A DNA stretch of 64,000 nucleotides from Bacteroidota bacterium (GTDB lineage: Bacteria; Bacteroidota; Bacteroidia; Chitinophagales; BACL12), in assembly GCA_029571985.1 (NCBI GenBank), contig JAKQVC010000058.1:9150-73149 (forward strand), read 5' to 3'. This document shows positions 1 through 64,000 of this stretch, one piece after another. The translations under genes and the position numbers were made by a program. Under the pieces are notes generated by a model. The model ran no database searches. It had not been told where the DNA came from and worked only from the letters and a program-made list of their open reading frames with translations. Each line of letters begins with the position of its first letter. Position 1 is the first letter of the stretch.

Positions 1-653
1 CTTGTAAAATTGGTTCAGATGTGTATTGTGATACGGCTACGGTTTGCGTTGATGTGCAGTCCGTAAATTTCAATGCACCTTCAGCCGTAAATGATACCGC
101 TGAATTAATTCTCGGTGATACAATCGATATTTTTGTTTTACTCAACGATTTTGACGGAGATGGTGATGGCCTGCTCATTACCGGTTTGCTTACGGATGGC
201 ATATCCGGCATCGCAACTATCAGTGGCGATCATGTCAATTATATACCTGTCGACCTCGGATCTGAAGAGTTTGGCTATATCGTTTGTGATGATAACGTAC
301 CACCCTTGTGCGATACAGCATATGTGTTAGTACGTGCCTTAGAACCGGAAGTGGAAGATGGCGAATTGCACGTCATAAATTCATTTTCACCAAATGGAGA
401 TGGAGATTTTGATGTAGTAACCGTCGACTGGCCGGATAATAATATTCGTTACGGAGTAAAAATTTATGATCGTTGGAATAACCTCATTTATGAAAATGCA
501 GCGAGTGCTGACCAGGGGCCTCTTTGGGATGGGAATTCTAACGTTGAATTTATTTCATCAACCGGTCAGGCACCTGATGGCACGTATTTTTATGTGCTGC
601 GCGTTGATGGTTTATTGGACCCTATTGTTGGATTTATAGTATTAAAGCGATGA
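1..653 (+). CDS. C-terminal part of a large secreted adhesin-like protein ending in a T9SS type B (gliding-motility-associated, CHU_C-like) sorting domain; the 5' end lies outside the window
   Basis: The frame is open from base 3, with no stop before the listed GTG at 21. An acidic Ca-binding-like segment (LNDFDGDGDGL) is followed by a terminal ~90 aa with the type B CTD signature FSPNGDGDFD...IYDRWNNLIYE...WDG...DGTYFY. Confidence 0.8.
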   Translation, partial: CKIGSDVYCDTATVCVDVQSVNFNAPSAVNDTAELILGDTIDIFVLLNDFDGDGDGLLITGLLTDGISGIATISGDHVNYIPVDLGSEEFGYIVCDDNVPPLCDTAYVLVRALEPEVEDGELHVINSFSPNGDGDFDVVTVDWPDNNIRYGVKIYDRWNNLIYENAASADQGPLWDGNSNVEFISSTGQAPDGTYFYVLRVDGLLDPIVGFIVLKR

Positions 654-1615
654 AGATACGTCTACACATCTTAACTGCCTGGATCTTAATCGCGGTTGCT
701 CATCGCGCAGAGGCGCAGTTGCCACCTATGTATGAGCAGTTTAATATGAACCAACTCACCTTTAATCCCGGTTATGCGGGCTCAACCGGTGTATTGGATG
801 CCAACTTCTTTTTTCACCGCAATGCGGTCAACTTTGGAAATGGATCACCTGGCACAGAAGCAATTACTTTGCATACACCATTAGCGAATGATAAAGTAGG
901 CCTAGGCGCAAAAGTATATCGCGATAATATTGGTGTTACCACAACTAATTTTATCGGACTGGATTATGCCTATCGTATACACGTGAGCGATAACCTCACC
1001 GCATCCATTGGTTTGGAAGCATCCATTTCCAGCTATTCAGTTGACGTAACAGAGCTCGATGCGTATAATGGTGGCGACCCATCCTTTACGCAAGAACTGG
1101 AAAGTTACCTGAAGCCAAATGCCGGAGCAGGTATTTATCTGCATTCAGATAGTTATTATGTAGGTGTTTCTTCCGTTTCTTTATTTGGGCTCGTGCCTAC
1201 CAATGCCGATGAAAAAGTGAGCGATAAAACAAATCAGAGTTTTGATGATGTTTTTGTGCTTTATGGAACAGCAGGAGCTCTTGTGCCAATCAATAAAAAA
1301 TTGGCTTTCAAACCAAACGTATTAATTAAAATGGCAGACAGCTTGCCAACGCAAATTGATGCGGGTATTCAGGCAATATATAATAATGCATTTTTAATCG
1401 GCGCCACCTACAGAACAAATAATAGTTTGTCATTTGTTGGTGAATACATTTATAACTCCGATAATAAAATCACCCGACATGAAATTGGAATCGGATATTC
1501 CTTTAATACGTCATTAGTAGATGATGGTATCTATCTGGCGCCTTCGCATGAAATTTTTATTATATACCGATTCGACAGACATAACAATCACTTTGTAAAC
1601 CCACGCTTTTTCTAA
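650..1615 (+). CDS. PorP/SprF-family type IX secretion system membrane protein
   Basis: Signal peptide, an N-terminal QF..NQLTFNPGYAG motif and a beta-barrel-like alternating pattern ending in F. The start overlaps the upstream stop (ATGA). It follows a type B CTD cargo gene, which is the usual position. Confidence 0.8.
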   Translation: MKIRLHILTAWILIAVAHRAEAQLPPMYEQFNMNQLTFNPGYAGSTGVLDANFFFHRNAVNFGNGSPGTEAITLHTPLANDKVGLGAKVYRDNIGVTTTNFIGLDYAYRIHVSDNLTASIGLEASISSYSVDVTELDAYNGGDPSFTQELESYLKPNAGAGIYLHSDSYYVGVSSVSLFGLVPTNADEKVSDKTNQSFDDVFVLYGTAGALVPINKKLAFKPNVLIKMADSLPTQIDAGIQAIYNNAFLIGATYRTNNSLSFVGEYIYNSDNKITRHEIGIGYSFNTSLVDDGIYLAPSHEIFIIYRFDRHNNHFVNPRFF

Positions 1616-3120
1616 TGCATTCCATGCTTTCATATCGTATTGGCTTATTCACCGTGTTTATCAGTGTGGTGCACAGCCTATCGGCACAACCCGACATGAT
1701 GGCGCGTGCAGATAAATTTTATGCAAATGGTGTTTACCCGGATGCAGCTGAAATTTATGTTTCATTTTTGGAACAGGGTTATGACTATATTGTAAATACC
1801 AAATTGGCAGACTGCTATTTTCAAATGGAAAATTGGCAGCAGGCTGAATATTGGTACGGTGTAATAGCTTCGCACAATATCGCAGACGCAGGTACTTTAT
1901 TGCGTTATGCCGATTTACTTAAGTTTAATGGCAAGTATCGCGAAGCAAAAAACTACTATCTGAAATACGCGATTTATAAACCGGAAGGATACTATCTTGC
2001 TTCAACGTGCGATTGGGCTATTACCAATAAATCTAAACAAGGTGGTTATGCAGTTGAACCGGTTGCATTTAATACGACTGGTTCTGAAATGACCCCGACC
2101 CAATTTAAACGCGGTGTCATCTTTGCCCGCAGTAATGGAGATGAAATTAATCCGAATACCGGCACCCCTTATTACGATTTGTATTATGCCGAACCGAGGG
2201 TAGATAATTCCTGGTCGGTTAACCCGATGGAACATGTAAACGCTGATTTCCATGAGGCGGCTCCTTTTTATGATACAAATTCAAAGCTGCTGTTTTTCAC
2301 CAGAAGTAACCATATCAATGACAGAACCATAGTTTCACCTGACGGCCAGGTGAAATTGGAATTATTTTATGCAGCCTATACAGATGGAAAATTTGCAAGA
2401 CCGCGTCCATTGAGCTTAAATAGCCGGGGTTATTCAGCAGGCCATCCAACGCTTTCTCCGGATGGCACTATTTTGATTTTTGCCAGTGATATGGCCGGCG
2501 GAAAAGGAGGTATAGATTTATACTATAGCCTGAAAGTAAACAACGAATGGACAGAACCCAAAAATATGGGAGATGTGATTAATACGCCAGGCGACGAATT
2601 ATATCCTTATTTAGCACCGGATGGTGTGTTGTATTTCTCCAGTAACTATCATGCAGGATTTGGTGGTCAGGATATTTTTAAATCGCACCGTATGGACGAC
2701 CACTGGACTGTTCCTGAAAATTTGGGCATGCCTGTAAACTCATCTCAGGATGATTATGGTTTTACCATTAAAAATGGTTTTGGCTATTTCACCAGTAACC
2801 GCCCGGGTGGAAAAGGTAGCGATGATATTTATCAGGTAACTCAATTGGCGGCCATCAGCACGTTGTATGTGTATGATGTAGATCAAAAACCGGTGTTTAA
2901 AGCAAAAGTAACTTTCGTTGAAGGTGCAAATACTCAAATCATTACCGAAACCGACGTAAATGGTTTGGGTGATGTCAGTACTTTATCGGGTGCATCTACA
3001 TCTATTAAAATCAGTAAGGAAGGGTTTTTAGATAAAGTTATCAATGATATAGGTTCGTTGCGTTCAAGTAATGGTATTTTACCAGTAGAATTGCAACCAT
3101 TACTGGGCACCAACGAGTGA
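1615..3120 (+). CDS. TPR plus PD40/TolB-like beta-propeller repeat protein (third member of the cargo/PorP operon); no clear OmpA C-terminal domain seen
   Basis: Signal peptide and a TPR-like N-terminus (YANGVYPDAAEIY, AEYWY). It has repeated blades of the type SPDG..L.F.S and APDGVLYFSSN, GG.DIY. The start overlaps the PorP stop (TAATG). Confidence 0.65.
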   Translation: MHSMLSYRIGLFTVFISVVHSLSAQPDMMARADKFYANGVYPDAAEIYVSFLEQGYDYIVNTKLADCYFQMENWQQAEYWYGVIASHNIADAGTLLRYADLLKFNGKYREAKNYYLKYAIYKPEGYYLASTCDWAITNKSKQGGYAVEPVAFNTTGSEMTPTQFKRGVIFARSNGDEINPNTGTPYYDLYYAEPRVDNSWSVNPMEHVNADFHEAAPFYDTNSKLLFFTRSNHINDRTIVSPDGQVKLELFYAAYTDGKFARPRPLSLNSRGYSAGHPTLSPDGTILIFASDMAGGKGGIDLYYSLKVNNEWTEPKNMGDVINTPGDELYPYLAPDGVLYFSSNYHAGFGGQDIFKSHRMDDHWTVPENLGMPVNSSQDDYGFTIKNGFGYFTSNRPGGKGSDDIYQVTQLAAISTLYVYDVDQKPVFKAKVTFVEGANTQIITETDVNGLGDVSTLSGASTSIKISKEGFLDKVINDIGSLRSSNGILPVELQPLLGTNE

Positions 3121-3155
3121 TGCCTGATTGTTCATTGTGCGTAATGTGATGATGC

Positions 3156-3995
3156 ATGGCCGAGGCGCAGCAAAAAACTATTTTGGTTACGAATGATGAT
3201 GGCATTCACGCAGGTGGCATTCACGCCCTAATTGAAGCCGTTAAACATCTTGGTCGCGTCGTAGTAGTGGCGCCGGATAAACCACAAAGCGGAATGGGAC
3301 ACGCTATAACGTTAAATGAGCCCCTGCGACTGAAACCTGTAAATCTTTTTGGTGATATCGAAGCATATGCATGCTCAGGCACACCTGTTGATTGTGTAAA
3401 ACTGGCGAAGGATAAAATTCTGCATACCAAACCGGATTTGTGCGTGTCTGGAATTAATCATGGGAGCAATTCTTCTATCAATATTATTTATAGCGGCACC
3501 ATGTCTGCTGCAATGGAAGCAGGTATTGAAGGAATTCCGGCTGTCGGATTTTCATTATTAAATTATGCGGCAGATGCTGATTTTACAGCCGCTGCACAAT
3601 ACGCCACGATAATTGCCGAGCAGGTATTACGGAATGGCTTGCCGGCGGATACTTTACTTAATGTAAATATTCCTTTTTTACCTTTTAACGAAATTCAGGG
3701 TGTTCGCATCTGCAGGCAGGCGCATGCGAAATGGGAAGAAGAATATGATGAACGTTTAGATCCGCATAACAGACCCTATTATTGGCTAACCGGCCGATTT
3801 GTGAACTACGACCAGGGAGAAGATACAGACGAATGGGCGCTTACACATGGTTATGTGTCTGTAGTACCGGTTCAATATGATTTAACTGCACACCATGCAA
3901 TGGCCTATTTTAATCAAAAATGGCAATTGCCACATACTTTGTCACCTAAAAATATACAGATTGACACTTCAGATACGTTTAATAACCTTGGATAA
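3156..3995 (+). CDS. surE: 5'/3'-nucleotidase SurE
   Basis: N-terminal ILVTNDDGIHAGGI motif, GINHGSN and YSGTMSAAMEA motifs; the length is typical. Confidence 0.9.
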   Translation: MAEAQQKTILVTNDDGIHAGGIHALIEAVKHLGRVVVVAPDKPQSGMGHAITLNEPLRLKPVNLFGDIEAYACSGTPVDCVKLAKDKILHTKPDLCVSGINHGSNSSINIIYSGTMSAAMEAGIEGIPAVGFSLLNYAADADFTAAAQYATIIAEQVLRNGLPADTLLNVNIPFLPFNEIQGVRICRQAHAKWEEEYDERLDPHNRPYYWLTGRFVNYDQGEDTDEWALTHGYVSVVPVQYDLTAHHAMAYFNQKWQLPHTLSPKNIQIDTSDTFNNLG

Positions 3996-4001
3996 ATTGA
4001 T

Positions 4002-4319
4002 ATGAGCAAACTTCAGGAAGATAATGTATTTGTTGGCATGATGGTTTCTGTTTTTTTAACAGTAACCATGTTCTATGTATTTTATCAGATTAACCAAAGT
4101 CTGATTGGAAATATAACCATTCAGGGTGAATCGTTTTTCGGCGTACGGGAGCGCTTCATTGCAACGCTGGCTGTTGTATTTAATATTCTACCTTTCTTCA
4201 TTTATATGCGGGTGAGAAAAGACAATTGTATGCGTGGAGTAGGTGTGGTTACTGTTTTGTTCTCCATGTTCATGCTCGTGTATTATTATATTTTAGGTAA
4301 TTACTCAATTTTATCCTAA
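4002..4319 (+). CDS. small hypothetical membrane protein
   Basis: 105-aa ORF with 3 hydrophobic helices, tightly packed between surE and lpxB on the same strand. No recognisable family. Confidence 0.5.
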   Translation: MSKLQEDNVFVGMMVSVFLTVTMFYVFYQINQSLIGNITIQGESFFGVRERFIATLAVVFNILPFFIYMRVRKDNCMRGVGVVTVLFSMFMLVYYYILGNYSILS

Positions 4320-4328
4320 TCTAATCCT

Positions 4329-5468
4329 GTGCGATATTATATCATTGCCGGTGAGGCCTCAGGCGATTTACATGCGGCTAATCTCGTAAAAGAAATACAG
4401 GCACTCGACCCTCATGCAGAACTGAGAGGTATCGGTGGCGATGGCATGCGGTTAGCCGGTGTTGATCTGGTCAGGCATTATCGCGATACGGCTTATATGG
4501 GATTTTTGGAAGTGCTTTTACACTTGCGTAAAATTCTGGCACATATCCGTTTTTGTAAAAATGATATTGCGCAATGGAAGCCGGATGTGCTGATTTTAGT
4601 TGATTATCCCGGATTTAATTTGCGTATCGCACCCTTTGCACATGATCTTGGCATCCAGGTTTCCTATTACATTTCTCCCCAATTATGGGCATGGAAAAGC
4701 AGTCGTGTCGAAATCATTAAAAAATATGTGCATCAGCTGCTGGTAATTTTACCTTTTGAAGAAAAGTTTTATGCGCAATATCAATACCCGGTCACCTTTG
4801 TGGGCCACCCCCTCTTAGATGCTATTCATCAGTTTAAACCTGATGAAACATTTTTACAAACACATCAGCTCAACAATCAAAAATATATTGCCATTTTACC
4901 CGGCAGCCGAAAGCAGGAAATTCGTGTGAAATTACCCATTATGCTCAGTGTAATTGACGCATTTCCTGAATATGCTTTTGTTGTTGCCTGCGCACCCGGA
5001 CTTGATCCGGAATTCTATAAACAGTTTTCGGGAAACCATCGGGTGCAATATATTCAAGGCGCAACTTATCAAATTCTGCAACATGCGCATGCTGCCTTAG
5101 TTACCTCCGGCACGGCTACATTGGAAACGGCGTTATTCCGTGTTCCTCAAATTGTGTGTTATAAGGGAAGTGCTATTTCTTACCATATTGCAAAACGACT
5201 GGTGCATATTAAATATATCTCGCTGGTAAATCTCATTGCAGATAAAGAAGTAGTTCCTGAATTAATTCAACATGCCCTTACACGCGATAATCTGATTAGG
5301 CATATGCAACAATTGATTCAGGCATCCGACGAACGTAAAACCATGCTGCAGGAATACAATTTGCTTGCTCAACACCTGGGAGGTCCCGGTGCATCAAAAA
5401 GGGCTGCTCAGGAAATAATTGCTTTTAAAGAAAAGAAGCGCTCATCCGGATTTGCAATTACTAACTGA
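4329..5468 (+). CDS. lpxB: lipid-A-disaccharide synthase
   Basis: GTG start. It has the N-terminal YIIAGEASGDLHAANL motif, and the PGSR and TSGTATLE motifs typical of LpxB. Confidence 0.9.
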   Translation: MRYYIIAGEASGDLHAANLVKEIQALDPHAELRGIGGDGMRLAGVDLVRHYRDTAYMGFLEVLLHLRKILAHIRFCKNDIAQWKPDVLILVDYPGFNLRIAPFAHDLGIQVSYYISPQLWAWKSSRVEIIKKYVHQLLVILPFEEKFYAQYQYPVTFVGHPLLDAIHQFKPDETFLQTHQLNNQKYIAILPGSRKQEIRVKLPIMLSVIDAFPEYAFVVACAPGLDPEFYKQFSGNHRVQYIQGATYQILQHAHAALVTSGTATLETALFRVPQIVCYKGSAISYHIAKRLVHIKYISLVNLIADKEVVPELIQHALTRDNLIRHMQQLIQASDERKTMLQEYNLLAQHLGGPGASKRAAQEIIAFKEKKRSSGFAITN

Positions 5469-5495
5469 AGTCTTCATCACAAAATCCTTGGGAAG

Positions 5496-5569
<74 letters not shown>

Positions 5570-5696
5570 TTTAAACCGTGTTTAGAAAAACACTTTGGCT
5601 GACATTTGAACTTCTGATAGACATCATCTGACGATAAGTGCAATCAGCTATCAAAGCGAGCACAAAGATAGCTATTTTTGACATCTTTGTTATCAA

Positions 5697-6599
5697 ATGA
5701 CTACCACGCCAATTACAACTATTTCCTTACAAGGATATCCTGTGGATGTCTTAAGGTTGGAGTTGGCTTATCCGGATGTGCAGGGGAATAAGTTCTTTAA
5801 ATTGAAGTACAACCTGTCCACTGCAGTTGAACATGGCTATCGGACAATTTTGACCTTTGGCGGCGCATTTTCTAACCATGTACATGCTACCGCAACAGCC
5901 TGTAAACAACTGGGCCTGCATGCGATTTTTATTATACGTGGAGAAGATGATCCGGACAACCCCACCTGCCGTTATGTGCGTGAACTTGGAATGGAAATGC
6001 AGTTTATCCATCGGGAGGAGTATAAATTGCGCAATGACCCGGCATTTGTACGTCAGCTGACTGCGCAATTCGGAGATGTTTATGTGTTACCGGAAGGTGG
6101 AACAAATGCATTGGCCGTACAGGGCTGTGCTGAGATTCTTTCCGGCATTGCAGATCAATATGATCAAATTGTATGTGCTGTAGGAACCGGTGGAACCCTG
6201 GCCGGCATCATCAATACAAAAGGATTAACCGCGCATGTTACGGGTGTTTGTAGTTTAAATGGTCGAACAGATACGATTTCACCATCCGTGCAGGCGTATG
6301 TGCAACCTCATGCACAGAATGTTCAATGGAAAATATGCTTCGATTCAGCTTTTGGAAAGTATGCCGGGTTTCATCCGGAATTACATGCCTACATGCAACA
6401 ATTTATAGCGCACCATGCAATTATACCTGATCCCATTTACAACGGCAAAATGTTTTATCAGGTTGAACACATTTTGAAAACAGGTGCCTGGAAAAATCAA
6501 AGGATATTGTGCATACATACGGGTGGTTTGCAGGGTTGGGAAGGATGGCATTATCGATATCGGAACAAGATTGCTCAATTGGAAGCATGCAAAAATTAA
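5697..6599 (+). CDS. PLP-dependent enzyme of the 1-aminocyclopropane-1-carboxylate deaminase / D-cysteine desulfhydrase family
   Basis: GNKFFKLKYNL (lysine motif), GGAFSNHVHATA and PEGGTN motifs; ~300 aa. Confidence 0.8.
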   Translation: MTTTPITTISLQGYPVDVLRLELAYPDVQGNKFFKLKYNLSTAVEHGYRTILTFGGAFSNHVHATATACKQLGLHAIFIIRGEDDPDNPTCRYVRELGMEMQFIHREEYKLRNDPAFVRQLTAQFGDVYVLPEGGTNALAVQGCAEILSGIADQYDQIVCAVGTGGTLAGIINTKGLTAHVTGVCSLNGRTDTISPSVQAYVQPHAQNVQWKICFDSAFGKYAGFHPELHAYMQQFIAHHAIIPDPIYNGKMFYQVEHILKTGAWKNQRILCIHTGGLQGWEGWHYRYRNKIAQLEACKN

Positions 6600-8407
6600 C
6601 GCACATATCACGTCCTGGTTATCTGACCTTTTGGTTGGTGCATTTGGCATTGATATTTGTCATGTTTAGCCCATTAGTGCTGCATCCCGGTAATACTATG
6701 TTGAGACCATCGGGTGATGGATTGAAAAATTACTTTACACTGCAGGCATATATAGCCCAGCCGGAAGGTACAGGCACGACGGATTTTACTGCCATGCAAT
6801 ATCCTTATGGCGAATCTGTATGGTATACGGATAATTCACCGGCAATTGCTTTTATCATGCGGGCCTTTTCTCTGCATGTTTCTGATATCAGCAAATATGC
6901 AGTGCCGATATTTAATTGGTTGATGTTGTTGCAAATCATCCTGTCGCCAATTGTATTATTGAAAATACTCCGCAGATTGCTCAGGCATGAATATGTAATT
7001 GTGTGCGGTGCGCTTGTGATCATGTGGATGTCGCCTCAATTGTTGCGCATGTTTACCGGTACCATGAATTTATCCATGATGATTTGGTATTTTCTGGTCA
7101 TTCTGCAAATGCTGCGATTATACGATGCATGGAAAAGCAACTCGAACAAACAAGTTTGGATAGCCTCAGCATGGATATGTTTCATTATTGTTTTAGCCTC
7201 ATGTATTCACTTGTATTATTTATTGTTATTGGGCATGCCGGTGCTTTTATTTGTGGCAATTTATGCTTTGTTAAAACCTCGGCAATTATTAGTCGATTGG
7301 AAATATTACCTATGGCCATCACTGGCGGTTATCAGTGCAGTGCTTATCGTTTTGCTAACGATAAATAATACAGATGCGCATTTGTCGATGCGTACCGGTA
7401 CTCCGGATGGTGTGAGTATTCCGGCATGGCAGTTACGTGCCTATCAGTTTTATAAAGCAAAAGCGGATATTCATGTGTTACCTTTTCTCGGCGGCAGGTT
7501 AAAATATGATTATGAACAGGGCCCATACATGGGATTGTTTTTTTGGCTGTTAGCATCCATGCTCCTGATTCAATATAGCATAAACAGCATTAAAACCCGT
7601 AAGTGGCAGATACCTGTTAACAGGCCTGTAACCGCATCAATTATCGTATTGGTGCTGATTTATTTTACAGGCGCCGGAATGGAAATTGTTGCAGGTAAAA
7701 ATCATTACCTGATGGAAAATTATTTCAATCCGCTGTATTATGTAGCGAAAGTATATCCGCCAATTGAGCATTTTCGATGCATCGGCCGGATGGGTTGGTG
7801 GATATTTTATGCGGCCCATTTTGGATTGCTGATGGTAGTTGACAGATTTGCTTTTGCACACTTCCGAAAAAGTAGTACCATCGTTGTGGCTGTTTGCTTA
7901 TGTCTTACCGGTATAGATATGATAGGTATTGCTTCATTTGCCCGTAAAAACACCAGCACAAATATTTTTTCGGATGCAGCTTTGGCCGGCTTGCCGGATA
8001 TTTCCTATGCCGATTATCAGGCAATTTTACCGATTCCGTATTACAATGTTGGCTCAGAGGAATATGCCTATACGCTGGATGATGTTGATCAATGGTCGGC
8101 ATACACCTATCAGGTACAATTGAAATCTGGTTTGCCGCTGATGTCGGTAAAATTATCGCGGACGCCAAAAACATTTGCCCATAACTATGTACAGATGCTC
8201 ATTGACGGACAGATGCCGGCATCGCTGAGGGAAAAAATGAATGATAAGCCCGTATTGGTGATATATGACGCTTCCGTTACGCCAATGAAGGCTATGGAGC
8301 CGGCGGCAACTGCGAACCGTTTGGCGCCTCAGCTTATTGAAAAACAAAACATGCAGCATCTTCTGCAAATCGGAACGATTAGCTATTATGCGTGGTATCT
8401 TCCGTGA
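6587..8407 (+). CDS. uncharacterised polytopic membrane protein (~606 aa) with a C-terminal soluble domain
   Basis: Long ORF with at least 10 hydrophobic segments, then a ~170-aa non-hydrophobic tail. I prefer the ATG at 6587 (MQKLTHISRPGYLTFWLVHL) to the listed 6509, which would overlap the upstream gene by 90 nt. Confidence 0.6.
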   Translation: MQKLTHISRPGYLTFWLVHLALIFVMFSPLVLHPGNTMLRPSGDGLKNYFTLQAYIAQPEGTGTTDFTAMQYPYGESVWYTDNSPAIAFIMRAFSLHVSDISKYAVPIFNWLMLLQIILSPIVLLKILRRLLRHEYVIVCGALVIMWMSPQLLRMFTGTMNLSMMIWYFLVILQMLRLYDAWKSNSNKQVWIASAWICFIIVLASCIHLYYLLLLGMPVLLFVAIYALLKPRQLLVDWKYYLWPSLAVISAVLIVLLTINNTDAHLSMRTGTPDGVSIPAWQLRAYQFYKAKADIHVLPFLGGRLKYDYEQGPYMGLFFWLLASMLLIQYSINSIKTRKWQIPVNRPVTASIIVLVLIYFTGAGMEIVAGKNHYLMENYFNPLYYVAKVYPPIEHFRCIGRMGWWIFYAAHFGLLMVVDRFAFAHFRKSSTIVVAVCLCLTGIDMIGIASFARKNTSTNIFSDAALAGLPDISYADYQAILPIPYYNVGSEEYAYTLDDVDQWSAYTYQVQLKSGLPLMSVKLSRTPKTFAHNYVQMLIDGQMPASLREKMNDKPVLVIYDASVTPMKAMEPAATANRLAPQLIEKQNMQHLLQIGTISYYAWYLP

Positions 8408-8440
8408 ATTTGCCCTAATTTTGAACATTAAATACTCATT

Positions 8441-9805
8441 ATGGAATTTATCAATCAATACATAGAAACCAATAAGGATAGATTATTGGATGAATTAATC
8501 GCCCTGCTGCGCATACCTAGCGTGAGCGCCGATCCAAAATACAAGGAAGATGTTGCCAGAATGGCTGAGGCTGTAGCCGAAAGTTTGCGCATTGCTGGCG
8601 CTGATGCTGTTCGAGTAAATAATACCGCCGGACATCCGATTGTGACTGCAGAAAAAATAATTGACCCATCAAAGCCGACTGTTTTGTGTTATGGGCATTA
8701 TGATGTGCAGCCGGCTGACCCGATTGATTTATGGGATTCTCCACCGTTTGAACCTGTAATTAAGGATGGAAATATTTACGCACGTGGTGCATGTGATGAT
8801 AAAGGTCAGGTGTTTATGCACGTAAAAGCATTCGAGGCAATGATGCAAAACAATGCGCTGCCCTGCAATGTTAAATTTATTATTGAAGGTGAAGAAGAGG
8901 TTGGCTCGCCAAACCTGGCCACCTTTATTACGGAAAATAAATCATTATTAAGTTGCGATGTCATCTTAATCAGTGATACATCTATCATTGCAAATGATGT
9001 TCCGTCAGTAACTGTTGGATTGCGCGGATTAACCTATATGGAAGTTGAAGTAGTTGGTCCTAACCGCGATTTGCATTCAGGTGTATATGGCGGCAGCGTT
9101 GCGAATCCGATTAATGTATTATGTGATATGATCAGCAGCCTGATCGACAAGGACGGGCATATTACCATAGAAGGTTTTTATGATGATGTGGAAATAGTTT
9201 CTGATGCCGAGCGCACGGAAATGGCAAAAACCCCTTTCGACCTCGAAGCATATAAATCTGATTTGGGCGTTAAAGAAGTAAAAGGCGAAAAAGGATATGC
9301 CACACTTGAACGCGTTTCCATTCGCCCAACCTTAGATGTCAATGGCATATGGGGCGGATATACCGGCGAGGGTAGTAAAACAGTATTGCCATCAAAAGCA
9401 TTTGCAAAAATTTCAATGCGCTTGGTGCCAAATCAGGAGTCGCATAAAATTGCAGACCTTTTTGATAAGCACTTCAACAAAATTGCACCCGATTATGTAC
9501 AGGTAAAAGTTACACACCACCATGGCGGCGAACCGGTTGTGGTGCCATTAGATTATCCACCTATGCAGGCTGCGATTAAAGCAATGGAAAAAACGTTTGG
9601 GAAAAAACCGATTCCTACGCGCGAAGGCGGCAGTATTCCGATTGTAGCCTTATTCGAACGTGTATTGGGCGCAAAAAGTATTTTAATGGGATTTGGCTTA
9701 AACAGTGATAATATTCACTCGCCAAACGAAAAATATGGCTTGTTTAATTATTACAAAGGCATTGAAACCTTGCCTTGGTTCTTTAAATATTATGCGGAAA
9801 TGTAA
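8441..9805 (+). CDS. M20-family dipeptidase (ArgE/DapE/ACY1/CPG2 clan)
   Basis: LLRIPSVSADP, GHYDVQPADP...W..PPFEP and ARGACDDKGQ motifs, EGEEEVGS. Confidence 0.85.
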   Translation: MEFINQYIETNKDRLLDELIALLRIPSVSADPKYKEDVARMAEAVAESLRIAGADAVRVNNTAGHPIVTAEKIIDPSKPTVLCYGHYDVQPADPIDLWDSPPFEPVIKDGNIYARGACDDKGQVFMHVKAFEAMMQNNALPCNVKFIIEGEEEVGSPNLATFITENKSLLSCDVILISDTSIIANDVPSVTVGLRGLTYMEVEVVGPNRDLHSGVYGGSVANPINVLCDMISSLIDKDGHITIEGFYDDVEIVSDAERTEMAKTPFDLEAYKSDLGVKEVKGEKGYATLERVSIRPTLDVNGIWGGYTGEGSKTVLPSKAFAKISMRLVPNQESHKIADLFDKHFNKIAPDYVQVKVTHHHGGEPVVVPLDYPPMQAAIKAMEKTFGKKPIPTREGGSIPIVALFERVLGAKSILMGFGLNSDNIHSPNEKYGLFNYYKGIETLPWFFKYYAEM

Positions 9806-9836
9806 TTTCGCCTGAAATCTTTTCTGAAGCAATTGA

Positions 9837-9879
9837 CACAGAATCAGCAATTTATTAAAGTTGATTCTGTGTTTTTTTT
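9837..9879. terminator. hairpin terminator between convergent genes
   Basis: Perfect 10-bp stem CACAGAATCA / TGATTCTGTG (9837-9846 and 9862-9871) followed by T8 (9872-9879). It lies between the dipeptidase stop and the gpmI stop. Confidence 0.6.
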
Positions 9880-9887
9880 CAGCTGAT

Positions 9888-11426
9888 TTATCCTATTAAT
9901 ATTTCTCCGGTCATTTCCTTAGGTATGGAAAGTCCCATAAGCGTTAAAATAGTCGGCGCAATATCACCAAGCTTGCCATCCCGGATATGCGTAAACTGAG
10001 GCTGATGATCTATATAAAATACCGGAACCGGATTTGTGCTGTGTTGGGTATTAGGCGTGCCATCAGGATTAATCTCTACATCCGAATTTCCGTGATCGGC
10101 TGTTAATATAATGGCATATCCTTTTGCAAGCGCAGCATCAACCACCTCTCCAACGTAAGTATCAACAGCTTCGCAAGCACGCATGGCTGCTGAAAAAACA
10201 CCGGTATGTCCAACCATATCTGCGTTCGCAAAATTCAAACAAATAAAATCCGGTGTTTCCTGATTAATCGCATCAATAATGGCATCCTTGACACCAAATG
10301 CGCTCATCTCCGGTTGTAAATCGTAGGTAGCCACTTTTGGAGAATCCAACATGATTCGTCGCTCTCCTGAAAATACGCGCTCTCTTCCACCGCTAAAGAA
10401 AAAAGTAACGTGCGGATATTTTTCAGTTTCCGCAATGCGAATTTGTGTTTTCCCATTTGCTTCCAGTACCTCGCCGAGTGTATTTGTCAGGTCATCAGAT
10501 TCAAAAATGACCTGCACGTCTTTAAACGTTTGATCATAGCGTGTCATCGTTACATAATGTAACTGTAGAGGTTGCATGTGTTGCTCAGCGAAGGCTTCCT
10601 GAGTGAGCGCCCGCGTTATCTGCCTGCAACGGTCAGTTCTGAAGTTGAAACAAATAACAATATCTCCATCTGCAATCGTTGCTAACGGTGAGCCTTGTGC
10701 ATCTGTAACAACAATGGGTTTAATGAATTCATCCGTAACCTGTTCTGCATAACTTGCTTCCATAGCAGCAACCGGGTCTGTTACCGGCTTTCCTTTTCCC
10801 TGCACCAATAATTCATAAGCAAGTTGAATGCGCTCCCATCTTTTATCTCTATCCATGGCATAATAACGCCCGCAAATACTTGCAATCCGGCCACCACTTG
10901 TTTGTAAATGTTGTTGCAGCTGTTGTATAAATCCGAGTCCGCTTTTTGGGTCACAATCCCGACCGTCTGTAAAGGCGTGAATAAACAGTTGTTCTGCCGG
11001 AACCCCTTGTTCTGTTGCCAAATCGCACAGTGCGGTCAGATGTTTAATATGTGAGTGCACACCTCCATCACTCACCAAACCCATCAGGTGCAATTTTTTA
11101 CCGCTTGTTTTAGCGCGTTGTAAAGCATCTAATAAAACAGCATTGCGTGCAAATTCACCGGAGCGTATGGCCACAAAAATGCGTTGTAATTCCTGGTAAA
11201 CGATTCTCCCGGCGCCTAAATTCAGGTGTCCTACTTCGCTGTTGCCCATTTGTCCTTCGGGGAGGCCCACAAATTCGCCGTCCGTGCGCAATTCGGCATT
11301 GGGGTAGCGTAAGTAATAACTATCAACATTTGGCGTACGAGCCTGAGCTATGGCACTGGCAGCGGCATTTTGACCATGACCCCAGCCATCCATAATGATT
11401 AACATCGCTTTCTTGGTTGCACTCAT
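9888..11426 (-). CDS. gpmI: 2,3-bisphosphoglycerate-independent phosphoglycerate mutase
   Basis: Full-length match by eye to iPGM: LIIMDGWG, GNSEVGH.NLGAGR, HLMGLVSDGGVHSH, TADHGN. Confidence 0.95.
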   Translation of the reverse strand: MSATKKAMLIIMDGWGHGQNAAASAIAQARTPNVDSYYLRYPNAELRTDGEFVGLPEGQMGNSEVGHLNLGAGRIVYQELQRIFVAIRSGEFARNAVLLDALQRAKTSGKKLHLMGLVSDGGVHSHIKHLTALCDLATEQGVPAEQLFIHAFTDGRDCDPKSGLGFIQQLQQHLQTSGGRIASICGRYYAMDRDKRWERIQLAYELLVQGKGKPVTDPVAAMEASYAEQVTDEFIKPIVVTDAQGSPLATIADGDIVICFNFRTDRCRQITRALTQEAFAEQHMQPLQLHYVTMTRYDQTFKDVQVIFESDDLTNTLGEVLEANGKTQIRIAETEKYPHVTFFFSGGRERVFSGERRIMLDSPKVATYDLQPEMSAFGVKDAIIDAINQETPDFICLNFANADMVGHTGVFSAAMRACEAVDTYVGEVVDAALAKGYAIILTADHGNSDVEINPDGTPNTQHSTNPVPVFYIDHQPQFTHIRDGKLGDIAPTILTLMGLSIPKEMTGEILIG

Positions 11427-11670
11427 ACTGCAAAGTTACGGCGCAGCCAATTTGTGAGCCCGTATGTGCACAAATATTCTCGAATGCCGGTTGCCGATGG
11501 TGGTCAGACCTGCAAATCCAAGTGATAGGCCGGCTGTTTTTAGGACCGGATGGCCGGTTATCAGATAGGGGAAAAAGCAGATGTGATTAAGTTTTAAGGG
11601 CTGTTCTTGAAAAAACACTAATTTTGGTATGGTTTTCGCATTTACTTCAGCATTGACCAAATTTGCAACC

Positions 11671-12072
11671 ATGTTACAGCATTCTAAATTGAAACTGTTT
11701 ACCACCTTTCTGGTAGTTCCGTTTCTCATTTTTGCCACGGTAGTCGACGACCTCGACAGCATTGCCTCTGCTATCAAAGCAGGCGACAGCAAGGTTTTAG
11801 CTACCTATTTCGATAATACCGTTGAGGTTAAAATCGGCAATAAAGAAGGCGCTTACAGCAAAAGTCAGGCTGAGGCCATTGTAAAAGACTTCTTTACCAA
11901 AAACAAGCCAAAAAGCTTCAGCTTCAAACACAACGGCCCTTCCGGTGGAAATAACGCACATTACGCTATCGGCTCATTGGTTACTGATAAAGGGAATTTT
12001 CGCACGTATGTGTATTTGAAGAAGAAGGACGATAAATTCTATATTCAGGAATTGAGCTTCGAAAATGAATAA
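11671..12072 (+). CDS. DUF4783-like small secreted protein
   Basis: Signal peptide from the ATG at 11671, then IASAIKAGDSKVLATYFDNTVEV...AEAIVKDFF. It lies directly upstream of and overlapping nadC, as is commonly seen in Bacteroidota. The start is uncertain (the listed ORF begins at 11629). Confidence 0.6.
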   Translation: MLQHSKLKLFTTFLVVPFLIFATVVDDLDSIASAIKAGDSKVLATYFDNTVEVKIGNKEGAYSKSQAEAIVKDFFTKNKPKSFSFKHNGPSGGNNAHYAIGSLVTDKGNFRTYVYLKKKDDKFYIQELSFENE

Positions 12073-12931
12073 TGTGCAGATTTGGGAATTAATGGATGTT
12101 TTAGATGAGGCACTCATCGAAGATATTCAGGAAGGTGATCATACCACCCTGGCAACCATCGACCACGATGCCCTGGGAACAGCAAAATTGCTGGTGAAAG
12201 AGCAAGGCATTTTAGCCGGCGTCGAATTAGCAGAACATATTTTAAAACATGTCAACCCAGAACTTGAGGTTGACATTTTCATTCCGGATGGTGCACGCGT
12301 AGAACCCGGAGACGTTGCTTTTCATGTGCATGGTCGCGTGCAGGCACTTCTTGTGGCAGAGCGCACGATGCTCAATTTTATGCAACGGATGAGTGGTATA
12401 GCCACCACCACCAATGCATTTGTGCAGATGGTTCGCCATACCAATGCTAAAATATTAGATACACGTAAAACTACACCCGGACTTCGCGCATTTGAGAAGT
12501 GGGCAGTACGGATTGGTGGCGGTCATAACCATCGTTTTGGTTTATACGATATGATTCTGATTAAAGACAATCATATTGACTTCTGCGGTGGCATAGAAGC
12601 GGCGGTAAATCGTGTCTTGCAATACTTACATGATAATGCTCTTGATCTCCGAATAGAGGTTGAAACGCGCAACCTGGAAGATGTTCAACATGTACTCAAA
12701 ACGGGTAGGGTGCACAGGATTATGTTTGATAACTTTCCGGTAGAGATGCTGCGCGATGGGGTTGCCTTGGTTGATGGCCGCATGGAAACCGAAGCCTCGG
12801 GCGGTGTCAACATCGACACAGTTAAGACCATTGCTGAAACCGGTGTAGATTTTATCTCCGTAGGGGCCCTTACCCATTCCGTTAAAAGCCTCGACCTGAG
12901 TTTTAAGGCTGTGATCGGCGAGAACCGTTAA
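12065..12931 (+). CDS. nadC: nicotinate-nucleotide pyrophosphorylase (carboxylating)
   Basis: AERTMLNFMQRMSGIAT, DTRKTTPGLR, HR.GLYD.ILIKDNH motifs. Confidence 0.9.
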   Translation: MNNVQIWELMDVLDEALIEDIQEGDHTTLATIDHDALGTAKLLVKEQGILAGVELAEHILKHVNPELEVDIFIPDGARVEPGDVAFHVHGRVQALLVAERTMLNFMQRMSGIATTTNAFVQMVRHTNAKILDTRKTTPGLRAFEKWAVRIGGGHNHRFGLYDMILIKDNHIDFCGGIEAAVNRVLQYLHDNALDLRIEVETRNLEDVQHVLKTGRVHRIMFDNFPVEMLRDGVALVDGRMETEASGGVNIDTVKTIAETGVDFISVGALTHSVKSLDLSFKAVIGENR

Positions 12932-12983
12932 ACGATGTGAAAGTTCCGCCCCCGGCAGTCTGATTTCGTATCTTTGCCTACAG

Positions 12984-14915
12984 ATGCAAATCAAGGATCA
13001 ACTGTTACACATTGAATTATTGCTCAAGCGACTGGGTATCGTGTTGATGCTGTATTCCGTTTGCCGTATTCTGTTTTTTCTGTTTAATAAAGAGTTTTTT
13101 CCCCATATCCCCCCGGGAGAATTTGGTATGCTCATGCTCTACGGGATACGTTTTGATATTGCCAGTATTATTTATGTCAATATCATTTTCATCCTCCTGC
13201 ACCTCATTCCAAACCCCTGGTTCGATAAAACCGGGTATCAGCGATTACTGAAAATATTGTTTTATACCTTCAATGGTATAGCCTTGTTATTAGAAAGTGG
13301 CGACTGGATTTATTATGAATATGGTCTGAAACGCACTTCTACTCATGAACTTGGTCTTACAGGTGATACGAATATCCTCCCGCAGGTTATCCGGGATTAT
13401 TGGAGTATTTTTCTCATTGCCTTTGTATTGATTTTAGGTGTTGAATACTTGTATAGAAAAACAGAATTGCATCGCATAAAAAAAATCCATATTCACGCAC
13501 CTCGGTTTATTCACTATCCCTATCAGATTATTATCATGGTCGTGCTCCTCACATTTGGTGTAATAGGAGCAAGAGGTAGCATGCAGGAGCCACTTTCACC
13601 TGAACGCGCAACTGATTATGTAGATGATGGTCGACTTACATCGCTGATTATCAATACACCTTTTTCAGTAATTTATGCTTTTGGTCACCGCCAGCTGATT
13701 GAACCAACCTATTTCAACGAAGAGGATCTGAAGAAGCAGTTCTCCATATATTACGATAATGCCAACTTTTATAAAATGCCGGACAGTTTGCTTAAAACTG
13801 GCGTAAAGCAAAATGTGTGTATTATCGTTCTGGAAAGTTTCTCTAAAGAATACATCGGTTTTTTTAATCAGGGAAAGGGCTATACACCTTTTCTCGATTC
13901 ATTGATGGGAGAGGGGATGACTTTTACAAATGCCTATAGCAATGGCAAGTCATCTAATCAGGGAATTGTTGCAGTTACTACCGGTATTCCTGTATTAATG
14001 GAAGAACCTTTTATTTCCAGTATCTATCAAAACAATGCATTTGAAGGTGTTGGTACCTTATTGAATCGCGTTGGATATAGCAGCTATTTTTTCCATGGGG
14101 CCAATAATGGTTCTATGCAGTTCGACAGATTTATGAAGCAGGCTGGCGTTACCGGTTATTTCGGAAGAAATGAATATGGTAATGACGCTGATTTTGATGG
14201 TAACTGGGGCATTTTTGATGAGCCTTTTTTAAAATGGACTGCCAATAAAATGTCAACTTTACCGGCGCCGTTTTATACTGAGATATTTACTATTAGTTCG
14301 CACCACCCATTTACTGTACCTGAGCAGCATATTGGCCAATTTCCCAAAGGGCCAATTCCAATGTTGGAAGTTGTTGGATACGCGGATTATGCGCTTCGAC
14401 AATTTTTTGCGGAAGCTCAAAAGCAACCTTGGTACGATAATACCTTATTTATCCTGACCGCCGACCACCCTGGACCACCTTTGCCGGAACATGAATTTTA
14501 TCAGGAGCAGGTGGGGGCTCACTCAACCTGGTTGCTGATGTACCGACCTGATGGTGAATTTAAAGGCATCAATGATATGGTGGTGCAACAGTCGGATTTA
14601 TTACCAACGGTTTTAGATTATGTTGGGTATAAAGGTAAATTCACAGCATTTGGTAATTCTGTTTTTGACACAACAGCAACGCGTTTCGCCTATAATTACC
14701 ACGCCTCTGATTATGTATTAATTAATCAGGATTTTGCCCTTATTTATAATGGAGGCAGAACAGTAGGGTTATATGAATATCAGTCTGATAGTTCACTCAC
14801 TTATAATAAAATGCAGGATTATCCGGATGTGACGAATATGATGCAGGATAAAATTCAGGCCATCATTCAAACGCATCACCATGCGATGATTTACGATAAA
14901 CTGGTTAACGAGTGA
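12984..14915 (+). CDS. LTA-synthase-family (sulfatase/alkaline-phosphatase superfamily) membrane phosphotransferase
   Basis: N-terminal 5-TM region plus an extracellular sulfatase-like domain (IIVLESFS, SNG.SSNQG, TADHP). Confidence 0.8.
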   Translation: MQIKDQLLHIELLLKRLGIVLMLYSVCRILFFLFNKEFFPHIPPGEFGMLMLYGIRFDIASIIYVNIIFILLHLIPNPWFDKTGYQRLLKILFYTFNGIALLLESGDWIYYEYGLKRTSTHELGLTGDTNILPQVIRDYWSIFLIAFVLILGVEYLYRKTELHRIKKIHIHAPRFIHYPYQIIIMVVLLTFGVIGARGSMQEPLSPERATDYVDDGRLTSLIINTPFSVIYAFGHRQLIEPTYFNEEDLKKQFSIYYDNANFYKMPDSLLKTGVKQNVCIIVLESFSKEYIGFFNQGKGYTPFLDSLMGEGMTFTNAYSNGKSSNQGIVAVTTGIPVLMEEPFISSIYQNNAFEGVGTLLNRVGYSSYFFHGANNGSMQFDRFMKQAGVTGYFGRNEYGNDADFDGNWGIFDEPFLKWTANKMSTLPAPFYTEIFTISSHHPFTVPEQHIGQFPKGPIPMLEVVGYADYALRQFFAEAQKQPWYDNTLFILTADHPGPPLPEHEFYQEQVGAHSTWLLMYRPDGEFKGINDMVVQQSDLLPTVLDYVGYKGKFTAFGNSVFDTTATRFAYNYHASDYVLINQDFALIYNGGRTVGLYEYQSDSSLTYNKMQDYPDVTNMMQDKIQAIIQTHHHAMIYDKLVNE

Positions 14916-15799
14916 AGAAGCGAATTTTGTTTATCATAAACCCGATTGCGGGTGTTAAACGAAAAGACCGCATCCCCAGATTAATTGATAAATATCTGGA
15001 TCACGCGCATTTTGATTACGATATCATTTATACGGAACATCGCGGACATGCTACTGAATTAGCGAAGCATGCTGCTCAACAAGGTGTTGATGTGGTAGCT
15101 GTTGCAGGTGGTGATGGCAGTGTTAATGAAGTAGCAACAGGTTTAGTGGGAACACAAACTGCCTTAGCTATCATACCAAGCGGCAGCGGTAACGGACTTG
15201 CACGTCATTTAGGTTATTCTATTAATATTCGGTCAACACTGCACATCATTAATGATTACTATGTAAGTAGAATAGACGTGTGTAAAGTAAATGACCAATA
15301 TTTTTTTAGTTTGATGGGTATTGGTTTTGACGCCTTTGTTGCAAAGGTGTTCAGCAGAGAAGAAACACGGGGTTTTTTGACATATGCCTGGAGCGCTATT
15401 CGCAGTGTATCTGCATACGAGCCATTTCAATATTCAGCCTGCATCGATAATCGCGAGATAAAGGGAAAGGCTTTTATGATAAACGTGTGTAATTCAAATC
15501 AGTACGGTTATAACGTAAAGGTTGCTCCGCATGCCAGCTTACAGGACGGGATGCTGGATATTGTTGTGTTGGAAGATATTCCGAAATGGAAAGTGCCGTT
15601 TGCCGTATTGCAGGTGTTTACACGCACCCATATGAAGGCAAAACATTTTACCATTTATCGCGCAGCAGAGGTGAATATACAAACCCCCGTATATGCACAC
15701 TTGCAAATTGATGGCGAAACAGCAGTCAAAGACAAGGATTTTCATATTGAAATATTGCCAAAAGCCTTATCTGTCCTCATGCATCAAAATGTAAATTGA
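14912..15799 (+). CDS. diacylglycerol-kinase-family lipid kinase (YegS/BmrU type)
   Basis: IINP.AG, VAVAGGDGSVNEV and IPSGSGNGLAR motifs. The GTG start overlaps the upstream stop (GTGA). Confidence 0.85.
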   Translation: MKKRILFIINPIAGVKRKDRIPRLIDKYLDHAHFDYDIIYTEHRGHATELAKHAAQQGVDVVAVAGGDGSVNEVATGLVGTQTALAIIPSGSGNGLARHLGYSINIRSTLHIINDYYVSRIDVCKVNDQYFFSLMGIGFDAFVAKVFSREETRGFLTYAWSAIRSVSAYEPFQYSACIDNREIKGKAFMINVCNSNQYGYNVKVAPHASLQDGMLDIVVLEDIPKWKVPFAVLQVFTRTHMKAKHFTIYRAAEVNIQTPVYAHLQIDGETAVKDKDFHIEILPKALSVLMHQNVN

Positions 15800-15800
15800 C

Positions 15801-16151
15801 ATGGCGAAGAAAAAAATGAATCTCAGCGATTTGTCCGGATTAGTATATAGCACTGATCCGAATTTTCAGTTGCCCCAAAATGATGAGCAAGAACAAACAG
15901 TTTCTCCTGCAGAGCAAAATTTACGTATCTGGTTAGAAAAAAACCATCGTGGAGGAAAAACAGCAACAGTTATTAAAAACTTTGAAGGTTCTGACACTGA
16001 TCTGGAAGCCTTATGTAAGATTCTGAAATCAAAATTAGGCACCGGCGGTAGTGCGAAGGATGGCGAAATCATCATTCAGGGTGACCATCGCCAAAAAATT
16101 GGAACTATCCTGACCGGATTAGGATATAAATTTAAATTGGCGGGTGGCTAA
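15801..16151 (+). CDS. SUI1/YciH-family translation initiation factor
   Basis: 116 aa. R.E...RGGK..T.I.....D...L.K.LK...G.GG..KDGEI.IQGDHR is typical of SUI1. Confidence 0.85.
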   Translation: MAKKKMNLSDLSGLVYSTDPNFQLPQNDEQEQTVSPAEQNLRIWLEKNHRGGKTATVIKNFEGSDTDLEALCKILKSKLGTGGSAKDGEIIIQGDHRQKIGTILTGLGYKFKLAGG

Positions 16152-16490
16152 TCAGGCAATACGTAATCCGTTTTCAACTGATTGTGTAGGCTGTAACAGT
16201 ACAATATCTCCATTACTCTCAACTGCACCAAGAACTAAACACTCGCTGAAGAAATTGGCAATTTGCTTTACGGGAAAATTTACCACAGCTACAATTTGTT
16301 TGCCGATTAATTGCTCTGGTGTATAGTGAGCTGTAATCTGTGCACTTGATTTCCGGATACCCAAAGCGCCAAAATCAATTTCTAATTGATACGCCGGTTT
16401 TCTGGCCTTCTCAAATACCTGTGCGTGTATAATGGTTCCGGTTCTGATATCTACACGCAGAAAATCATCGAATGTAATGTGATCGCTCAT
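16152..16490 (-). CDS. tRNA-binding (EMAP/CsaA-type) protein
   Basis: F..VDIR.G.I......ARKPAY.L.IDFG and SSAQIT motifs of the CsaA family; 112 aa. Confidence 0.85.
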   Translation of the reverse strand: MSDHITFDDFLRVDIRTGTIIHAQVFEKARKPAYQLEIDFGALGIRKSSAQITAHYTPEQLIGKQIVAVVNFPVKQIANFFSECLVLGAVESNGDIVLLQPTQSVENGLRIA

Positions 16491-16541
16491 CTGATGTACG
16501 TTTTGCCTGGTGTCAAATATCTGTAATTAATGTCAGATGTG

Positions 16542-17771
16542 TTACCGGGTTTTAAAAAATGGCCACGTTTGATGCTGGGATGAAGTACTGGCTTGTAACA
16601 AATACATGCCTGAAACTAAATGGGTAAGGTCAAGCTGGTAAGTGCACGACCCATCAACCACATAGCTGGTTGTGAATTGGGTTACCTCTCGACCCTGCAC
16701 GTCAAAAATGCGAAATGTTGGAGGGTATGCATAAGATTGCATAGTGATTACATGGAGTGTTTGTGTTGCAGGATTTGGATACACTTGCATAATTATTGTA
16801 TCGGAAATGCGCGGCGGATCTGGTGCATCGTAATAGCACAATCCACCGTATGTGCCAACATATACTCTGTTTGAAGCATCAATATATAAGGCATCTGCCG
16901 TATTATGTGAGATATCACTTTGTTGCGTATAGAACTGCGTCCAGTTATTTGCACTATCGGCGCGAACTGTTCCTTCATGTGAAATAATCCAAAACGTATC
17001 GTCACTGTCAAAGGCCATGCCATTCACCAATACAGAAGTTAAAGGCGCTGTATAAAGTGTGTAAACAAACAGCCAGTCGTCGAGCGCGATTTTATAGGTA
17101 TTAATACCTGCATTATTGGAAACATAAAGTGTTCCGAATGCGTCTTCGGTAATAGCACGCGTCCAATTGTCGTTGATACCCGAATTGAGGAAATTATAAT
17201 TATCAGCTGCACCTGCAACAAATTTGGTAATGCCATTATATCTGGTGCCTATCCATAATGTGCCATCTGCACTTCGGTGTAAACAATTGATATGTGTTGC
17301 CTGAATCTGGTCGGTAATAGAATCGTACACTATCCAGGTATTTGACTGAAAGTATCTGGCTAATCCTTTATTTGTTGCCAGCCAGATACTGCTATCAGTT
17401 GGCTCAACAACAATATCTCTGATGATATTGCCGGGGATATCACTATTTGATGTATCAAAATTCGTCCAATTACTTCCATCAAATACATATAATCCGTCTG
17501 TATAGGAACCGGCGTATATTTTTCCGAATGCGCATTCTATAGATCTGAAATCTGTCGTTTCAATTTCGCTGTTCGTGCTGTCGTAGGTGCTTGTCTCGCC
17601 TGTTGATGGATTAAAAGATTTAATGCCATCATGTTCTGTAGCAATCCAGATATGCGTGCCATCTCCCGACAGGCCTAAAACCGTATCCCTTATCCCCGTT
17701 TGTATCCAGGTGGCTTGAGCATGCGAAAATTTACATATGCAAAAACTTAAAACGAACAGCAGGGTGCGCAT
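16542..17771 (-). CDS. secreted beta-propeller repeat protein with a T9SS type A C-terminal sorting domain
   Basis: Signal peptide and repeated W.GT..G blades (two-component-regulator-propeller-like). The C-terminal is VYPNPATQTLHV...YLLQ. Confidence 0.7.
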   Translation of the reverse strand: MRTLLFVLSFCICKFSHAQATWIQTGIRDTVLGLSGDGTHIWIATEHDGIKSFNPSTGETSTYDSTNSEIETTDFRSIECAFGKIYAGSYTDGLYVFDGSNWTNFDTSNSDIPGNIIRDIVVEPTDSSIWLATNKGLARYFQSNTWIVYDSITDQIQATHINCLHRSADGTLWIGTRYNGITKFVAGAADNYNFLNSGINDNWTRAITEDAFGTLYVSNNAGINTYKIALDDWLFVYTLYTAPLTSVLVNGMAFDSDDTFWIISHEGTVRADSANNWTQFYTQQSDISHNTADALYIDASNRVYVGTYGGLCYYDAPDPPRISDTIIMQVYPNPATQTLHVITMQSYAYPPTFRIFDVQGREVTQFTTSYVVDGSCTYQLDLTHLVSGMYLLQASTSSQHQTWPFFKTR

Positions 17772-17874
17772 AGGTGTATACTCAACGAAGCATATTCCGG
17801 GTTATTGCCTCGTGTGTGCTATTTTATGACAAATAAATACAAAAAAAACGAATTGGTGCTTAACTTTACCACAT

Positions 17875-19698
17875 ATGAGAATCTTGTTGAAACTCCTTGT
17901 ATTATTGGGTTGTGGATTGACGTATCCTGCAATTGTTTCTGCTCAGTTCACGTTGAATGGCGATGCAACTGCCTTGGGTGGCGACTGCTATCAGCTCACG
18001 AATGAAACAACGTTTAGTGCGGGTTCTATATGGTATGATTCTTTAATTAATCTTGAATACGATTTCGAAATTCATTTCACGATGAATTTGGGTGATTTAG
18101 ATGCCACCGGTGCTGATGGTTTGTATTTTGTTTTACAACCGGTTGGCACAGGTTTAGGCGCTGCCGGTGGAGGTATGGGTTATGAGGGTATTGTGCCTAG
18201 TCTGGGCGTTGAATTTGATACTTATCAGAATGGCGACTATAGTGATCCTGCTTATGATCATGTGGCTATTCAATATAATGGTGTTCTGGATCATGCTTCT
18301 ATATATAATCTGGATGGTCCCGTGCAAATCATTGATGGAACAGCGAATGCTGAAGATGGAAGTTATCACGATGTGCGAATTACCTGGGATGCAGATATGG
18401 GGCAATTTGCGGTTTATGTCGATTGCGAATATCGCGTTGGATTTATTACGGAAGTATTTGATGTGATGCTGGCCGTTTTTGGCGATGATCCGGAGGTGTA
18501 TTTTGGATTTACCGGCGGAACAGGTTCTTTGTATAATAATCAGGTTATATGTTTTTCTTACACATCAGAACTGGATGCATTGGAAGATGTTACGGTTTGT
18601 CCGGGTGATAGCGTACAACTTGAATTGGCAGAGGGGTTTGTTACTTATGCATGGTCGCCTGAAGAGGGTTTAAGCAATCCGGATATTTCCAATCCCTGGG
18701 CTTCACCTGAGGTGAATACCACATACACAGTGGTTATGACAGATGCCTGTGGTTTTGAAACCTATGATACCGTTAATGTATTGATTCAAACGCCGGAATT
18801 TGTTGATCTGGGACCGGATTTAACTTTATGCGATGGTCAATTATGGACATTTAATGTGATGACACCGGGGGCAACATATGCGTGGTCTGATGGTTCTACA
18901 TTGCCAACACTAACCATTGACGAACCGGGTATCTATAGTGTAATTGTTACAGATGGCTCCTGTGTTGATGGCGACACAGTTGAAGTGAGTTATGTGCCAG
19001 CACCCGATATAAGTCTGCCGGAAGATACCGTAATCTGCGGACTCGATAATACATACACCATTTCTGTAGAAACTACCGGTGCTACTTATTTGTGGCAGGA
19101 TGGTAGCACAGAACCCACATTTACAGTAACATCCGATGGATTATATTATGTTACGGTAACCGTTGGCGGTTGCACAGATAAAGACACTGTATTAGTTAGC
19201 TATGCGCCGGAACCAAGTTTAGATTTGGGGCCTGATCAGGCATTATGTCCGGGTGCGATTCTTGTGTTGGATGCAGGTAGTGATGTATTCGATTATGAAT
19301 GGCAGGATGGTTCAACCGGTAATTTGTATACGGTTACACAGGCAGGCACTTATACTGTAGAGGTAACCATAAACGGATGTAAAGCTTCAGATGATATCAA
19401 TATTGTAGCCGATTTATGTGTCTGTGAAATTATTGGCCCTAGTGCTTTTTCACCAAATGGCGACCAGATAAATGATTACTTTACACAAATGGATTGCACA
19501 GACCTGACTTCTTACACCTTGCGTATTTATAATCGCTGGGGTACCCTCGTTTATGAAACCTCCGACCTGTTTGGTAAATGGGATGGCACGTATGATGGTG
19601 AAGATTGCGAGGTGGGAACATATGTTTACACCATGTCCTATACACGTCCTGATGGTGTATCAGGACTCACTAAAGGAAATGTAATATTGTTGCGCTGA
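17875..19698 (+). CDS. legume-lectin-like domain protein with repeated Cys-containing beta domains and a T9SS type B C-terminal domain
   Basis: The N-terminal is FTLNGDA......YQLT......GS.W plus GADGL.FVLQP and GVEFDTY.N (lectin legB-like). There are four ~60-aa repeats (C.G....L....G.TY.W.DGST). The terminal is FSPNGDQINDYF...IYNRWG.LVYE...WDG. Confidence 0.75.
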   Translation: MRILLKLLVLLGCGLTYPAIVSAQFTLNGDATALGGDCYQLTNETTFSAGSIWYDSLINLEYDFEIHFTMNLGDLDATGADGLYFVLQPVGTGLGAAGGGMGYEGIVPSLGVEFDTYQNGDYSDPAYDHVAIQYNGVLDHASIYNLDGPVQIIDGTANAEDGSYHDVRITWDADMGQFAVYVDCEYRVGFITEVFDVMLAVFGDDPEVYFGFTGGTGSLYNNQVICFSYTSELDALEDVTVCPGDSVQLELAEGFVTYAWSPEEGLSNPDISNPWASPEVNTTYTVVMTDACGFETYDTVNVLIQTPEFVDLGPDLTLCDGQLWTFNVMTPGATYAWSDGSTLPTLTIDEPGIYSVIVTDGSCVDGDTVEVSYVPAPDISLPEDTVICGLDNTYTISVETTGATYLWQDGSTEPTFTVTSDGLYYVTVTVGGCTDKDTVLVSYAPEPSLDLGPDQALCPGAILVLDAGSDVFDYEWQDGSTGNLYTVTQAGTYTVEVTINGCKASDDINIVADLCVCEIIGPSAFSPNGDQINDYFTQMDCTDLTSYTLRIYNRWGTLVYETSDLFGKWDGTYDGEDCEVGTYVYTMSYTRPDGVSGLTKGNVILLR

Positions 19699-19951
19699 TG
19701 TATACGAGATGTATACGTCTGGCGTTATATATGCAAACGTATTTATTGTAATTGGATAGAGCTGTCACACAGGGTCGTAATGTCTTGTTGTATTTAGTAC
19801 CCATTCCTGTATGAAATAGCCAGAAACCCGGCATACCGTTTTACTTGATTTTATTCGTTGATTAAATTGTTACATTTTCAGATGGTGCATGTGTATAAGT
19901 TGGCATATGTTGCCATTTACACGCGATAAAACTGTAATTTTACTGCCTCGT

Positions 19952-21415
19952 ATGTCAAGCTTCACTCCTCTAAAAATCCTATCATTTCTGGCGGTTAGTT
20001 TTATATTGCTTGGCCTGTTGAGTTGGATATTCCCCGAAGATGGCATTGCCGTAGGAGACCATGTGAAAATTAAATTTCCAACTTTAACAGACATATTCTC
20101 AGAGGCAGAACCGGAAGCCGACATTGCCACAATCGTTGATATGGAAGTGGCTGCACCGGAGGAAGACACCATTGTAGTTCAGGAAGAGAAAATTGATTAT
20201 TCTAAAGTGCACGGAGCCCTGCCATTGGATTCAGGTATAACGATTACCGAGTACATTACCATGCAGCAAACAGGTGCCTTAGATAATTTCTTTTATGCAT
20301 TGCGTAATAGTGCTGCCGAGGGAAATTCGGTACGAATTATGCATTATGGTGATTCACAAATTGAAGTGGACCGTATTACCGGCTATATACGCAGTAGATT
20401 GCAATCTCACTTTGGCGGATCTGGTGTCGGTTTGTTGAATATTATGCCTGTTGCAGAAGGAATGGCTTTTAACACAACGTATAGCAGTAATTGGGAAAGA
20501 TACACGGCATTTACTCGAAAAGACAAACGGGTTTTACATAAAGCGTACGGACCAATGATTGCCTTTTCTCGTTATGCGCCTGTTGTAGATACCAATTCCG
20601 AATTGGGCGGACAACAGGAAGCCTGGTTGAAATTTATAAATACCAAACGCGCAGGTGCAAGAGCGTCTAATTTCACGAAATTATATTTGTTATATGGTAA
20701 TAGCATGTCGCCTGTTGCTATAAATGTTTGGGCAGATGGTGTGCAGGTTGCAGCAGATACTTTGGCAACAGATGGGTATTTACATACGTATACAGTTCAA
20801 TTACCCCAGGCACCGGTTGAGGTACAATATAATTTTAAGGGTAAGGATAGTCCTGATATTTATGGCGTTTCTTTCGAGGGCGCAACAGGTGTCATTATGG
20901 ATAATATTCCTTTGCGCGGTAGCTCGGGCGATTTTTTCACCGGTATGCAATCGGGTCAATTAAAATCATTTTATCAGCAGGCAGGTGTTGACTTGTTTCT
21001 TCTTCAATTCGGTGGAAATACAATACCATACCTGAAAGATTCCCTGCATGCACAATCTTATGCGCGTTCTATTGGCGCGCAAATTCGACATCTGAAAAAT
21101 ATGCGCCCTGAGGCAGACATTATTTTTATCGGACCATCTGATATGAGTATTAAAGATGGCGCTAATTATGTTACGCATCCTCTTATTGAACCGCTCAATA
21201 ATGCCTTGCGCAAAGAAGTGGAAGCAGCAGGCGCAGCATACTACGATATGTATGCAGCTATGGGAGGAAGAAATTCAATGGTAGCCTGGGTAAATGCAGG
21301 ATTAGCCGGCGCCGACTATACGCACTTTAGTCCTGAAGGTGCACGAAAAATAGCCGTACTGTTTTATCAGGCTTTAATTATCGAATACAATAATTATATC
21401 ATCCGGAATAGTTAG
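19952..21415 (+). CDS. membrane-anchored SGNH/GDSL-like hydrolase or acyltransferase family protein
   Basis: N-terminal TM helix from the ATG at 19952, IMHYGDSQIE (GDS block I), QFGGN and DYTHF (block V-like DxxH). It is first of three co-oriented genes ending with an MBOAT. Confidence 0.65.
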   Translation: MSSFTPLKILSFLAVSFILLGLLSWIFPEDGIAVGDHVKIKFPTLTDIFSEAEPEADIATIVDMEVAAPEEDTIVVQEEKIDYSKVHGALPLDSGITITEYITMQQTGALDNFFYALRNSAAEGNSVRIMHYGDSQIEVDRITGYIRSRLQSHFGGSGVGLLNIMPVAEGMAFNTTYSSNWERYTAFTRKDKRVLHKAYGPMIAFSRYAPVVDTNSELGGQQEAWLKFINTKRAGARASNFTKLYLLYGNSMSPVAINVWADGVQVAADTLATDGYLHTYTVQLPQAPVEVQYNFKGKDSPDIYGVSFEGATGVIMDNIPLRGSSGDFFTGMQSGQLKSFYQQAGVDLFLLQFGGNTIPYLKDSLHAQSYARSIGAQIRHLKNMRPEADIIFIGPSDMSIKDGANYVTHPLIEPLNNALRKEVEAAGAAYYDMYAAMGGRNSMVAWVNAGLAGADYTHFSPEGARKIAVLFYQALIIEYNNYIIRNS

Positions 21416-21417
21416 AA

Positions 21418-22635
21418 ATGAAGAGGATTCTTTTGCTCATATTTTTTATTAATACTGTCATAACAGGTTTCGCCCAGCAGGGTAATACCTATGCGTTTAT
21501 TAAATATGATACCAGTCGGCTCGTGTTTCCGGGTGATAGTGCAGCGATGTTAAACTTTTATAACAAACTGGATGCCTTGCGCGATGGTGAAATTGATAAA
21601 GTGGTAGTTGCACATTTTGGTGGTTCTCACATTCAGGCCGGTGTATGGTCTGAAACACTGGCTGATAGCTTTCAGGCTGTTGGCGGTTTTGTGGGTGGAG
21701 GCGCCTATTTATTTCCCTATCGATTGGTAAAAACCAATGGTCCACCATTTTATAAATCGCATGGCACTGGTACGTGGACACGTTGCAGAGCTGTGCCGAG
21801 TGAAATGTGTGAAGGATTAGGCATGTCAGGTATGTCTGCCACTACTTTTGATTCTACTGCAACTTTTGGGTTTACACTCAGACCAAATAATCATATTAAG
21901 TCTTTCCATTACATTAAACTATACTTCAATTTTAATCCGGACTACGTTCTTTCAATCCCTGAATCGTTTCCTACCGGATTTCAAAGAAGAGATTTCCCGG
22001 AAGAAGGTTATGCGCAATTCCATTTTGATGCACCAATCGACAGTATTACGTTTCAGGTGGATCGCATCGGAAATGCAGGAACGCCATTTGTGTTCAGAGG
22101 CTGGATTGTTGAAAATGAAAACCCGGGTGTCGCATATATTTCAATTGGTGTCAATGGTGCCAGTACAAACTCTTATTTACAATGTACTGAGTTTACAAAC
22201 GAAATGGCCAGTGTAAAGCCCGATTTAGTCATTTTTAGCATAGGCGTAAATGATGCGCAGGATGCAGATATTGTGTACGCCGATTTCTTTGCCCGATATG
22301 ATTCTCTTTGCGCTATTGTAAGAAGTGTTTCACCGGATTGCGCTATACTGTTTACAACCATCAGTGATAATTACATTCGGAAAAAAACTAAAAATACACG
22401 AAGTACAAAGATTAATGCTCAAATTATGGAGGTAGCTGCTAAAAATGGCGCCGCCGTTTGGGATATGTATACGGTGATGGGTGGATTGGGAAGTATTGAT
22501 AAGTGGTATCGGAGTGGCTTGGCGTCTTCTGATAGAATTCATTTTAATAACACTGGCTATAAACTTATTGGTGGTATGATGTTCGAGGCTATTCATGAAC
22601 ATTATAATGCCCACTCTACACACCATTCAAACTAA
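21418..22635 (+). CDS. SGNH/GDSL-like hydrolase family protein (secreted)
   Basis: Signal peptide, VAHFGGSHIQ, IGVNDA and DRIHF motifs. The start is 3 nt after the upstream stop. Confidence 0.65.
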   Translation: MKRILLLIFFINTVITGFAQQGNTYAFIKYDTSRLVFPGDSAAMLNFYNKLDALRDGEIDKVVVAHFGGSHIQAGVWSETLADSFQAVGGFVGGGAYLFPYRLVKTNGPPFYKSHGTGTWTRCRAVPSEMCEGLGMSGMSATTFDSTATFGFTLRPNNHIKSFHYIKLYFNFNPDYVLSIPESFPTGFQRRDFPEEGYAQFHFDAPIDSITFQVDRIGNAGTPFVFRGWIVENENPGVAYISIGVNGASTNSYLQCTEFTNEMASVKPDLVIFSIGVNDAQDADIVYADFFARYDSLCAIVRSVSPDCAILFTTISDNYIRKKTKNTRSTKINAQIMEVAAKNGAAVWDMYTVMGGLGSIDKWYRSGLASSDRIHFNNTGYKLIGGMMFEAIHEHYNAHSTHHSN

Positions 22636-22641
22636 ACTACT

Positions 22642-24312
22642 TTGGAACCCGTACTCAGTTATCTGCGTGGACTACTCGCTTTTGATCCGGAAAATCCTTT
22701 GATTTTTACGCATCTGTATTTCTGGGGGTTTTTTGCCGTGGTATTGCTTGGTTACGCAGTAGTGTATAAAAAAATAAATGCACGCACACTTTATCTGCTG
22801 GCGGCCAGTTTTTTCTTTTATTATAAAACCAGCGGCGTTTTTTTAATTCTGCTTGTTTTTACGATTATCAGCGACTACAATTGGGGCAGAGCAATTTATA
22901 AAAGCCAGGTCGAATGGAAGAGAAAGCTACTCCTGGCAGCGAGTGTTTCATTAAATTTGTTTTTATTAGGGTACTTTAAATACGCCTATTTTGTTGCGGA
23001 AAACATCAGTGTTGTTACCGGTGAAGAAGTGCATTTCTACAATCATTTTGCACACTTCACGAATACCTGGCTGGGTACAGACTTCTCAGTCGATAAATTA
23101 ATACTCCCTATTGGCATTTCCTTTTTTACCTTCCAGTCGCTTTCCTATACAATTGACCTGTACAGACGAAAAATTGAACCGGTCAAACACATATATGATT
23201 ACGGCTTCTTTGTATGCTTTTTCCCCCACCTGGTTGCTGGCCCCATTGTAAAGGCACATGATTTTATCCATCAGATTTATCAACCCTATAAACTGAGTAA
23301 GGTCGAGTTCGGCATGGCGCTGTTTTGGATTTTAAATGGATTGGGTAAAAAAATCATGGCGGATTATGTGGGTGTAAATTATGTCGACCGCATTTTTGAT
23401 AATCCCAGTTACTATAGCGGATTGGAAGTGGTTTTCGGGATATTTGGTTATTCGTTACAGATTTATGCCGACTTTTCCGGTTATACGGATATTGCGATTG
23501 GGATTGCCTTGTTATTAGGATTCAGGTTGAAGACGAATTTCTTATCCCCATATAAAGCAGTAAGCACAAGTGAGTTCTGGAAAAGATGGCATATATCTTT
23601 GAGTAGCTGGCTAAAGGAATATTTATACATTCCGCTGGGTGGGAATCGAAAAGGCACTTTAGGTTCTTATCTGGTCATCTCCTTGCTCGCATTTGTTTTG
23701 GTTTTATTATCCGGAAAATGGATTTGGCTGCTTTATTTCGCTATCGGCGCAGCAATAATTGCAATCTTCTCTTATTTCTCTGAAAAATTCCGGCACTCCG
23801 TTAATACGAATATTAATATTCTACTTACCATGTTGCTAGGCGGATTATGGCATGGCAGCAGCTGGATGTTTATTATCTGGGGTTTTCTAAACGGCGTAGG
23901 ACTCATGATTCATAAAGGGTGGGAGCGAATACGACCTTTTGGCGATCGCACCGTCAGTACGCCCGTGTACAGAGCCTTGGCAATTTTACTCACCTTGGTA
24001 TTTATCAGCTTTACGCGCATCTGGTTCAGAAGCCCTGATTTGCATACGGTTGATGTTATTTTCGATCGTATCTGGAATCATTTTGGGGGTGATTTATGGT
24101 GGAAAATACTCACTGGATATGCGGCGGTTATGTCGGTTATGGCTATTGGGTATGCCATTCACTGGATACCGGAATCTACGAAACAACTTTACCGCGATTG
24201 GTTTGCTACCCGATCCTTACCGCTTATGGTGGCCATCTGTGTATGTGTGGTGTTTCTGCTCTATCAGGCCGTGAGTTCTGATATGCAACCCTTTATTTAT
24301 TTTCAGTTTTAG
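22642..24312 (+). CDS. MBOAT-family membrane O-acyltransferase (AlgI/DltB-like)
   Basis: TTG start. It has GISFFTFQS.SY.ID.Y, FFPHLVAGPI, FW.RWHISLS.WL..Y.YIPLGGNR and LWHG motifs. Confidence 0.9.
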   Translation: MEPVLSYLRGLLAFDPENPLIFTHLYFWGFFAVVLLGYAVVYKKINARTLYLLAASFFFYYKTSGVFLILLVFTIISDYNWGRAIYKSQVEWKRKLLLAASVSLNLFLLGYFKYAYFVAENISVVTGEEVHFYNHFAHFTNTWLGTDFSVDKLILPIGISFFTFQSLSYTIDLYRRKIEPVKHIYDYGFFVCFFPHLVAGPIVKAHDFIHQIYQPYKLSKVEFGMALFWILNGLGKKIMADYVGVNYVDRIFDNPSYYSGLEVVFGIFGYSLQIYADFSGYTDIAIGIALLLGFRLKTNFLSPYKAVSTSEFWKRWHISLSSWLKEYLYIPLGGNRKGTLGSYLVISLLAFVLVLLSGKWIWLLYFAIGAAIIAIFSYFSEKFRHSVNTNINILLTMLLGGLWHGSSWMFIIWGFLNGVGLMIHKGWERIRPFGDRTVSTPVYRALAILLTLVFISFTRIWFRSPDLHTVDVIFDRIWNHFGGDLWWKILTGYAAVMSVMAIGYAIHWIPESTKQLYRDWFATRSLPLMVAICVCVVFLLYQAVSSDMQPFIYFQF

Positions 24313-24389
24313 AAGGGGTGTTTTTTATTAACATGCGTGGGAAACTGGACCGCTGATAACGGCTTCGAGTACTTAATTTAGCTCCACCT

Positions 24390-27300
24390 ATGTCTAAGTT
24401 TTCACATCTGCATAATCATACCATGTTTTCACTGCTCGATGGGGCAAGTGACATTAGCAGGTTGTATAAAAAAGCGGCGGCTGACGGTATGCCCGCTCTT
24501 GCAATTACCGACCATGGAAATATGTTTGGCGCTTTTCAGTTTGTTGCGGAAGCCTATAAACATAAAGGCGAGGATGGAAAGGTAAAAGTTAAACCTATTG
24601 TGGGTTGCGAATTTTATCTCGTGACAGATAGAACCCGAAAACAATTTTCACGCGAAGAGAAAGATATTCGATATCACCAGGTGCTCCTGGCTAAAAATGA
24701 AACGGGATACAAAAATCTCGTCAAGATGTGCTCCTTGGGATATATGGAAGGGATGTACGGAAAATATCCCCGTATCGATAAAACCCTGATTGAAAAATAT
24801 CACGAAGGACTCATCGCTACAACCTGCTGCCTCGCCGCTGAAGTTCCACGTACGATTTTGAAAAAGGGTAGGGATGAAGGTGAGAAAGTGTTTAAGTGGT
24901 GGCTTGATATTTTTGGTGACGACTACTACATCGAACTACAACGCCATGCTATCCCGGAACAGGAAACATTGAATACCATTTTGCTCGAATTAGCGGATAA
25001 GTATAATGTTAAAGTAATTGCTACAAATGATGCGCATTATGTTGACCAACAGGATGCAAATGCGCATGACATTTTACTGTGTATCAATACCGGCGAAAAG
25101 CAGGCGACTCCAAAAATGAAAGACTTTGGTGATGATGATATGATCATCAAAGGAAAACGTTTTGCATTTTATAATGACCAGTTCTATTTTAAAACACAGG
25201 CCGAAATGCAGGCCTTGTTCAGCGATGTGCCTCAGGCGCTCGATAATACGAATGAGATTGTTGATAAAATAGAATTACTCGATTTAAAAAGAGATATTCT
25301 GCTGCCGGCATTTCCAATTCCGGATACATTTAAAATCCATGATGATGCGGCGCTGAATCAGTGGGAATATCTGAAGCATTTAACTATGGAAGGAGCTAAC
25401 AAACGATATGGCTCCCTCGATGCTGAAACCGAAGAACGAATCAATTTCGAATTGTTTACCATTAAAACAATGGGGTTTGCCGGATATTTCCTGATTGTGA
25501 TGGACTTCATACGCGCCGGTCGCGATTTAGGCGTTTTTGTGGGGCCCGGTCGTGGTTCAGCAGCCGGTTCAGTGGTAGCTTATTGTATTGGTATCACAAA
25601 TATCGACCCAATAAAATATAAATTACTTTTCGAACGCTTTTTGAATCCTGACCGAAAGTCAATGCCCGATATTGATACGGACTTTGACGATGATGGCCGA
25701 CAAAAAGTGATTGATTATGTAGTGGACAAATACGGCAAAAACCAGGTAGCTCAATTAATTACCTACGGTACAATGGCGGCAAAAACCAGTATTAAAGATG
25801 TTGCCCGTGTAATGGATTTGCCAATTGCTGATAGCAACGCCTTATCAAAACTGGTACCTGAACGTCCCGGAATTTCTTTAAAGCGATTAATACAAGCCCC
25901 TATTACCGGTGAAGGAAGTTTAACAGAAAAAGAAAACCTCACCCCGGATGAAATGGCAAACGCAAAAGCCTTACGTTCAATTTATGAGGACACAAAGGAC
26001 ATGCGCAGTAATATCATTAAAGAGGCACTCGTATTGGAAGGATCAGTGCGCAATACTGGTGTGCATGCTGCCGGCCTGATTATCGCACCAAAAGACCTTA
26101 CTGAATTATTACCTATCGCCGTTGCAAAGGATTCAGCGCTCTATGTTACGCAGTTTGAGGGTGAGGTGATAGAAAGTGCCGGTGTTATCAAGATGGACTT
26201 TTTGGGTTTGCGTACCTTGTCCATTATTAAAACGGCATTAAAGCTCATTAAAGAAAATCATGGTGTCGAAATCGATATTGATACCATTCCGCTCGATGAT
26301 CTTCAAACATTTGAACTCTATCAGCGCGGTGAAACTAATGGTACTTTCCAGTTCGAAAGTCCGGGGATGCAAAAATATCTCCGCGAATTAAAACCGGATA
26401 AATTTGAAGACCTGATTGCGATGAATGCCTTGTATCGCCCGGGTCCATTAGAATATATCCCTACCTATATTAAGCGGAAACATGGTCGCGAACCTATCGA
26501 ATACGACCTGGCTGATATGGAGGAATTCCTGCAGGAAACATACGGCGTTACGGTGTATCAGGAACAGGTGATGTTGCTTTCGCAAAAATTAGCTGGGTTT
26601 ACCAAAGGTGATGCTGATACATTGCGTAAAGCGATGGGTAAAAAGCAGAAGGATGTGCTGGATAAAATGAAATCTAAATTTCTGGAAGGCGCCGCCCAGA
26701 AAAGTTTCGATAAAAAAGTATGTGAAAAAATCTGGACCGACTGGGAAGCATTCGCACAATACGCGTTTAACAAATCACATTCTACCTGTTATGCATTTGT
26801 CGCTTATCAGACAGCGTATTTAAAAGCACATTATCCGGCAGAATATATGAGTGCCGTGCTCACCCATAACCAGGGCAATATTGATAAGGTAAGTTTCTTT
26901 ATGGACGAATGCCGCCGAATGGGCGTGCCGGTATTGCCACCTGATATTAATGAATCTGATATCAATTTCTCAGTGAACACAAATGGTCAGATACGATTTG
27001 GTATGTCGGCAATTAAAGGGGTGGGAGAAAGCGCAGTTTTAGAAATCATAAAGGAACGAAAAGAGAACGGACCCTTTAATGGCTTGTTTGATGTAACCCG
27101 ACGTGTCAGCCTGCGCAGCGTGAATAAAAAAACGTTTGAAGCATTAGTGTATGCCGGGGCAATGGATAGTTTCGGTTTAAACCGCTCTCAATACTTTGGT
27201 ATTGGTAAAAATGAAACACTCAATCTCATTGAACTTGCTATTCGTTATGGCAATAATTTTAATGGCGATGCAGTGAAATCACAAGCAACCCTGTTTGGTG

Positions 27301-27998
27301 ATTCTGCAGATGTTGAAATTTCAGAACCGAAAATTCCGGAATTGCCTGAATGGAATACTATCGAAAAACTAAAAAAAGAATTCGAAGTAGTCGGCATGTA
27401 CATGAGCGGACACCCGTTAGATGATTTCAAGGTAGAAGCTGACGCATTCAAAACGGCTGTTATCCGGGATATTGAAAAGTATGCCGATAAAGGTGACGTT
27501 ACTTTAGTAGGCTATGTATCTTCAACGGATACACGTGTCGGGAAATCAGGTGATAAATACACAATTTTTCATCTGGAAGATTTCACCGGTAGCATAGAAA
27601 TCGGTTTATTTAAAAATAACTACATCAAGTTCAAAAACTATGTAGACCAAACCGGAAATGTATTATATGTACGGGGTGCCTATCAATCCGACCGCCATGA
27701 TCCTGAACGTAAAAGATTCTGGATATCAGATATCCAACTGCTTAGTGAAATGCGGGAGAAAAAGTCAATGAAGGTTACCCTTACCCTAAGCCTTCAGGAC
27801 GTAAACCGGGATCTCCTCCAAGGCCTCAGCGGGATTATGGAAAAACACCCCGGAAAGGATAGTATCATCGTAAAAGTGATTGAGCATACCGAACAAATCG
27901 ACGTACTTATGCGCAACAAAGTGGGCGGAATTTCAGCGGATAAGGAGGTTTTGAACAGTTTGGGGAAATTTGGGGAGGTCACTTTGAACCTGAGCTAG
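24390..27998 (+). CDS. dnaE: DNA polymerase III subunit alpha
   Basis: PHP domain start FSHLHNHT.FSLLDG, the GRGSAAGS..AY..GIT..DP motif and PDID.DF; 1202 aa. Confidence 0.97.
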   Translation: MSKFSHLHNHTMFSLLDGASDISRLYKKAAADGMPALAITDHGNMFGAFQFVAEAYKHKGEDGKVKVKPIVGCEFYLVTDRTRKQFSREEKDIRYHQVLLAKNETGYKNLVKMCSLGYMEGMYGKYPRIDKTLIEKYHEGLIATTCCLAAEVPRTILKKGRDEGEKVFKWWLDIFGDDYYIELQRHAIPEQETLNTILLELADKYNVKVIATNDAHYVDQQDANAHDILLCINTGEKQATPKMKDFGDDDMIIKGKRFAFYNDQFYFKTQAEMQALFSDVPQALDNTNEIVDKIELLDLKRDILLPAFPIPDTFKIHDDAALNQWEYLKHLTMEGANKRYGSLDAETEERINFELFTIKTMGFAGYFLIVMDFIRAGRDLGVFVGPGRGSAAGSVVAYCIGITNIDPIKYKLLFERFLNPDRKSMPDIDTDFDDDGRQKVIDYVVDKYGKNQVAQLITYGTMAAKTSIKDVARVMDLPIADSNALSKLVPERPGISLKRLIQAPITGEGSLTEKENLTPDEMANAKALRSIYEDTKDMRSNIIKEALVLEGSVRNTGVHAAGLIIAPKDLTELLPIAVAKDSALYVTQFEGEVIESAGVIKMDFLGLRTLSIIKTALKLIKENHGVEIDIDTIPLDDLQTFELYQRGETNGTFQFESPGMQKYLRELKPDKFEDLIAMNALYRPGPLEYIPTYIKRKHGREPIEYDLADMEEFLQETYGVTVYQEQVMLLSQKLAGFTKGDADTLRKAMGKKQKDVLDKMKSKFLEGAAQKSFDKKVCEKIWTDWEAFAQYAFNKSHSTCYAFVAYQTAYLKAHYPAEYMSAVLTHNQGNIDKVSFFMDECRRMGVPVLPPDINESDINFSVNTNGQIRFGMSAIKGVGESAVLEIIKERKENGPFNGLFDVTRRVSLRSVNKKTFEALVYAGAMDSFGLNRSQYFGIGKNETLNLIELAIRYGNNFNGDAVKSQATLFGDSADVEISEPKIPELPEWNTIEKLKKEFEVVGMYMSGHPLDDFKVEADAFKTAVIRDIEKYADKGDVTLVGYVSSTDTRVGKSGDKYTIFHLEDFTGSIEIGLFKNNYIKFKNYVDQTGNVLYVRGAYQSDRHDPERKRFWISDIQLLSEMREKKSMKVTLTLSLQDVNRDLLQGLSGIMEKHPGKDSIIVKVIEHTEQIDVLMRNKVGGISADKEVLNSLGKFGEVTLNLS

Positions 27999-28103
27999 CT
28001 AAATTTGTGCCACCTGCCGATAACCCTTGGGAACTTTTCGGGCGGGGCAGCGTTTTAGTTAATACTTAGATATTAAAATAGCAAAAACCAACTAGACCTC
28101 TTT

Positions 28104-28421
28104 ATGGCAGTAGAATTTACCGATGCAAACTTCAAGCAAACAGTGCTTGACAGTGCAAAACTTTCCGTAATCGATTTTTGGGCAGAATGGTGCGGTCCGT
28201 GCCGCGTTGTAGGCCCGGTTATTGAAGAACTTGCCAAGGATTATGATGGCAAAGTAAATATCGGAAAAGTGAATGTAGACTTTAACCCTGAAATTTCTAT
28301 GATGTACGGTATCCGTAACATCCCTACCATTCTGTTCATTAAAAATGGTCAGGTAGTCGACAAACAGGTTGGAGCCGTGCCAAAGAGTGTGCTCGATGCA
28401 AAAGTGAAGCAACATATGTAA
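28104..28421 (+). CDS. trxA: thioredoxin
   Basis: WAEWCGPCR active site; 105 aa. Confidence 0.95.
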   Translation: MAVEFTDANFKQTVLDSAKLSVIDFWAEWCGPCRVVGPVIEELAKDYDGKVNIGKVNVDFNPEISMMYGIRNIPTILFIKNGQVVDKQVGAVPKSVLDAKVKQHM

Positions 28422-28443
28422 AAACGACATATAATGTTATGAG

Positions 28444-28473
28444 GCCTTCTGTCGTTAGATAGAAGGCTTTTTT
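28444..28473 (+). terminator. rho-independent terminator after trxA
   Basis: Stem GCCTTCT / AGAAGGC (28444-28450 and 28461-28467) followed by T6. Confidence 0.6.
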
Positions 28474-28490
28474 ATTATCTTGCATCCGTC

Positions 28491-29429
28491 ATGTCGACTA
28501 AATCGCTGATTTCCTTACAAGACCTGCATCAGGTAGAACACCTGGAGCTGATTGCCCAACAGGTGGTGGAGGGATTTATTTTGGGGCTTCATAAAAGCCC
28601 GTTTCATGGTTTTTCTGTTGAGTTTGCCGAGCACCGGATTTATAACCCGGGCGAGGCAACACGTCATATCGACTGGAAAGTATTCGGCAGAACAGATAAG
28701 CTGTTTACCAAAAAATATGAGGAGGAAACGAATCTGAGATGCCAGATAGTAATTGACGCTTCCAGTAGTATGTATTTTCCTGAGCCGGATAAACAGAAGG
28801 AAGGATTGCATGTAAATAAACTCATTTTTTCTGCCATTTGCGCAAGTGCCTTAATCCACTTGCTAAAATTGCAGCGCGATGCAGCTGGCCTCACCATTTT
28901 TGCTGATGAATTATTGGTGCATACAAAAGCAGCAAGTAGCAATGTGCATCATAAAATGATACAATCCCAGCTGGAGAGTTTTATCGGTAAATCAAGCCGC
29001 AACGTAACAACCGATGCGGGAAAATGCCTGCACCAGATAGCAGATAGTGTTCATCGAAGAAGTCTCGTGGTCATCTTTAGCGATATGTTTGATGATGCCA
29101 CCAAAACGGAGGATATGTTTGCCGCACTGCAACATCTCAAGCACAATAAACATGAAGTAATTGTTTTTCATGTTACCGATAAGCGCCATGAACTGGACTT
29201 TTTATATGATAACCGCCCCTATGTTTTTGTTGATATGGAATCCGGTGAAAAAGTTCGTGTGCGAAGTAATGAAGTAAAAGCCTCTTATCAGGAAAATATG
29301 CAGGCCTACATGAAAGCACTGAAATTGCGCTGCGGCCAATACGGCATCGATTTTATTGATGCGGATATGATGGACGATTTTAGAAATGTGCTGTTGCCCT
29401 ACCTGGTGAAACGCTCCAGATTGAAATAA
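28491..29429 (+). CDS. DUF58 (vWA-like) domain protein
   Basis: G...S...G.S.EF.EHR.Y.PGD..R.IDWK...R.......Y.EE is a hallmark of DUF58. Confidence 0.8.
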   Translation: MSTKSLISLQDLHQVEHLELIAQQVVEGFILGLHKSPFHGFSVEFAEHRIYNPGEATRHIDWKVFGRTDKLFTKKYEEETNLRCQIVIDASSSMYFPEPDKQKEGLHVNKLIFSAICASALIHLLKLQRDAAGLTIFADELLVHTKAASSNVHHKMIQSQLESFIGKSSRNVTTDAGKCLHQIADSVHRRSLVVIFSDMFDDATKTEDMFAALQHLKHNKHEVIVFHVTDKRHELDFLYDNRPYVFVDMESGEKVRVRSNEVKASYQENMQAYMKALKLRCGQYGIDFIDADMMDDFRNVLLPYLVKRSRLK

Positions 29430-29539
29430 TAAATCGAATAGTTTACCGCTGCTGAAAATTTCAATCAATTGCACCATAGCGGATACCGGAATGATGAATA
29501 CTCCACTCGGGCACATGCGAAAAGTTAAGTTGACCATTC

Positions 29540-30301
29540 ATGAAATTAAATTATAAAGTCTTAGGTGAGGGGAGTCCTGTCGTAATTCTGCATGGCTTAT
29601 TTGGCATGCTCGATAATTGGATAACTTTTGGAAGAGCGCTTTCAGCCAACTATAAGGTGTTTCTTGTCGACCAGCGCAATCATGGCAATTCGCCCCACTC
29701 GGAAGCGCATAGTTATACCTTAATGGCTGAGGATTTATTAGCGTTTTGTGAAGAGCATCAATTGCAAAAAATCACATTAATTGGTCATTCCATGGGTGCT
29801 AAAACGGCTATGCGGTTTGCACTCGACAACCCGGAAAGAGTGGCTAACTTAATTGTAATTGATATGGGCGTGCAGCAATATACAGGTGGGCATGAAACCA
29901 TATTCAGGGCATTGCGGACACTTGATCTGGAGTCTGTTACATCGCGCAAAGAAGCCGAATTTGCACTTACAGAATTAATTCCTGAACCGGGTGTAAGACA
30001 GTTTTTATTAAAAAATTTGCATCGGACAGAGGACAACACCTACGAATGGAAGTTTAATCTGGAGGCTTTATATCAACATTATGCTGAAACCTTATCCGGC
30101 ATAACAGCATCCGAACCGTACTATGGAAAAGTAACCTGCATCAGAGGCGGAAATTCAGGCTATGTGCAGGATGCAGATTGGGATGCATTCACGGCAATTT
30201 TCCCGAATGCACAATTATTTACTGTTCCGGATGCTGGTCATTGGGTGCATGCAGATCAACCGGAAGCATTGTTGACTTTGGTTGAAAAGATAATAGCATA
30301 A
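29540..30301 (+). CDS. alpha/beta-fold hydrolase (YbfF-like esterase)
   Basis: HGLFG oxyanion region, the GHSMG nucleophile elbow and a C-terminal GHW.H. Confidence 0.8.
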   Translation: MKLNYKVLGEGSPVVILHGLFGMLDNWITFGRALSANYKVFLVDQRNHGNSPHSEAHSYTLMAEDLLAFCEEHQLQKITLIGHSMGAKTAMRFALDNPERVANLIVIDMGVQQYTGGHETIFRALRTLDLESVTSRKEAEFALTELIPEPGVRQFLLKNLHRTEDNTYEWKFNLEALYQHYAETLSGITASEPYYGKVTCIRGGNSGYVQDADWDAFTAIFPNAQLFTVPDAGHWVHADQPEALLTLVEKIIA

Positions 30302-30330
30302 AAAAAGACTGCGATAAGCAGTCTTTTTTA
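30301..30330. terminator. bidirectional hairpin terminator between convergent genes
   Basis: An A-run, the stem AGACTGC / GCAGTCT (30306-30312 and 30318-30324), then a T-run. It lies between the hydrolase stop and the hppD stop. Confidence 0.6.
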
Positions 30331-30347
30331 TATTGTCTTAAAAAGAA

Positions 30348-31475
30348 TTACAAGGTTCCCCTTAATTCCTGTTCGCGTTCGATAGCTTCAAATAAAGCTT
30401 TGAAATTGCCTTTTCCGAAACTACGCGCGCCGTGTCGTTGGATAATTTCATAGAATACTGTCGGACGATCCTCTACCGGCTTGGTAAACAATTGCAGCAG
30501 GTAACCTTCCTCATCGCGATCTATGAGAATATTGAGTTTTTTTAATGCTTCAAAGTCTTCATCAATATGACCAACGCGATCCAAAACATCTTCATAGTAG
30601 GTTTCAGGCACATATAAAAATTCAACACCACGAGCGCGTAACTCCGTTACCGTTTCGATAATGTTGTCAGTTGCAATAGCAATATGTTGCACACCGGCAC
30701 CTTTATAAAAATCGATATATTCTTCGATTTGTGATTTTTTCTTTCCTTCAGCAGGCTCGTTAATCGGAAACTTCACAAATCCGTTGCCATTACTCACCAC
30801 CTTGCTCATCAGGGCTGAATATTCTGTTGAAATATCCTTGTCATCAAAAGTAATCAGTAACTGAAAGCCCATTACCTGCTCGTAAAATTTCACCCATTCA
30901 TTCATTTGTCCGAGCTCTACATTGCCAACACAGTGGTCAACATACTTGAGGCCGATTGGCTTAACCGGCACGTTTGATTTTTTTGGTGCAAAACCAGGTA
31001 AAAATGCTCCGGTATAATTTTTCCTTTCTACGAATTTATGTATGGTTTCGCCATAGGTTTGAATAGCTGAAATAACTACCTCGCCATGCTCATCCTGCAT
31101 ACGTGTTGGGGCGATTACACTTTTAGCACCACGTTTAATGGTTTCTTCATAGCTTTTGGTAGCATCGTCAACCCACAAGGCTAACACCTTTACCCCATCA
31201 CCATGTTTACGCACGTGTTGTGAAATATCACTCTCCGGGTCGAACGAGGTGGTAAGTACCAAACGAATTTTGCCTTGTTGCAACACATAGCTAGCACGAT
31301 CCTTAATACCGGTTTCCAATCCGGCATAAGCCACTAATTCATAACCCCACGCCGACTGATAATAATAAGCCGACTGCTTTGCATTACCCACATAAAATTC
31401 AATATGATCCGTACCATTCAAAGGCAAAAAATCGGTCACAATTTGAGGATTAGATGTTAAGGTTGATTGTTCCAT
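30348..31475 (-). CDS. hppD: 4-hydroxyphenylpyruvate dioxygenase
   Basis: Two VOC domains, GVQHIA, IDRDE.GYLLQ.FT and FFE.IQR.G..GFG.GNF.ALF..IE..Q motifs. Confidence 0.95.
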   Translation of the reverse strand: MEQSTLTSNPQIVTDFLPLNGTDHIEFYVGNAKQSAYYYQSAWGYELVAYAGLETGIKDRASYVLQQGKIRLVLTTSFDPESDISQHVRKHGDGVKVLALWVDDATKSYEETIKRGAKSVIAPTRMQDEHGEVVISAIQTYGETIHKFVERKNYTGAFLPGFAPKKSNVPVKPIGLKYVDHCVGNVELGQMNEWVKFYEQVMGFQLLITFDDKDISTEYSALMSKVVSNGNGFVKFPINEPAEGKKKSQIEEYIDFYKGAGVQHIAIATDNIIETVTELRARGVEFLYVPETYYEDVLDRVGHIDEDFEALKKLNILIDRDEEGYLLQLFTKPVEDRPTVFYEIIQRHGARSFGKGNFKALFEAIEREQELRGTL

Positions 31476-31545
31476 GATTTGTATTGTTATCCTGATTAAG
31501 AATTTGATTTAATTGATGATATTAAACGGTTGAAAGTGGCCTTTT

Positions 31546-31577
31546 ATTAGCCGATTAGCCAATTAGCCGATTAGCCG
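31546..31577 (+). repeat. tandem octamer array (ATTAGCCG x4, one A variant)
   Basis: The direct reading is ATTAGCCG ATTAGCCA ATTAGCCG ATTAGCCG, about 70 bp upstream of the hppD start codon. Confidence 0.9.
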
Positions 31578-31686
31578 TCTTTTTTATTCACTATTTGTGC
31601 CAATTATGTGCATTGATTTTTTTAAAGTATTTATGTGTAACTCAAATTATTTTATAATGATTTCTTTGTTGAACTTATAATGATGT

Positions 31687-32007
31687 TTAGAATTTTTCGA
31701 TTGATAATGCTTGTGATTCCAAATGTTCCGCATTCGGATAATTCACTGAAGCTCTGCATAACCTAATCCAATAGATGGTTTCTTCTGCTTCCTTGCCGGC
31801 GATTTTCATTTTGTGTATGAAATCAAGTTTGCTTTCCGCATTTTGTGCCTCGTGTACAAGTGCGCCTATACTTGTGCCGGAGCGCCATAATTGTCTGGAC
31901 ATCAGAAAAAGCCTTTGTGATTCTAACAATGAACAATAGGTCATTACATCAACTGAAAAAGCAAAGGTCAGTTCTAAAATCAAGTTGCCCTTTTTGTATT
32001 TACTCAT
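31687..32007 (-). CDS. four-helix-bundle protein (23S rRNA intervening-sequence protein family; same family I recall for DGR Avd proteins)
   Basis: L..Q..RS..SI.A...EA......DF..K..IA.KEA.ET.YW..L signature. I prefer the ATG at 32007 (MSKYKKGN) to the listed 32034. Confidence 0.8.
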   Translation of the reverse strand: MSKYKKGNLILELTFAFSVDVMTYCSLLESQRLFLMSRQLWRSGTSIGALVHEAQNAESKLDFIHKMKIAGKEAEETIYWIRLCRASVNYPNAEHLESQALSIEKF

Positions 32008-32167
32008 GGTCAGCAAATAATTTGCACGCAACAATTGAAGTGCATATGTTAATATTTGCCTAAATATATGAGTTCAAAAACAGGATACTTAAATACTTAA
32101 ATGTTTCAAACGCAAATCATAAGTAAAGAACAACCAAATAAACTAATAACCAGTAAACCGTAAGCGC

Positions 32168-32303
32168 TTAAATATAAATTTATCTTCCCACTAAATTTTT
32201 TTACCAAACCCATCACCCCCCTAATCACCCAATCCTCAATCCTCAATCCTCAATCCTCCCTAATCATCAAATCCCCCAATCAACTAATCGGCTAATCCTC
32301 CAA
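32168..32303 (+). repeat. G-free low-complexity tract with an AATCCTC x4 heptamer array and an inverted GATTAGCC octamer
   Basis: There is no G on the + strand from 32168 to 32289. AATCCTC x4 lies at 32231-32258. AATCGGCTAATC (reverse complement GATTAGCCGATT) lies at 32286-32297 and abuts the hmgA stop codon. Confidence 0.9.
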
Positions 32304-33461
32304 TCAGCTGAGCCACGACAAATAATATTCCTTATCCTCAATCTCCAAAGCATCTTCTGTCAGTTGCAAAGGTTTGAATGGGTCTATCATTACGGCTAAT
32401 TCTTTTGTTTCTGTTTTGCCGATGGAGCCTTCATAGGTGCCGGGGTGCGGACCATGAGGGATTCCTCCGGGATGTAAGGTGATTTGTCCGCGCTCAACAC
32501 TTTTTCTGCTCATAAAATCACCATCCACGTAATACAATATTTCATCCGAATCGATATTACTGTGATTGTATGGCGCAGGAATAGCAAGTGGATGATAATC
32601 ATACATACGCGGTACAAAACTGCATACCACAAAATTTCGCGCTTCAAAAGTTTGATGCACCGGTGGTGGTTGATGCACTCTTCCGGTGATGGGTTCGAAA
32701 TTGTGTATACTAAATGCCCATGGATAAACATATCCATCCCAACCAATTAAATCGAATGGATGATTGGCATAATGGTACGGATAGATAATACCCTGCTTTT
32801 TTATCTTGAAGTAATAATCACCAACCTCATCGTACGTTTTCAGATTTTCCGGAACTTTAATGTCACGCTCACAAAAAGGCGCATGTTCCATTAACTGACC
32901 TACTTTGTTCATGTAGCGTTTTGGAAATTCGATAGGTGAAAACGATTCAACTATCAAAAGGCGATTGTTTTCCGTTTCAAAATGTATCTGATAAATCGTT
33001 CCACGCGGAACCACTACATAATCTCCGTATTCAAATGCAATTTCGCCGTAGGCACTTAATAATTTACCCTTTCCTTCGTGAATGAAAATCATTTCATCTG
33101 CATCCACGTTCTTATAGAAGTAATCCGTCATGCTCTTTCTCGGAGCAGCTAACGAAATGTGTAAATCGCTATTCACCAACACCGCCTTGCGACTTTCCAG
33201 AAAATCATCCGCAGGCGCAATCTTGAACCCTTTCAGCGAGCGGTGCTTGAGCTGTCGGCTTAATACAACCTTTGGTTCAACACTGTAAGCTTCTCCAACC
33301 TGTTTAATTTTAGTTGGCGGATACAGGTGATACAATAATGAATAGGTATTACTGAATCCTTCGGTAGAAAACAGTTCTTCGTGATATAACGAGCCGTCTG
33401 GCTTACGGTACTGGGTATGCCTCTTCTGCGGCACCTGCCCCCTTAAGCAATAAAATGGCAT
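32304..33461 (-). CDS. hmgA: homogentisate 1,2-dioxygenase
   Basis: 385-aa Bacteroidota-type HGD. It sits next to hppD in the same pathway, with GEAYSVEP, IHEGKG and TLHP.G.PHGPHPG motifs. Confidence 0.9.
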   Translation of the reverse strand: MPFYCLRGQVPQKRHTQYRKPDGSLYHEELFSTEGFSNTYSLLYHLYPPTKIKQVGEAYSVEPKVVLSRQLKHRSLKGFKIAPADDFLESRKAVLVNSDLHISLAAPRKSMTDYFYKNVDADEMIFIHEGKGKLLSAYGEIAFEYGDYVVVPRGTIYQIHFETENNRLLIVESFSPIEFPKRYMNKVGQLMEHAPFCERDIKVPENLKTYDEVGDYYFKIKKQGIIYPYHYANHPFDLIGWDGYVYPWAFSIHNFEPITGRVHQPPPVHQTFEARNFVVCSFVPRMYDYHPLAIPAPYNHSNIDSDEILYYVDGDFMSRKSVERGQITLHPGGIPHGPHPGTYEGSIGKTETKELAVMIDPFKPLQLTEDALEIEDKEYYLSWLS

Positions 33462-33559
33462 AGTAGTCCTTTTAAGTATGCACTACAAAGGTAACAAAAA
33501 CCCACCCTGTAAAGAGTGACTTTTATCAATACCAGGTGCAAAACGGCAAACCTGTTGAT

Positions 33560-34744
33560 TTACAGGCCTCTGCGCTTAATTTCCTTGTGTATAAGCGATA
33601 ATTCCCTGCTCATTTGACCACTCACGGATTTATTCTCCTGAGCACGGCGAATCAGGTAAGGTATAACATCCTTCACCGGTCCGTAAGGGAGGTATTTGGC
33701 CACGTTAAATCCGCCTTTCGCCAAATTATAAGTAATTTGATCACTCATGCCATACAGTTGCGAGAACCAAAAATGTGGATGATTAGCCGGAATTCCCCGT
33801 TCTTGCATCGTTGTAGCAAGTTGCATGCTGCTGTCTTCATTATGTGTAGCTGCACAAACCGCAACATTATGCATATTGTCTAAACACAATTGAATGGCAA
33901 GATTATAATCCCGGTCAGTTGCTGCTTTATTGGGTTGAATCGGATCGGTATAGCCTAATTCAGTTGCCCGTTTCCTCTCCTTATCCATATAAGCGCCACG
34001 CACCGGTTTTAACCCCAAAATATAGCCATGCGATTGTGCGTCTGCTAACGAACGCTGACAAAATGCAAGCCTGTCGTGGCGATACATTTGTGGCGTGCTA
34101 TACACAACCGCTTTTTGTTTATTGAAGGTGCGCATAAGCTCGAAGGTCAGGTTGTCAATTGCATCCTGAATCCAGCTCTCTTCAGCATCTACAAACAATC
34201 CTACGCCATTATCCGCAGCGGCTTGTGCAATGGCAAACATGCGTGTGTAGAGTGCCTCTTTTTCAGTCTGCTCAGCTGCTGAAAGGGCACTTCCCGTATT
34301 GAGTTTTTCTAATAAGGCAAATGAAGTTAAACCCGTTACCTTACAACTGATAAATGGAATATTTTTCTTGCCTGCGGCGAATTGTAAAATATGAATTAAC
34401 TCGTTTTTGGTACGTTCAAATTCTGCTTCAGACTCCTTCCCCTCAACCCCATAGTCAATGATGGCACTAATGCCGAATTTTTCCAGCTCGGCCAGCACTT
34501 TTTTGGTTTCCTCCAGGGTTTCACCGCCACAAAATTGCTCATATACCGTTTTCTTAATCAACCATTTCACCGGTAAATGCATCTTAATGGATAAGGATGC
34601 CATCGTAGTGAGTACATTGGTTAAAACAGGGTGATTCATCATCCTGAACAACTGGTATTCCCATTTTAAGGCTTTATCGGTCCGGCCTGAAAATGCAGTG
34701 GCCGTATCATTGAAGTCAACACGAGGTGCGGGTTCCAAAATCAA
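33560..34744 (-). CDS. proline dehydrogenase family protein
   Basis: F.DT..AF...TD..L.....LF, FCGGE., DAEESW.QDA and Q.YR.D motifs of monofunctional PRODH. Confidence 0.85.
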   Translation of the reverse strand: MILEPAPRVDFNDTATAFSGRTDKALKWEYQLFRMMNHPVLTNVLTTMASLSIKMHLPVKWLIKKTVYEQFCGGETLEETKKVLAELEKFGISAIIDYGVEGKESEAEFERTKNELIHILQFAAGKKNIPFISCKVTGLTSFALLEKLNTGSALSAAEQTEKEALYTRMFAIAQAAADNGVGLFVDAEESWIQDAIDNLTFELMRTFNKQKAVVYSTPQMYRHDRLAFCQRSLADAQSHGYILGLKPVRGAYMDKERKRATELGYTDPIQPNKAATDRDYNLAIQLCLDNMHNVAVCAATHNEDSSMQLATTMQERGIPANHPHFWFSQLYGMSDQITYNLAKGGFNVAKYLPYGPVKDVIPYLIRRAQENKSVSGQMSRELSLIHKEIKRRGL

Positions 34745-34785
34745 TAGAATTTGTGCAAATATACATTCAACTCTATATTTAGGCC

Positions 34786-36114
34786 ATGATGAAAATCTTT
34801 TCGGGAAAGAATAGGACGTGCCGACTGTTCGGGATGCTGTATCTGACGCTACTGACCAACGTTTCCATTGCCCAAACCTATACCTCTTATTTTACGGGCG
34901 ACACCAGTGATGTGGTAACGGCACCACTGTCGGGAACTGTACTCATGGGAGGCGCCACAGAAAATGATAATGCCATGCGTTGGTTTCTGGAGAGGGCCGA
35001 TGGCGGTGATATAGTTGTATTACGGGCTTCAGGGGATGATGGTTATAACGACTATTTCTTTGAAGATTTAGGCGTTACAGTCAATTCTGTCGAATCCATC
35101 GTTTGCCTTGAACCGGCATCAGGTTCAGATCCGTACATCCTACAGCAGGTGCAAAATGCTGAGGCACTCTGGTTTGCCGGTGGCGATCAGTGGGATTACG
35201 TGTCCTATTGGCGCGATACACCTCTGGAAGATGTGTTCAACGACTTAATCCTCAATAAAAAAATTACCATCGGTGGAACCAGCGCCGGATGTGCCATTCA
35301 GGGACAGGCGTATTTTTCTGCCGAAAACGGAAGTGTTACCACCAATATCGCACTCAACAATCCTTACCACAATACCATGACCCTGGGGTATAACGATTTT
35401 CTGCAAAATCCATTTTTATGGAATACCATTTCAGATACGCATTATGATAACCCGGATCGCCGCGGCCGACATGCTGCTTTTCTGGCTAGGTTATATACGG
35501 ATTATGGCGTACCGTTTTTTGGTATCGGGGTTGAAGAATATACTGCAGTATGTATCGATGAAAATGGTTTGGCACGTGTTTATGGCAGCTATCCGGATTA
35601 TGACGATTATGCTTTTTTTCTGCAACCGAATTGTCCGGGTCCCAATAACCCCGAAACCTGCAATGCGGATGATCCAATTACCTGGAACAGAGATAATGCC
35701 GCTTTGAAAGTAATACGTATTCCCGGAACGGAAGATGGCTCCGTATCCTTAAATTTGGTGGATTGGAAAACACTCTCTGGCGCAGATACCATGTGGCAAA
35801 ACTGGTGGATTGAGGCAGGTGATATTTTCTATGCGGAAAATCAACAACCAATTGATTGTTCGGTGGGTATCATCCCTTCAACACTCGAAGCATTTCAGGT
35901 TTCACCTAATCCGGCTTCAACTTATATACAAATTACACAGCCTGCCGGCACAGCAATGGAATACGCAATTGCAAATCTGGAAGGAAAAATAATCCAATCC
36001 GGAATCGTTACAGGACAGGAAAAGTTGAATATAGCCGACTTACCGGATGGTATGTATTGTATTTCGTTTACGCATCAGCAAATAAGAGGGAGCGGATATT
36101 TTATCAAATTATAA
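34786..36114 (+). CDS. secreted peptidase S51 / cyanophycinase-like (class I glutamine-amidotransferase-like) protein with a T9SS type A C-terminal domain
   Basis: Signal peptide, the IGGTSAGCAIQG nucleophile motif and a C-terminal VSPNPAS.YI.I...G.Y. Confidence 0.7.
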   Translation: MMKIFSGKNRTCRLFGMLYLTLLTNVSIAQTYTSYFTGDTSDVVTAPLSGTVLMGGATENDNAMRWFLERADGGDIVVLRASGDDGYNDYFFEDLGVTVNSVESIVCLEPASGSDPYILQQVQNAEALWFAGGDQWDYVSYWRDTPLEDVFNDLILNKKITIGGTSAGCAIQGQAYFSAENGSVTTNIALNNPYHNTMTLGYNDFLQNPFLWNTISDTHYDNPDRRGRHAAFLARLYTDYGVPFFGIGVEEYTAVCIDENGLARVYGSYPDYDDYAFFLQPNCPGPNNPETCNADDPITWNRDNAALKVIRIPGTEDGSVSLNLVDWKTLSGADTMWQNWWIEAGDIFYAENQQPIDCSVGIIPSTLEAFQVSPNPASTYIQITQPAGTAMEYAIANLEGKIIQSGIVTGQEKLNIADLPDGMYCISFTHQQIRGSGYFIKL

Positions 36115-36119
36115 TCTGA

Positions 36120-37334
36120 CTATCGAATCAGTTGTAATGTTCCGCATTTATTCGTGGTAATGCCACTGATATTTGTCGTGTAGCGCAAAACATAAACGTA
36201 TACCCCCACGTCTGCCGGTTTATTGTTGATGGTGCCATCCCAGCCTGTAGGGTTTTGAGTGCCGCTATAAACAAGACTACCCCATCGGTCGTAAACATCC
36301 AATTGGTCAACGGTAACATTTTCTGATTGCACACGATAGATATCGTTTACGCCATCATTATTGGGAGAAAATGCATTTGGGAAATAAAAAATTTCCGGGC
36401 AATCGTATATCCAATGTGTGCCAACACGCACCGTATCAACAGCGCAACCATTGTCAATAAGTGCCGTATAAACACCCTCCTGTGTGAAGGTACGCACACT
36501 GCCCAGCGGACCATCTGTCCAACTTACAACAGGATGCACGTTAAGTGGTTGTTCGATAAACTGAGATACATCCAATGTAACGGAACTGCCTTTACAAAAA
36601 AATGTATCGGTGTATGCAGTTTGAATCGGCATCGGCTGCACAGCAATATCATCTACAAATATATACGCCTTTGCAGGCATACCGCCACTGCCAACGCAAG
36701 GTGCGACGGCTTCACTATAATTATTTCCGACAGTGAGAAAATGTTCATTGCCTGTGGCAATAAAACAAAATGAAACATGATACCAGCCTTCTTTAGTTGA
36801 AATAGGATACTGTGGTTCTGTGCACAGAATCTGTTCATACAAAGTCATTTGTGTATTAAATCCATTGCTGATGGTATCCATTAAAGAATCTGAAGTGAGA
36901 TAAATACAAAATGCTGACGGGTAACAAGTGCTTTCATCCGCAATACTCACGTAAGCTTCTGCCTGATATGCATGATTTTTTATAAGAGGTTCAGTGATCT
37001 GTGTTTGAATAAACTCTCGGTATATCGGACCCGACTCTTCGGCAATATAAATGCCGGCATACCCATTTCCGGAATGCGGTATTTCAGACCCAATATAATT
37101 TGTTGGTGTCGAAACAACACCCGTGACATCACAAGTATTAAAGTAATCGGCTTTCGCAATATTGGCTTCAAACCAGCCATCTGCCAGCTGTAACAGCGAA
37201 GTGGTGTCCGGACAGGCAAGCATAATTTCGAAATCCCCGTTTTGAATCACATTCTGTGCCCATACCTGTCCCGCAAGCAGTATCGCCATACAGGCAATAC
37301 CTAAGCGGTAATATAGGCTGGTTTGGGGCTTCAT
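36120..37334 (-). CDS. secreted protein with a T9SS type B (gliding-motility-associated) C-terminal domain
   Basis: Signal peptide. The C-terminal is FPNAFSPNNDGVNDIY...VYDRWGSLVY...WDG...GVYVYVL. Confidence 0.7.
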   Translation of the reverse strand: MKPQTSLYYRLGIACMAILLAGQVWAQNVIQNGDFEIMLACPDTTSLLQLADGWFEANIAKADYFNTCDVTGVVSTPTNYIGSEIPHSGNGYAGIYIAEESGPIYREFIQTQITEPLIKNHAYQAEAYVSIADESTCYPSAFCIYLTSDSLMDTISNGFNTQMTLYEQILCTEPQYPISTKEGWYHVSFCFIATGNEHFLTVGNNYSEAVAPCVGSGGMPAKAYIFVDDIAVQPMPIQTAYTDTFFCKGSSVTLDVSQFIEQPLNVHPVVSWTDGPLGSVRTFTQEGVYTALIDNGCAVDTVRVGTHWIYDCPEIFYFPNAFSPNNDGVNDIYRVQSENVTVDQLDVYDRWGSLVYSGTQNPTGWDGTINNKPADVGVYVYVLRYTTNISGITTNKCGTLQLIR

Positions 37335-37450
37335 GTGCAGCTGACGACAGGTTTACCTGTTGTTATCAAAGGTAGTGTTAAGTTGCAATTTAGTGTCATT
37401 CAGGCGTAAAATAAGTATGTCTAACACGGTGAATTGTATATCTTTACCCC

Positions 37451-39244
37451 GTGCAGAGTTTCGTCGTTTCAGCGAGAAAATACAGGCCGTCGTCATGGCA
37501 GGATGTGATTGGTCAGGATCAGGTGGTAGCCACACTCAAAAATGCCATTCGCAATAACCATCTTGCGCAGTCGTTTTTGTTTTGTGGTCCTCGTGGTGTT
37601 GGCAAAACCACCTGCGCACGTATTTTGGCTAAAACCATCAACTGTGAAGATATCCAATCGAATGGTGAGGCTTGTAATGCATGTGAAAGTTGTAAGTCGT
37701 TTAACGAAAATGCATCTTTTAATATTCACGAGGTAGATGCGGCCTCTAATAATTCTGTCGATGATATCAGAAACCTGGTCGATCAGGTACGGTATGCCCC
37801 GGCTTCCGGTAAATTCAAGATATACATCATCGATGAGGTTCATATGCTCAGCTCAGCCGCTTTCAATGCATTTTTGAAAACGTTGGAAGAGCCGCCTGCT
37901 TATGTCAAGTTTATACTGGCCACAACAGAAAAGCATAAAATTATCCCAACTATCCTGAGCCGTTGTCAGATTTTCGATTTTAATCGCATCCGCATTCGCG
38001 ATATGGTTAAGCAATTGGATATTATCTGTTCCAACGAGGGCATTGCCGTTAACGAGGAGGCTTTGCATCTCATTGCCCAACGTGCGGATGGCGCCATGCG
38101 GGATGCATTAAGTATTTTCGACCGTATTACTTCCTTCTCCGGAAAAAAAATAGAGCCGAAAGATGTCATTGAGAATTTAAATATTCTTGATTACGAATAC
38201 TTTTTCAAAATTACAGATGCAGCAGCTGCTGAAGATGTTACATCTGCGTTGGTTATGTTCGATGAAATCGTGAATAAAGGTTTTGATGGGGATGTTTTTA
38301 TCAATGGTATGGCCGAACATTTTCGCAATCTGCTGATGTGTAAACATGAACAAACGGTGGCATTGCTGGATACAAGTGAAGCGGCTATCGGACGGTATAC
38401 AAATCAGGCGGCAATTATTTCAGCATCGTTTTTATTGAGTGGATTAAATATTCTGAATACGGCTGATATTCAATATCGCGGTGTTAAAAATAAACGCCTG
38501 CATGTCGAACTGGCCATCATGAAATTGTGCTATGTGCACCGCGCTGTTGCTAACATCGAATCAGGTGTACCGGAAAAAAAAACGGCTGACCTGACCAAAA
38601 CACAACCGGTTACCGAAAAAAAAAGACCTGAACCTCCTGTTGACACTACGCTGATACCGCCGGTTGATCAACCCAATCCAATACCGGAAGTAAAAAAAGT
38701 GGTACAGCCTATTGCTACGGTTAAAGTGCAAAATGCCAATTTACAAGTTCCGCCTCCGGAAGAGGTTGAAACGGTTATGATTCCCAAAAAAACCGACCTG
38801 CGCAATCAGGTAAAATTGCAGGAAGAAAAAAATAAAGTCGTTTCAACACAGCAGCAGCAAAATGGTACTATTGTTGCAATCTCTCCTGAAACTTTTTTTG
38901 TGGCATGGAAGCAATATGCTGCTTTAATTCGTCAGGATAAACAAACGGAAGCGAGCATAATGGATAATGCAGCCGTTACCATCGACAATCAGAATATCGT
39001 AAGTGTCAAACTCGAAAACCATATTGAAATAAACCTGCTGAAGGGCATCCAAAATGAATTAAGTGATTTTATACGCGAATCTCTTCAGAATGATACATTT
39101 GAAATTAATTTTTTAGTTGAAACGAAACAAGCAGAAAAAGTAAAACGTCCTTACACCCAACAGGAAAAATATCGCAAGATGGAAGAATTGAATCCGCTCA
39201 TCCGCGATTTACGTGAAAAGTTGGGATTTGAATTGGACTATTAA
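37451..39244 (+). CDS. dnaX: DNA polymerase III subunit gamma/tau
   Basis: GTG start. It has FVVSARKYRP, Walker A GPRGVGKTT, a Zn module C..C..C, DEVHMLS and SRCQ.F motifs. Two A9 runs follow the core (see findings). Confidence 0.95.
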   Translation: MQSFVVSARKYRPSSWQDVIGQDQVVATLKNAIRNNHLAQSFLFCGPRGVGKTTCARILAKTINCEDIQSNGEACNACESCKSFNENASFNIHEVDAASNNSVDDIRNLVDQVRYAPASGKFKIYIIDEVHMLSSAAFNAFLKTLEEPPAYVKFILATTEKHKIIPTILSRCQIFDFNRIRIRDMVKQLDIICSNEGIAVNEEALHLIAQRADGAMRDALSIFDRITSFSGKKIEPKDVIENLNILDYEYFFKITDAAAAEDVTSALVMFDEIVNKGFDGDVFINGMAEHFRNLLMCKHEQTVALLDTSEAAIGRYTNQAAIISASFLLSGLNILNTADIQYRGVKNKRLHVELAIMKLCYVHRAVANIESGVPEKKTADLTKTQPVTEKKRPEPPVDTTLIPPVDQPNPIPEVKKVVQPIATVKVQNANLQVPPPEEVETVMIPKKTDLRNQVKLQEEKNKVVSTQQQQNGTIVAISPETFFVAWKQYAALIRQDKQTEASIMDNAAVTIDNQNIVSVKLENHIEINLLKGIQNELSDFIRESLQNDTFEINFLVETKQAEKVKRPYTQQEKYRKMEELNPLIRDLREKLGFELDY

Positions 39245-39255
39245 ATCATCATAAA

Positions 39256-42200
39256 ATGCAAATAAAAAAATACGCTATGCACAAATTGATAGTTTATGGA
39301 TTGTTGTTCATGACAATGACAACCGCAACGGCTCAAACAAGTGGTTCAAGCTCCAGTTCCGGAAGCAACTCAACCCAGTCCGGCAACACAGGTAAGCCAC
39401 CAACCGCAAGCAGTTCTTCGGTGAGTTCAACAGGTCAAACCGTTGGTCCTGTTCGCGTAGATCCGGGCACGCCTGATCCGTTTACAATATTTAATCAGAC
39501 AACAGGTGCTTCGGGTGCACAGCAATTAGATGGTGGTAAATACCCCTATATGCAAGTGCCTGGCGATCCAACCCGCACGCGTATTTATACACTGAAAAAT
39601 GGTATGAAAGTATACCTCAGTCAGAACAAAACAGAACCGCGTATTCAAACCTATATCGCCGTGCGCACCGGGTCAAACAACGACCCAAAAGAAACGACCG
39701 GTTTGGCGCACTATCTGGAACATATGATGTTTAAGGGAACCTCCCAAATTGGTACTACCGGTTGGGACCGTGAGCAAATGGTGATTAACGGTATTTCACA
39801 ATTATATGAGAAACATCGCAAAGAAACAGACCCTGAAAAAAAGAAAGAAATCTATCGCGAGATTGATTTGATGAGTCAGGAGGCCGCAAAATTTGCAGTG
39901 CCAAACGAATATGATAAAATGATTACTTCCTTAGGTGCAAAAGGAACTAATGCCTATACCAGCAAGGAGCAAACCGTTTATGTAAACGATATCCCGTCAA
40001 ACGAACTGGATAAATGGCTGCTCATTGAAAGCGAACGTTTCCGCACTTGTGTGTTGCGCCTGTTCCACACTGAAATGGAAGCTGTATATGAGGAATACAA
40101 CATGAGTCAGGATCGCGATGGAAGTAAAATGTTTGAAGCGTATTATAAAGCATTATTTCCAACAACACCATACGGACAACAAACTACTATTGGCGAGGGT
40201 GAACATTTAAAAAACCCATCCATGGTAAATATCATGGGATATTTCTATACCTATTATGTGCCTAATAATATGGCTATTTGTTTGAGTGGTGATATCGATT
40301 ATGATAAAACAATTGCCCTCATTGATGCCTACTTTGGCGGATATTTCAATAAGCCTGTTGATGTACGTCATTTCGATAAAGAAAAACCATTAATGGAAGT
40401 GCAGCGCCGTGACGTTTACGGACAGGAAGCTGCAAGCCTGATGATGGGTTGGAAATTCCCAGGCGCCAATACCAAAGAAGGTATGCTGGGTGAGCTGGTT
40501 GCAGGCATGTTGTATAATGCACAGGCGGGTTTAATTGACCTGAATTTAAATCAACAGCAAAAGGTATTGTCAGCACAGACTTATTACACCGAGTGGCGTG
40601 ATTACAGTGTATTGACGATGACCGCATCTCCACGTGATGGTCAAACCCTGGAAGAATGTGAGCAGTTGATGCTCGCGCAAATTGAAAAACTGCGAAAAGG
40701 GGAGTTTGATGATTGGCTGATTAATGCGGTTGTCAATGATTATAAACTTTCGCGCACCCGCTCCTTCGAAACAAATTCAGGCAGAGCAAGCGCATTTGTT
40801 TCGGCATTTATTCGCGGGATAGAGTGGGGGTCTTATGTGAACCGATATAATTCCATGGAAAAGATTACCAAGCAGGAGGTAATGGAATTTGTGAATGAAT
40901 ATCTGGGTGCCAGTAATTATGCGATTATCTATAAGCGTCAGGGTGAGGATAAAAATGTAAAGAAAGTTGAGAAGCCTGCCATAACTCCTGTTGAAGCGAA
41001 TCGAGATGTACAATCGCAATTTTTAACGGATTTCATGAAATTGCCCGGAACACGCATTCAGCCGGATTTTGTTGATTACAAAGAACGCATTAAAAATGTG
41101 CCTTTGACGAACGGCGTGCCATTAAATTATATCCGTAATAATGAAAATGATTTGTTTGAATTGTATTACATATTTGATATGGGTACAAATTATGACGCCA
41201 CATTAGAATTTGCGATTAATTTTCTACCTTATCTCGGAACGGATAAATACAGTCCTGCTGAACTGCAGAAAGAGTTCTTTAAATTGGGATTGTCCTTTAA
41301 TGTGAATGTATCCACTGACCGTGTGTACGTTTCCTTGTCCGGACTGGAAGCCAATCTCGAAAAAGGTATTCAGTTATTTGAGCATCTCCTAAATAATGTG
41401 GTACCTGACAATAAGGCGTATAAAGAATTTGTTGACGGTATTGAAAAGGAACGCACCGATTTAAAATCAAATAAATCTTATATCCTTTCTGGTGCATTGG
41501 CAACCTATGCACGTTATGGCGCCGATAATCCGCAAACAAGTGATTTAACTATTCAGGAATTAAAAAACACCCTGCCGTCAGAATTAACCACTCAAATCAA
41601 ACAATTAACTGGATTTAAGCATCGCGTATTTTATTATGGTATGAAGGATATTGACGCAGTAAAAGGCCTGCTGGATACCTATCATAAAACACCGGCCACT
41701 TTGCAGGATTATCCAAAACCGATTGTATATACCGAGCAGGAAACAAAATCGAATCAAATACTCTTTGTGCATTATCCAATGGGACAGGCTCAGGTGATGT
41801 TTATGTCGAAGGATGAAACCTTTAATAAATCCCTGCTGTCGGAGGCTCGTTTATTCAATGAATATTTTGGCAGCGGATTAAGCAGTATTGTTTTCCAGGA
41901 AATTCGTGAAACAAAAGCCTTGGCTTATTCAGCATATGCGAGCTTTACAACGCCCGCTAATGCAAACGAAGCGCATTATGTGCGCGCTGCCGTAAGTACG
42001 CAATACGATAAAATGCCGGCTGCTATAAATGCCATGCTTGATATCATGAGTAATATGCCTCAGGCGCAAGAGCAATTTGATGCAAGCCTCGAATCTGCAC
42101 TCAAACAAATAGAAAGCGAACGTATCGTAAGAAGTAACGTGTATTGGAGTTATGAGAATGCATTGCGTAAAGGAATTAATTATGATATTCGTCGGGATAT

Positions 42201-42378
42201 TTATATGCAAATGCGTGGCATGAGTATGCAGGATTTGCAGGGATTTTTCGACGACCACATCAGCGATCGTCATTATACCATTCTTGTAATGGGCGATCGC
42301 GCGAAACTTGACCTCAATTATCTGAAAACAATGGGCGAATTCAGGGAGGTGACACTCGAAGAAATTTTCGGGTATTAA
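39256..42378 (+). CDS. M16-family (pitrilysin/insulinase-like) zinc peptidase, tandem-unit type
   Basis: HYLEHMMFKG (HxxEH) active-site motif; 1040 aa with two M16 halves. There is a signal peptide, then a Ser-rich linker. The start could be the ATG at 39277. Confidence 0.9.
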   Translation: MQIKKYAMHKLIVYGLLFMTMTTATAQTSGSSSSSGSNSTQSGNTGKPPTASSSSVSSTGQTVGPVRVDPGTPDPFTIFNQTTGASGAQQLDGGKYPYMQVPGDPTRTRIYTLKNGMKVYLSQNKTEPRIQTYIAVRTGSNNDPKETTGLAHYLEHMMFKGTSQIGTTGWDREQMVINGISQLYEKHRKETDPEKKKEIYREIDLMSQEAAKFAVPNEYDKMITSLGAKGTNAYTSKEQTVYVNDIPSNELDKWLLIESERFRTCVLRLFHTEMEAVYEEYNMSQDRDGSKMFEAYYKALFPTTPYGQQTTIGEGEHLKNPSMVNIMGYFYTYYVPNNMAICLSGDIDYDKTIALIDAYFGGYFNKPVDVRHFDKEKPLMEVQRRDVYGQEAASLMMGWKFPGANTKEGMLGELVAGMLYNAQAGLIDLNLNQQQKVLSAQTYYTEWRDYSVLTMTASPRDGQTLEECEQLMLAQIEKLRKGEFDDWLINAVVNDYKLSRTRSFETNSGRASAFVSAFIRGIEWGSYVNRYNSMEKITKQEVMEFVNEYLGASNYAIIYKRQGEDKNVKKVEKPAITPVEANRDVQSQFLTDFMKLPGTRIQPDFVDYKERIKNVPLTNGVPLNYIRNNENDLFELYYIFDMGTNYDATLEFAINFLPYLGTDKYSPAELQKEFFKLGLSFNVNVSTDRVYVSLSGLEANLEKGIQLFEHLLNNVVPDNKAYKEFVDGIEKERTDLKSNKSYILSGALATYARYGADNPQTSDLTIQELKNTLPSELTTQIKQLTGFKHRVFYYGMKDIDAVKGLLDTYHKTPATLQDYPKPIVYTEQETKSNQILFVHYPMGQAQVMFMSKDETFNKSLLSEARLFNEYFGSGLSSIVFQEIRETKALAYSAYASFTTPANANEAHYVRAAVSTQYDKMPAAINAMLDIMSNMPQAQEQFDASLESALKQIESERIVRSNVYWSYENALRKGINYDIRRDIYMQMRGMSMQDLQGFFDDHISDRHYTILVMGDRAKLDLNYLKTMGEFREVTLEEIFGY

Positions 42379-42403
42379 TTCTTGAAATTCATTTCCTATT
42401 TAC

Positions 42404-42438
42404 AAAGGCTGTCGCAGAAATTGTGACAGCCTTTTTTT
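42404..42438 (+). terminator. rho-independent terminator after the M16 peptidase gene
   Basis: Stem AAAGGCTGTC / GACAGCCTTT (42404-42413 and 42425-42434), merging into the run CTTTTTTT (42431-42438). Confidence 0.7.
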
Positions 42439-42507
42439 ATGCATCATCTTATCGCAACCGCCTATCATGTGCATATACCCACCGGCGCTAACCTGCTTTC
42501 CAAACCG

Positions 42508-42755
42508 AAGACTCGGGACACCACTGCCCTCTGCCGGCCAATCATCTACCACATTTTCACACTTTCACACGCTCACATTTGCATTCCATCCCGAGTACTC
42601 GGGACTCCGCTGCGCTACGTCGGCTAATCATCCAATCGGCTAATCCCGAGTACTCGGGACTCCGCTACGCTGCGTCGGCTAATCATCCAATCGGCTAATC
42701 ATCCAATCGGCTAATCGGCTAATCGGCTAATTGGCTAATCGGCTAATCGGCTAAT
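42508..42755 (+). repeat. composite intergenic repeat: CACAnnTT octamers, two 55-bp units each with a perfect 16-bp palindrome, then 10 tandem CGGCTAAT/CATCCAAT octamers
   Basis: TCCCGAGTACTCGGGA occurs at 42589-42604 and 42644-42659, with a half copy ACTCGGGAC at 42511-42519. The octamer array spans 42676-42755. Confidence 0.9.
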
Positions 42756-42815
42756 CCCCCTCTTCCCAACATAACGTATTACTCCGTATTTTCGCACCAT
42801 AATACTCTAGACTGT

Positions 42816-44045
42816 ATGGCAGAAGTGATTAGAATGCCCCGTATGAGCGATACCATGACCGAAGGCACCTTTGTGGAATGGCATAAAAAGGTTGGGGATA
42901 CGGTTAAATCCGGTGATATTCTTGCCGAAGTGGAAACCGATAAGGCAACCATGGAGCTTGAAAACTATGTGAAAGGCACCCTCCTGTACATTGGCGTTGA
43001 AAAAGGCCAGGCTGCTCAGGTAGACCAGATTATCGCTATCGTTGGCAAAGAGGGTGAAGATTTCCAGGCGCTGTTACAAGATGCCCCGGTGGCTAAATCA
43101 GAACCTAAAACTGAGGTTGCACCTGTTTCGGAGCCAAAAACAAGCGCTCCTGTTGAAACACAATCAGAAAGTACTGACGACTCCAGAATAAAAGCTTCAC
43201 CACTCGCCAAAAAAATCGCGAAAGAAAAGGGCCTTGACCTGCAGGCTATTGCGGGCACTGGTCCTGATGGTCGTATTATTAAAAAAGACGTTGAGCAGGT
43301 TCAACCACAATCAACCCAAACATCAACCACCCAAACCGCTATCCAAACCACGGTTGCCGGCATTGAAAGTTTTGAGGAAATTCCGGTTTCGCAAATGCGT
43401 AAGGTTATTGCGCAGCGACTTGCACAAAGCAAATTCTCTGCACCGCATTTTTATCTGACCATTTCGGTTGATATGGACAATGCCATGGCTGCCCGTGCCT
43501 CGATGAATACGGTTAGTCCCGTGAAAATTTCCTTCAACGATATGATTGTGAAGGCTGCGGCGTTAGCATTGCGCAAAAATCCACAGGTAAATTCAAGTTG
43601 GCTAGGCGATAAAATTCGAATCAATAAACACGTGCACATCGGGGTAGCTGTTGCTATTCAGGATGGTCTCGTTGTACCGGTTTTGCGTTTCGCCGATCAT
43701 AAATCACTCGCACAACTTTCTGCTGAAACGGCTGATTTAGCTGCCCGCGCAAAAGATAGAAAATTGCAACCCGCCGATTGGGAGGGTAACACGTTCACCA
43801 TCTCGAACCTCGGCATGATGGGTATCGAAGAATTCACCGCTATTATCAACCCGCCTGATGCCTGTATTCTGGCAGTAGGTGGTATACAGCAAGTGCCGGT
43901 TGTGAAAAATGGACAGGTAGTTCCCGGAAATGTGATGAAACTTACCATGAGCTGCGATCACCGTGTGGTTGACGGAGCCGTGGGTGCACAATTCCTTAAA
44001 AACCTGAAGGAATACCTCGAAGATCCAGTGCGCATGCTTATTTAA
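42816..44045 (+). CDS. 2-oxoacid dehydrogenase E2 component (dihydrolipoamide acetyltransferase, PDH type)
   Basis: Lipoyl domain EVETDKATMELE, a Pro/Ala linker, a peripheral-subunit-binding domain ASPLAKK.A...G.DL..I.GTGP.GRI and the catalytic DHRVVDGA. Confidence 0.9.
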   Translation: MAEVIRMPRMSDTMTEGTFVEWHKKVGDTVKSGDILAEVETDKATMELENYVKGTLLYIGVEKGQAAQVDQIIAIVGKEGEDFQALLQDAPVAKSEPKTEVAPVSEPKTSAPVETQSESTDDSRIKASPLAKKIAKEKGLDLQAIAGTGPDGRIIKKDVEQVQPQSTQTSTTQTAIQTTVAGIESFEEIPVSQMRKVIAQRLAQSKFSAPHFYLTISVDMDNAMAARASMNTVSPVKISFNDMIVKAAALALRKNPQVNSSWLGDKIRINKHVHIGVAVAIQDGLVVPVLRFADHKSLAQLSAETADLAARAKDRKLQPADWEGNTFTISNLGMMGIEEFTAIINPPDACILAVGGIQQVPVVKNGQVVPGNVMKLTMSCDHRVVDGAVGAQFLKNLKEYLEDPVRMLI

Positions 44046-44082
44046 TGGTGAACTAATTCACGTCCGGGCGAATTATATAATT

Positions 44083-44445
44083 ATGCAAAAGAAAACGCTC
44101 GTAGTTGGCGCCAGCGAAAACCCGGAACGTTACGCGAATAAGGCTGTGCGTAAACTGAAACGCTATGGTCATCCGGTATTAGCTTTTGGTAAAGTGGGGG
44201 GAAGTATAGATGATACGCCAATAGAAACGGCTTGGCCCGAAAATGAGCAAATCGATACCATCACCCTTTACCTCAATCCTGCACACCAGCGCGCTTTTTA
44301 CGATAGAATTATACAAGCTGCTCCCAACAGGATTATTTTTAATCCGGGCACAGAAAATCCGGAACTGGAATCACTCGCCCAACAACACGGTATTGAAACG
44401 ATTGAAGCCTGTACCTTAGTTTTGCTCTCAGTCGACCAATATTAA
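44083..44445 (+). CDS. CoA-binding domain protein (YccU-like)
   Basis: KTLVVGASENPERYANKAV..L...G and IFNPGTEN motifs; 120 aa. Confidence 0.8.
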   Translation: MQKKTLVVGASENPERYANKAVRKLKRYGHPVLAFGKVGGSIDDTPIETAWPENEQIDTITLYLNPAHQRAFYDRIIQAAPNRIIFNPGTENPELESLAQQHGIETIEACTLVLLSVDQY

Positions 44446-44467
44446 TTCCCTCTACCATTACAGGCAT

Positions 44468-45139
44468 TTGAGAACAGCACTTTCACATACAGAAGAAAAC
44501 TACCTGAAGGCTATTTTCAAATTGTCGGAGCTGAATGATGACAAAGTAAGCACCAACTCAATTGCTGAAAAACTGAATACGACTGCAGCATCGGTGACAG
44601 ATATGCTGAAAAAACTGTCGACTAAAAAACTTATCAATTACGAAAAATACTACGGCGTTTCACTTACTGAGAAAGGCAAAAAAGTGGCCAAAGACTTAAT
44701 TCGCAAACACCGACTCTGGGAAACGTTTTTAGTAGATAAATTGAAATTTAGCTGGGATGAAGTAGATGAACTGGCCGAACAACTCGAACATATCCGCTCC
44801 GAAATTTTAACCGACCGCATCGACTTATTTCTTGGATATCCAAAATTTGACCCGCACGGCGACCCTATCCCCGATAAAAATGGCAATATTGCTTATCATG
44901 AAGATGTTACACTGGATGCCATGCATAAGGGCGATCAGGGTATTATTGTTGCCGTTATCGATCACGCACCTGCATTTTTACAATACCTCGATAAAATAAA
45001 TCTGGTTCTGCATACGCGTATTAAAATAAAAGAGGAAGAAGAATTTGACCAGAGCAAAACCATTATCCTCAATAATAAAATCGAAATCGTAATCTCTCAA
45101 AAGGTAGCGGCAAATTTACTGGTGCGTAAAGTGAAATAA
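44468..45139 (+). CDS. mntR: DtxR/MntR-family metal-dependent transcriptional repressor
   Basis: TEENYLKAI..L......V....IA..L....ASVT.M.KKL, RKHRLWE.FL and DPHG.PIP motifs. The start is TTG. It lies directly upstream of an Nramp transporter. Confidence 0.85.
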   Translation: MRTALSHTEENYLKAIFKLSELNDDKVSTNSIAEKLNTTAASVTDMLKKLSTKKLINYEKYYGVSLTEKGKKVAKDLIRKHRLWETFLVDKLKFSWDEVDELAEQLEHIRSEILTDRIDLFLGYPKFDPHGDPIPDKNGNIAYHEDVTLDAMHKGDQGIIVAVIDHAPAFLQYLDKINLVLHTRIKIKEEEEFDQSKTIILNNKIEIVISQKVAANLLVRKVK

Positions 45140-45322
45140 ACGTAAACCATCCGCTCCTCCGGCACCGGTATGCAATTGTTATCATTAGTTAGGTAAGGTG
45201 CTGTTCATGTAGGCCCAAAATAGCAATGCTTTCCGCTCTTTGGTTAAGAACCCGCTAGCCACAGCCGTTGTAACTGGTGATGTCTGCAGGCCGTTTTAGA
45301 ATTAGGTGTATATAATTAGTAA

Positions 45323-45338
45323 TTTAGACTAATCTAAA
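45323..45338. promoter_or_regulatory. candidate MntR/DtxR-type operator in the mntH promoter
   Basis: Imperfect palindrome TTTAGACTAATCTAAA (arms TTTAGA/TCTAAA) about 37 bp upstream of the mntH ATG. It loosely resembles AT-rich DtxR-family boxes (TTAG..TA..CTAA). Confidence 0.4.
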
Positions 45339-45374
45339 AAATATTTTATATTTGCCGTAAATTAGGAGGATGAG

Positions 45375-47261
45375 ATGAAGAATGAGTTTATATCGGCCGG
45401 CACCGGGAAATCGCTGGAAGATGTGCACAGCAGTGTAGATACCACCGGTCGTGGCTCCCGATGGAAAAGGTTTCTGGCATTCGTTGGCCCGGCTTATCTG
45501 GTAAGCGTAGGCTATATGGATCCGGGCAATTGGGCAACCGACCTGGCAGCAGGCAGCAGCTTTGGTTATACGCTCATTTGGGTTTTACTCATGAGTAACC
45601 TGATGGCTATCCTTTTGCAAAGTCATAGCGCCAGGCTCGGCATCGTGCGTGGTCAGGACCTGGCTCAGGCAAGCAGGGCTACCTATCCGCCAATGGTCAA
45701 TATTCCACTCTACATATTTGCCGAAATTGCCATAGCTGCTTGCGATTTAGCGGAGGTTTTAGGCTTGGCCATCGGATTAAATCTTTTATTCGGTATACCC
45801 TTGTTATGGGGGGTAAGCATTGCTGTACTGGATTGTATTTTATTGTTAATGATTCTCCATTTTGGTATTCGAAAAATGGAAGCCTTTATTATTTCAATGG
45901 TATTTATCATGGGGGCTTCTTTTTGTGTTGAAGTGTTTTTAGCCGGTCCGGAACCCGCAGGCATTTTCAGTGGATTTGTACCGTCAATTCCGAATAATAC
46001 AGCATTATATATTGCCATTGGTATTATCGGTGCAACAGTAATGCCGCATAATTTATATCTGCACAGCGCCTTAGTGCAAACGCGCAAATTTGAACCTACT
46101 AACGAAGGCAAGAAACGTGCAATTAAATTTAATTTAATTGATAGCACGATTGCGTTGAACCTTGCGTTTTTTGTGAATGCAAGTATTTTAATTCTGGCAG
46201 CAGCGGTTTTTTATGCAAACGGACTTACCAATATTGCAGATATTCAGGATGCGCATAAATTACTTGAGCCAATGCTGGGCACGCAGTGGGCTCCTATATT
46301 GTTTGCAGTGGCATTAATTGCCAGCGGACAGAGCTCAACTATTACGGGTACACTTGCCGGACAAATTATTATGGAAGGTTATCTCAACCTGCGCATCACC
46401 CCCTGGTTGCGGCGGTTAATAACCCGTCTGCTTGCCGTTATACCGGCATTCCTGGTCATATGGCTGAAAGGTGAAGATCAAACCGGTGAATTACTTATTT
46501 TATCTCAGGTTATCTTAAGTATGCAATTGGGCTTTGCCATTATTCCGTTGATACATTTTGTGAGTGATAAAAAACAAATGGGAATTTTTACCATCGGAAC
46601 ACTCGCGAAATTGGCCAGCTGGATTACTGCCATTATTATTATTTCATTGAATATCAAATTGGTGTTCAGCACCATAATGGATTTATTAAACCAACCTGAC
46701 AATTGGTGGGTTTATGTATTTGTAATACCAATTGCGGTGTATGGCATATGTTTATTATTGTATATCGCTATTAAACCATTTTTTGCTCAGTCGCCTGATC
46801 AGGTTCCACACGTACATCCCGTATTGCCGGCAATGCATATCACACAGTCCGTAGCATTTCATCGTGTTGCCATTGCAGTAGATTTTTCGATGCATGATCA
46901 AACTACTATTACGCATGCAATTTCAGCAGGTGGTAAGCAGGCCGAATATTTGCTGATTCATATTGTAGAAAGTGCAGGCGCTATTGCCTTCGGCAGATAT
47001 ACCAAAGATCAGGAATCGAAAAAAGACATGGAACAGCTCACGGCTTATGCAGATGCATTGCGTGAACAGGGATATACGGTAGAACCTGTTTTAGGATTTG
47101 GCAGACCTACCAGGTCAATCCCCGATATCGTAAATTCCAGACAGGCAGACATACTGGTAATGGGTGCACATGGACACAGAGGTATAAAGGATCTCATTTT
47201 TGGTCAAACCATTAATACGGTGCGCCACCGCATTCAAATCCCCATTTTAGCAGCGAAATAA
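45375..47261 (+). CDS. mntH: Nramp-family divalent metal (Mn2+/Fe2+) transporter fused to a C-terminal universal stress protein (Usp) domain
   Basis: GPAYLVSVGYMDPGNWATDL, GATVMPHNLYLHS and 11-12 TM segments. The last ~140 aa read RVAIAVDFS....I.HA........LIHIVES...ADILVMGAHGHRG..DLIFG.T...V, which is Usp-like. Confidence 0.9.
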   Translation: MKNEFISAGTGKSLEDVHSSVDTTGRGSRWKRFLAFVGPAYLVSVGYMDPGNWATDLAAGSSFGYTLIWVLLMSNLMAILLQSHSARLGIVRGQDLAQASRATYPPMVNIPLYIFAEIAIAACDLAEVLGLAIGLNLLFGIPLLWGVSIAVLDCILLLMILHFGIRKMEAFIISMVFIMGASFCVEVFLAGPEPAGIFSGFVPSIPNNTALYIAIGIIGATVMPHNLYLHSALVQTRKFEPTNEGKKRAIKFNLIDSTIALNLAFFVNASILILAAAVFYANGLTNIADIQDAHKLLEPMLGTQWAPILFAVALIASGQSSTITGTLAGQIIMEGYLNLRITPWLRRLITRLLAVIPAFLVIWLKGEDQTGELLILSQVILSMQLGFAIIPLIHFVSDKKQMGIFTIGTLAKLASWITAIIIISLNIKLVFSTIMDLLNQPDNWWVYVFVIPIAVYGICLLLYIAIKPFFAQSPDQVPHVHPVLPAMHITQSVAFHRVAIAVDFSMHDQTTITHAISAGGKQAEYLLIHIVESAGAIAFGRYTKDQESKKDMEQLTAYADALREQGYTVEPVLGFGRPTRSIPDIVNSRQADILVMGAHGHRGIKDLIFGQTINTVRHRIQIPILAAK

Positions 47262-47292
47262 TCTCCTGCCTGCACTTGTGTATCTTTGTGGG

Positions 47293-47682
47293 GTGAGAAA
47301 TCCATTTCGCCCCGGAGATAAACAAGTGTATGAAAAGGTAGTACAACCTGATGAGATTGCTGCATTTGAAAGCGGCATCGTACACCATGTCTATAGCACG
47401 TTTAGTCTTGCAAAAGACGCTGAGTGGAGTACCCGTCTGTTTGTGCTCGATATGAAGGAAGAAGATGAAGAGGGGATAGGCACCTTTATTGAAGTATACC
47501 ACCGCTCGCCGGCAAAAGTAAATAGCAAGGTTACCTTTACCGCTACACTTGAAGAGGTAAACGGACATGAAATTGTGTGTTCTTTTATCGCAACTGTAGG
47601 CGACCGGCTAATTGCTGAAGGCAGAACCGGACAAAAAATATTAAAAAAATCTAAAGTGAATAGCTTGCTTGAAAAGCTGTAA
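47293..47682 (+). CDS. hotdog-fold thioesterase-like protein
   Basis: ~130-aa ORF with E.GIGT....H.SPA..G..V...A.L.EV.G.E.......VGDRLIA.G..GQ. I prefer the GTG at 47293 (RNPFRPGD); the listed ORF starts at 47278. Confidence 0.6.
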   Translation: MRNPFRPGDKQVYEKVVQPDEIAAFESGIVHHVYSTFSLAKDAEWSTRLFVLDMKEEDEEGIGTFIEVYHRSPAKVNSKVTFTATLEEVNGHEIVCSFIATVGDRLIAEGRTGQKILKKSKVNSLLEKL

Positions 47683-47687
47683 CGTAA

Positions 47688-48146
47688 ATGAAGCCTCAGG
47701 AATTAAATGTGCGGAATAAACGGGCAACCTTCGAGTTTGAAATAATCGACAGGTATGTGGCTGGTATTATGTTGCGTGGCAGTGAAATTAAAAGTGTGCG
47801 TGAAGGTAAAGTAAGCATGAATGATGCTTATTGTCAGTTTCGCGATGGCGAATTATGGATTAAAAACTTAAATATTTCCGAATACAAACAGGCAACAGTT
47901 TGGCAACACGAACCGTTGCGTATGCGCAAATTATTACTCAGTAAAAAAGAACTCGGTAAACTCTTAGCCAAAGTTAAGGAACGCGGGTTTACCATTATTC
48001 CATTGCGCCTGTTTATGAATGAACGCGGTTTTGCAAAAATTGAAATAGCATTGGCAAGAGGAAAAAAAGTACACGACAAACGTGCTTCCATCAAAGAAAA
48101 AGATCAAAAACGCGACCTCGACCGATCTCTGCAACGATATAAGTAA
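47688..48146 (+). CDS. smpB: SsrA-binding protein
   Basis: N.RA.F.FEI.....AGI.L.G.EIKS.R.GK....DAYC, EYK and RKLLL...E motifs. Confidence 0.95.
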   Translation: MKPQELNVRNKRATFEFEIIDRYVAGIMLRGSEIKSVREGKVSMNDAYCQFRDGELWIKNLNISEYKQATVWQHEPLRMRKLLLSKKELGKLLAKVKERGFTIIPLRLFMNERGFAKIEIALARGKKVHDKRASIKEKDQKRDLDRSLQRYK

Positions 48147-48187
48147 TGGCCAATATCTCCTCCTTCAAGCAGGGTTCTCTGGGAAAT

Positions 48188-48315
48188 TGTGTTCAGGTGT
48201 TCATGTGTTCATGTTCAAAACCCAACTCCACTCACCACTCACCACTCACCACTCACCACTCACCACTCACCACTCACCTTATTCCTCATTCCTCATTCCT
48301 CATTCCTCATTCCTA
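48188..48315 (+). repeat. three consecutive short tandem repeat arrays filling the smpB/pcm convergent spacer
   Basis: kGTGTTCA x3.5 lies at 48188-48217, CCACTCA x7 at 48228-48276 and ATTCCTC x4 plus a degenerate copy at 48281-48315. The + strand has no G for about 120 nt. Confidence 0.95.
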
Positions 48316-48319
48316 CCAA

Positions 48320-48988
48320 TCACTCCACTTTCCCTGGCAACATAGGCACAAACCTGAAATTATCCCCTACTTCTTTTCGAAAATCACCACCACTGGTTTT
48401 GGTGAGTTTAATCATGAGTTGATCATCTCCCGTACCTAATGGTAACACAATGATACCTCCTGGGCGCAATTGTTTGAGCAGCGCCTGCGGAATTTCTTTA
48501 GCTGCAGCTGTTATAATAATTCTGTCGAAAGGAGCCAATTCCGGCAAACCGGCATAACCATCTCCAAAAAAAGTGTGTATACGTTGATAGCCCAATAAAT
48601 CAAGTTGCTTCCGCGAGGTGTCATGTAATTTTTTAAAACGTTCAATAGAATACACCTCAGCCCCCATTTCTGCCAGCACACATGCCTGATATCCCGAGCC
48701 TGTGCCCACTTCCAGCACCCGCATCCCGGACTCCAGCTCAAGCCATTCGCTCATATAAGCAACCGTATAGGGCTGACTAATCGTTTGACCCTCACCAATT
48801 TGAAAAGCTTTGTCTTCATAAGCATGCCCGAGAAATGCCGGATCCATAAATGTATGTCTCGGTATGCGATTAATGGCTGTTAATACCCGCTCATCGCTAA
48901 TACCTTTACTTCTCAGCAGTTCTACCAACTCCTGCCGCATTCCCTTGTGCCTGTATGTGTCTATTCCCGGATGCATCAACGTGTGCAA
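48320..48988 (-). CDS. pcm: protein-L-isoaspartate O-methyltransferase
   Basis: TISQPY.VA.M, the SAM-binding motif VLE.GTGSGYQ and R.HTF.GDG..G. The true start may be the ATG at 48976. Confidence 0.9.
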   Translation of the reverse strand: MHTLMHPGIDTYRHKGMRQELVELLRSKGISDERVLTAINRIPRHTFMDPAFLGHAYEDKAFQIGEGQTISQPYTVAYMSEWLELESGMRVLEVGTGSGYQACVLAEMGAEVYSIERFKKLHDTSRKQLDLLGYQRIHTFFGDGYAGLPELAPFDRIIITAAAKEIPQALLKQLRPGGIIVLPLGTGDDQLMIKLTKTSGGDFRKEVGDNFRFVPMLPGKVE

Positions 48989-49148
48989 AATACAGCATTT
49001 GGGGTGGCATACTTTCCACGATTATGGCCGAATTATCCACATTCGAATTCAGATAATGCAAAATGCCGTACAGCATCCCTATTTTTAAGGCACGAAATTT
49101 GACAATAACTGTAGCGTACCAATTTTTTAAATCAAAGCTGTACATCAC

Positions 49149-50009
49149 ATGATGCAAATCAAAAGACTCTTTTTACCGGTATTGCTCCTCATTAGCATAT
49201 CCGCCGGCGCGCAGGCTACTATTGGCCTCAATGCACAAAAAACGTATGACATAACACCTGCAGACTATGGCTTGGTGTTCGATACTATTCGCATTCCTAC
49301 CGATGATGGTGCGTCTCTTTTCGGATGGCACTTGTACCCGGGAGAGAAAAGCGATAAGTCATCCAAAAAATCTGTAATCATCAGTCACGATGGAAACGGT
49401 AATATGGGCAATGCCCTCGAACAAGCCGGTAAATTCCTCGGCCTCGGATTCCATGTATTTATGTATGATTATCGCGGCTTCGGTAAAAGCTCAGAATTTA
49501 ATGTAAGCCCGAAATTTTTCATTTACCAGCAATTTGCAACGGATTTAACCGGAGCAATTGAGTATGTGAAAAAATATCATGCATTGTTGAGTATTGATTT
49601 ATATGGTTATGGAATCGGAGCAGGTTTATCACTCGGTGTTGGCGCTAATAACCTAAAAGTACACCGCGTAATTGCTGATAATCCTTATACCACTTTCGAA
49701 ACCGTACAGAACAGATATGAAACCAAAACAGGAACGCGTATCATGATGCCTATGGGTTATAGCCCGACACTCCTTGAGCCAAAAATGGCGCTCGAAGATA
49801 AAGGCGAACACCTTCGAGGTATTCTCCTGATTGTTGGTGAACAAGGCAGCATTATGACCAACGCCGATATGCTCGAATTGCAGGCACTGAAGAAAAAAGT
49901 GACTACAATTTATACCGTTAAAGGTGTCGATAATGACAAAAACTTTAGTAGTAACCGGGACGAGTATTTTAAACAAATCAAGGCGTTTTACGAGAAATTC
50001 CCTGATTAA
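49149..50009 (+). CDS. alpha/beta-fold hydrolase (secreted)
   Basis: Signal peptide, the YDYRGFG.S motif and a G.G.G nucleophile-elbow-like YGYGIGAG. Confidence 0.7.
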   Translation: MMQIKRLFLPVLLLISISAGAQATIGLNAQKTYDITPADYGLVFDTIRIPTDDGASLFGWHLYPGEKSDKSSKKSVIISHDGNGNMGNALEQAGKFLGLGFHVFMYDYRGFGKSSEFNVSPKFFIYQQFATDLTGAIEYVKKYHALLSIDLYGYGIGAGLSLGVGANNLKVHRVIADNPYTTFETVQNRYETKTGTRIMMPMGYSPTLLEPKMALEDKGEHLRGILLIVGEQGSIMTNADMLELQALKKKVTTIYTVKGVDNDKNFSSNRDEYFKQIKAFYEKFPD

Positions 50010-50031
50010 TCAATAAACCCAAATATATAAG

Positions 50032-50059
50032 CAGCCATCGGAACCCCGGTGGCTGTTTT
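50032..50059 (+). terminator. rho-independent terminator
   Basis: Stem CAGCCATCGG / CCGGTGGCTG (one G:U pair) followed by TTTT. Confidence 0.55.
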
Positions 50060-50137
50060 GTTTATAGTCAATCCCGTAGCAATACGGAGGTTTTGCCTTA
50101 GTATGCGATGCCTTATCTTTGCCCAAAATCTATACGC

Positions 50138-51541
50138 ATGATCCCGATTAAATTTGGAACTGACGGATGGCGCGCCATCATTGCCCAGGAATTTACTACT
50201 GATAATGTGGCCCGCGTAAGCAAGGCAACTGCCGATTGGATTAAGAACACATCCGCACAGCCTTCTGTGGTCATCGGTCATGATTGCCGCTTTGCCGGCG
50301 CTCTATTTGCCGAAACAGCTGCAAAGGTTTTTTGTGCAGAAGGTGTACTGGTTTATATGGCTAAAGGTTTTGTGTCTACACCTATGGTGAGTTTTGGTGC
50401 CTTCACACTTAAAACTACTGCCGGCGTTGTCATAACAGCAAGTCATAATCCGCCATCCTACAATGGATTTAAATTGAAAAGTGGATATGGTGGTCCAACA
50501 ATACCTGAGGATATTGCACTGGTAGAAAATATGATACCAGATACCTATCCAGTTCCGGATACTGATTTGGCAACTTGCGAAAAACAAGGTTTATTGAAAT
50601 GGGTCGACCTGGAAAATATGTACTACGATCACGTGGTAAAAAGCTTCGACCTCGATACCATTAATAATAGTGGCATGCGCATGGGCTATGATGCTATGTT
50701 TGGAGCAGGTCAAAGTATTGCCCGCCGTATTTTTAAAAATATGGTGGCATTACATTGCGACGATAATCCCGGGTTTCACGGACAAGCGCCTGAGCCAATC
50801 CACCGCAACCTTACAGAACTCAGTAACTTAATTAAAAATGATCCTTCGCTTTTGTGTGGCCTCGCTAACGATGGTGATGCAGATCGCATTGGTATGTATG
50901 ATGAGAACGGCAATTTTGTGGATTCACATCATATTATTTTATTGTTAATTCACTACCTGCACCAATACAAAAAGTACACCGGTAAAGTGGTAATCGCATT
51001 CAGCGTAAGTGAAAAGGTTAAACGTTTGTGCGAACATTATGGATTGGATTATGAGGTGACGAAAATTGGTTTTAAATATATCTGCGGTAAAATGGTTACG
51101 GAAGATGTGTTGTTGGGAGGAGAAGAAAGCGGTGGTATAGCTGTGAAAGGTCATACACCTGAGCGTGATGGCATTTGGTGTGGATTGCTTTTACTGGAAT
51201 TTATGGCTAAAACAGGCAAGAATCTGAATCAACTGATTGATGAAGTTTATCAGATTACCGGCTCTTTTGTTTTTGACCGTGTCGATTTGCATATTACAGA
51301 TGCCTTGAAAAACACCATCATGGATATTTGTGCCCGCGATGGATTTACGCAATTTGGAAATTACACCGTACAGCGCGTAGAAAAATTAGACGGGTTTAAA
51401 TTTCACTTAAGTGATAATAGTTGGGTGATGATTCGTGCAAGTGGTACAGAACCATTATTGCGTGTTTATTCTGAATCGCCTAACCGCACGGAAACAGATA
51501 CCATTCTTGAAACAGTTAAACAGGTGTTGCTGGCTCAATAA
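50138..51541 (+). CDS. phosphoglucomutase/phosphomannomutase family protein
   Basis: FGTDGWR, the active-site TASHNP, the Mg site NDGDADR and GGEESGG motifs. I prefer the ATG at 50138. Confidence 0.9.
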   Translation: MIPIKFGTDGWRAIIAQEFTTDNVARVSKATADWIKNTSAQPSVVIGHDCRFAGALFAETAAKVFCAEGVLVYMAKGFVSTPMVSFGAFTLKTTAGVVITASHNPPSYNGFKLKSGYGGPTIPEDIALVENMIPDTYPVPDTDLATCEKQGLLKWVDLENMYYDHVVKSFDLDTINNSGMRMGYDAMFGAGQSIARRIFKNMVALHCDDNPGFHGQAPEPIHRNLTELSNLIKNDPSLLCGLANDGDADRIGMYDENGNFVDSHHIILLLIHYLHQYKKYTGKVVIAFSVSEKVKRLCEHYGLDYEVTKIGFKYICGKMVTEDVLLGGEESGGIAVKGHTPERDGIWCGLLLLEFMAKTGKNLNQLIDEVYQITGSFVFDRVDLHITDALKNTIMDICARDGFTQFGNYTVQRVEKLDGFKFHLSDNSWVMIRASGTEPLLRVYSESPNRTETDTILETVKQVLLAQ

Positions 51542-51576
51542 TTTAGTTAGTAGTGCGGATATACCACAATACGTTT

Positions 51577-52611
51577 ATGCAGATAGCCAACCACTCACCC
51601 AAAAGGTTATACTTTAAACAGGTGCTGTTTGGTTGTTTATTGATGGCATTGATATTGCCCCACAGCGCTGCGCAATCCACCACACCTGAAACCGGCAGAT
51701 TACGTGCCTTTGTGACGCCTGCAGATACGTTTACCCCAAAAAGATTAGCCCTCATTCTTGGTACGGAAACAACTTTGTATACAGGTGCAACTATCGCATT
51801 ATATCAATATTGGTATAAAGATTATCCTTTGTCCGGATTCCATTTTTTTAATGATACTGGTGAGTGGTTACAATATGATAAAATGGGTCACTTCTATACG
51901 ACCTACTTTGAAACAAATATTACCACCGGATTTTACAAGTGGACCGGAATGGAAGAACATAAAGCCTACATGGCAGGGGCATTAACAGCCTCAGTGCTGC
52001 AGCTGACCATTGAAGTCTTTGATGGTTTTTCAGATAAATGGGGATTTTCTATTGGCGATTTCACGGCAAATACCTTAGGCGCAGGGTTGAGTGTAGGCCA
52101 AAATTATTTATGGGATGAACAGCGCATTCGCGTTAAATTTTCTTCCCATTATGAAGATTATTCCGGGTACGATGATATTGTTCAAAACCGCGCTGCTGAA
52201 TTATTTGGTACAACAGGACCTGAAAAAGTACTTAAAGATTATAACGGTCAAACCACATGGCTGAGCGTAAATCCCTCTATGTTTATGCAGGAGGATACAC
52301 GATTTCCGAAGTGGTTGATGATAAGCGGAGGTTATAGTGTATCAGGGTTATTAGGCGGCTACGAAAACACCTGGTGCGAAGATCCGCTGATGCGCCCGGA
52401 AGATTGTCCGCCTGAAGATTTAATTAATTACAACCATATCGAACGGTATCGGCAATATTATCTTTCGCTCGATGTTGATTTAACGCAAATTCCGGTGCAA
52501 TCGCCATACCTGAAAATGATTTTCGAAGTTTTAAATATCGTGAAGTTTCCGGCTCCGGCAATTGAATTTAATCAGGGTCAGGGCGTGAAATTTAAACCGA
52601 TATATTTCTGA
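51577..52611 (+). CDS. DUF2279-like (YfiM-like) outer-membrane/lipoprotein family protein
   Basis: Signal peptide after the ATG at 51577 and a W..YDKMGH.Y motif. The start is uncertain (the listed GTG is at 51553). Confidence 0.6.
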   Translation: MQIANHSPKRLYFKQVLFGCLLMALILPHSAAQSTTPETGRLRAFVTPADTFTPKRLALILGTETTLYTGATIALYQYWYKDYPLSGFHFFNDTGEWLQYDKMGHFYTTYFETNITTGFYKWTGMEEHKAYMAGALTASVLQLTIEVFDGFSDKWGFSIGDFTANTLGAGLSVGQNYLWDEQRIRVKFSSHYEDYSGYDDIVQNRAAELFGTTGPEKVLKDYNGQTTWLSVNPSMFMQEDTRFPKWLMISGGYSVSGLLGGYENTWCEDPLMRPEDCPPEDLINYNHIERYRQYYLSLDVDLTQIPVQSPYLKMIFEVLNIVKFPAPAIEFNQGQGVKFKPIYF

Positions 52612-52634
52612 TAGGAGAGTATTCTGAATCTGAT

Positions 52635-53285
52635 TTAATTTTTTCTCGCCACCTGCACATAGTGATCAAAGAAAAATTCGTGCTTAAGCTTTAAGGTCTG
52701 TAAAAGCGTAAAGCCTCTGTCTGTTATAAAGGCAGCATATTCCTGCAAATCATATTGATGTGGATGTAATACATCCCCCGGAATCAATCGGAATACATGT
52801 TTAAAGAATCCGTGATTATGCGCATCAATGCTCACTACTAAAATACCACCGGGTTTCACCATTTGTGTAAGTAAGTCGTAACTCAGCTTAATATCAGAAA
52901 CATGGTTGATGGCATTCATGCAAAAAACAACGTCATACTGTTTGTCGGCTGTATATTGTTCAAGGGGTGAAGCGTGAAAAGTTACATAGGGATACATCTC
53001 CGGTTTAAAGTGTGGCAGGTCAGCGGAATACATATCCAGTAAAGGGTCAACAGCATCAACCTCACAATTGCCTAATTCCATAAAAATTCCCGCCGGTCCA
53101 CAACCTGCATCTAAAATGCGCATCCCCGGTTTTATTTCAACATGTTGCGCAATGGCTTGTAAAATCCCATCCCAATAGGCCCGCTTCCAGGTGTGATAAG
53201 CAGCAACATCCTTACCTTTCAGGTATTGCTGCCACCAGGTGCGTTCTGCTTTTTGGGCAAGATTCCATTTTATCGTTTTTTTCAT
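52635..53285 (-). CDS. class I SAM-dependent methyltransferase
   Basis: ILDAGCGP.G motif I, DP, a VVFC.NA.NH post-II region and PGG.LV. I prefer the ATG at 53285 (MKKTIKWN). Confidence 0.8.
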   Translation of the reverse strand: MKKTIKWNLAQKAERTWWQQYLKGKDVAAYHTWKRAYWDGILQAIAQHVEIKPGMRILDAGCGPAGIFMELGNCEVDAVDPLLDMYSADLPHFKPEMYPYVTFHASPLEQYTADKQYDVVFCMNAINHVSDIKLSYDLLTQMVKPGGILVVSIDAHNHGFFKHVFRLIPGDVLHPHQYDLQEYAAFITDRGFTLLQTLKLKHEFFFDHYVQVARKN

Positions 53286-53319
53286 GCGTACCTTTGTGCG
53301 ACTCAAAGGTACATAAATC

Positions 53320-54300
53320 ATGTCGATACCTGTTGGTGAAGAAGTGGTGATACTCGATTCGGGTATAATAGGTGTAATCCAGTATTATGATGGAAATACA
53401 GCCTGTATCCTCGCCAATGGAGAACTGCATCAGGCACATAAAAAGGATATTGCCAGAACAAATGCTTTTGGTGTCATCAACAAACCTGATGCGGATAAGA
53501 AACAATCCCACGAAAATACTTTGCCTCAGCAACGCGGTGTTATTATCCGATGGAAGGCGCCGGAATCGCCATCAGGTAGCTGGCCACATTTTGAAGTATC
53601 TATTGGTAATTATACAGAAACGGAGTTGTTATGCCAATATCAACTTTGGTTGAATGAAGAGGTGCATACTACTTTTCGAAAATCGCTGGCAAAAGGAGCA
53701 GAAGCTTTTTTACATCTTTTTAAACCCGACCAGATAAATGACAGGCCTGTGTGGTCTATTCAATGCTGGAAAAAAGATGCGCAGGGTGTAACTATTCAGG
53801 TAGCAGATCAGGAAATGAAATTGCGCGCCAAACAGTATGTTGCACGCATACAATCGCCTGAATTTCTGAATACCAGGCAACTGTTATTTGAAGTGCCCGT
53901 TACAGATGCTTCTCTTTTACAAAAACCGGTTGCAGAAAAGCCGGCCCTCCCGCAATTTGATTTTAATCAAAAAAAGAAGGTAGAGCAGCATCATGAAGTA
54001 CTGCAAAAAGCACATATGTCCGACTTCATTGATTTACATGCAGAAAAATTACTACCGGATCACCGGCATTTATCCGCAACCGAAATTTTGACCATGCAGG
54101 TGCACAGCTTTAAAAATTATCTGGAAAAAGCCATCCGGTTGCGCATGCACAAGGTGTATATTGTACACGGACATGGAAAAGGCGTACTGAAGCAGGAAAT
54201 TGAAAAAGCCCTAAAAAAATATCCAGAAGTAAGCAGTTACAACAACGACTACAACCCCAGATTCGGCTTCGGTGCCACCGAAATTATCCTCGACCCATAA
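53320..54300 (+). CDS. Smr (MutS2-like small nuclease) domain protein with a DUF2027-like N-terminal region
   Basis: The C-terminal Smr domain reads IDLH...L........A....L..F...L..A......V.I.HG.G.GVLK..I...L. Confidence 0.8.
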   Translation: MSIPVGEEVVILDSGIIGVIQYYDGNTACILANGELHQAHKKDIARTNAFGVINKPDADKKQSHENTLPQQRGVIIRWKAPESPSGSWPHFEVSIGNYTETELLCQYQLWLNEEVHTTFRKSLAKGAEAFLHLFKPDQINDRPVWSIQCWKKDAQGVTIQVADQEMKLRAKQYVARIQSPEFLNTRQLLFEVPVTDASLLQKPVAEKPALPQFDFNQKKKVEQHHEVLQKAHMSDFIDLHAEKLLPDHRHLSATEILTMQVHSFKNYLEKAIRLRMHKVYIVHGHGKGVLKQEIEKALKKYPEVSSYNNDYNPRFGFGATEIILDP

Positions 54301-54481
54301 ACCTCCCTGGCATCAACCTGTCAACATCCCAACTGCCAATACAAATAGCATCCGCGTTCACACATTTCTGCCCCACTGCGACCGCACATATTTCTTTACA
54401 CACCCACTCCACAAGAGATTAAACCGACTTCTCACCATTCACCTGTATCATTTTCAGCATTTTAGCTTCGGTTGAGCAGTT

Positions 54482-54600
54482 GTGCCGCCCCGCTGGGGCT
54501 TTTTTGGAGTGCTGTCTGTTCCTGTTAGAGGATGTGTCGCCCCGCTGGGGCTTTTTTTAGCGCTGCTTGTTTCCGCTAGTAGGTACATCGCCCTGTTGTA
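54482..54600 (+). repeat. 2 good copies plus 1 degenerate copy of a 52-bp hairpin-headed repeat (head GTGyCGCCCCGCTGGGGC followed by a T-run); the first two look like terminators
   Basis: The hairpin GCCCC-GCT-GGGGC occurs at 54487-54499 followed by T6, and at 54539-54551 followed by T7. The tails are also similar. A third, degenerate head lies near 54587. Confidence 0.85.
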
Positions 54601-54719
54601 GCTGTGTAGATCAGAGGAATTGCTATGAACAATTCAATGGGCAGTTATAAAAAGGATTTTATTCATGAATTATTGCTGACCAATTAATTGCTCGCCATAT
54701 GATCACCGTTCACAACCCA

Positions 54720-55125
54720 CAAACACCTCAATACAAGCCTCATCGAAGCAGCACACCCGCTAACTCTACAAAATAAACAAGCCTCATCGCGGCTGCACAC
54801 TCATAACCCAACCTAATCAGGTCGACACACCCACTATCTCCACAAAATAAAAATATACAAGCCTCATCTCTACAACATACTCATTACTCAGCCCCATAAA
54901 AACGACACACCCGTTAACACCTCAAAATAAAAATTACACCAGCCCCATCGGGTCGACACTCCCATTAACACCCCAAAATAAAAATTACACCAACCCCATC
55001 GGGTCGACACGCCCATTAACACCCCAAAATAAAAATTACACCAGCCCCATTGGGGCGACACACCCACTAACCCCCCAAAGTAAACCACATACAAGCCCCA
55101 TCGGGGCGGCACAACGTCCAATCTA
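54720..55125 (-). repeat. about 8 tandem copies (51-bp period; three near-identical) of the same hairpin head in the opposite orientation, with a different tail
   Basis: CGACAC recurs on the + strand at 54903, 54954, 55005 and 55056 (CGGCAC at 55107). The minus-strand unit is GTGTCGACCCGATGGGGCTGGTGTAATTTTTATTTTGGGGTGTTAATGGG. Older copies from 54735 to 54900 are degenerate. Confidence 0.9.
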
Positions 55126-55223
55126 TAACAACCCAGCCAATCGCAAACAATGACCTGCACCACGCCAAAAAGTAAAATCTCTTCCAAGCAAAAAAATCCA
55201 CCTCATAACAAACCTTTAGTCTT

Positions 55224-55300
55224 CATTCCTAATTCCTCCCTCCTCCCTCCTCCCTCCTCATTCCTCATTCCTTATTCCTCATTCCTCATTCCTCCCCCCC
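55224..55300 (+). repeat. 11 tandem heptamers (nnnTCCT: CATTCCT / CCCTCCT) ending in a C8 run
   Basis: The units read CATTCCT AATTCCT CCCTCCT x3 CATTCCT x2 TATTCCT CATTCCT x2 CCCCCCC. The tract from 55220 to 55305 is G-free and ends about 55 bp upstream of rnpB. Confidence 0.95.
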
Positions 55301-55352
55301 CAATTGCTTTTTCCCCGATTTCCGGTAATTTTATACCCGCCGTTCTTTAGAA

Positions 55353-55742
55353 TATTCCTGCAAACCGTTCTATCGCTGCCCAACCCGTTCATTCGGGGAG
55401 GGGAGAGGAAAGTCCGGATAACACAGAGCGCCGCACCACCTAACAGATGGAGGGCAGGCAACTGCTTATGGAACAGTGCCACAGAAAATTACCGTCCCGT
55501 TAAAAATGCTTGCATTTTTTTCAGGATAAGGGTGAAAACGTGAGGTAAGAGCTCACGGATATATCGGTAACGCATATATCGGGTAAACCCTGCGGGTTAC
55601 AATGCCAAATAGGCCGGAGTAAAAGAGGGGCTGCTCGCTCCAATCTTCGGCGGGTAGGCAGCAAGATCCGGATGGCAACATCCGGACTAGATAAATGATA
55701 GAAACTCAAACAGAATCCGGCTTATGAGTTTGCAGGAACTTT
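55353..55742 (+). ncRNA. rnpB: RNase P RNA, bacterial type A
   Basis: It has the conserved GAGGAAAGTCCGG (P4 5' strand) and ACAGAATCCGGCTTA (P4 3' strand). P1 pairs TTCCTGCAAAC (55355-55365) with GTTTGCAGGAA (55728-55738). Other elements include GGTAAACCC and the like. The ends are approximate, within about 5 nt. Confidence 0.9.
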
Positions 55743-55797
55743 TATAGAACATGGACAGGTATAGTGGGTAAGAAAACGATGCATAGCACAACCATGC

Positions 55798-56025
55798 ATG
55801 ATGGAACAACCTAAAAACATTTTTATTTGTCCTTTTTGTGGACATCTGACCAAAATCGTATGGGTTCACGGGCATGGTCAATGTTTGATTTGCGGCACAA
55901 CTATTGATGAATGTTGCCGGGGTGAACAGGCAAATCCTATGGACGAATCTGATTCCATCAATGAAGAAGAAATAAATCATACAAACAGCAATATAAAAAA
56001 CGACGATGAAGCAAATAACAATTAA
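55798..56025 (+). CDS. hypothetical small zinc-ribbon protein
   Basis: 75-aa ORF with CPFC...17...CLIC plus CC and an acidic tail. It overlaps the next gene by 20 nt. There is no homology support. Confidence 0.4.
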   Translation: MMEQPKNIFICPFCGHLTKIVWVHGHGQCLICGTTIDECCRGEQANPMDESDSINEEEINHTNSNIKNDDEANNN

Positions 56026-56824
56026 ATATGCCGTACTGATGGGTTGTCTGGTAGCTATGTTTTCTGCTGCCCAGCATATGCAGGCTCAAAACATGGTTAC
56101 ATTTATCCCGCCCGATAAATCAAAAATGCCGCCTCCGGAGCAAATGGATACCATCATCACGGTGATTGATGCTGCTAAAAACTATAGAAGAATTACCATA
56201 CTTGACCACAATATTGTTGTGCGTGACGGATATATGATGGGAGATAAAAAAACAGGTCGCTGGACCGAATATACCGACACAGGTGTAATGCTGCAATTGG
56301 CCGACTATGAAAATGACGTCAAGTCAGGTGATTACATGGAGTTTGATGTGAACGGTTCACTTGAGGTTTTGGAACATTACAAAAACGGATTGTTGGACGG
56401 CGAACAAAAAAGATTTGTCCAGGGCCAAAAAGGAAGAATCCTCAAATCGGCCTATTCCTATAAGGAAGGCTTATTACACGGTACTTGTTCTGAATATACC
56501 AGTGATGGAAAATTACAATCGCAAAGTACTTATGTTATGGGTAAGAAAAGCGGCCCCGCATCCTGGTATTTTAGTAATGGCAATCTCGCCCTAACGCAAA
56601 TGTATGAACAGGATCAACTCAATGGAACTCAATCCGTATTTAATCAGGAAGGTATTTTAATTAGCCAGGGCACTTATAAAAATAATATGCGTGAAGGCAC
56701 CTGGACCGAATATTATGATTCAGGTAAAATGAAAACAACCGGCAAATACACGCTGGATAAAAAAACCGGAACCTGGACGTATTACGATGAATCCGGAGCG
56801 GTTACTAAAACAGAAAAGTTGTAA
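56006..56824 (+). CDS. MORN-repeat-variant protein (YwqK-like), secreted
   Basis: Signal peptide and repeated G....G.W..Y...G and Y.NG...G units. Confidence 0.75.
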   Translation: MKQITIKYAVLMGCLVAMFSAAQHMQAQNMVTFIPPDKSKMPPPEQMDTIITVIDAAKNYRRITILDHNIVVRDGYMMGDKKTGRWTEYTDTGVMLQLADYENDVKSGDYMEFDVNGSLEVLEHYKNGLLDGEQKRFVQGQKGRILKSAYSYKEGLLHGTCSEYTSDGKLQSQSTYVMGKKSGPASWYFSNGNLALTQMYEQDQLNGTQSVFNQEGILISQGTYKNNMREGTWTEYYDSGKMKTTGKYTLDKKTGTWTYYDESGAVTKTEKL

Positions 56825-56846
56825 GTCACGATAACGTGTTTCTGGT

Positions 56847-56900
56847 GTGCGGAAATGTGGGTAACATGTGCGAAATGCCCACTTTTCCGCACATTTTTTT
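56847..56900 (+). terminator. rho-independent terminator
   Basis: Long hairpin GTGCGGAAA...TTTCCGCAC (56847-56855 and 56884-56892, with an inner GTGGG/CCCAC pairing) followed by A and T7. Confidence 0.7.
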
Positions 56901-57040
56901 CTGTAATCCTGTCCAATATTCTATATTTGACCGCGTTTAGTATTTTAGACAACAAATAATAAAAATAATACCTGATTAGACACTGTCGGTTTCTGTGGAT
57001 ACTGAATTAGACATGTGCTGAAGGGTCAAACACACTTATT

Positions 57041-58396
57041 ATGGCAAACCTGCTTTTAATTGATGACGAAAAGAGCATTCGTAAAACCCTGAAAGAAATT
57101 CTCGAATACGAAGGATATACAGTAGATGAAGCATCTGATGGTGCTGAAGGCTTTCGTATGATTCAGGAAGGTGATTACGATATCGTATTGTGCGATATCA
57201 AAATGCCTAAAATGGATGGTATGGAAGTGCTCGAAAAAGCACAAATCTCCAATCCGGATGTGCCTTTTATCATGATAAGCGGTCACGGCACCCTCGAAAC
57301 TGCTGTTGAAGCAGTTAAAAAAGGCGCCTTCGATTATGTGGCTAAACCACCTGATCTCAATCGTTTGCTCATTACCATCCGCAATGCGCTCGATAAATCT
57401 AATTTGATTACTGAAACCAAAGTACTCAAACGTAAAGTCAGCAAAACACGCGAAATCATCGGCGATTCTCCTGCCATCATGAAGATTAAGGAAACCATCG
57501 ATCGCGTTGCGCCAACAGATGCTCGCGTATTGATTACCGGTGATAATGGAACTGGAAAAGAATTAGTTGCTCGCTGGATTCACGAACGCAGTAACCGCGC
57601 TGCCGGACCTTTGGTTGAAGTAAACTGCGCAGCTATACCAAGCGAATTAATTGAATCTGAATTATTCGGTCACGAAAAAGGCGCATTTACTTCTGCAATT
57701 AAACAACGCATCGGAAAATTTGAATCTGCTAATGGCGGAACATTATTCCTCGATGAAATTGGCGATATGAGTCACAGCGCCCAGGCTAAAGTTTTAAGGG
57801 CTTTGCAGGAAAATAAAATAACACGTGTTGGCGGTGATAAAGAAATTTCGGTTGACGTACGTGTGGTGGCTGCAACCAATAAAGACTTGTTAAAAGAAGT
57901 TGAGCAAAATAATTTCCGTCTCGACCTCTACCACCGTTTAAGTGTAATCCTGATTCATGTACCTTCACTCAACGACCGCAAAGATGATATTCCGCTGTTA
58001 GCTGAACGCTTTGTTAAAGAAATTTGTGAAGATTATGGTGTGCCCAAAAAAGTAATTACACCAAAAGCGATGCTCGAAATTCAAAACATCAACTTTACCG
58101 GAAATATTCGGGAGTTGCGCAACGTTATCGAGCGATTGGTGATTCTTTCAGACCAGAAAATAACAGACGAAGATGTGCTGAATTACGCCCATACACCTAA
58201 AAGCGGCGGTAGTCCGAAAGATTTATATGAGCGTTTTGAAAAATTTCAGGACTTCAAAGATTTTGTTGAACGCGAGTTTATCTTACATCGCCTGAATAAA
58301 AATAATTGGAACGTGTCTAAAACTGCCGAAGAACTGGATATCCAACGCAGTCACCTCTACAATAAAATAGAAAAGTATAATTTGAAGAGAGATTAA
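57041..58396 (+). CDS. sigma-54-dependent Fis-family response regulator (NtrC class)
   Basis: REC domain (LLIDDE...D.KMP.MDG), an AAA+ domain with [14 protein letters not shown] (GAFTGA variant), the [13 protein letters not shown] and RLDLYHRL motifs, and a C-terminal Fis HTH. Confidence 0.9.
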
Positions 58397-58407
58397 AGTC
58401 TGCACAT

Positions 58408-58599
58408 ATGGCAAAATCCGGTAACAATAAAAAACAAAACATCCGGCAATCTGCACATCAGCAAGCTCCCTTAGATGCGCCCCCGGCAATGAAGTCAGAT
58501 GATAGCCTGGCCCAAAACCTGCTCAACATGGGTATAGGTGTTTTGAGCGTGATCATCATGGCTTTAATTGTAATTGCCATGATTCAATTTGTAGGATAA
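58408..58599 (+). CDS. hypothetical small membrane protein
   Basis: 63-aa ORF starting 11 nt after the regulator stop. It has a basic N-terminus and one C-terminal TM helix. There is no family support. Confidence 0.4.
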   Translation: MAKSGNNKKQNIRQSAHQQAPLDAPPAMKSDDSLAQNLLNMGIGVLSVIIMALIVIAMIQFVG

Positions 58600-59520
58600 T
58601 TAACGTTCAATGGCGGTTGTTCGTCCTTCTATAGCTAAAATGCTGAGAGGAAAAACAGATTGTGCTTCCCGCAATAACACTTGCAGGTCGTCATACTTAG
58701 AAGAAAAATGACCAATCATCAACCGGGCAACACCTGCCTGCTGAGCAATACGTGCCGCCTGAATGGTAGTGGAGTGAAAAGTATCCGCAGCGCGCTGCTC
58801 GCTGTCTTCTGCAAATGTGCAATCGTGATATAATAAATCTACACCCTGAATATAGGGAACAATATTCGGGAAATAGGCAGTGTCACAACAATAAGCATAA
58901 CTGCGCGGACGAGGTGGGTCTGTTGTAATTTCGCTGTTTAATATACGCTTGCCGGTACCTTCATCTAAAATATCTTTTCCGGCTTTAATATCCGGAATGA
59001 ATTCTACAGGTATTTGATACTCAGCTAATTTTTCGCGAATAATTTTTCGCTGACGTTGTTTCTCGCGAAAAATAAATCCTAAGCAGGGTATACGATGATT
59101 GAGCACAACTGTGTCAACCGTAATATCTTCATTTTCATAAATGCGTTCTGACTGTTCCGGATTTAATTCATGAAAACGCAATTCATACATCAATTCAGTT
59201 TGTCCGGCAATGAGTTGATCCCGGATAATCGATTCTAAACCTGGGGGACTATAAATATCTAAGGGCCGATTTCTGCGCATGAGATGGCAGGTAGAAACAA
59301 CGCCAATCAATCCAAAAAAATGATCACCGTGCAGATGGGAGATAAATATCTGATTAACCCGCATCCACTTCACACCAAATTCGTTGAGCCGCATTTGCGT
59401 GCCTTCTCCACAATCAATCAGGTAAACTTTATCATTAATGGTTACCACCTGCGCACTCGGATGACGCCCGTGTGCAGGAATCGCAGAATTGCTTCCGATA
59501 ACCGTTACGGAAAATGACAT
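58600..59520 (-). CDS. rnz: ribonuclease Z
   Basis: Metallo-beta-lactamase motif ISHLHGDH, GS....P...R..S, and a C-terminal HFS. Confidence 0.9.
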   Translation of the reverse strand: MSFSVTVIGSNSAIPAHGRHPSAQVVTINDKVYLIDCGEGTQMRLNEFGVKWMRVNQIFISHLHGDHFFGLIGVVSTCHLMRRNRPLDIYSPPGLESIIRDQLIAGQTELMYELRFHELNPEQSERIYENEDITVDTVVLNHRIPCLGFIFREKQRQRKIIREKLAEYQIPVEFIPDIKAGKDILDEGTGKRILNSEITTDPPRPRSYAYCCDTAYFPNIVPYIQGVDLLYHDCTFAEDSEQRAADTFHSTTIQAARIAQQAGVARLMIGHFSSKYDDLQVLLREAQSVFPLSILAIEGRTTAIER

Positions 59521-59523
59521 GCC

Positions 59524-59895
59524 TTACTCGTTACCAATCTCGCGCTCAATTTCTTCCATCAGGATGAAATCCGTAGCCTCCGATTCAGTTGGAACAATGT
59601 TTAATATGGTATCCAGCTGACTGATTTTCACCAGTTTAATGGTGGAATCGTTGCAACCAATCAAAACAAAGGTGCCATTGCTGTCTTTACACAAACGATG
59701 CCCGATTAACAAAGCGCTCAATCCTGAGCTATCTATAAAGGTAACCTCGCTGAGGTCGCATATGATATTGCGATAGCCTTCCTGGTTCAAAATCACCAAT
59801 TCGCTCTTCAAATTGGCTGAAATGATGGAGTCTAAACGGTTTTCGTCTAGTTTGAATATGCAGTACCGCTCCTTTTTGTCCACTGTAAACTTCAT
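59524..59895 (-). CDS. STAS-domain protein (anti-sigma-factor-antagonist-like)
   Basis: ~120 aa with the F.DSSGLSAL motif. Confidence 0.8.
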   Translation of the reverse strand: MKFTVDKKERYCIFKLDENRLDSIISANLKSELVILNQEGYRNIICDLSEVTFIDSSGLSALLIGHRLCKDSNGTFVLIGCNDSTIKLVKISQLDTILNIVPTESEATDFILMEEIEREIGNE

Positions 59896-60111
59896 AAGTT
59901 CTCTATTGGGTGTAAAAATAAACTATACCCTCCGAAGGTAGGTAATCAAAATTTTCGCCAAATTTGTTTGTTCATGCCAGCGTAAAGGGAATTATTCTGC
60001 CCTAATGCCATGTTTACGCAATATAATCATTGGCAGAACAACATATTGGGCTCGGTTATTGTTATTTTGTCAGGAAACAGGAATTGGTAGAATTATTGAA
60101 CAAAGTTTAGA

Positions 60112-62718
60112 ATGGACGCAAAATTTTCTCCTAAAGTAAAAGAGGTCATCTCCTACAGCCGCGAAGAAGCCCTTCGTCTGGGTCATGACCACATCGGCAC
60201 AGAGCATCTGCTGCTGGGCCTCATCCGCGATGGCGACGGATTGGCTATCAAAGTGCTGCTGAGCCTTGAGGTGGATATCGCCATGCTCCGCAAGAGCATT
60301 GAGGATGCCATCCGCGACAAAGCCTCGCGACAGCCATTTAACGCTGGAAGCCTCCCGCTAACCAAACAGGCTGAAAAAGTGCTCAAAATAACCGTTTTGG
60401 AGGCCAAAGTCCTCAAAAGCGATACCATAGGCACCGAACACCTGATGTTGTCAATTCTCAAGAATAAAGACAATATCGCTACGCAGATATTAGGACAATT
60501 TGACGTAGACTATGACGTATTTCGTCAGGAACTCGATTTTGTTCGCCAGGATGGTGGCCTCCGAGATACACCTCCAACCAATCAGAATGAGGATGAACCT
60601 TATGAAGAGGAAGAAAAGGGCGACAGAGGCTTCAGCGTACCCCGTAAACCGGGCGCTGCCAAGTCGAAAACGCCGGTACTCGACAATTTTGGTCGCGATG
60701 TAACCCGAGCTGCTGAAGAGGGCCGACTGGATCCTATCGTTGGTCGCCAGGAAGAAATTGAACGTGTCAGCCAAATATTGAGTCGCAGAAAGAAAAATAA
60801 TCCTATCCTCATTGGCGAACCCGGTGTGGGTAAAACGGCTATCGTTGAAGGCCTTGCTCTGCGCATTATTCAGCGAAAAGTTTCCCGTGTATTGTTCGAT
60901 AAGCGTATTATCATGCTCGACCTCGCAGCGCTGGTTGCCGGTACAAAATATCGCGGTCAGTTTGAAGAACGCATGAAAGCTATCATGAACGAACTGGAGA
61001 AAAATCGCGATGTCATTTTATTCATCGACGAAATTCATACCATCGTTGGTGCCGGCGGTGCAACCGGTTCATTAGACGCTTCTAATATCTTTAAACCGGC
61101 GCTTGCCCGCGGCGAGTTGCAATGTATAGGTGCTTCCACATTGGATGAGTATCGTCAATACATCGAAAAAGATGGCGCGCTCGACCGTCGTTTCCAAAAA
61201 GTACTGGTTGATCCGCCAACTCCGGAAGAAACCATGGAAATTCTCGGAAATATCAAATCGAAATATGAGGAGTTTCACAATGTTATGTATTCCGATGAGG
61301 CCATCAAAGCCTGTGTTACCCTCAGCACCCGATATATCACCGACAGGTATTTACCGGACAAAGCCATTGACGTGCTCGACGAGGTTGGTGCCCGTGTGCA
61401 TTTGAAAAATATTAATGTTCCCGAAGAAATCGTAAAACTGGAAGGCGAAATCGAAGGCATTAAAGAAGAAAAAAATCGTGTTGTTAAAAGTCAACGCTAT
61501 GAAGAAGCAGCAAAACTGCGTGATACTGAAAAGCGTTTACTCGAAGAACTCGACCGTGCAAAAACGAAATGGGAAGAACAGGTAAAATCTGAACGTTATC
61601 CGGTTACGGAAGACGATATTGCTGAGGTAGTTGCCATGATGACCGGTATTCCAACCAAACGCATCGCACAAAGCGAAGGCACTAAGTTGGTGGGGATGTC
61701 TGATGAATTGAAACGCGGCGTAATCGGTCAGGATGATGCAATTGTAAAAATTACACGTGCCATCCAGCGAAATCGTGTAGGTTTAAAAGACCCGAAAAAA
61801 CCAATTGGTTCATTTATTTTCCTCGGTCCTACCGGTGTCGGAAAAACAGAATTAGCTAAAGTTTTAAGCGAATATTTATTCGATTCAAAAGATGCATTAA
61901 TCCGCATCGATATGAGCGAATACATGGAAAAATTCAGCGTTTCCAGATTAATCGGTGCGCCTCCGGGATATGTGGGTTACGAAGAGGGTGGACAGCTTAC
62001 TGAAAAAGTACGACGCAAACCATATTCCGTAATTCTGCTCGATGAAATTGAGAAAGCACATCCGGATATTTTTAATATTCTTCTGCAAGTGCTGGATGAT
62101 GGTATTCTGACCGATGGTTTAGGACGTAAAGTGGATTTTAAAAATACACTGATCATCATGACCTCCAATATCGGTGCGCGTCAGTTGAAAGATTTCGGAA
62201 CAGGTGTTGGTTTCAGTACGCAGGCAAAACAAATGGCGCAGGAAGAAAATACGAAAAGCGTTATTGAAACGGCCTTAAAGCGTACTTTCTCGCCAGAGTT
62301 TTTGAATCGTATTGATGATGTGGTTATATTTAATTCACTGTCACGTGAAGATATCTTCCGCATTATCGACATCAGTCTGCGCGATGTTACGAAACGTCTG
62401 GCAGTACTCAATTATACGTTGCAACTGGAAGAAAGTGCAAAAGACTTCCTGAGCGAACGCGGATATGATCCACAGTTTGGTGCACGCCCTCTGCATCGTG
62501 CTATCCAGAAATATCTGGAAGACCCTCTGGCAGAAAGTATCCTTGCCGGAAAATTCAAGGAAGGAGATACCTTACTGGTTGAGTACGATAAAGAACAGGG
62601 AAGCATTGTTATTAATCCTGCCGGTGAAAAAGAAGTAGAAAAAGAAAAGAAAAAAGGCAAAGGCAAGGATAAAAAAGAACAAGAGGATAAAAAAGAACAG
62701 GAAGAAGAAACAACCTGA
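60112..62718 (+). CDS. clpC: ATP-dependent Clp protease ATP-binding subunit (ClpC type)
   Basis: Clp_N repeats, two AAA+ modules (GEPGVGKTA and GPTGVGKTE), a UVR-like motif (YEEAAKLRD) and a Lys/Glu-rich tail. Confidence 0.95.
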
Positions 62719-62759
62719 TGTTTCCGATTTGTCCTTGAATCGGATATTTGTAAAATACA

Positions 62760-62793
62760 AGAGGCTGTCGCATGAAAAGTGACAGCCTCTTTT
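62760..62793 (+). terminator. rho-independent terminator after clpC
   Basis: Stem AGAGGCTGTC / GACAGCCTCT (62760-62769 and 62781-62790) followed by TTT. It is preceded by a second small hairpin, TCCGATT/AATCGGA. Confidence 0.65.
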
Positions 62794-62918
62794 GTTATGT
62801 AGTACATCCTCAGATTATCACCTGAGAAAACGTATCTGATTATTTTACAATCAATGTCTGATGGGCTTTTACATATGTACCAAATCAGGTAAAAGCCCGG
62901 GCGTTCATGTTGTTGTAG

Positions 62919-63746
62919 TTATTTTGATTCCGTTTCGTTACTCAACATGTCCATGATTTCCTGGCTTACACCAACTGAGCTGAATCCGCCATCATGATAC
63001 AGGTTTTGCATGGTAATCATCTTACTCATATCGCTGAATAAAAACACGCAATAATCAGCACAGGCATCCGCACTCGCATTACCAAGTGGTGAAAGTTTAT
63101 CAGCATAATTAAAGAAGGCATCAAAACCCTTAACACCACTTCCTGCAGTTGTCCAGGTTGGCGATTGCGAAATGGTATTTACACGCACTTTTTTGTTTTT
63201 GCCGTAGTGATAGCCGAAACTGCGCGCAATGCTTTCGAGCGTTGCTTTCGCTTCAGCCATATCGCTATAGCTTGGGAAGGTGCGTTGAGCTGCTATATAG
63301 GTTAATCCTACAACGCTTCCCCACTCGCTGATAGCATCTTTTTGGTAAGCTACCTGCATAACCTTGTGAAACGAAATAGCCGAAACATCCAGCGTTTTCA
63401 TCAGAAAGTCATAACTCAAATCAGTATATGGTTTGCTTTTACGCACGTTCGGGCTCATACCGATGGAATGGAGGATAAAGTCAATCTTACCACCCAATAC
63501 TTCCATTGACCTGTCAATGAGTTTTTCAAGATCTTCAACCACAGTAGCATCAGCTGGAATGATTTCCGTTTTGCAGCGTTCTGCTAACTGGTTTATGGCT
63601 CCCATACGCATGGCAATCGGAGCATTGGTTAATGTGAAGGTTGCGCCTTCAGCATAGCATTTTTCAGCTACTTTCCAGGCGATAGAACTTTCATCCAAAG
63701 CGCCGAATATGATACCGCGCTTTCCTTTAAGCAGATTGTGAGACAT
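62919..63746 (-). CDS. fabI: enoyl-[acyl-carrier-protein] reductase (NADH), FabI
   Basis: SDR fold with the SIAW motif, HSIG, Y......K (SYSDMAEAKA) and a typical length. Confidence 0.95.
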   Translation of the reverse strand: MSHNLLKGKRGIIFGALDESSIAWKVAEKCYAEGATFTLTNAPIAMRMGAINQLAERCKTEIIPADATVVEDLEKLIDRSMEVLGGKIDFILHSIGMSPNVRKSKPYTDLSYDFLMKTLDVSAISFHKVMQVAYQKDAISEWGSVVGLTYIAAQRTFPSYSDMAEAKATLESIARSFGYHYGKNKKVRVNTISQSPTWTTAGSGVKGFDAFFNYADKLSPLGNASADACADYCVFLFSDMSKMITMQNLYHDGGFSSVGVSQEIMDMLSNETESK

Positions 63747-63834
63747 TTTCCGGTTAGTATAGTGAGCGGCTAAATTAACGATAATTCGCTAAAAGCGCTC
63801 CATACGACCTGGCTGAAGGGTGCCCGATAGTGGC

Positions 63835-64000
63835 TTATTCCTGTTGTTTGATTTTTATCCGGTTCTTCTTATGCTTACGTGCTTCGTAAGCAATAGCCTT
63901 ATACTTATAGGCCAGCATTAACAATGCGCCCTGCGTTTCTTCTTTGCTTTGTGGTGTGTCGGAAATGCTGTAATTACCTTTTTGACTGATGCCGGTTAAT
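63835..64000 (-). CDS. 3' end of an unidentified gene continuing beyond the window
   Basis: Open frame on the minus strand to the window edge, ending ...AYKYKAIAYEARKHKKNRIKIKQQE then TAA (63835-63837). Only 54 codons are visible and there is no family assignment. Confidence 0.3.
   Translation of the reverse strand, partial: LTGISQKGNYSISDTPQSKEETQGALLMLAYKYKAIAYEARKHKKNRIKIKQQE

Follow-up and report, generated by a model that had tools for sequence, protein, structure and literature searches.

The spacer between an hmgA-like gene and hppD in a Bacteroidota genome very probably holds a derived cassette, in which a gene for a four-helix-bundle (4HB) protein is enclosed by hairpin-forming repeat arms and which belongs to a widespread class. 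On balance we favor a more specific account, namely an IVS-type hairpin cassette whose insertion site would be bounded by the hmgA stop codon and the hppD start codon and that would combine RNA looping with a protein-repeat role. The locus links two decades-old puzzles, the role of the IVS protein (PF05635, S23p), whose family was originally discovered in intervening sequences (IVS) of ribosomal RNA, and the reason for intergenic heptamer and octamer arrays. All coordinates refer to the window, by which we mean the whole stretch of 64,000 nucleotides that was analyzed.

Exactly one PF05635/TIGR02436 gene lies in the 828 bp (31476-32303) that separate the hmgA-like gene from hppD, and all three genes are encoded on the minus strand. 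This agrees with an earlier note on the same DNA, which had described a 106-residue four-helix-bundle gene as the only gene of the spacer and as lying on the same strand as its neighbors. The features of the locus, in plus-strand order, are the following.

30348-31475, minus strand: hppD (4-hydroxyphenylpyruvate dioxygenase), the downstream host gene (TIGR01263, 458 bits, cut-off 277, E=2.7e-137)
31546-31577, minus strand: 3' arm, CGGCTAAT x4 on the coding strand, which is ATTAGCCG x4 on the plus strand (TRF period 8, 4.0 copies)
31687-32010, minus strand: 4HB gene with an ATG start, 106 aa beyond the start codon (PF05635 and TIGR02436 profiles)
32167-32289, minus strand: tract of 123 nt that is C-free on the coding strand (G-free on the plus strand), the longest such run in the window
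32230-32258, minus strand: GGATTGA x4 heptamers, CAATCCT on the plus strand (TRF period 7, 4.1 copies, 100% matches)
32258-32305, minus strand: 5' arm of six degenerate octamers, GATTNNNN, read from the sequence; the first unit starts within the hmgA stop codon
32278-32304, minus strand: 5' strand of the predicted closing stem, which pairs with 31546-31572
32304-33461, minus strand: hmgA-like gene (homogentisate 1,2-dioxygenase-like), the upstream host gene (PF20510 HgmA_N; orthologues adjoin hppD in relatives)

The 4HB gene belongs to both families, with 57.8 bits against PF05635 (cut-off 33.8, E=1.4e-15) and 67.1 bits against TIGR02436 (cut-off 24, E=1.4e-18), consistent with the link to the Avd/23S-IVS protein family that had previously been suggested for it. 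No other Pfam or NCBIfam family exceeds its cut-off in the cassette, including those of HUH/Y1 (IS200/IS605-like) transposases. Residues 6-98 of the product resemble PDB 2RLD, an entry of five chains, by sequence similarity only (E=3.7e-18), and this resemblance would suit the four-helix-bundle fold and pentameric ring that characterize the family. Within the family the gene falls into a subfamily that we call J (QNAES...DFIHKMK). The two host genes had been named as the tyrosine-catabolism pair hmgA and hppD, which holds for hppD, a clear TIGR01263 equivalog, but only loosely for its partner. The upstream gene, whose TGA stop codon lies at 32304-32306, passes the PF20510 HgmA_N profile (39.5 bits, cut-off 20.2) and falls far under the cut-off of the NCBIfam hmgA equivalog TIGR01015 (49 vs 511 bits); we therefore class it as homogentisate-dioxygenase-like and divergent. 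Neither a reverse transcriptase nor another part of a diversity-generating retroelement (DGR) adjoins the 4HB gene, the neighbors being hmgA, hppD, proline dehydrogenase and a hydrolase. Among the PADLOC anti-phage defense models none matched the 4HB gene at E<=0.01, and a search with Rfam over 30000-34000 returned no rRNA and nothing inside the cassette, its sole match being a sub-threshold ctRNA at the 3' end of hppD.

The gene is flanked by arrays of octamers in opposite orientation. On the left flank an octamer repeated four times had been noted, and TRF finds ATTAGCCG x4 at that place. Between this 3' arm and the hppD start codon lie 70 nt, and reverse-complementing the unit of the arm gives the best unit of the 5' arm. 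The inverted octamer that had been read on the right flank's minus strand is likewise present (GATTAGCCGATT, 32286-32297). The six-octamer 5' array as such was absent from the earlier description; its units read, in order on the coding strand, GATTGGAG GATTAGCC GATTAGTT GATTGGGG GATTTGAT GATTAGGG and agree with the consensus R-A-T-K-W-G-M-N of the J subfamily. The heptamers, given as AATCCTC x4, are confirmed as perfect repeats, for which TRF gives the unit CAATCCT in 4.1 copies. The G-free run, given as 122 nt reaching the hmgA stop codon, measures 123 nt and ends 14 nt short of it. This run spans most of the 5' arm as well as the G-rich stretch after the 5' arm. The GGATTGA heptamers have no partner in the 3' flank and look like decay or slippage inside the 5' arm. 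Across the window GATTAGCC occurs in 18 copies vs 1.7 expected, nine of which lie in a second array (42622-42756).

Overall, this copy looks like a cassette in early decay, with an imperfect 27-position stem, a C-depleted 5' arm and a truncated C-terminus. Nearly all C's are gone from the 5' arm, which has also gained the unpaired heptamer tract. In an alignment with relatives the 4HB protein lacks the last ~12 residues, a KIIxSSKK tail, and the profile match runs on beyond two in-frame TAA codons; the helical core of the protein is intact.

We compared hppD neighborhoods from 40 relatives. In other families with adjacent hmgA and hppD genes no 4HB gene lies between the two, and outside the window's genus the junctions without it have gaps of 14-90 bp, save for L025 (286 bp) and L032 (671 bp), the latter from another family and holding an unrelated ORF. 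Within the same family the gene is absent from five of seven genomes of other genera, four of these having gaps of 16-44 bp and the fifth a gap of 286 bp. Within the window's own genus the gene occupies the junction in 10 of 12 genomes; one of the two others has a clean junction of 63 bp, and the other has 137 bp in which AATGTRC units are left. A search for empty sites in related genomes had been suggested in the earlier note, and such sites thus exist in other families, in other genera and in two genomes of the same genus, from which it follows that the insert is derived.

Every filled junction (13/13) carries a 5' array at the stop codon, matched by a complementary array on the 3' side. The 5' arrays start with TGATTAGCC..., TAATGTGC... 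or TAATGTACC..., and the 3' array ends shortly before the hppD start codon. Together with the empty sites, these arms uphold the description of the spacer as an inserted cassette with inverted ends rather than a normal operon spacer. The arm units differ by host clade (ATTAGCC, AATGTGC, AGTGTGG and AATGTACC), the two arms of a junction always match each other, and in one genome two unit types are nested in mirrored order. Because complementarity is kept while the unit changes, these data argue for pairing or arm-to-arm correction over a fixed transposase-binding end. The junction 4HB proteins, all of type J, form a distinct subfamily on a long branch with 100% support. They share 43-74% identity with the protein of the window, as compared with 75-98% identity to the window's own hppD and hmgA in genomes of this family. 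Arm type tracks the hppD tree, on which a single old gain followed by six losses is about as parsimonious as multiple independent gains, either history taking about six events. The 4HB tree is only weakly incongruent with the hppD tree.

The same layout surrounds many relatives of the gene at other loci of the order. We scored the inverted alignment of both flanks for 100 TIGR02436 genes from 41 Chitinophagales genomes, using as control the upstream flank of one locus paired with the downstream flank of another (95th percentile, 28). Scores of at least 40 were obtained for 63 of the 100 genes and scores above the control percentile for 78. The window copy is among the weaker examples: its score of 27 is about the 95th percentile of the controls. 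That value, inside the upper range of the controls, would suit an alternative in which the 4HB gene is either ancestral to the operon or otherwise an unremarkable part of it, or regulates tyrosine catabolism specifically, and stands by chance amid simple repeats that are so abundant in this genome (378 arrays of period 7 or 8) that any spacer may hold some. We consider this extremely improbable. Outgroup junctions are tight and gene-less, the 13 filled junctions all have complementary arms, as do 63-78% of the 100 paralogues when measured against cross-locus and direct-orientation controls, and the J subfamily occurs in unrelated contexts across Bacteroidota and is therefore not tied to tyrosine catabolism.

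The genome from which the window derives (G000; 4.0 Mb, 42% G+C, 282 contigs), which has Chitinophagales MAGs as its nearest named relatives, contains 233 period-7 arrays and 145 period-8 arrays, in a handful of unit families. The ATTAGCCG family comprises 29 arrays, and the octamer is thus a genome-wide repeat, shared beyond the hmgA-hppD locus. Taken by itself, this abundance would make the flanks look like mere background repeats. Five TIGR02436 genes are present, four of them bracketed by arrays with reverse-complementary units. The unit pairs are GGTAGTG/CACTACC, GTGAGTG/CACTCAC, GTGTCGAC/GTCGACAC and ATTAGCCG/CGGCTAAT, each different from the others. The fifth copy is truncated and lies on a 1.8-kb contig beside an ORF that, judged by eye, resembles an IS3-type transposase. 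Shared flanks at other 4HB genes of this genome had been proposed as a check, and the outcome favors the cassette reading: three of the four other genes repeat the inverted-array layout, each with a unit of its own rather than with GATTAGCC. Where inverted pairs of same-unit arrays less than 800 bp apart enclose an ORF of more than 100 aa, which is the case three times in this genome, the ORF is a 4HB gene every time (3/3). About ten gene-less hairpins with GTAGTGA x4 arms and loops of ~102 bp were found as well, and they have the extended termini ...GACAATGCA in common with the 4HB cassette C269. A cognate 4HB gene can be assigned to four of the seven commonest array families of G000, which is not significant alone (chance about 0.23) because those families hold 69% of the arrays.

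Elsewhere, gene and arms have been duplicated as one unit. In G017 the copies L089 and L093 share 97.5% protein identity and 91% DNA identity over 592 bp, and their homology sets in at the upstream stop codon and stops where the 3' array does; the flanks on either side are unrelated. The duplication is not recent (dS 0.45), and dN/dS between the two is 0.02; other 4HB pairs gave values of 0.06-0.15. The 4HB protein is thus under purifying selection (dN/dS 0.02-0.15). Neither the borders of the G017 duplicates nor the comparison of filled with empty junctions revealed a target-site duplication, no transposase was found in or beside the cassettes, and no recent movement of the cassette was seen. 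Taken together, gene and repeats look like one semi-mobile system. With regard to orientation, among 96 loci the 4HB gene is co-directional with both neighbors at 68, whereas it is antisense to both at only 7. Inverted arms are alike from either strand, so an element defined by its ends would be expected in either orientation, and the co-orientation points to a constraint at the level of the transcript.

Several of these observations could also be read at the level of DNA. In this alternative, the cassette would be a MITE-like element whose arrays serve as terminal inverted repeats, or as hairpin or cruciform sites, for an enzyme encoded elsewhere, with the 4HB gene as cargo or accessory and the RNA stem as incidental. 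The gene-less hairpins of G000, which pair GTAGTGA x4 arms with the GACAATGCA termini of a cassette, would then be its gene-less counterparts, and duplication of a whole cassette to an unrelated site as well as the occurrence of both filled and empty sites would follow naturally; Ralph and McClelland have moreover proposed that IVSs are mobile elements, as cited in PMC4990558. Such an element should, however, be accompanied by target-site duplications or a transposase, and neither was seen, nor does any gene of the cassette belong to a transposase family. A single sequence-specific enzyme could not easily account for arm units that vary within one genome and among close relatives, the orientation bias of 68 vs 7 is unexpected for symmetrical ends, and in G000 the 4HB gene is the only gene of more than 100 aa enclosed by close array pairs. 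We therefore judge a purely DNA-level element to be unlikely.

We found no terminator-like site in the spacer. The Bacteroidota -7 motif TAnnTTTG is not enriched 5' of 4HB genes (178 loci, with 32 occurrences upstream and 21 downstream), and the gene in the window lacks it upstream. A sigma-70 scan yielded fewer matches than shuffles did. Co-orientation, the missing terminator and the lack of motif enrichment make read-through from the upstream gene the likeliest source of 4HB mRNA, and in the window the gene would accordingly be read from hmgA.

In such an RNA the two arms could pair. Aligning the 5' flank with the reverse-complemented 3' flank gives a closing stem of 27 positions, made up of 21 Watson-Crick pairs, 4 G-U pairs and 2 mismatches. 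Folding the 841-nt spacer RNA recovers this stem in the minimum-energy structure as well as in the centroid. The fold of the whole spacer is no stabler than that of shuffles (z = -0.47), and only the closing stem is informative. Corresponding stems in relatives have 21-39 Watson-Crick pairs. By predicted pairing, the locus thus has terminal inverted repeats with a stem around an ORF, as an IVS does. Across loci, arm mismatches are more often compatible with G-U pairing in the sense than in the antisense strand (146 vs 105, p=0.011), which we keep as weak evidence because a C-to-T bias of the non-template strand predicts the same result. The energy of the arm duplex was also considered as evidence for RNA and discarded: the sense duplex is the stabler one at 68 of the 95 loci with arms, but it is so at 34 of the 54 without arms too, and the asymmetry is therefore compositional. 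The genome encodes RNase III (TIGR02191, 176.6 bits), and by analogy with known IVSs the arm stem is a likely substrate for it. Arm complementarity could also be preserved without selection, by template-switch correction of quasi-palindromes. It is conceivable, if somewhat short of probable, that the cassette works through the RNA stem and RNase III.

To relate the arms to the arrays elsewhere in each genome, dimers of three junction units were counted per genome of the genus, with other families of the order alongside.

G000: arms ATTAGCC; dimers of ATTAGCY 85, ATGTGC 1, ATGTACC 2
G006: arms ATTAGCC; dimers of ATTAGCY 44, ATGTGC 25, ATGTACC 0
G009, G010 and G013: arms AATGTGC; dimers of ATTAGCY 8-47, ATGTGC 57-110, ATGTACC not compared
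G014, G007 and G002: arms AATGTACC; dimers of ATTAGCY 0-2, ATGTGC 0, ATGTACC 28-49
Nine other families of the order (G025-G033): arms of none of these three types; all three dimers about 0

Within the genus, the arm unit thus matches whichever octamer arrays the genome concerned has in abundance. Of the genomes with an empty junction and no J-type gene, G008 has none of the three array families, yet G004 has 27 ATTAGCY dimers and a remnant at the junction. A dispersed repeat that co-varies with the flanks of a gene is what characterizes REPIN/RAYT-type systems, and the pattern seen here, which amounts to about four independent contrasts, is of this kind. It is predicted by a partnership between protein and repeat, and shared descent of gene and arms explains part of it. 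Beyond the order, at least 569 Bacteroidota stretches encode J-type relatives, with armed cassettes among others in Rufibacter sediminis, Pedobacter ureilyticus and Flectobacillus rivi, and 80 of these loci were examined. Where an upstream array was present, the arms had period 8 in 46 of 56 cases, with the consensus R-A-T-K-W-G-M-N (position 2 is A in 95%, position 3 is T in 97% and position 6 is G in 84%). The arms of the main 4HB subfamily mostly have period 7. We rate it as rather doubtful that the 4HB protein itself reads the arrays.

The link between host clade and arm type, as in vertical descent, would also be expected if the cassette had been adopted by its host as operon punctuation, stabilizing or processing mRNA in the manner of REP/BIME elements, with the 4HB protein as a host RNA-binding factor that some of the hairpins encode by chance and no mobility today. 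G-rich arrays past stop codons and complementary arrays before start codons are general in this genome and, according to PMC4692102, in Xanthomonas, and the strong purifying selection on the 4HB protein would suit a host function. Such a function is difficult to square with a junction that is filled or empty within single genera, with duplication of gene and arms into an unrelated site, and with relatives that thrive without the cassette while the copy in the window decays. We regard punctuation of this kind as quite improbable.

The IVS-type cassette that we favor can be laid out as a series of steps. A PF05635 gene and two complementary 8-nt arrays would have inserted in an ancestor of this Chitinophagales lineage, and the cassette would thereafter have passed down by descent, with losses in some lineages and perhaps exchange. 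In read-through RNA from hmgA, the arms would pair, loop out the cassette and bring the hmgA end and the hppD start together again, as the arms of a 23S rRNA IVS do, and RNase III would cut the stem. The 4HB protein would bind the repeat arrays and aid their upkeep or spread, much like a RAYT with its REPINs and without a known transposase. A broader proposal, which we put forward tentatively and hold to be rather unlikely as it stands, is that PF05635 proteins in general are trans-acting partners of intergenic 7-8-nt arrays, with one unit class per paralogue (R-A-T-K-W-G-M-N for J), and that 23S IVSs are copies that landed in rRNA. Each 4HB protein, a non-transposase relative of Avd, would then be encoded within a hairpin of its own repeats and would maintain or spread gene-less arrays of the same unit across the genome, in parallel to REPIN/RAYT, and the arms would loop the insert out of the operon mRNA and so keep it from doing harm.

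The genus offers a natural experiment, in which the same junction is filled, empty or marked by remnants and in which the arms shift with the array families of the genome. If the link between protein and arrays is true, it gives both orphans a testable function, namely the binding of repeats by the protein and the processing of operon transcripts by RNase III, and defines a widespread class of inserts within operons that apparently does not break them. For annotation, such spacers should not be taken as operon breaks, nor their genes as regulators of the neighboring pathway.

The literature searched contains no account of 4HB genes in array hairpins outside rRNA, and the closest known system is the ORF-bearing 23S rRNA IVS of Coxiella burnetii and Leptospira (PMC4990558). 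There too, a PF05635/S23p gene lies in the loop of a stem, in sense orientation within a transcribed unit. The Coxiella ORF sits in the loop of a stem formed by 28-bp terminal inverted repeats, by tandem heptamers, and RNase III excises the IVS, for which a past as a mobile element is a suspicion of long standing (PMC4990558). Tandem heptamers beside the ORF and a proposed mobility, present or past, are thus further points in common. In contrast to these IVSs, the cassette described here occupies the spacer of two protein-coding genes rather than helix 25 or 45 of 23S rRNA, its arms are tandem arrays of 7-8 nt that vary between relatives rather than a fixed 28-bp stem, and its ORF is under purifying selection, whereas that of Coxiella is decaying. 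Excision by RNase III is demonstrated for IVSs and only presumed here.

A second parallel is found in repeat-associated transposase genes. RAYT genes, which encode HUH/Y1 transposases, are flanked by inverted short repeats (REP/REPIN), and the same repeat is dispersed through the genome in gene-less form. The REP/BIME elements of E. coli and other enterobacteria are intercistronic and stabilize or process mRNA. As in these systems, the 4HB gene has inverted repeat flanks, gene-less copies are dispersed and the elements lie between co-directional genes, and as in REPIN/RAYT the repeat family shifts between genomes together with the flanks of the gene. Unlike a RAYT, the 4HB protein has no known catalytic motif and is not an HUH/Y1 transposase, and the repeats are tandem arrays rather than single palindromes. 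The Avd accessory proteins of DGRs have a related four-helix-bundle fold and belong to a related family, and a DGR review reportedly names PF05635. Unlike Avd in its DGR setting, the 4HB gene has no reverse transcriptase, template repeat or variable repeat near it and is adjoined by hmgA and hppD.

Finally, the arrays themselves resemble the G-rich heptamer intergenic repeats of Xanthomonas (GGGAATC) and Nostoc. According to PMC4692102, the Xanthomonas arrays lie sense and G-rich within 50 bp past stop codons or antisense just 5' of start codons, mostly between co-directional genes, form 70-75 convergent pairs and vary in length among relatives. Arrays of period 7, their position at stops and starts, their setting mostly between co-directional genes, their convergent pairs and their variation in length among relatives recur here. 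The units at this junction differ from those heptamers in being octamers of the R-A-T-K-W-G-M-N type, and a link to a gene family, absent from the passages of PMC4692102 consulted, is what sets the present arrays apart: where such pairs surround a gene, it is a 4HB gene.

In one relative (locus L010, G010:C3) the spacer between hmgA and hppD has, in place of the 3' arm, a C-rich stretch of low complexity that is about 500 nt long (spacer positions ~640-1150). This stretch includes long runs of C and T, and it may have arisen during assembly or stem from an insertion of its own. The corresponding spacer from another family of the order (L032, G036:C1) is 671 bp long and carries an unrelated open reading frame, vWA-like by eye, with no four-helix-bundle (4HB) gene; the arrays are likewise absent from this spacer. 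The genome of the window also encodes a second hppD paralogue (contig C36, 10469-11566; 66% identical), and such a pair of hppD genes is present in most genomes of the window's genus.

4HB genes are also found in tandem or in local clusters, as in the related genomes G034 and G002, and the window's own genome (G000) contains a fifth, truncated gene:

G034:C1:4046553-4048294, two 4HB copies (L071, L051) with 1.4 kb between them
G002:C2:770526-790006, four 4HB copies inside 20 kb
G000 C266 (L004), 202-483, fifth 4HB gene, N-terminus missing, matching the profile at positions 15-107 only

The truncated gene lies on a 1.8-kb contig, where the adjoining reading frame on the opposite strand is IS3-type OrfA-like by eye, and it is probably a copy broken by an insertion sequence.

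Further repeats occur elsewhere in the window:

42588-42756, TCGGCTAA x10 array along with two copies of a 55-nt unit
48214-48335, another long G-free tract (122 nt), CCACTCA x7 then CCTCATT x5
54770-55305, cluster of tandem repeats with units of 80 nt and 51 nt, then TCATTCC x10 and an 86-nt G-free run

The octamer of the first array is identical to the unit of the cassette's 3' arm, and a small palindrome, CCCGAGTACTCGGG, lies inside the 55-nt unit. This array is a member without a gene of a set of mosaic repeats spread genome-wide.

G000 further contains a family of MITE-like hairpins without a gene, among others at:

C128:1638-1794
C222:1062-1446
C279:37651-37807
C98:3668-3838
C103:55832-55988

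In these hairpins a conserved loop of ~102 bp is enclosed between the arm GGTAGTGAGTAGTGGGTAGTGAGTAGTGAGACAATGCA and its complement, often with AAGGAAT/AATGAGG arrays after the element. Their termini are shared with the armed 4HB cassette on contig C269.

What the first reader, a model, noticed from the sequence alone, without database searches (positions are those of the whole stretch)
54482..55125. Two convergent arrays of a 51-52-bp hairpin-headed repeat in the 1-kb gap between the Smr gene and rnpB
This 1,052-bp spacer is the largest non-coding stretch in the window and holds one repeat family in both orientations. On the + strand there are 2 good copies and 1 degenerate copy (period 52/51 bp, 54482-54600). 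The head is GTGyCGCCCCGCTGGGGC, a 5-bp GC stem with a 3-nt loop, followed by T6-T7, so these look like stacked intrinsic terminators. After a ~120-bp unique centre, about 8 copies lie on the minus strand (period exactly 51 bp from 54903 to 55107). Their head is GTGTCGmCCCGATGGGGCT but the tail differs: GGTGTAATTTTTATTTTGGGGTGTTAATGGG. The three central copies differ at only about 2-3 positions. The copies nearest rnpB have perfect stems, while the copies toward 54735 decay. The arrays therefore face each other. The minus-strand array has no gene upstream of it that would need terminating, since rnpB is on the + strand. Possible roles are an insulator protecting rnpB, an expressed repeat-RNA locus, or a REP/BIME-like element. 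The 51-bp period (17 codons) keeps a 99-aa minus-strand ORF open, which is a caveat.
Basis: seen in the sequence. Interest (0 to 1): 0.7.

Follow-up and report, generated by a model that had tools for sequence, protein, structure and literature searches.

The report
REP-like hairpin repeat, locally amplified
The 1-kb gap before the RNase P RNA gene holds a local, copy-number-variable tandem expansion of a small hairpin repeat that also occurs in many other Bacteroidota genomes, so it is a REP/BIME-type repeat, not a dedicated rnpB device.

Summary
There are two good and one decayed plus-strand copies. Facing them on the minus strand are four regular 51-bp copies and about three older decayed ones. 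The head occurs six times in this gap and nowhere else in the 64-kb window (0.01 expected).

The 19-nt head (GTGYCG-CCCC-NNN-GGGG-CT; 5-bp GC stem, 3-nt loop) is not private to this locus. A scan of 185,579 species genomes found it in 19 Bacteroidota loci and one Puniceicoccales locus. These loci sit between unrelated housekeeping genes. In about half of them, mainly Hymenobacter, the heads form "2 + 2" inverted compound elements, and direct head spacing peaks at 49-53 bp. The tails between heads differ among lineages.

The window's own 51-bp unit occurs only at this locus. Otherwise identical contigs carry four or five regular units. A relative with 57% Smr identity has only a 78-bp Smr-rnpB spacer.

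My best reading is a REP/BIME/MITE-like element with one arm amplified by slippage or unequal crossing-over. Its plus-strand heads, each followed by T6-T7, probably terminate Smr transcription. There is no Rfam match, no ORF homologue, no CRISPR character and no promoter box. Association with a REP transposase could not be tested. I rate the interest as modest.

The parts
53320..54300 (+). Smr-domain gene (326 aa) immediately upstream. It is the only gene whose transcript runs into the plus-strand heads.
   Evidence: ORF. Pfam PF01713 on identical contigs. Homologues named Smr/MutS family protein, Chitinophagales.
54479..54506 (.). Left arm of the outer inverted repeat that bounds the whole repeat block. 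It pairs with 55088-55115.
   Evidence: the repeat finder pair I1: 28 nt, 89% complementary, 581 nt apart.
54482..54533 (+). Plus-strand unit 1. Head GTGCCGCCCCGCTGGGGCT, hairpin 54487-54499, then T6. Terminator-like.
   Evidence: Terminator scan. Hairpin energy -9.3 kcal/mol.
54534..54585 (+). Plus-strand unit 2. Head GTGTCGCCCCGCTGGGGCT, hairpin 54539-54551, then T7. Terminator-like. This head sequence also occurs in Hymenobacter loci.
   Evidence: Identical 19-mers listed.
54585..54603 (+). Degenerate third plus-strand head (ACATCGCCCTGTTGTAGCT). By my count about 13 of 19 positions match the head, and the stem is lost.
   Evidence: Sequence.
54604..54704 (.). Non-repeated centre between the two arms. 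It has no significant fold and contains a 20-codon ORF of doubtful meaning.
   Evidence: Sequence. Folds of 54595-54740 give z = 0.43 and -0.48.
54705..54908 (-). Older, decayed part of the minus-strand arm. Units start at 54908 (80 nt), 54828 (74 nt) and 54754. GTGTCG-type and GTGC-type head remnants alternate, and the stems are weakened.
   Evidence: TRF period 80, 2.2 copies, 74%. Families D2, D4 and D5. Register. Hairpins -4.0 to -7.0 kcal/mol.
54909..55112 (-). Young minus-strand array of four 51-bp units, starting at 55112, 55061, 55010 and 54959. The three inner units differ at 4-5 positions. Four other contigs carry one more copy of the 55010-type unit.
   Evidence: TRF period 51, 4.1 copies, 87%.. 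The 51-bp indel is the only difference among seven contigs.
55088..55115 (.). Right arm of the outer inverted repeat. It contains the outermost minus-strand head, GTGCCGCCCCGATGGGGCT.
   Evidence: the repeat finder pair I1.
54888..55187 (-). 99-aa ORF kept open by the 51-bp (17-codon) period. Judged spurious.
   Evidence: No homologue among 5.8 billion proteins. The family's periods elsewhere are 25, 46, 52, 62 and 70 bp, which are not multiples of three.
55357..55740 (+). rnpB (bacterial RNase P RNA, class A). It is a neighbour and not part of the element.
   Evidence: Rfam RF00010, 247.3 bits. In the relative with 57% Smr identity it starts 78 bp after Smr, with no repeats in between.

Best explanation
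The block 54479-55115 is a local, amplified copy of a REP/BIME/MITE-like palindromic repeat family that is widespread in Bacteroidota.

The family's conserved module is a 19-nt head, RTGYCG-CCCC-NNN-GGGG-CT. As single-stranded DNA or RNA it folds into a 5-bp G:C hairpin with a 3-nt loop, carrying an unpaired GTGYC tag on its 5' side. In about half of the other loci, mainly Hymenobacter, the element consists of two direct heads about 51 bp apart, a short centre, and two more heads in inverted orientation. It sits in intergenic DNA, often between convergent genes.

In this Chitinophagales genome one such element lies between Smr and rnpB.
- The plus-strand arm kept two heads, each followed by T6-T7. 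These most likely act as tandem intrinsic terminators for Smr. This step is inferred from sequence.
- The other arm was enlarged by replication slippage or unequal crossing-over between its direct heads. This step is inferred from the period, from the near-identity of the central units and from the copy-number difference. An 80-bp unit appears to have duplicated first and then decayed. The 51-bp unit amplified later, and otherwise identical contigs now carry four or five regular copies of it.

The array as such probably has no sequence-specific role for rnpB. At most it adds hairpins that would impede antisense or read-through transcription.

How heads spread between loci is not shown. A hairpin-recognising Y1 (REP-associated) transposase is the obvious candidate, but it was not tested.
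For: 1. The repeats are real and non-random.

2. A search of one genome per species for two direct heads 20-50 nt apart gave 24 loci. Nineteen are Bacteroidota (Hymenobacter x9, Saprospiraceae, Flavobacteriales, Chitinophagaceae, Telluribacter, Bacteroidia) and one is Puniceicoccales. I estimated essentially no chance matches for this pattern.

3. At positions the pattern left free, these loci still agree. C at +6 is found in 107 of 108 heads and T at +18 in 104 of 108.

4. Three assemblies carry the element on two separate contigs (L017/L034, L023/L027, L025/L038). By my reading of the sequences, two of those pairs share outer inverted ends: TAGGACTTACGCA, and AAGTTGCGGNCTA.

5. The architecture is the same: 2 + 2 inverted heads, sometimes expanded into tandem arrays with periods of 25, 46, 51 or 70 bp. 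Of 66 neighbouring direct-head distances, 31 fall at 49-53 bp, matching the window's 51 and 52.

6. The 57 neighbouring ORFs belong to unrelated housekeeping families. Six of nine Hymenobacter elements lie between convergent ORFs.

7. Amplification is local. The junction of the lineage-specific tail and head occurs in the metagenome collection only at this locus (L050, L052). The seven other hits lack the hairpin.

8. Change is recent or ongoing. Seven contigs that encode the identical Smr differ only by one 51-bp unit, and three contigs break inside the array.

9. The block is lineage-specific. The relative with 57% Smr identity has conserved synteny but a 78-bp spacer. In the relative with 80% identity, the contig that ends after Smr and the contig that starts before rnpB both stop in a (CCCACTCA)n microsatellite, with no head seen.

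10. The plus-strand heads meet the terminator criteria, and they are the only terminator-like sites found downstream of Smr in the scan.
Against: - No other head copy exists in the 64-kb window or in about 11 kb of the relative with 57% Smr identity. Dispersal within the source genome itself is therefore not shown.
- The family loci were found by searching with the window's own head pattern, so conservation of the specified positions is partly built in.
- The head lacks the GT[AG]G foot of canonical REPs. It matches none of the 'atypical' Bacteroidetes REPs listed by Quentin et al. 2018 (PMC6006769, Table S1).
- No REP-associated transposase was seen. A tblastn with a RAYT sequence recalled from memory found nothing in the held DNA, which is a weak test.
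- The 4-versus-5 copy difference could be assembly collapse rather than true polymorphism.
- Terminator activity is inferred from sequence only. The stem is short (5 bp).
Confidence: 0.72

Rival explanations
1. The repeats are purpose-built stacked intrinsic terminators forming a bidirectional insulator. They evolved in place to shield rnpB from Smr read-through and from antisense transcription.
For: Both plus-strand heads are canonical hairpin + T6/T7 sites. With G-U pairs, two minus-strand units also pass the terminator scan: 55010 (10-pair stem followed by AATTTTTATT) and 55107. In Hymenobacter elements the inner heads are often followed by short T runs, and the elements lie between convergent genes.
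Against: - The 5' tag GTGYC and the exact stem sequence are conserved across orders, which goes beyond what termination requires.
- No minus-strand gene lies upstream of the minus-strand array.
- The most recently amplified units have weakened stems, with an A-G mismatch and -5.2 kcal/mol.
- The syntenic relative manages with a 78-bp spacer.
- Copy number varies.
- The motif terminates no other gene in the 64-kb window.
Confidence: 0.12
2. The heads, held at a ~51-bp spacing (about five helical turns), are an array of binding sites for a conserved Bacteroidota DNA-binding protein. That protein could be nucleoid-associated, gyrase-like as at E. coli BIMEs, or a domesticated transposase. On this view the array is a structural chromosome element.
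For: Head spacing is conserved at 49-53 bp across genera while the intervening sequence is not. The stem sequence is invariant and the loop is variable.
Against: - No protein partner has been identified.
- Arrays with 25-, 46-, 62- and 70-bp periods also exist.
- The spacing could simply be inherited from a common ancestral element.
- Many of the loci are related Hymenobacter genomes, so they are not independent samples.
Confidence: 0.1
3. The minus-strand array is an expressed repeat-RNA or small-RNA locus, with each unit giving a hairpin RNA.
For: The units carry a hairpin followed by a U-rich stretch on the minus strand.
Against: - There is no TAnnTTTG -7 box on either strand of 54300-55400.
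- The sigma-70-type scan found no more sites than shuffled sequence gives (7 found, 8.9 expected), and none lies in the array.
- Folds are no better than shuffles on the minus strand (z = -0.75 and -0.69).
- Rfam gives no hit at E <= 10.
- The array is not conserved in relatives.
Confidence: 0.04
4. The 99-aa (or 116-aa) minus-strand ORF encodes a real repeat protein.
For: The ORF is open across the 17-codon period. It was called as a 116-residue gene in JGI contigs.
Against: - No homologue was found in 5.8 billion proteins, and the called gene has no Pfam hit.
- The older units of the same array are closed by stops.
- The same repeat family has periods of 52, 25, 46, 62 and 70 bp elsewhere.
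- The plus-strand arm is the same sequence family but is non-coding.
Confidence: 0.02

Closest known systems
REP / BIME elements and REPINs (repetitive extragenic palindromes; E. coli, Pseudomonas and others)
   Same: Both are short GC-rich hairpins with an unpaired conserved tag at one side. Both are multi-copy and intergenic, often lie at 3' ends of genes or between convergent genes, and are organised as inverted pairs that can fold into a larger hairpin. Both sometimes form clusters, and both have proposed roles in termination and mRNA stabilisation (general knowledge; PMC3733652 and PMC6006769).
   Different: - The tag is GTGYC, not GT[AG]G.
- The stem is only 5 bp, with a 3-nt loop.
- Each arm is a head-to-tail (direct) dimer with ~51-bp spacing. 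[quoted passage not shown]
- No RAYT association has been shown.
CGTC-tagged REP superfamily (Di Nocera et al. 2013, PMC3733652)
   Same: The tag is sometimes TGTC. The superfamily occurs in Bacteroidetes (Gramella forsetii), lacks a dedicated transposase, and forms inverted dimers.
   Different: CGTC families have 8-9-bp stems with A-T pairs at the first two positions, 4-5-nt loops and a CCA tail. Here the stem is 5 G:C pairs, the loop is 3 nt, and the base after the stem is T.
'Atypical' REPs flanking RAYT subclass 2.6 (Bertels group 5) in Bacteroidetes (Quentin et al. 2018, PMC6006769)
   Same: Same phylum, no GT[AG]G foot, 3-nt loops, GC-rich stems. Some begin GCTGTCGC..., which resembles GTGTCGC.
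   Different: None of the listed sequences equals the head. The listed stems are 8-10 bp. Association of this head with a subclass 2.6 gene has not been tested.
MITEs with structured ends (for example Correia/NEMIS elements, RUP, ERIC)
   Same: In Hymenobacter the whole ~200-bp compound element recurs at different loci of one genome with shared outer inverted ends.
   Different: No target-site duplication or parent transposon was identified. In the window, no outer inverted ends extend clearly beyond the heads.
Bacterial minisatellites / VNTR loci
   Same: Both are tandem units of tens of bp. Copy number differs between otherwise identical sequences, the central units are homogenised and the edge units decayed.
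   Different: The unit here is built on a phylum-wide hairpin module, not on arbitrary sequence.

Membership tests
REP / BIME / REPIN (canonical, RAYT-associated) | Short imperfect palindrome able to form a stem-loop | tested here: met
   The stem is 5 G:C pairs with a 3-nt loop, -9.3 kcal/mol. The same hairpin occurs in 108 heads from other genomes.
REP / BIME / REPIN (canonical, RAYT-associated) | Many copies dispersed in intergenic regions of one genome | tested here: inconclusive
   Other genomes: separate contigs of the same assembly carry the element (L017/L034, L023/L027, L025/L038), always outside long ORFs. Source genome: only this locus is visible in 64 kb. The rest of that genome could not be scanned.
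REP / BIME / REPIN (canonical, RAYT-associated) | Inverted pairs of units (REPIN/BIME organisation) | tested here: met
   The window's two arms are inverted (I1-I3). 2 + 2 inverted heads are seen in the Hymenobacter, Saprospiraceae and Chitinophagaceae loci.
REP / BIME / REPIN (canonical, RAYT-associated) | Conserved 5' GT[AG]G tetranucleotide at the foot of the stem | tested here: not met
   The foot is GTGYC(G). In Hymenobacter a GGTAG box lies about 8 nt from the outer heads, on the opposite side. The window has no such box.
REP / BIME / REPIN (canonical, RAYT-associated) | Cognate RAYT (Y1 transposase) gene flanked by the repeats (REPtron) | not testable with these tools
No head flanks any gene other than Smr and rnpB in the window. 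A tblastn with a recalled E. coli RAYT found nothing in the held DNA, which is a weak test.
CGTC-tagged REP superfamily | CGTC (or TGTC/CCTC) tag, 8-9-bp stem starting with two A-T pairs, 4-5-nt loop, CCA tail | tested here: not met
   Only the TGTC-like tag fits. The stem is 5 G:C pairs, the loop 3 nt, and the next base is T (compared with PMC3733652).
Intrinsic (Rho-independent) terminator | GC-rich hairpin immediately followed by a T run, downstream of a gene on the same strand | tested here: met
   This is met for the two plus-strand heads only: 54487-54499 + T6 and 54539-54551 + T7, lying 187 and 239 nt after the Smr stop. Activity itself was not tested.
CRISPR array | Identical repeats separated by unique spacers of similar length, usually with cas genes | tested here: not met
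   The inter-head 'spacers' are near-identical to each other (4-5 differences per 51 nt). Related arrays have 25-bp periods with no room for a spacer. None of the family matches listed for the window's ORFs is a cas family, although only the top 25 families were shown.
Rfam structured RNA families | Match to a curated covariance model | tested here: not met
   No hit at E <= 10 in 54300-55360. Five family loci gave no relevant hit at E <= 1.

The most novel reading that the evidence does not exclude
The GTGYC-tagged 19-nt hairpin head, arranged as head-to-tail dimers at a conserved ~51-bp spacing and mirrored into 2 + 2 compound elements, defines a phylum-wide and so far uncatalogued REP-like superfamily of Bacteroidota. 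On this reading it has its own recognition protein, for example a subclass 2.6 RAYT or a nucleoid protein that reads the spacing. The window's polymorphic array would then be an active amplification of that system, not a dead relic.
Probability: 0.3. Interest if true: 0.55.

Novelty: new member of a known kind. Interest (0 to 1): 0.35.

Why it matters
For this window, the largest non-coding stretch is explained as repeat DNA, with no need for a new rnpB-linked device or an RNA gene. It also flags a variable-number tandem repeat that breaks short-read assemblies and generates a false 99-116-aa gene call.

More broadly, the head appears to mark a REP-like family shared by Cytophagales, Chitinophagales, Saprospirales and Flavobacteriales. 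I could not find it in Rfam or in the two REP catalogues I could read. If a cognate protein exists, Bacteroidota would gain a REP system comparable to the proteobacterial one. The conserved ~51-bp head spacing would then be a testable clue to how the heads are recognised.

Tried and rejected
- **Replication origin or terminus.** Cumulative GC skew shows no switch at the locus, only a local C/A-rich strand bias. Rejected.
- **Structured RNA.** Rfam at gathering threshold and at E <= 10 gave nothing in the spacer. Only the plus-strand read of the array folds better than shuffles (z = -2.7), and that comes from pairing between heads.
- **Promoters.** There is no TAnnTTTG box in 54300-55400 on either strand. 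Sigma-70-type hits were no more frequent than in shuffled sequence.
- **Coding ORF.** No homologue was found.
- **CRISPR.** Rejected on spacer identity and on the 25-bp arrays seen elsewhere.
- **Mobile 51-bp unit.** The metagenome scan for the tail-head junction found only this locus.
- **Tail homology.** The tails show no detectable homology to the Chitinophagaceae 26-R-25 element (z <= 1.8).
- **Phage or plasmid origin.** There were 0 arrays in IMG/VR. PLSDB gave no matches at E <= 0.01, and only unrelated-looking short hits (no Hymenobacter record) at E <= 10.
- **RAYT.** A tblastn with a recalled E. coli sequence found nothing (weak test). The top 25 Pfam families of 57 neighbouring ORFs included no transposase (incomplete listing).
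- **Closest relatives.** I tried to read the array in relatives with 81%, 80% and 67% Smr identity. Their contigs all stop 36-217 bp after Smr inside other short tandem repeats, and two of the three contig sets anchored on the downstream gene stop inside or just after rnpB. Only the 80% relative could be bridged.
- **Actinomycete hits** from the genome scan are unrelated high-GC tandem repeats.
- **Literature.** No paper in the library contains the head sequence in a relevant context, and none links Hymenobacter with REPs in a relevant way.
Full report
**1. What is in the sequence**

The gap between the Smr-domain gene (53320-54300, +) and rnpB (55357-55740, +; Rfam RF00010, 247 bits) is 1056 bp. 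It belongs to the longest stretch of the window without an ORF of 100 aa or more.

On the plus strand there are two good units. They start at 54482 and 54534 and are 52 bp apart. Each begins with GTGYCGCCCCGCTGGGGC followed by T6 or T7. A decayed third head lies at 54585.

On the minus strand, four regular 51-bp units start at 55112, 55061, 55010 and 54959. TRF reports period 51, 4.1 copies and 87% matches. The three inner units differ at 4-5 positions and the outermost at 12-13.

Further in, units starting at 54908, 54828 and 54754 have 80- and 74-bp spacing (TRF period 80). Each long unit carries two head remnants, one GTGTCG-type and one GTGC-type, both with weakened stems.

The outermost heads of the two arms form a 28-nt inverted repeat that is 89% complementary. 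The head pattern with up to two mismatches occurs six times, all here, against 0.01 expected. A looser hairpin pattern finds no other copy in the 64 kb.

**2. Source organism and variation at the locus**

The window comes from a Chitinophagales MAG (GCA_035904245.1). The same Smr protein is also encoded on other metagenome contigs, some of them from samples I recognise from memory as anaerobic digesters. The window is ordinary chromosome, with DnaE, ClpB and T9SS genes.

Seven contigs that encode the identical Smr were compared across the gap.
- They are identical base for base, apart from one extra 51-bp unit.
- The extra unit is a second copy of the 55010-type unit. It is present in four contigs and absent in two contigs plus the window.
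- A seventh contig breaks inside the array. Two further metagenome contigs also break there.

This indicates either a true copy-number polymorphism or assembly collapse of a tandem repeat. Either way the array is unstable to sequence assembly, and probably unstable in vivo.

**3. Relatives**

A Chitinophagales relative with 57% Smr identity keeps the whole gene order: PGM, DUF2279, methyltransferase, Smr, rnpB, 75-aa ORF, MORN-like gene, NtrC-type regulator. Its rnpB starts only 78 bp after Smr and there are no heads.

Closer relatives (81%, 80% and 67% Smr identity) have contigs that stop 36-217 bp after Smr, inside other short tandem repeats:
- (GTGYCGAC)n in the 81% relative.
- (CCCACTCA)n plus TCATTCC-like repeats in the 80% relative.
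- A polymorphic (GTAA)n in the 67% relative.

For the 80% relative, the contig that carries rnpB starts in the same (CCCACTCA)n. Its spacer is therefore bridged by a microsatellite, and no hairpin array is seen.

So the spacer is a fast-evolving, repeat-prone region, and the hairpin arrays are specific to this lineage.

**4. The head is a phylum-wide module**

I scanned one genome per species (185,579 species) for two direct heads 20-50 nt apart. I estimated essentially no chance matches for this pattern. The scan gave 24 loci. Four are unrelated high-GC tandem repeats in actinomycetes. The other twenty are Bacteroidota (Hymenobacter x9, Saprospiraceae x3, Flavobacteriales x2, Chitinophagaceae, Telluribacter, unclassified Bacteroidia/Bacteroidota x3) plus one Puniceicoccales.

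Across 108 heads from these loci the consensus is RTGYCG-CCCC-[G/T][C/A]T-GGGG-CT. It holds even at positions my pattern left free: C at +6 in 107 of 108, and T at +18 in 104 of 108. The loop varies and the stem does not. Several heads are identical to the window's.

In Hymenobacter the element has this layout: outer head, a GGTAG box, about 25 variable nt, inner head, a 10-25-nt centre, then the mirror image. By my reading of the sequences, two loci of the same genome share outer inverted ends, in two separate cases (L017/L034 and L023/L027). That is, whole-element copies behave like MITEs.

Elsewhere the head is expanded into tandem arrays with these periods:
- 25 bp (L024, L029)
- 46 bp (L016)
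- 51 bp (L033)
- about 70 bp (L028)
- a 2.5-kb island with at least 27 heads (L021)

Distances between neighbouring direct heads peak sharply at 49-53 bp, which accounts for 31 of 66 distances. This matches the window's 51 and 52 bp. The sequence between heads is not conserved.

The 57 flanking ORFs belong to unrelated housekeeping families. Six of nine Hymenobacter elements lie between convergent ORFs. No such array occurs in 2.9 million viral contigs or in PLSDB plasmids.

**5. The window's unit is local**

The junction of the lineage-specific tail with the next head (TTTGNRGNGNTARYGGGNGTGTCG) was searched in the metagenome collection. Only two true hits appeared, and both are this same locus. 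The seven others lack the hairpin. The 51-bp unit is therefore not itself a dispersed element, and the array arose in place.

**6. Explanation**

The simplest account has three steps.
- A 2 + 2 compound element of this family sat downstream of Smr. The Chitinophagaceae 26-R-25 locus has the same orientation of heads as the window.
- Each arm offered two identical 19-nt heads about 51 bp apart. That is an ideal substrate for slipped-strand mispairing or unequal crossing-over, which generates tandem arrays whose period equals the head spacing.
- One arm amplified in two rounds. An 80-bp outer-plus-inner unit amplified first and has since decayed. The 51-bp inner unit amplified later and is still nearly homogeneous and variable in number.

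The other arm stayed at two heads. These carry T6/T7 and are the only terminator-like sites found after Smr in the scan. I infer that they terminate Smr transcription.

The minus-strand units have no gene upstream. The most recently amplified ones carry an A-G mismatch in the stem, and one of them folds at only -5.2 kcal/mol. This argues against selection for hairpin strength.

The steps shown are: family membership of the head, the shared architecture and spacing, local origin of the unit, the copy-number difference, and absence in a syntenic relative. The steps inferred are: the amplification mechanism, terminator activity, and the way heads spread between loci.

**7. Rivals**

- *Purpose-built insulator.* Weakened by non-conservation, variable copy number and the phylum-wide tag.
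- *Repeat RNA.* No promoter box was found, there is no Rfam match, and minus-strand folds are no better than shuffles.
- *Coding ORF.* No homologue was found, and the family has periods that are not multiples of three elsewhere.
- *CRISPR.* Excluded by near-identical 'spacers' and by the 25-bp arrays.
- *Protein-binding platform.* The conserved spacing with non-conserved intervening sequence leaves this open. It is the basis of the most novel reading.

**8. Comparison with known systems**

The element behaves like REP/BIME/REPIN elements. It is a short tagged hairpin, intergenic, forms inverted pairs and clusters, and lies near gene 3' ends.

It fails the canonical membership test on the GT[AG]G foot. 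It does not fit the CGTC-tagged families, which have 8-9-bp stems, 4-5-nt loops and a CCA tail (PMC3733652).

Bacteroidetes are known to have a phylum-specific RAYT subclass (2.6) with 'atypical' REPs (PMC6006769). None of the sequences in that paper's Table S1 equals this head.

Head-to-tail dimers are described as rare in REP families, yet they are the rule here.

I file the element as a new member of a known kind, meaning REP-like palindromic repeats that are locally amplified into a VNTR. I could not find a prior description in Rfam or in the searchable literature.

**9. Verdict**

The finding is a real and well-described repeat structure. The idea of stacked terminators holds only for the plus-strand pair. 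There is no support for a dedicated rnpB function. Interest is modest at 0.35. The wider family and its conserved spacing are the part worth following up.

Noticed in passing
window 55223-55294: A (TCATTCC)n 7-bp repeat of about 10 copies, with an overlapping (CCTC)n run and a C8 tract, ends about 60 bp upstream of rnpB. The relative with 80% Smr identity has TCATTCC-like and (CCCACTCA)n repeats in the same spacer (L009 end, L040 start). The whole stretch 54700-55300 is strongly C/A-rich on the plus strand (GC skew -0.22 for 54001-56000).
   Followed up: partly
L008 5982-6017; L010 2595-2717 and L011 1385-1511: Sister lineages carry other tandem repeats right after the Smr stop. The 81% relative has (GTGTCGAC/GTGCCGAC)n, which is the 5' tag of the head repeated as an 8-mer. 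The 67% relative has a (GTAA)n-type microsatellite that differs between two samples. All of these contigs end there.
   Followed up: partly
window 55798-56025 (+): A 75-aa ORF with two CxxC pairs (zinc-ribbon-like) starts just after rnpB and overlaps the start of the 272-aa MORN-like gene. A 73-aa counterpart is called at the same place in the relative with 57% Smr identity (L012 6457-6678).
   Followed up: no
window 54626-54688 (+): A 20-codon ORF (MNNSMGSYKKDFIHELLLTN) lies in the non-repeated centre between the two arms, preceded by AGAGGAA. It is probably meaningless, and conservation could not be checked.
   Followed up: no
L021 1440-4000 (Saprospiraceae MAG JANMMV010000343.1): A 2.5-kb intergenic island holds at least 27 heads of the same family. 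They are organised as repeated ~450-bp blocks of two heads in one orientation and two or three in the other.
   Followed up: partly
L016 4321-4900; L024 7792-7975; L029 7330-7700; L033 3550-3950: These are pure tandem arrays of the head with periods of 46, 25, 25 and 51 bp in Flavobacteriales and Bacteroidia MAGs. The 25-bp arrays are essentially back-to-back hairpins.
   Followed up: partly
L028 3999-4500 (Puniceicoccales MAG): The same head (GTGCCGCCCCTTTGGGGCT) occurs outside Bacteroidota. There it is interleaved with a second palindrome (CCCAGGGCGTTGCCCTGGG) at a 64-71-bp period. This could reflect horizontal spread or convergence.
   Followed up: no
L040 1-600, L041 1-310 (Logan contigs of close relatives): Two of the three contig sets anchored on the MORN-like gene begin inside or just after rnpB; L040 instead begins about 50 bp upstream of rnpB, in the (CCCACTCA)n repeat. 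I think the breaks in rnpB arise because rnpB is shared between co-occurring strains and splits the assembly graph. This limited the comparison.
   Followed up: yes
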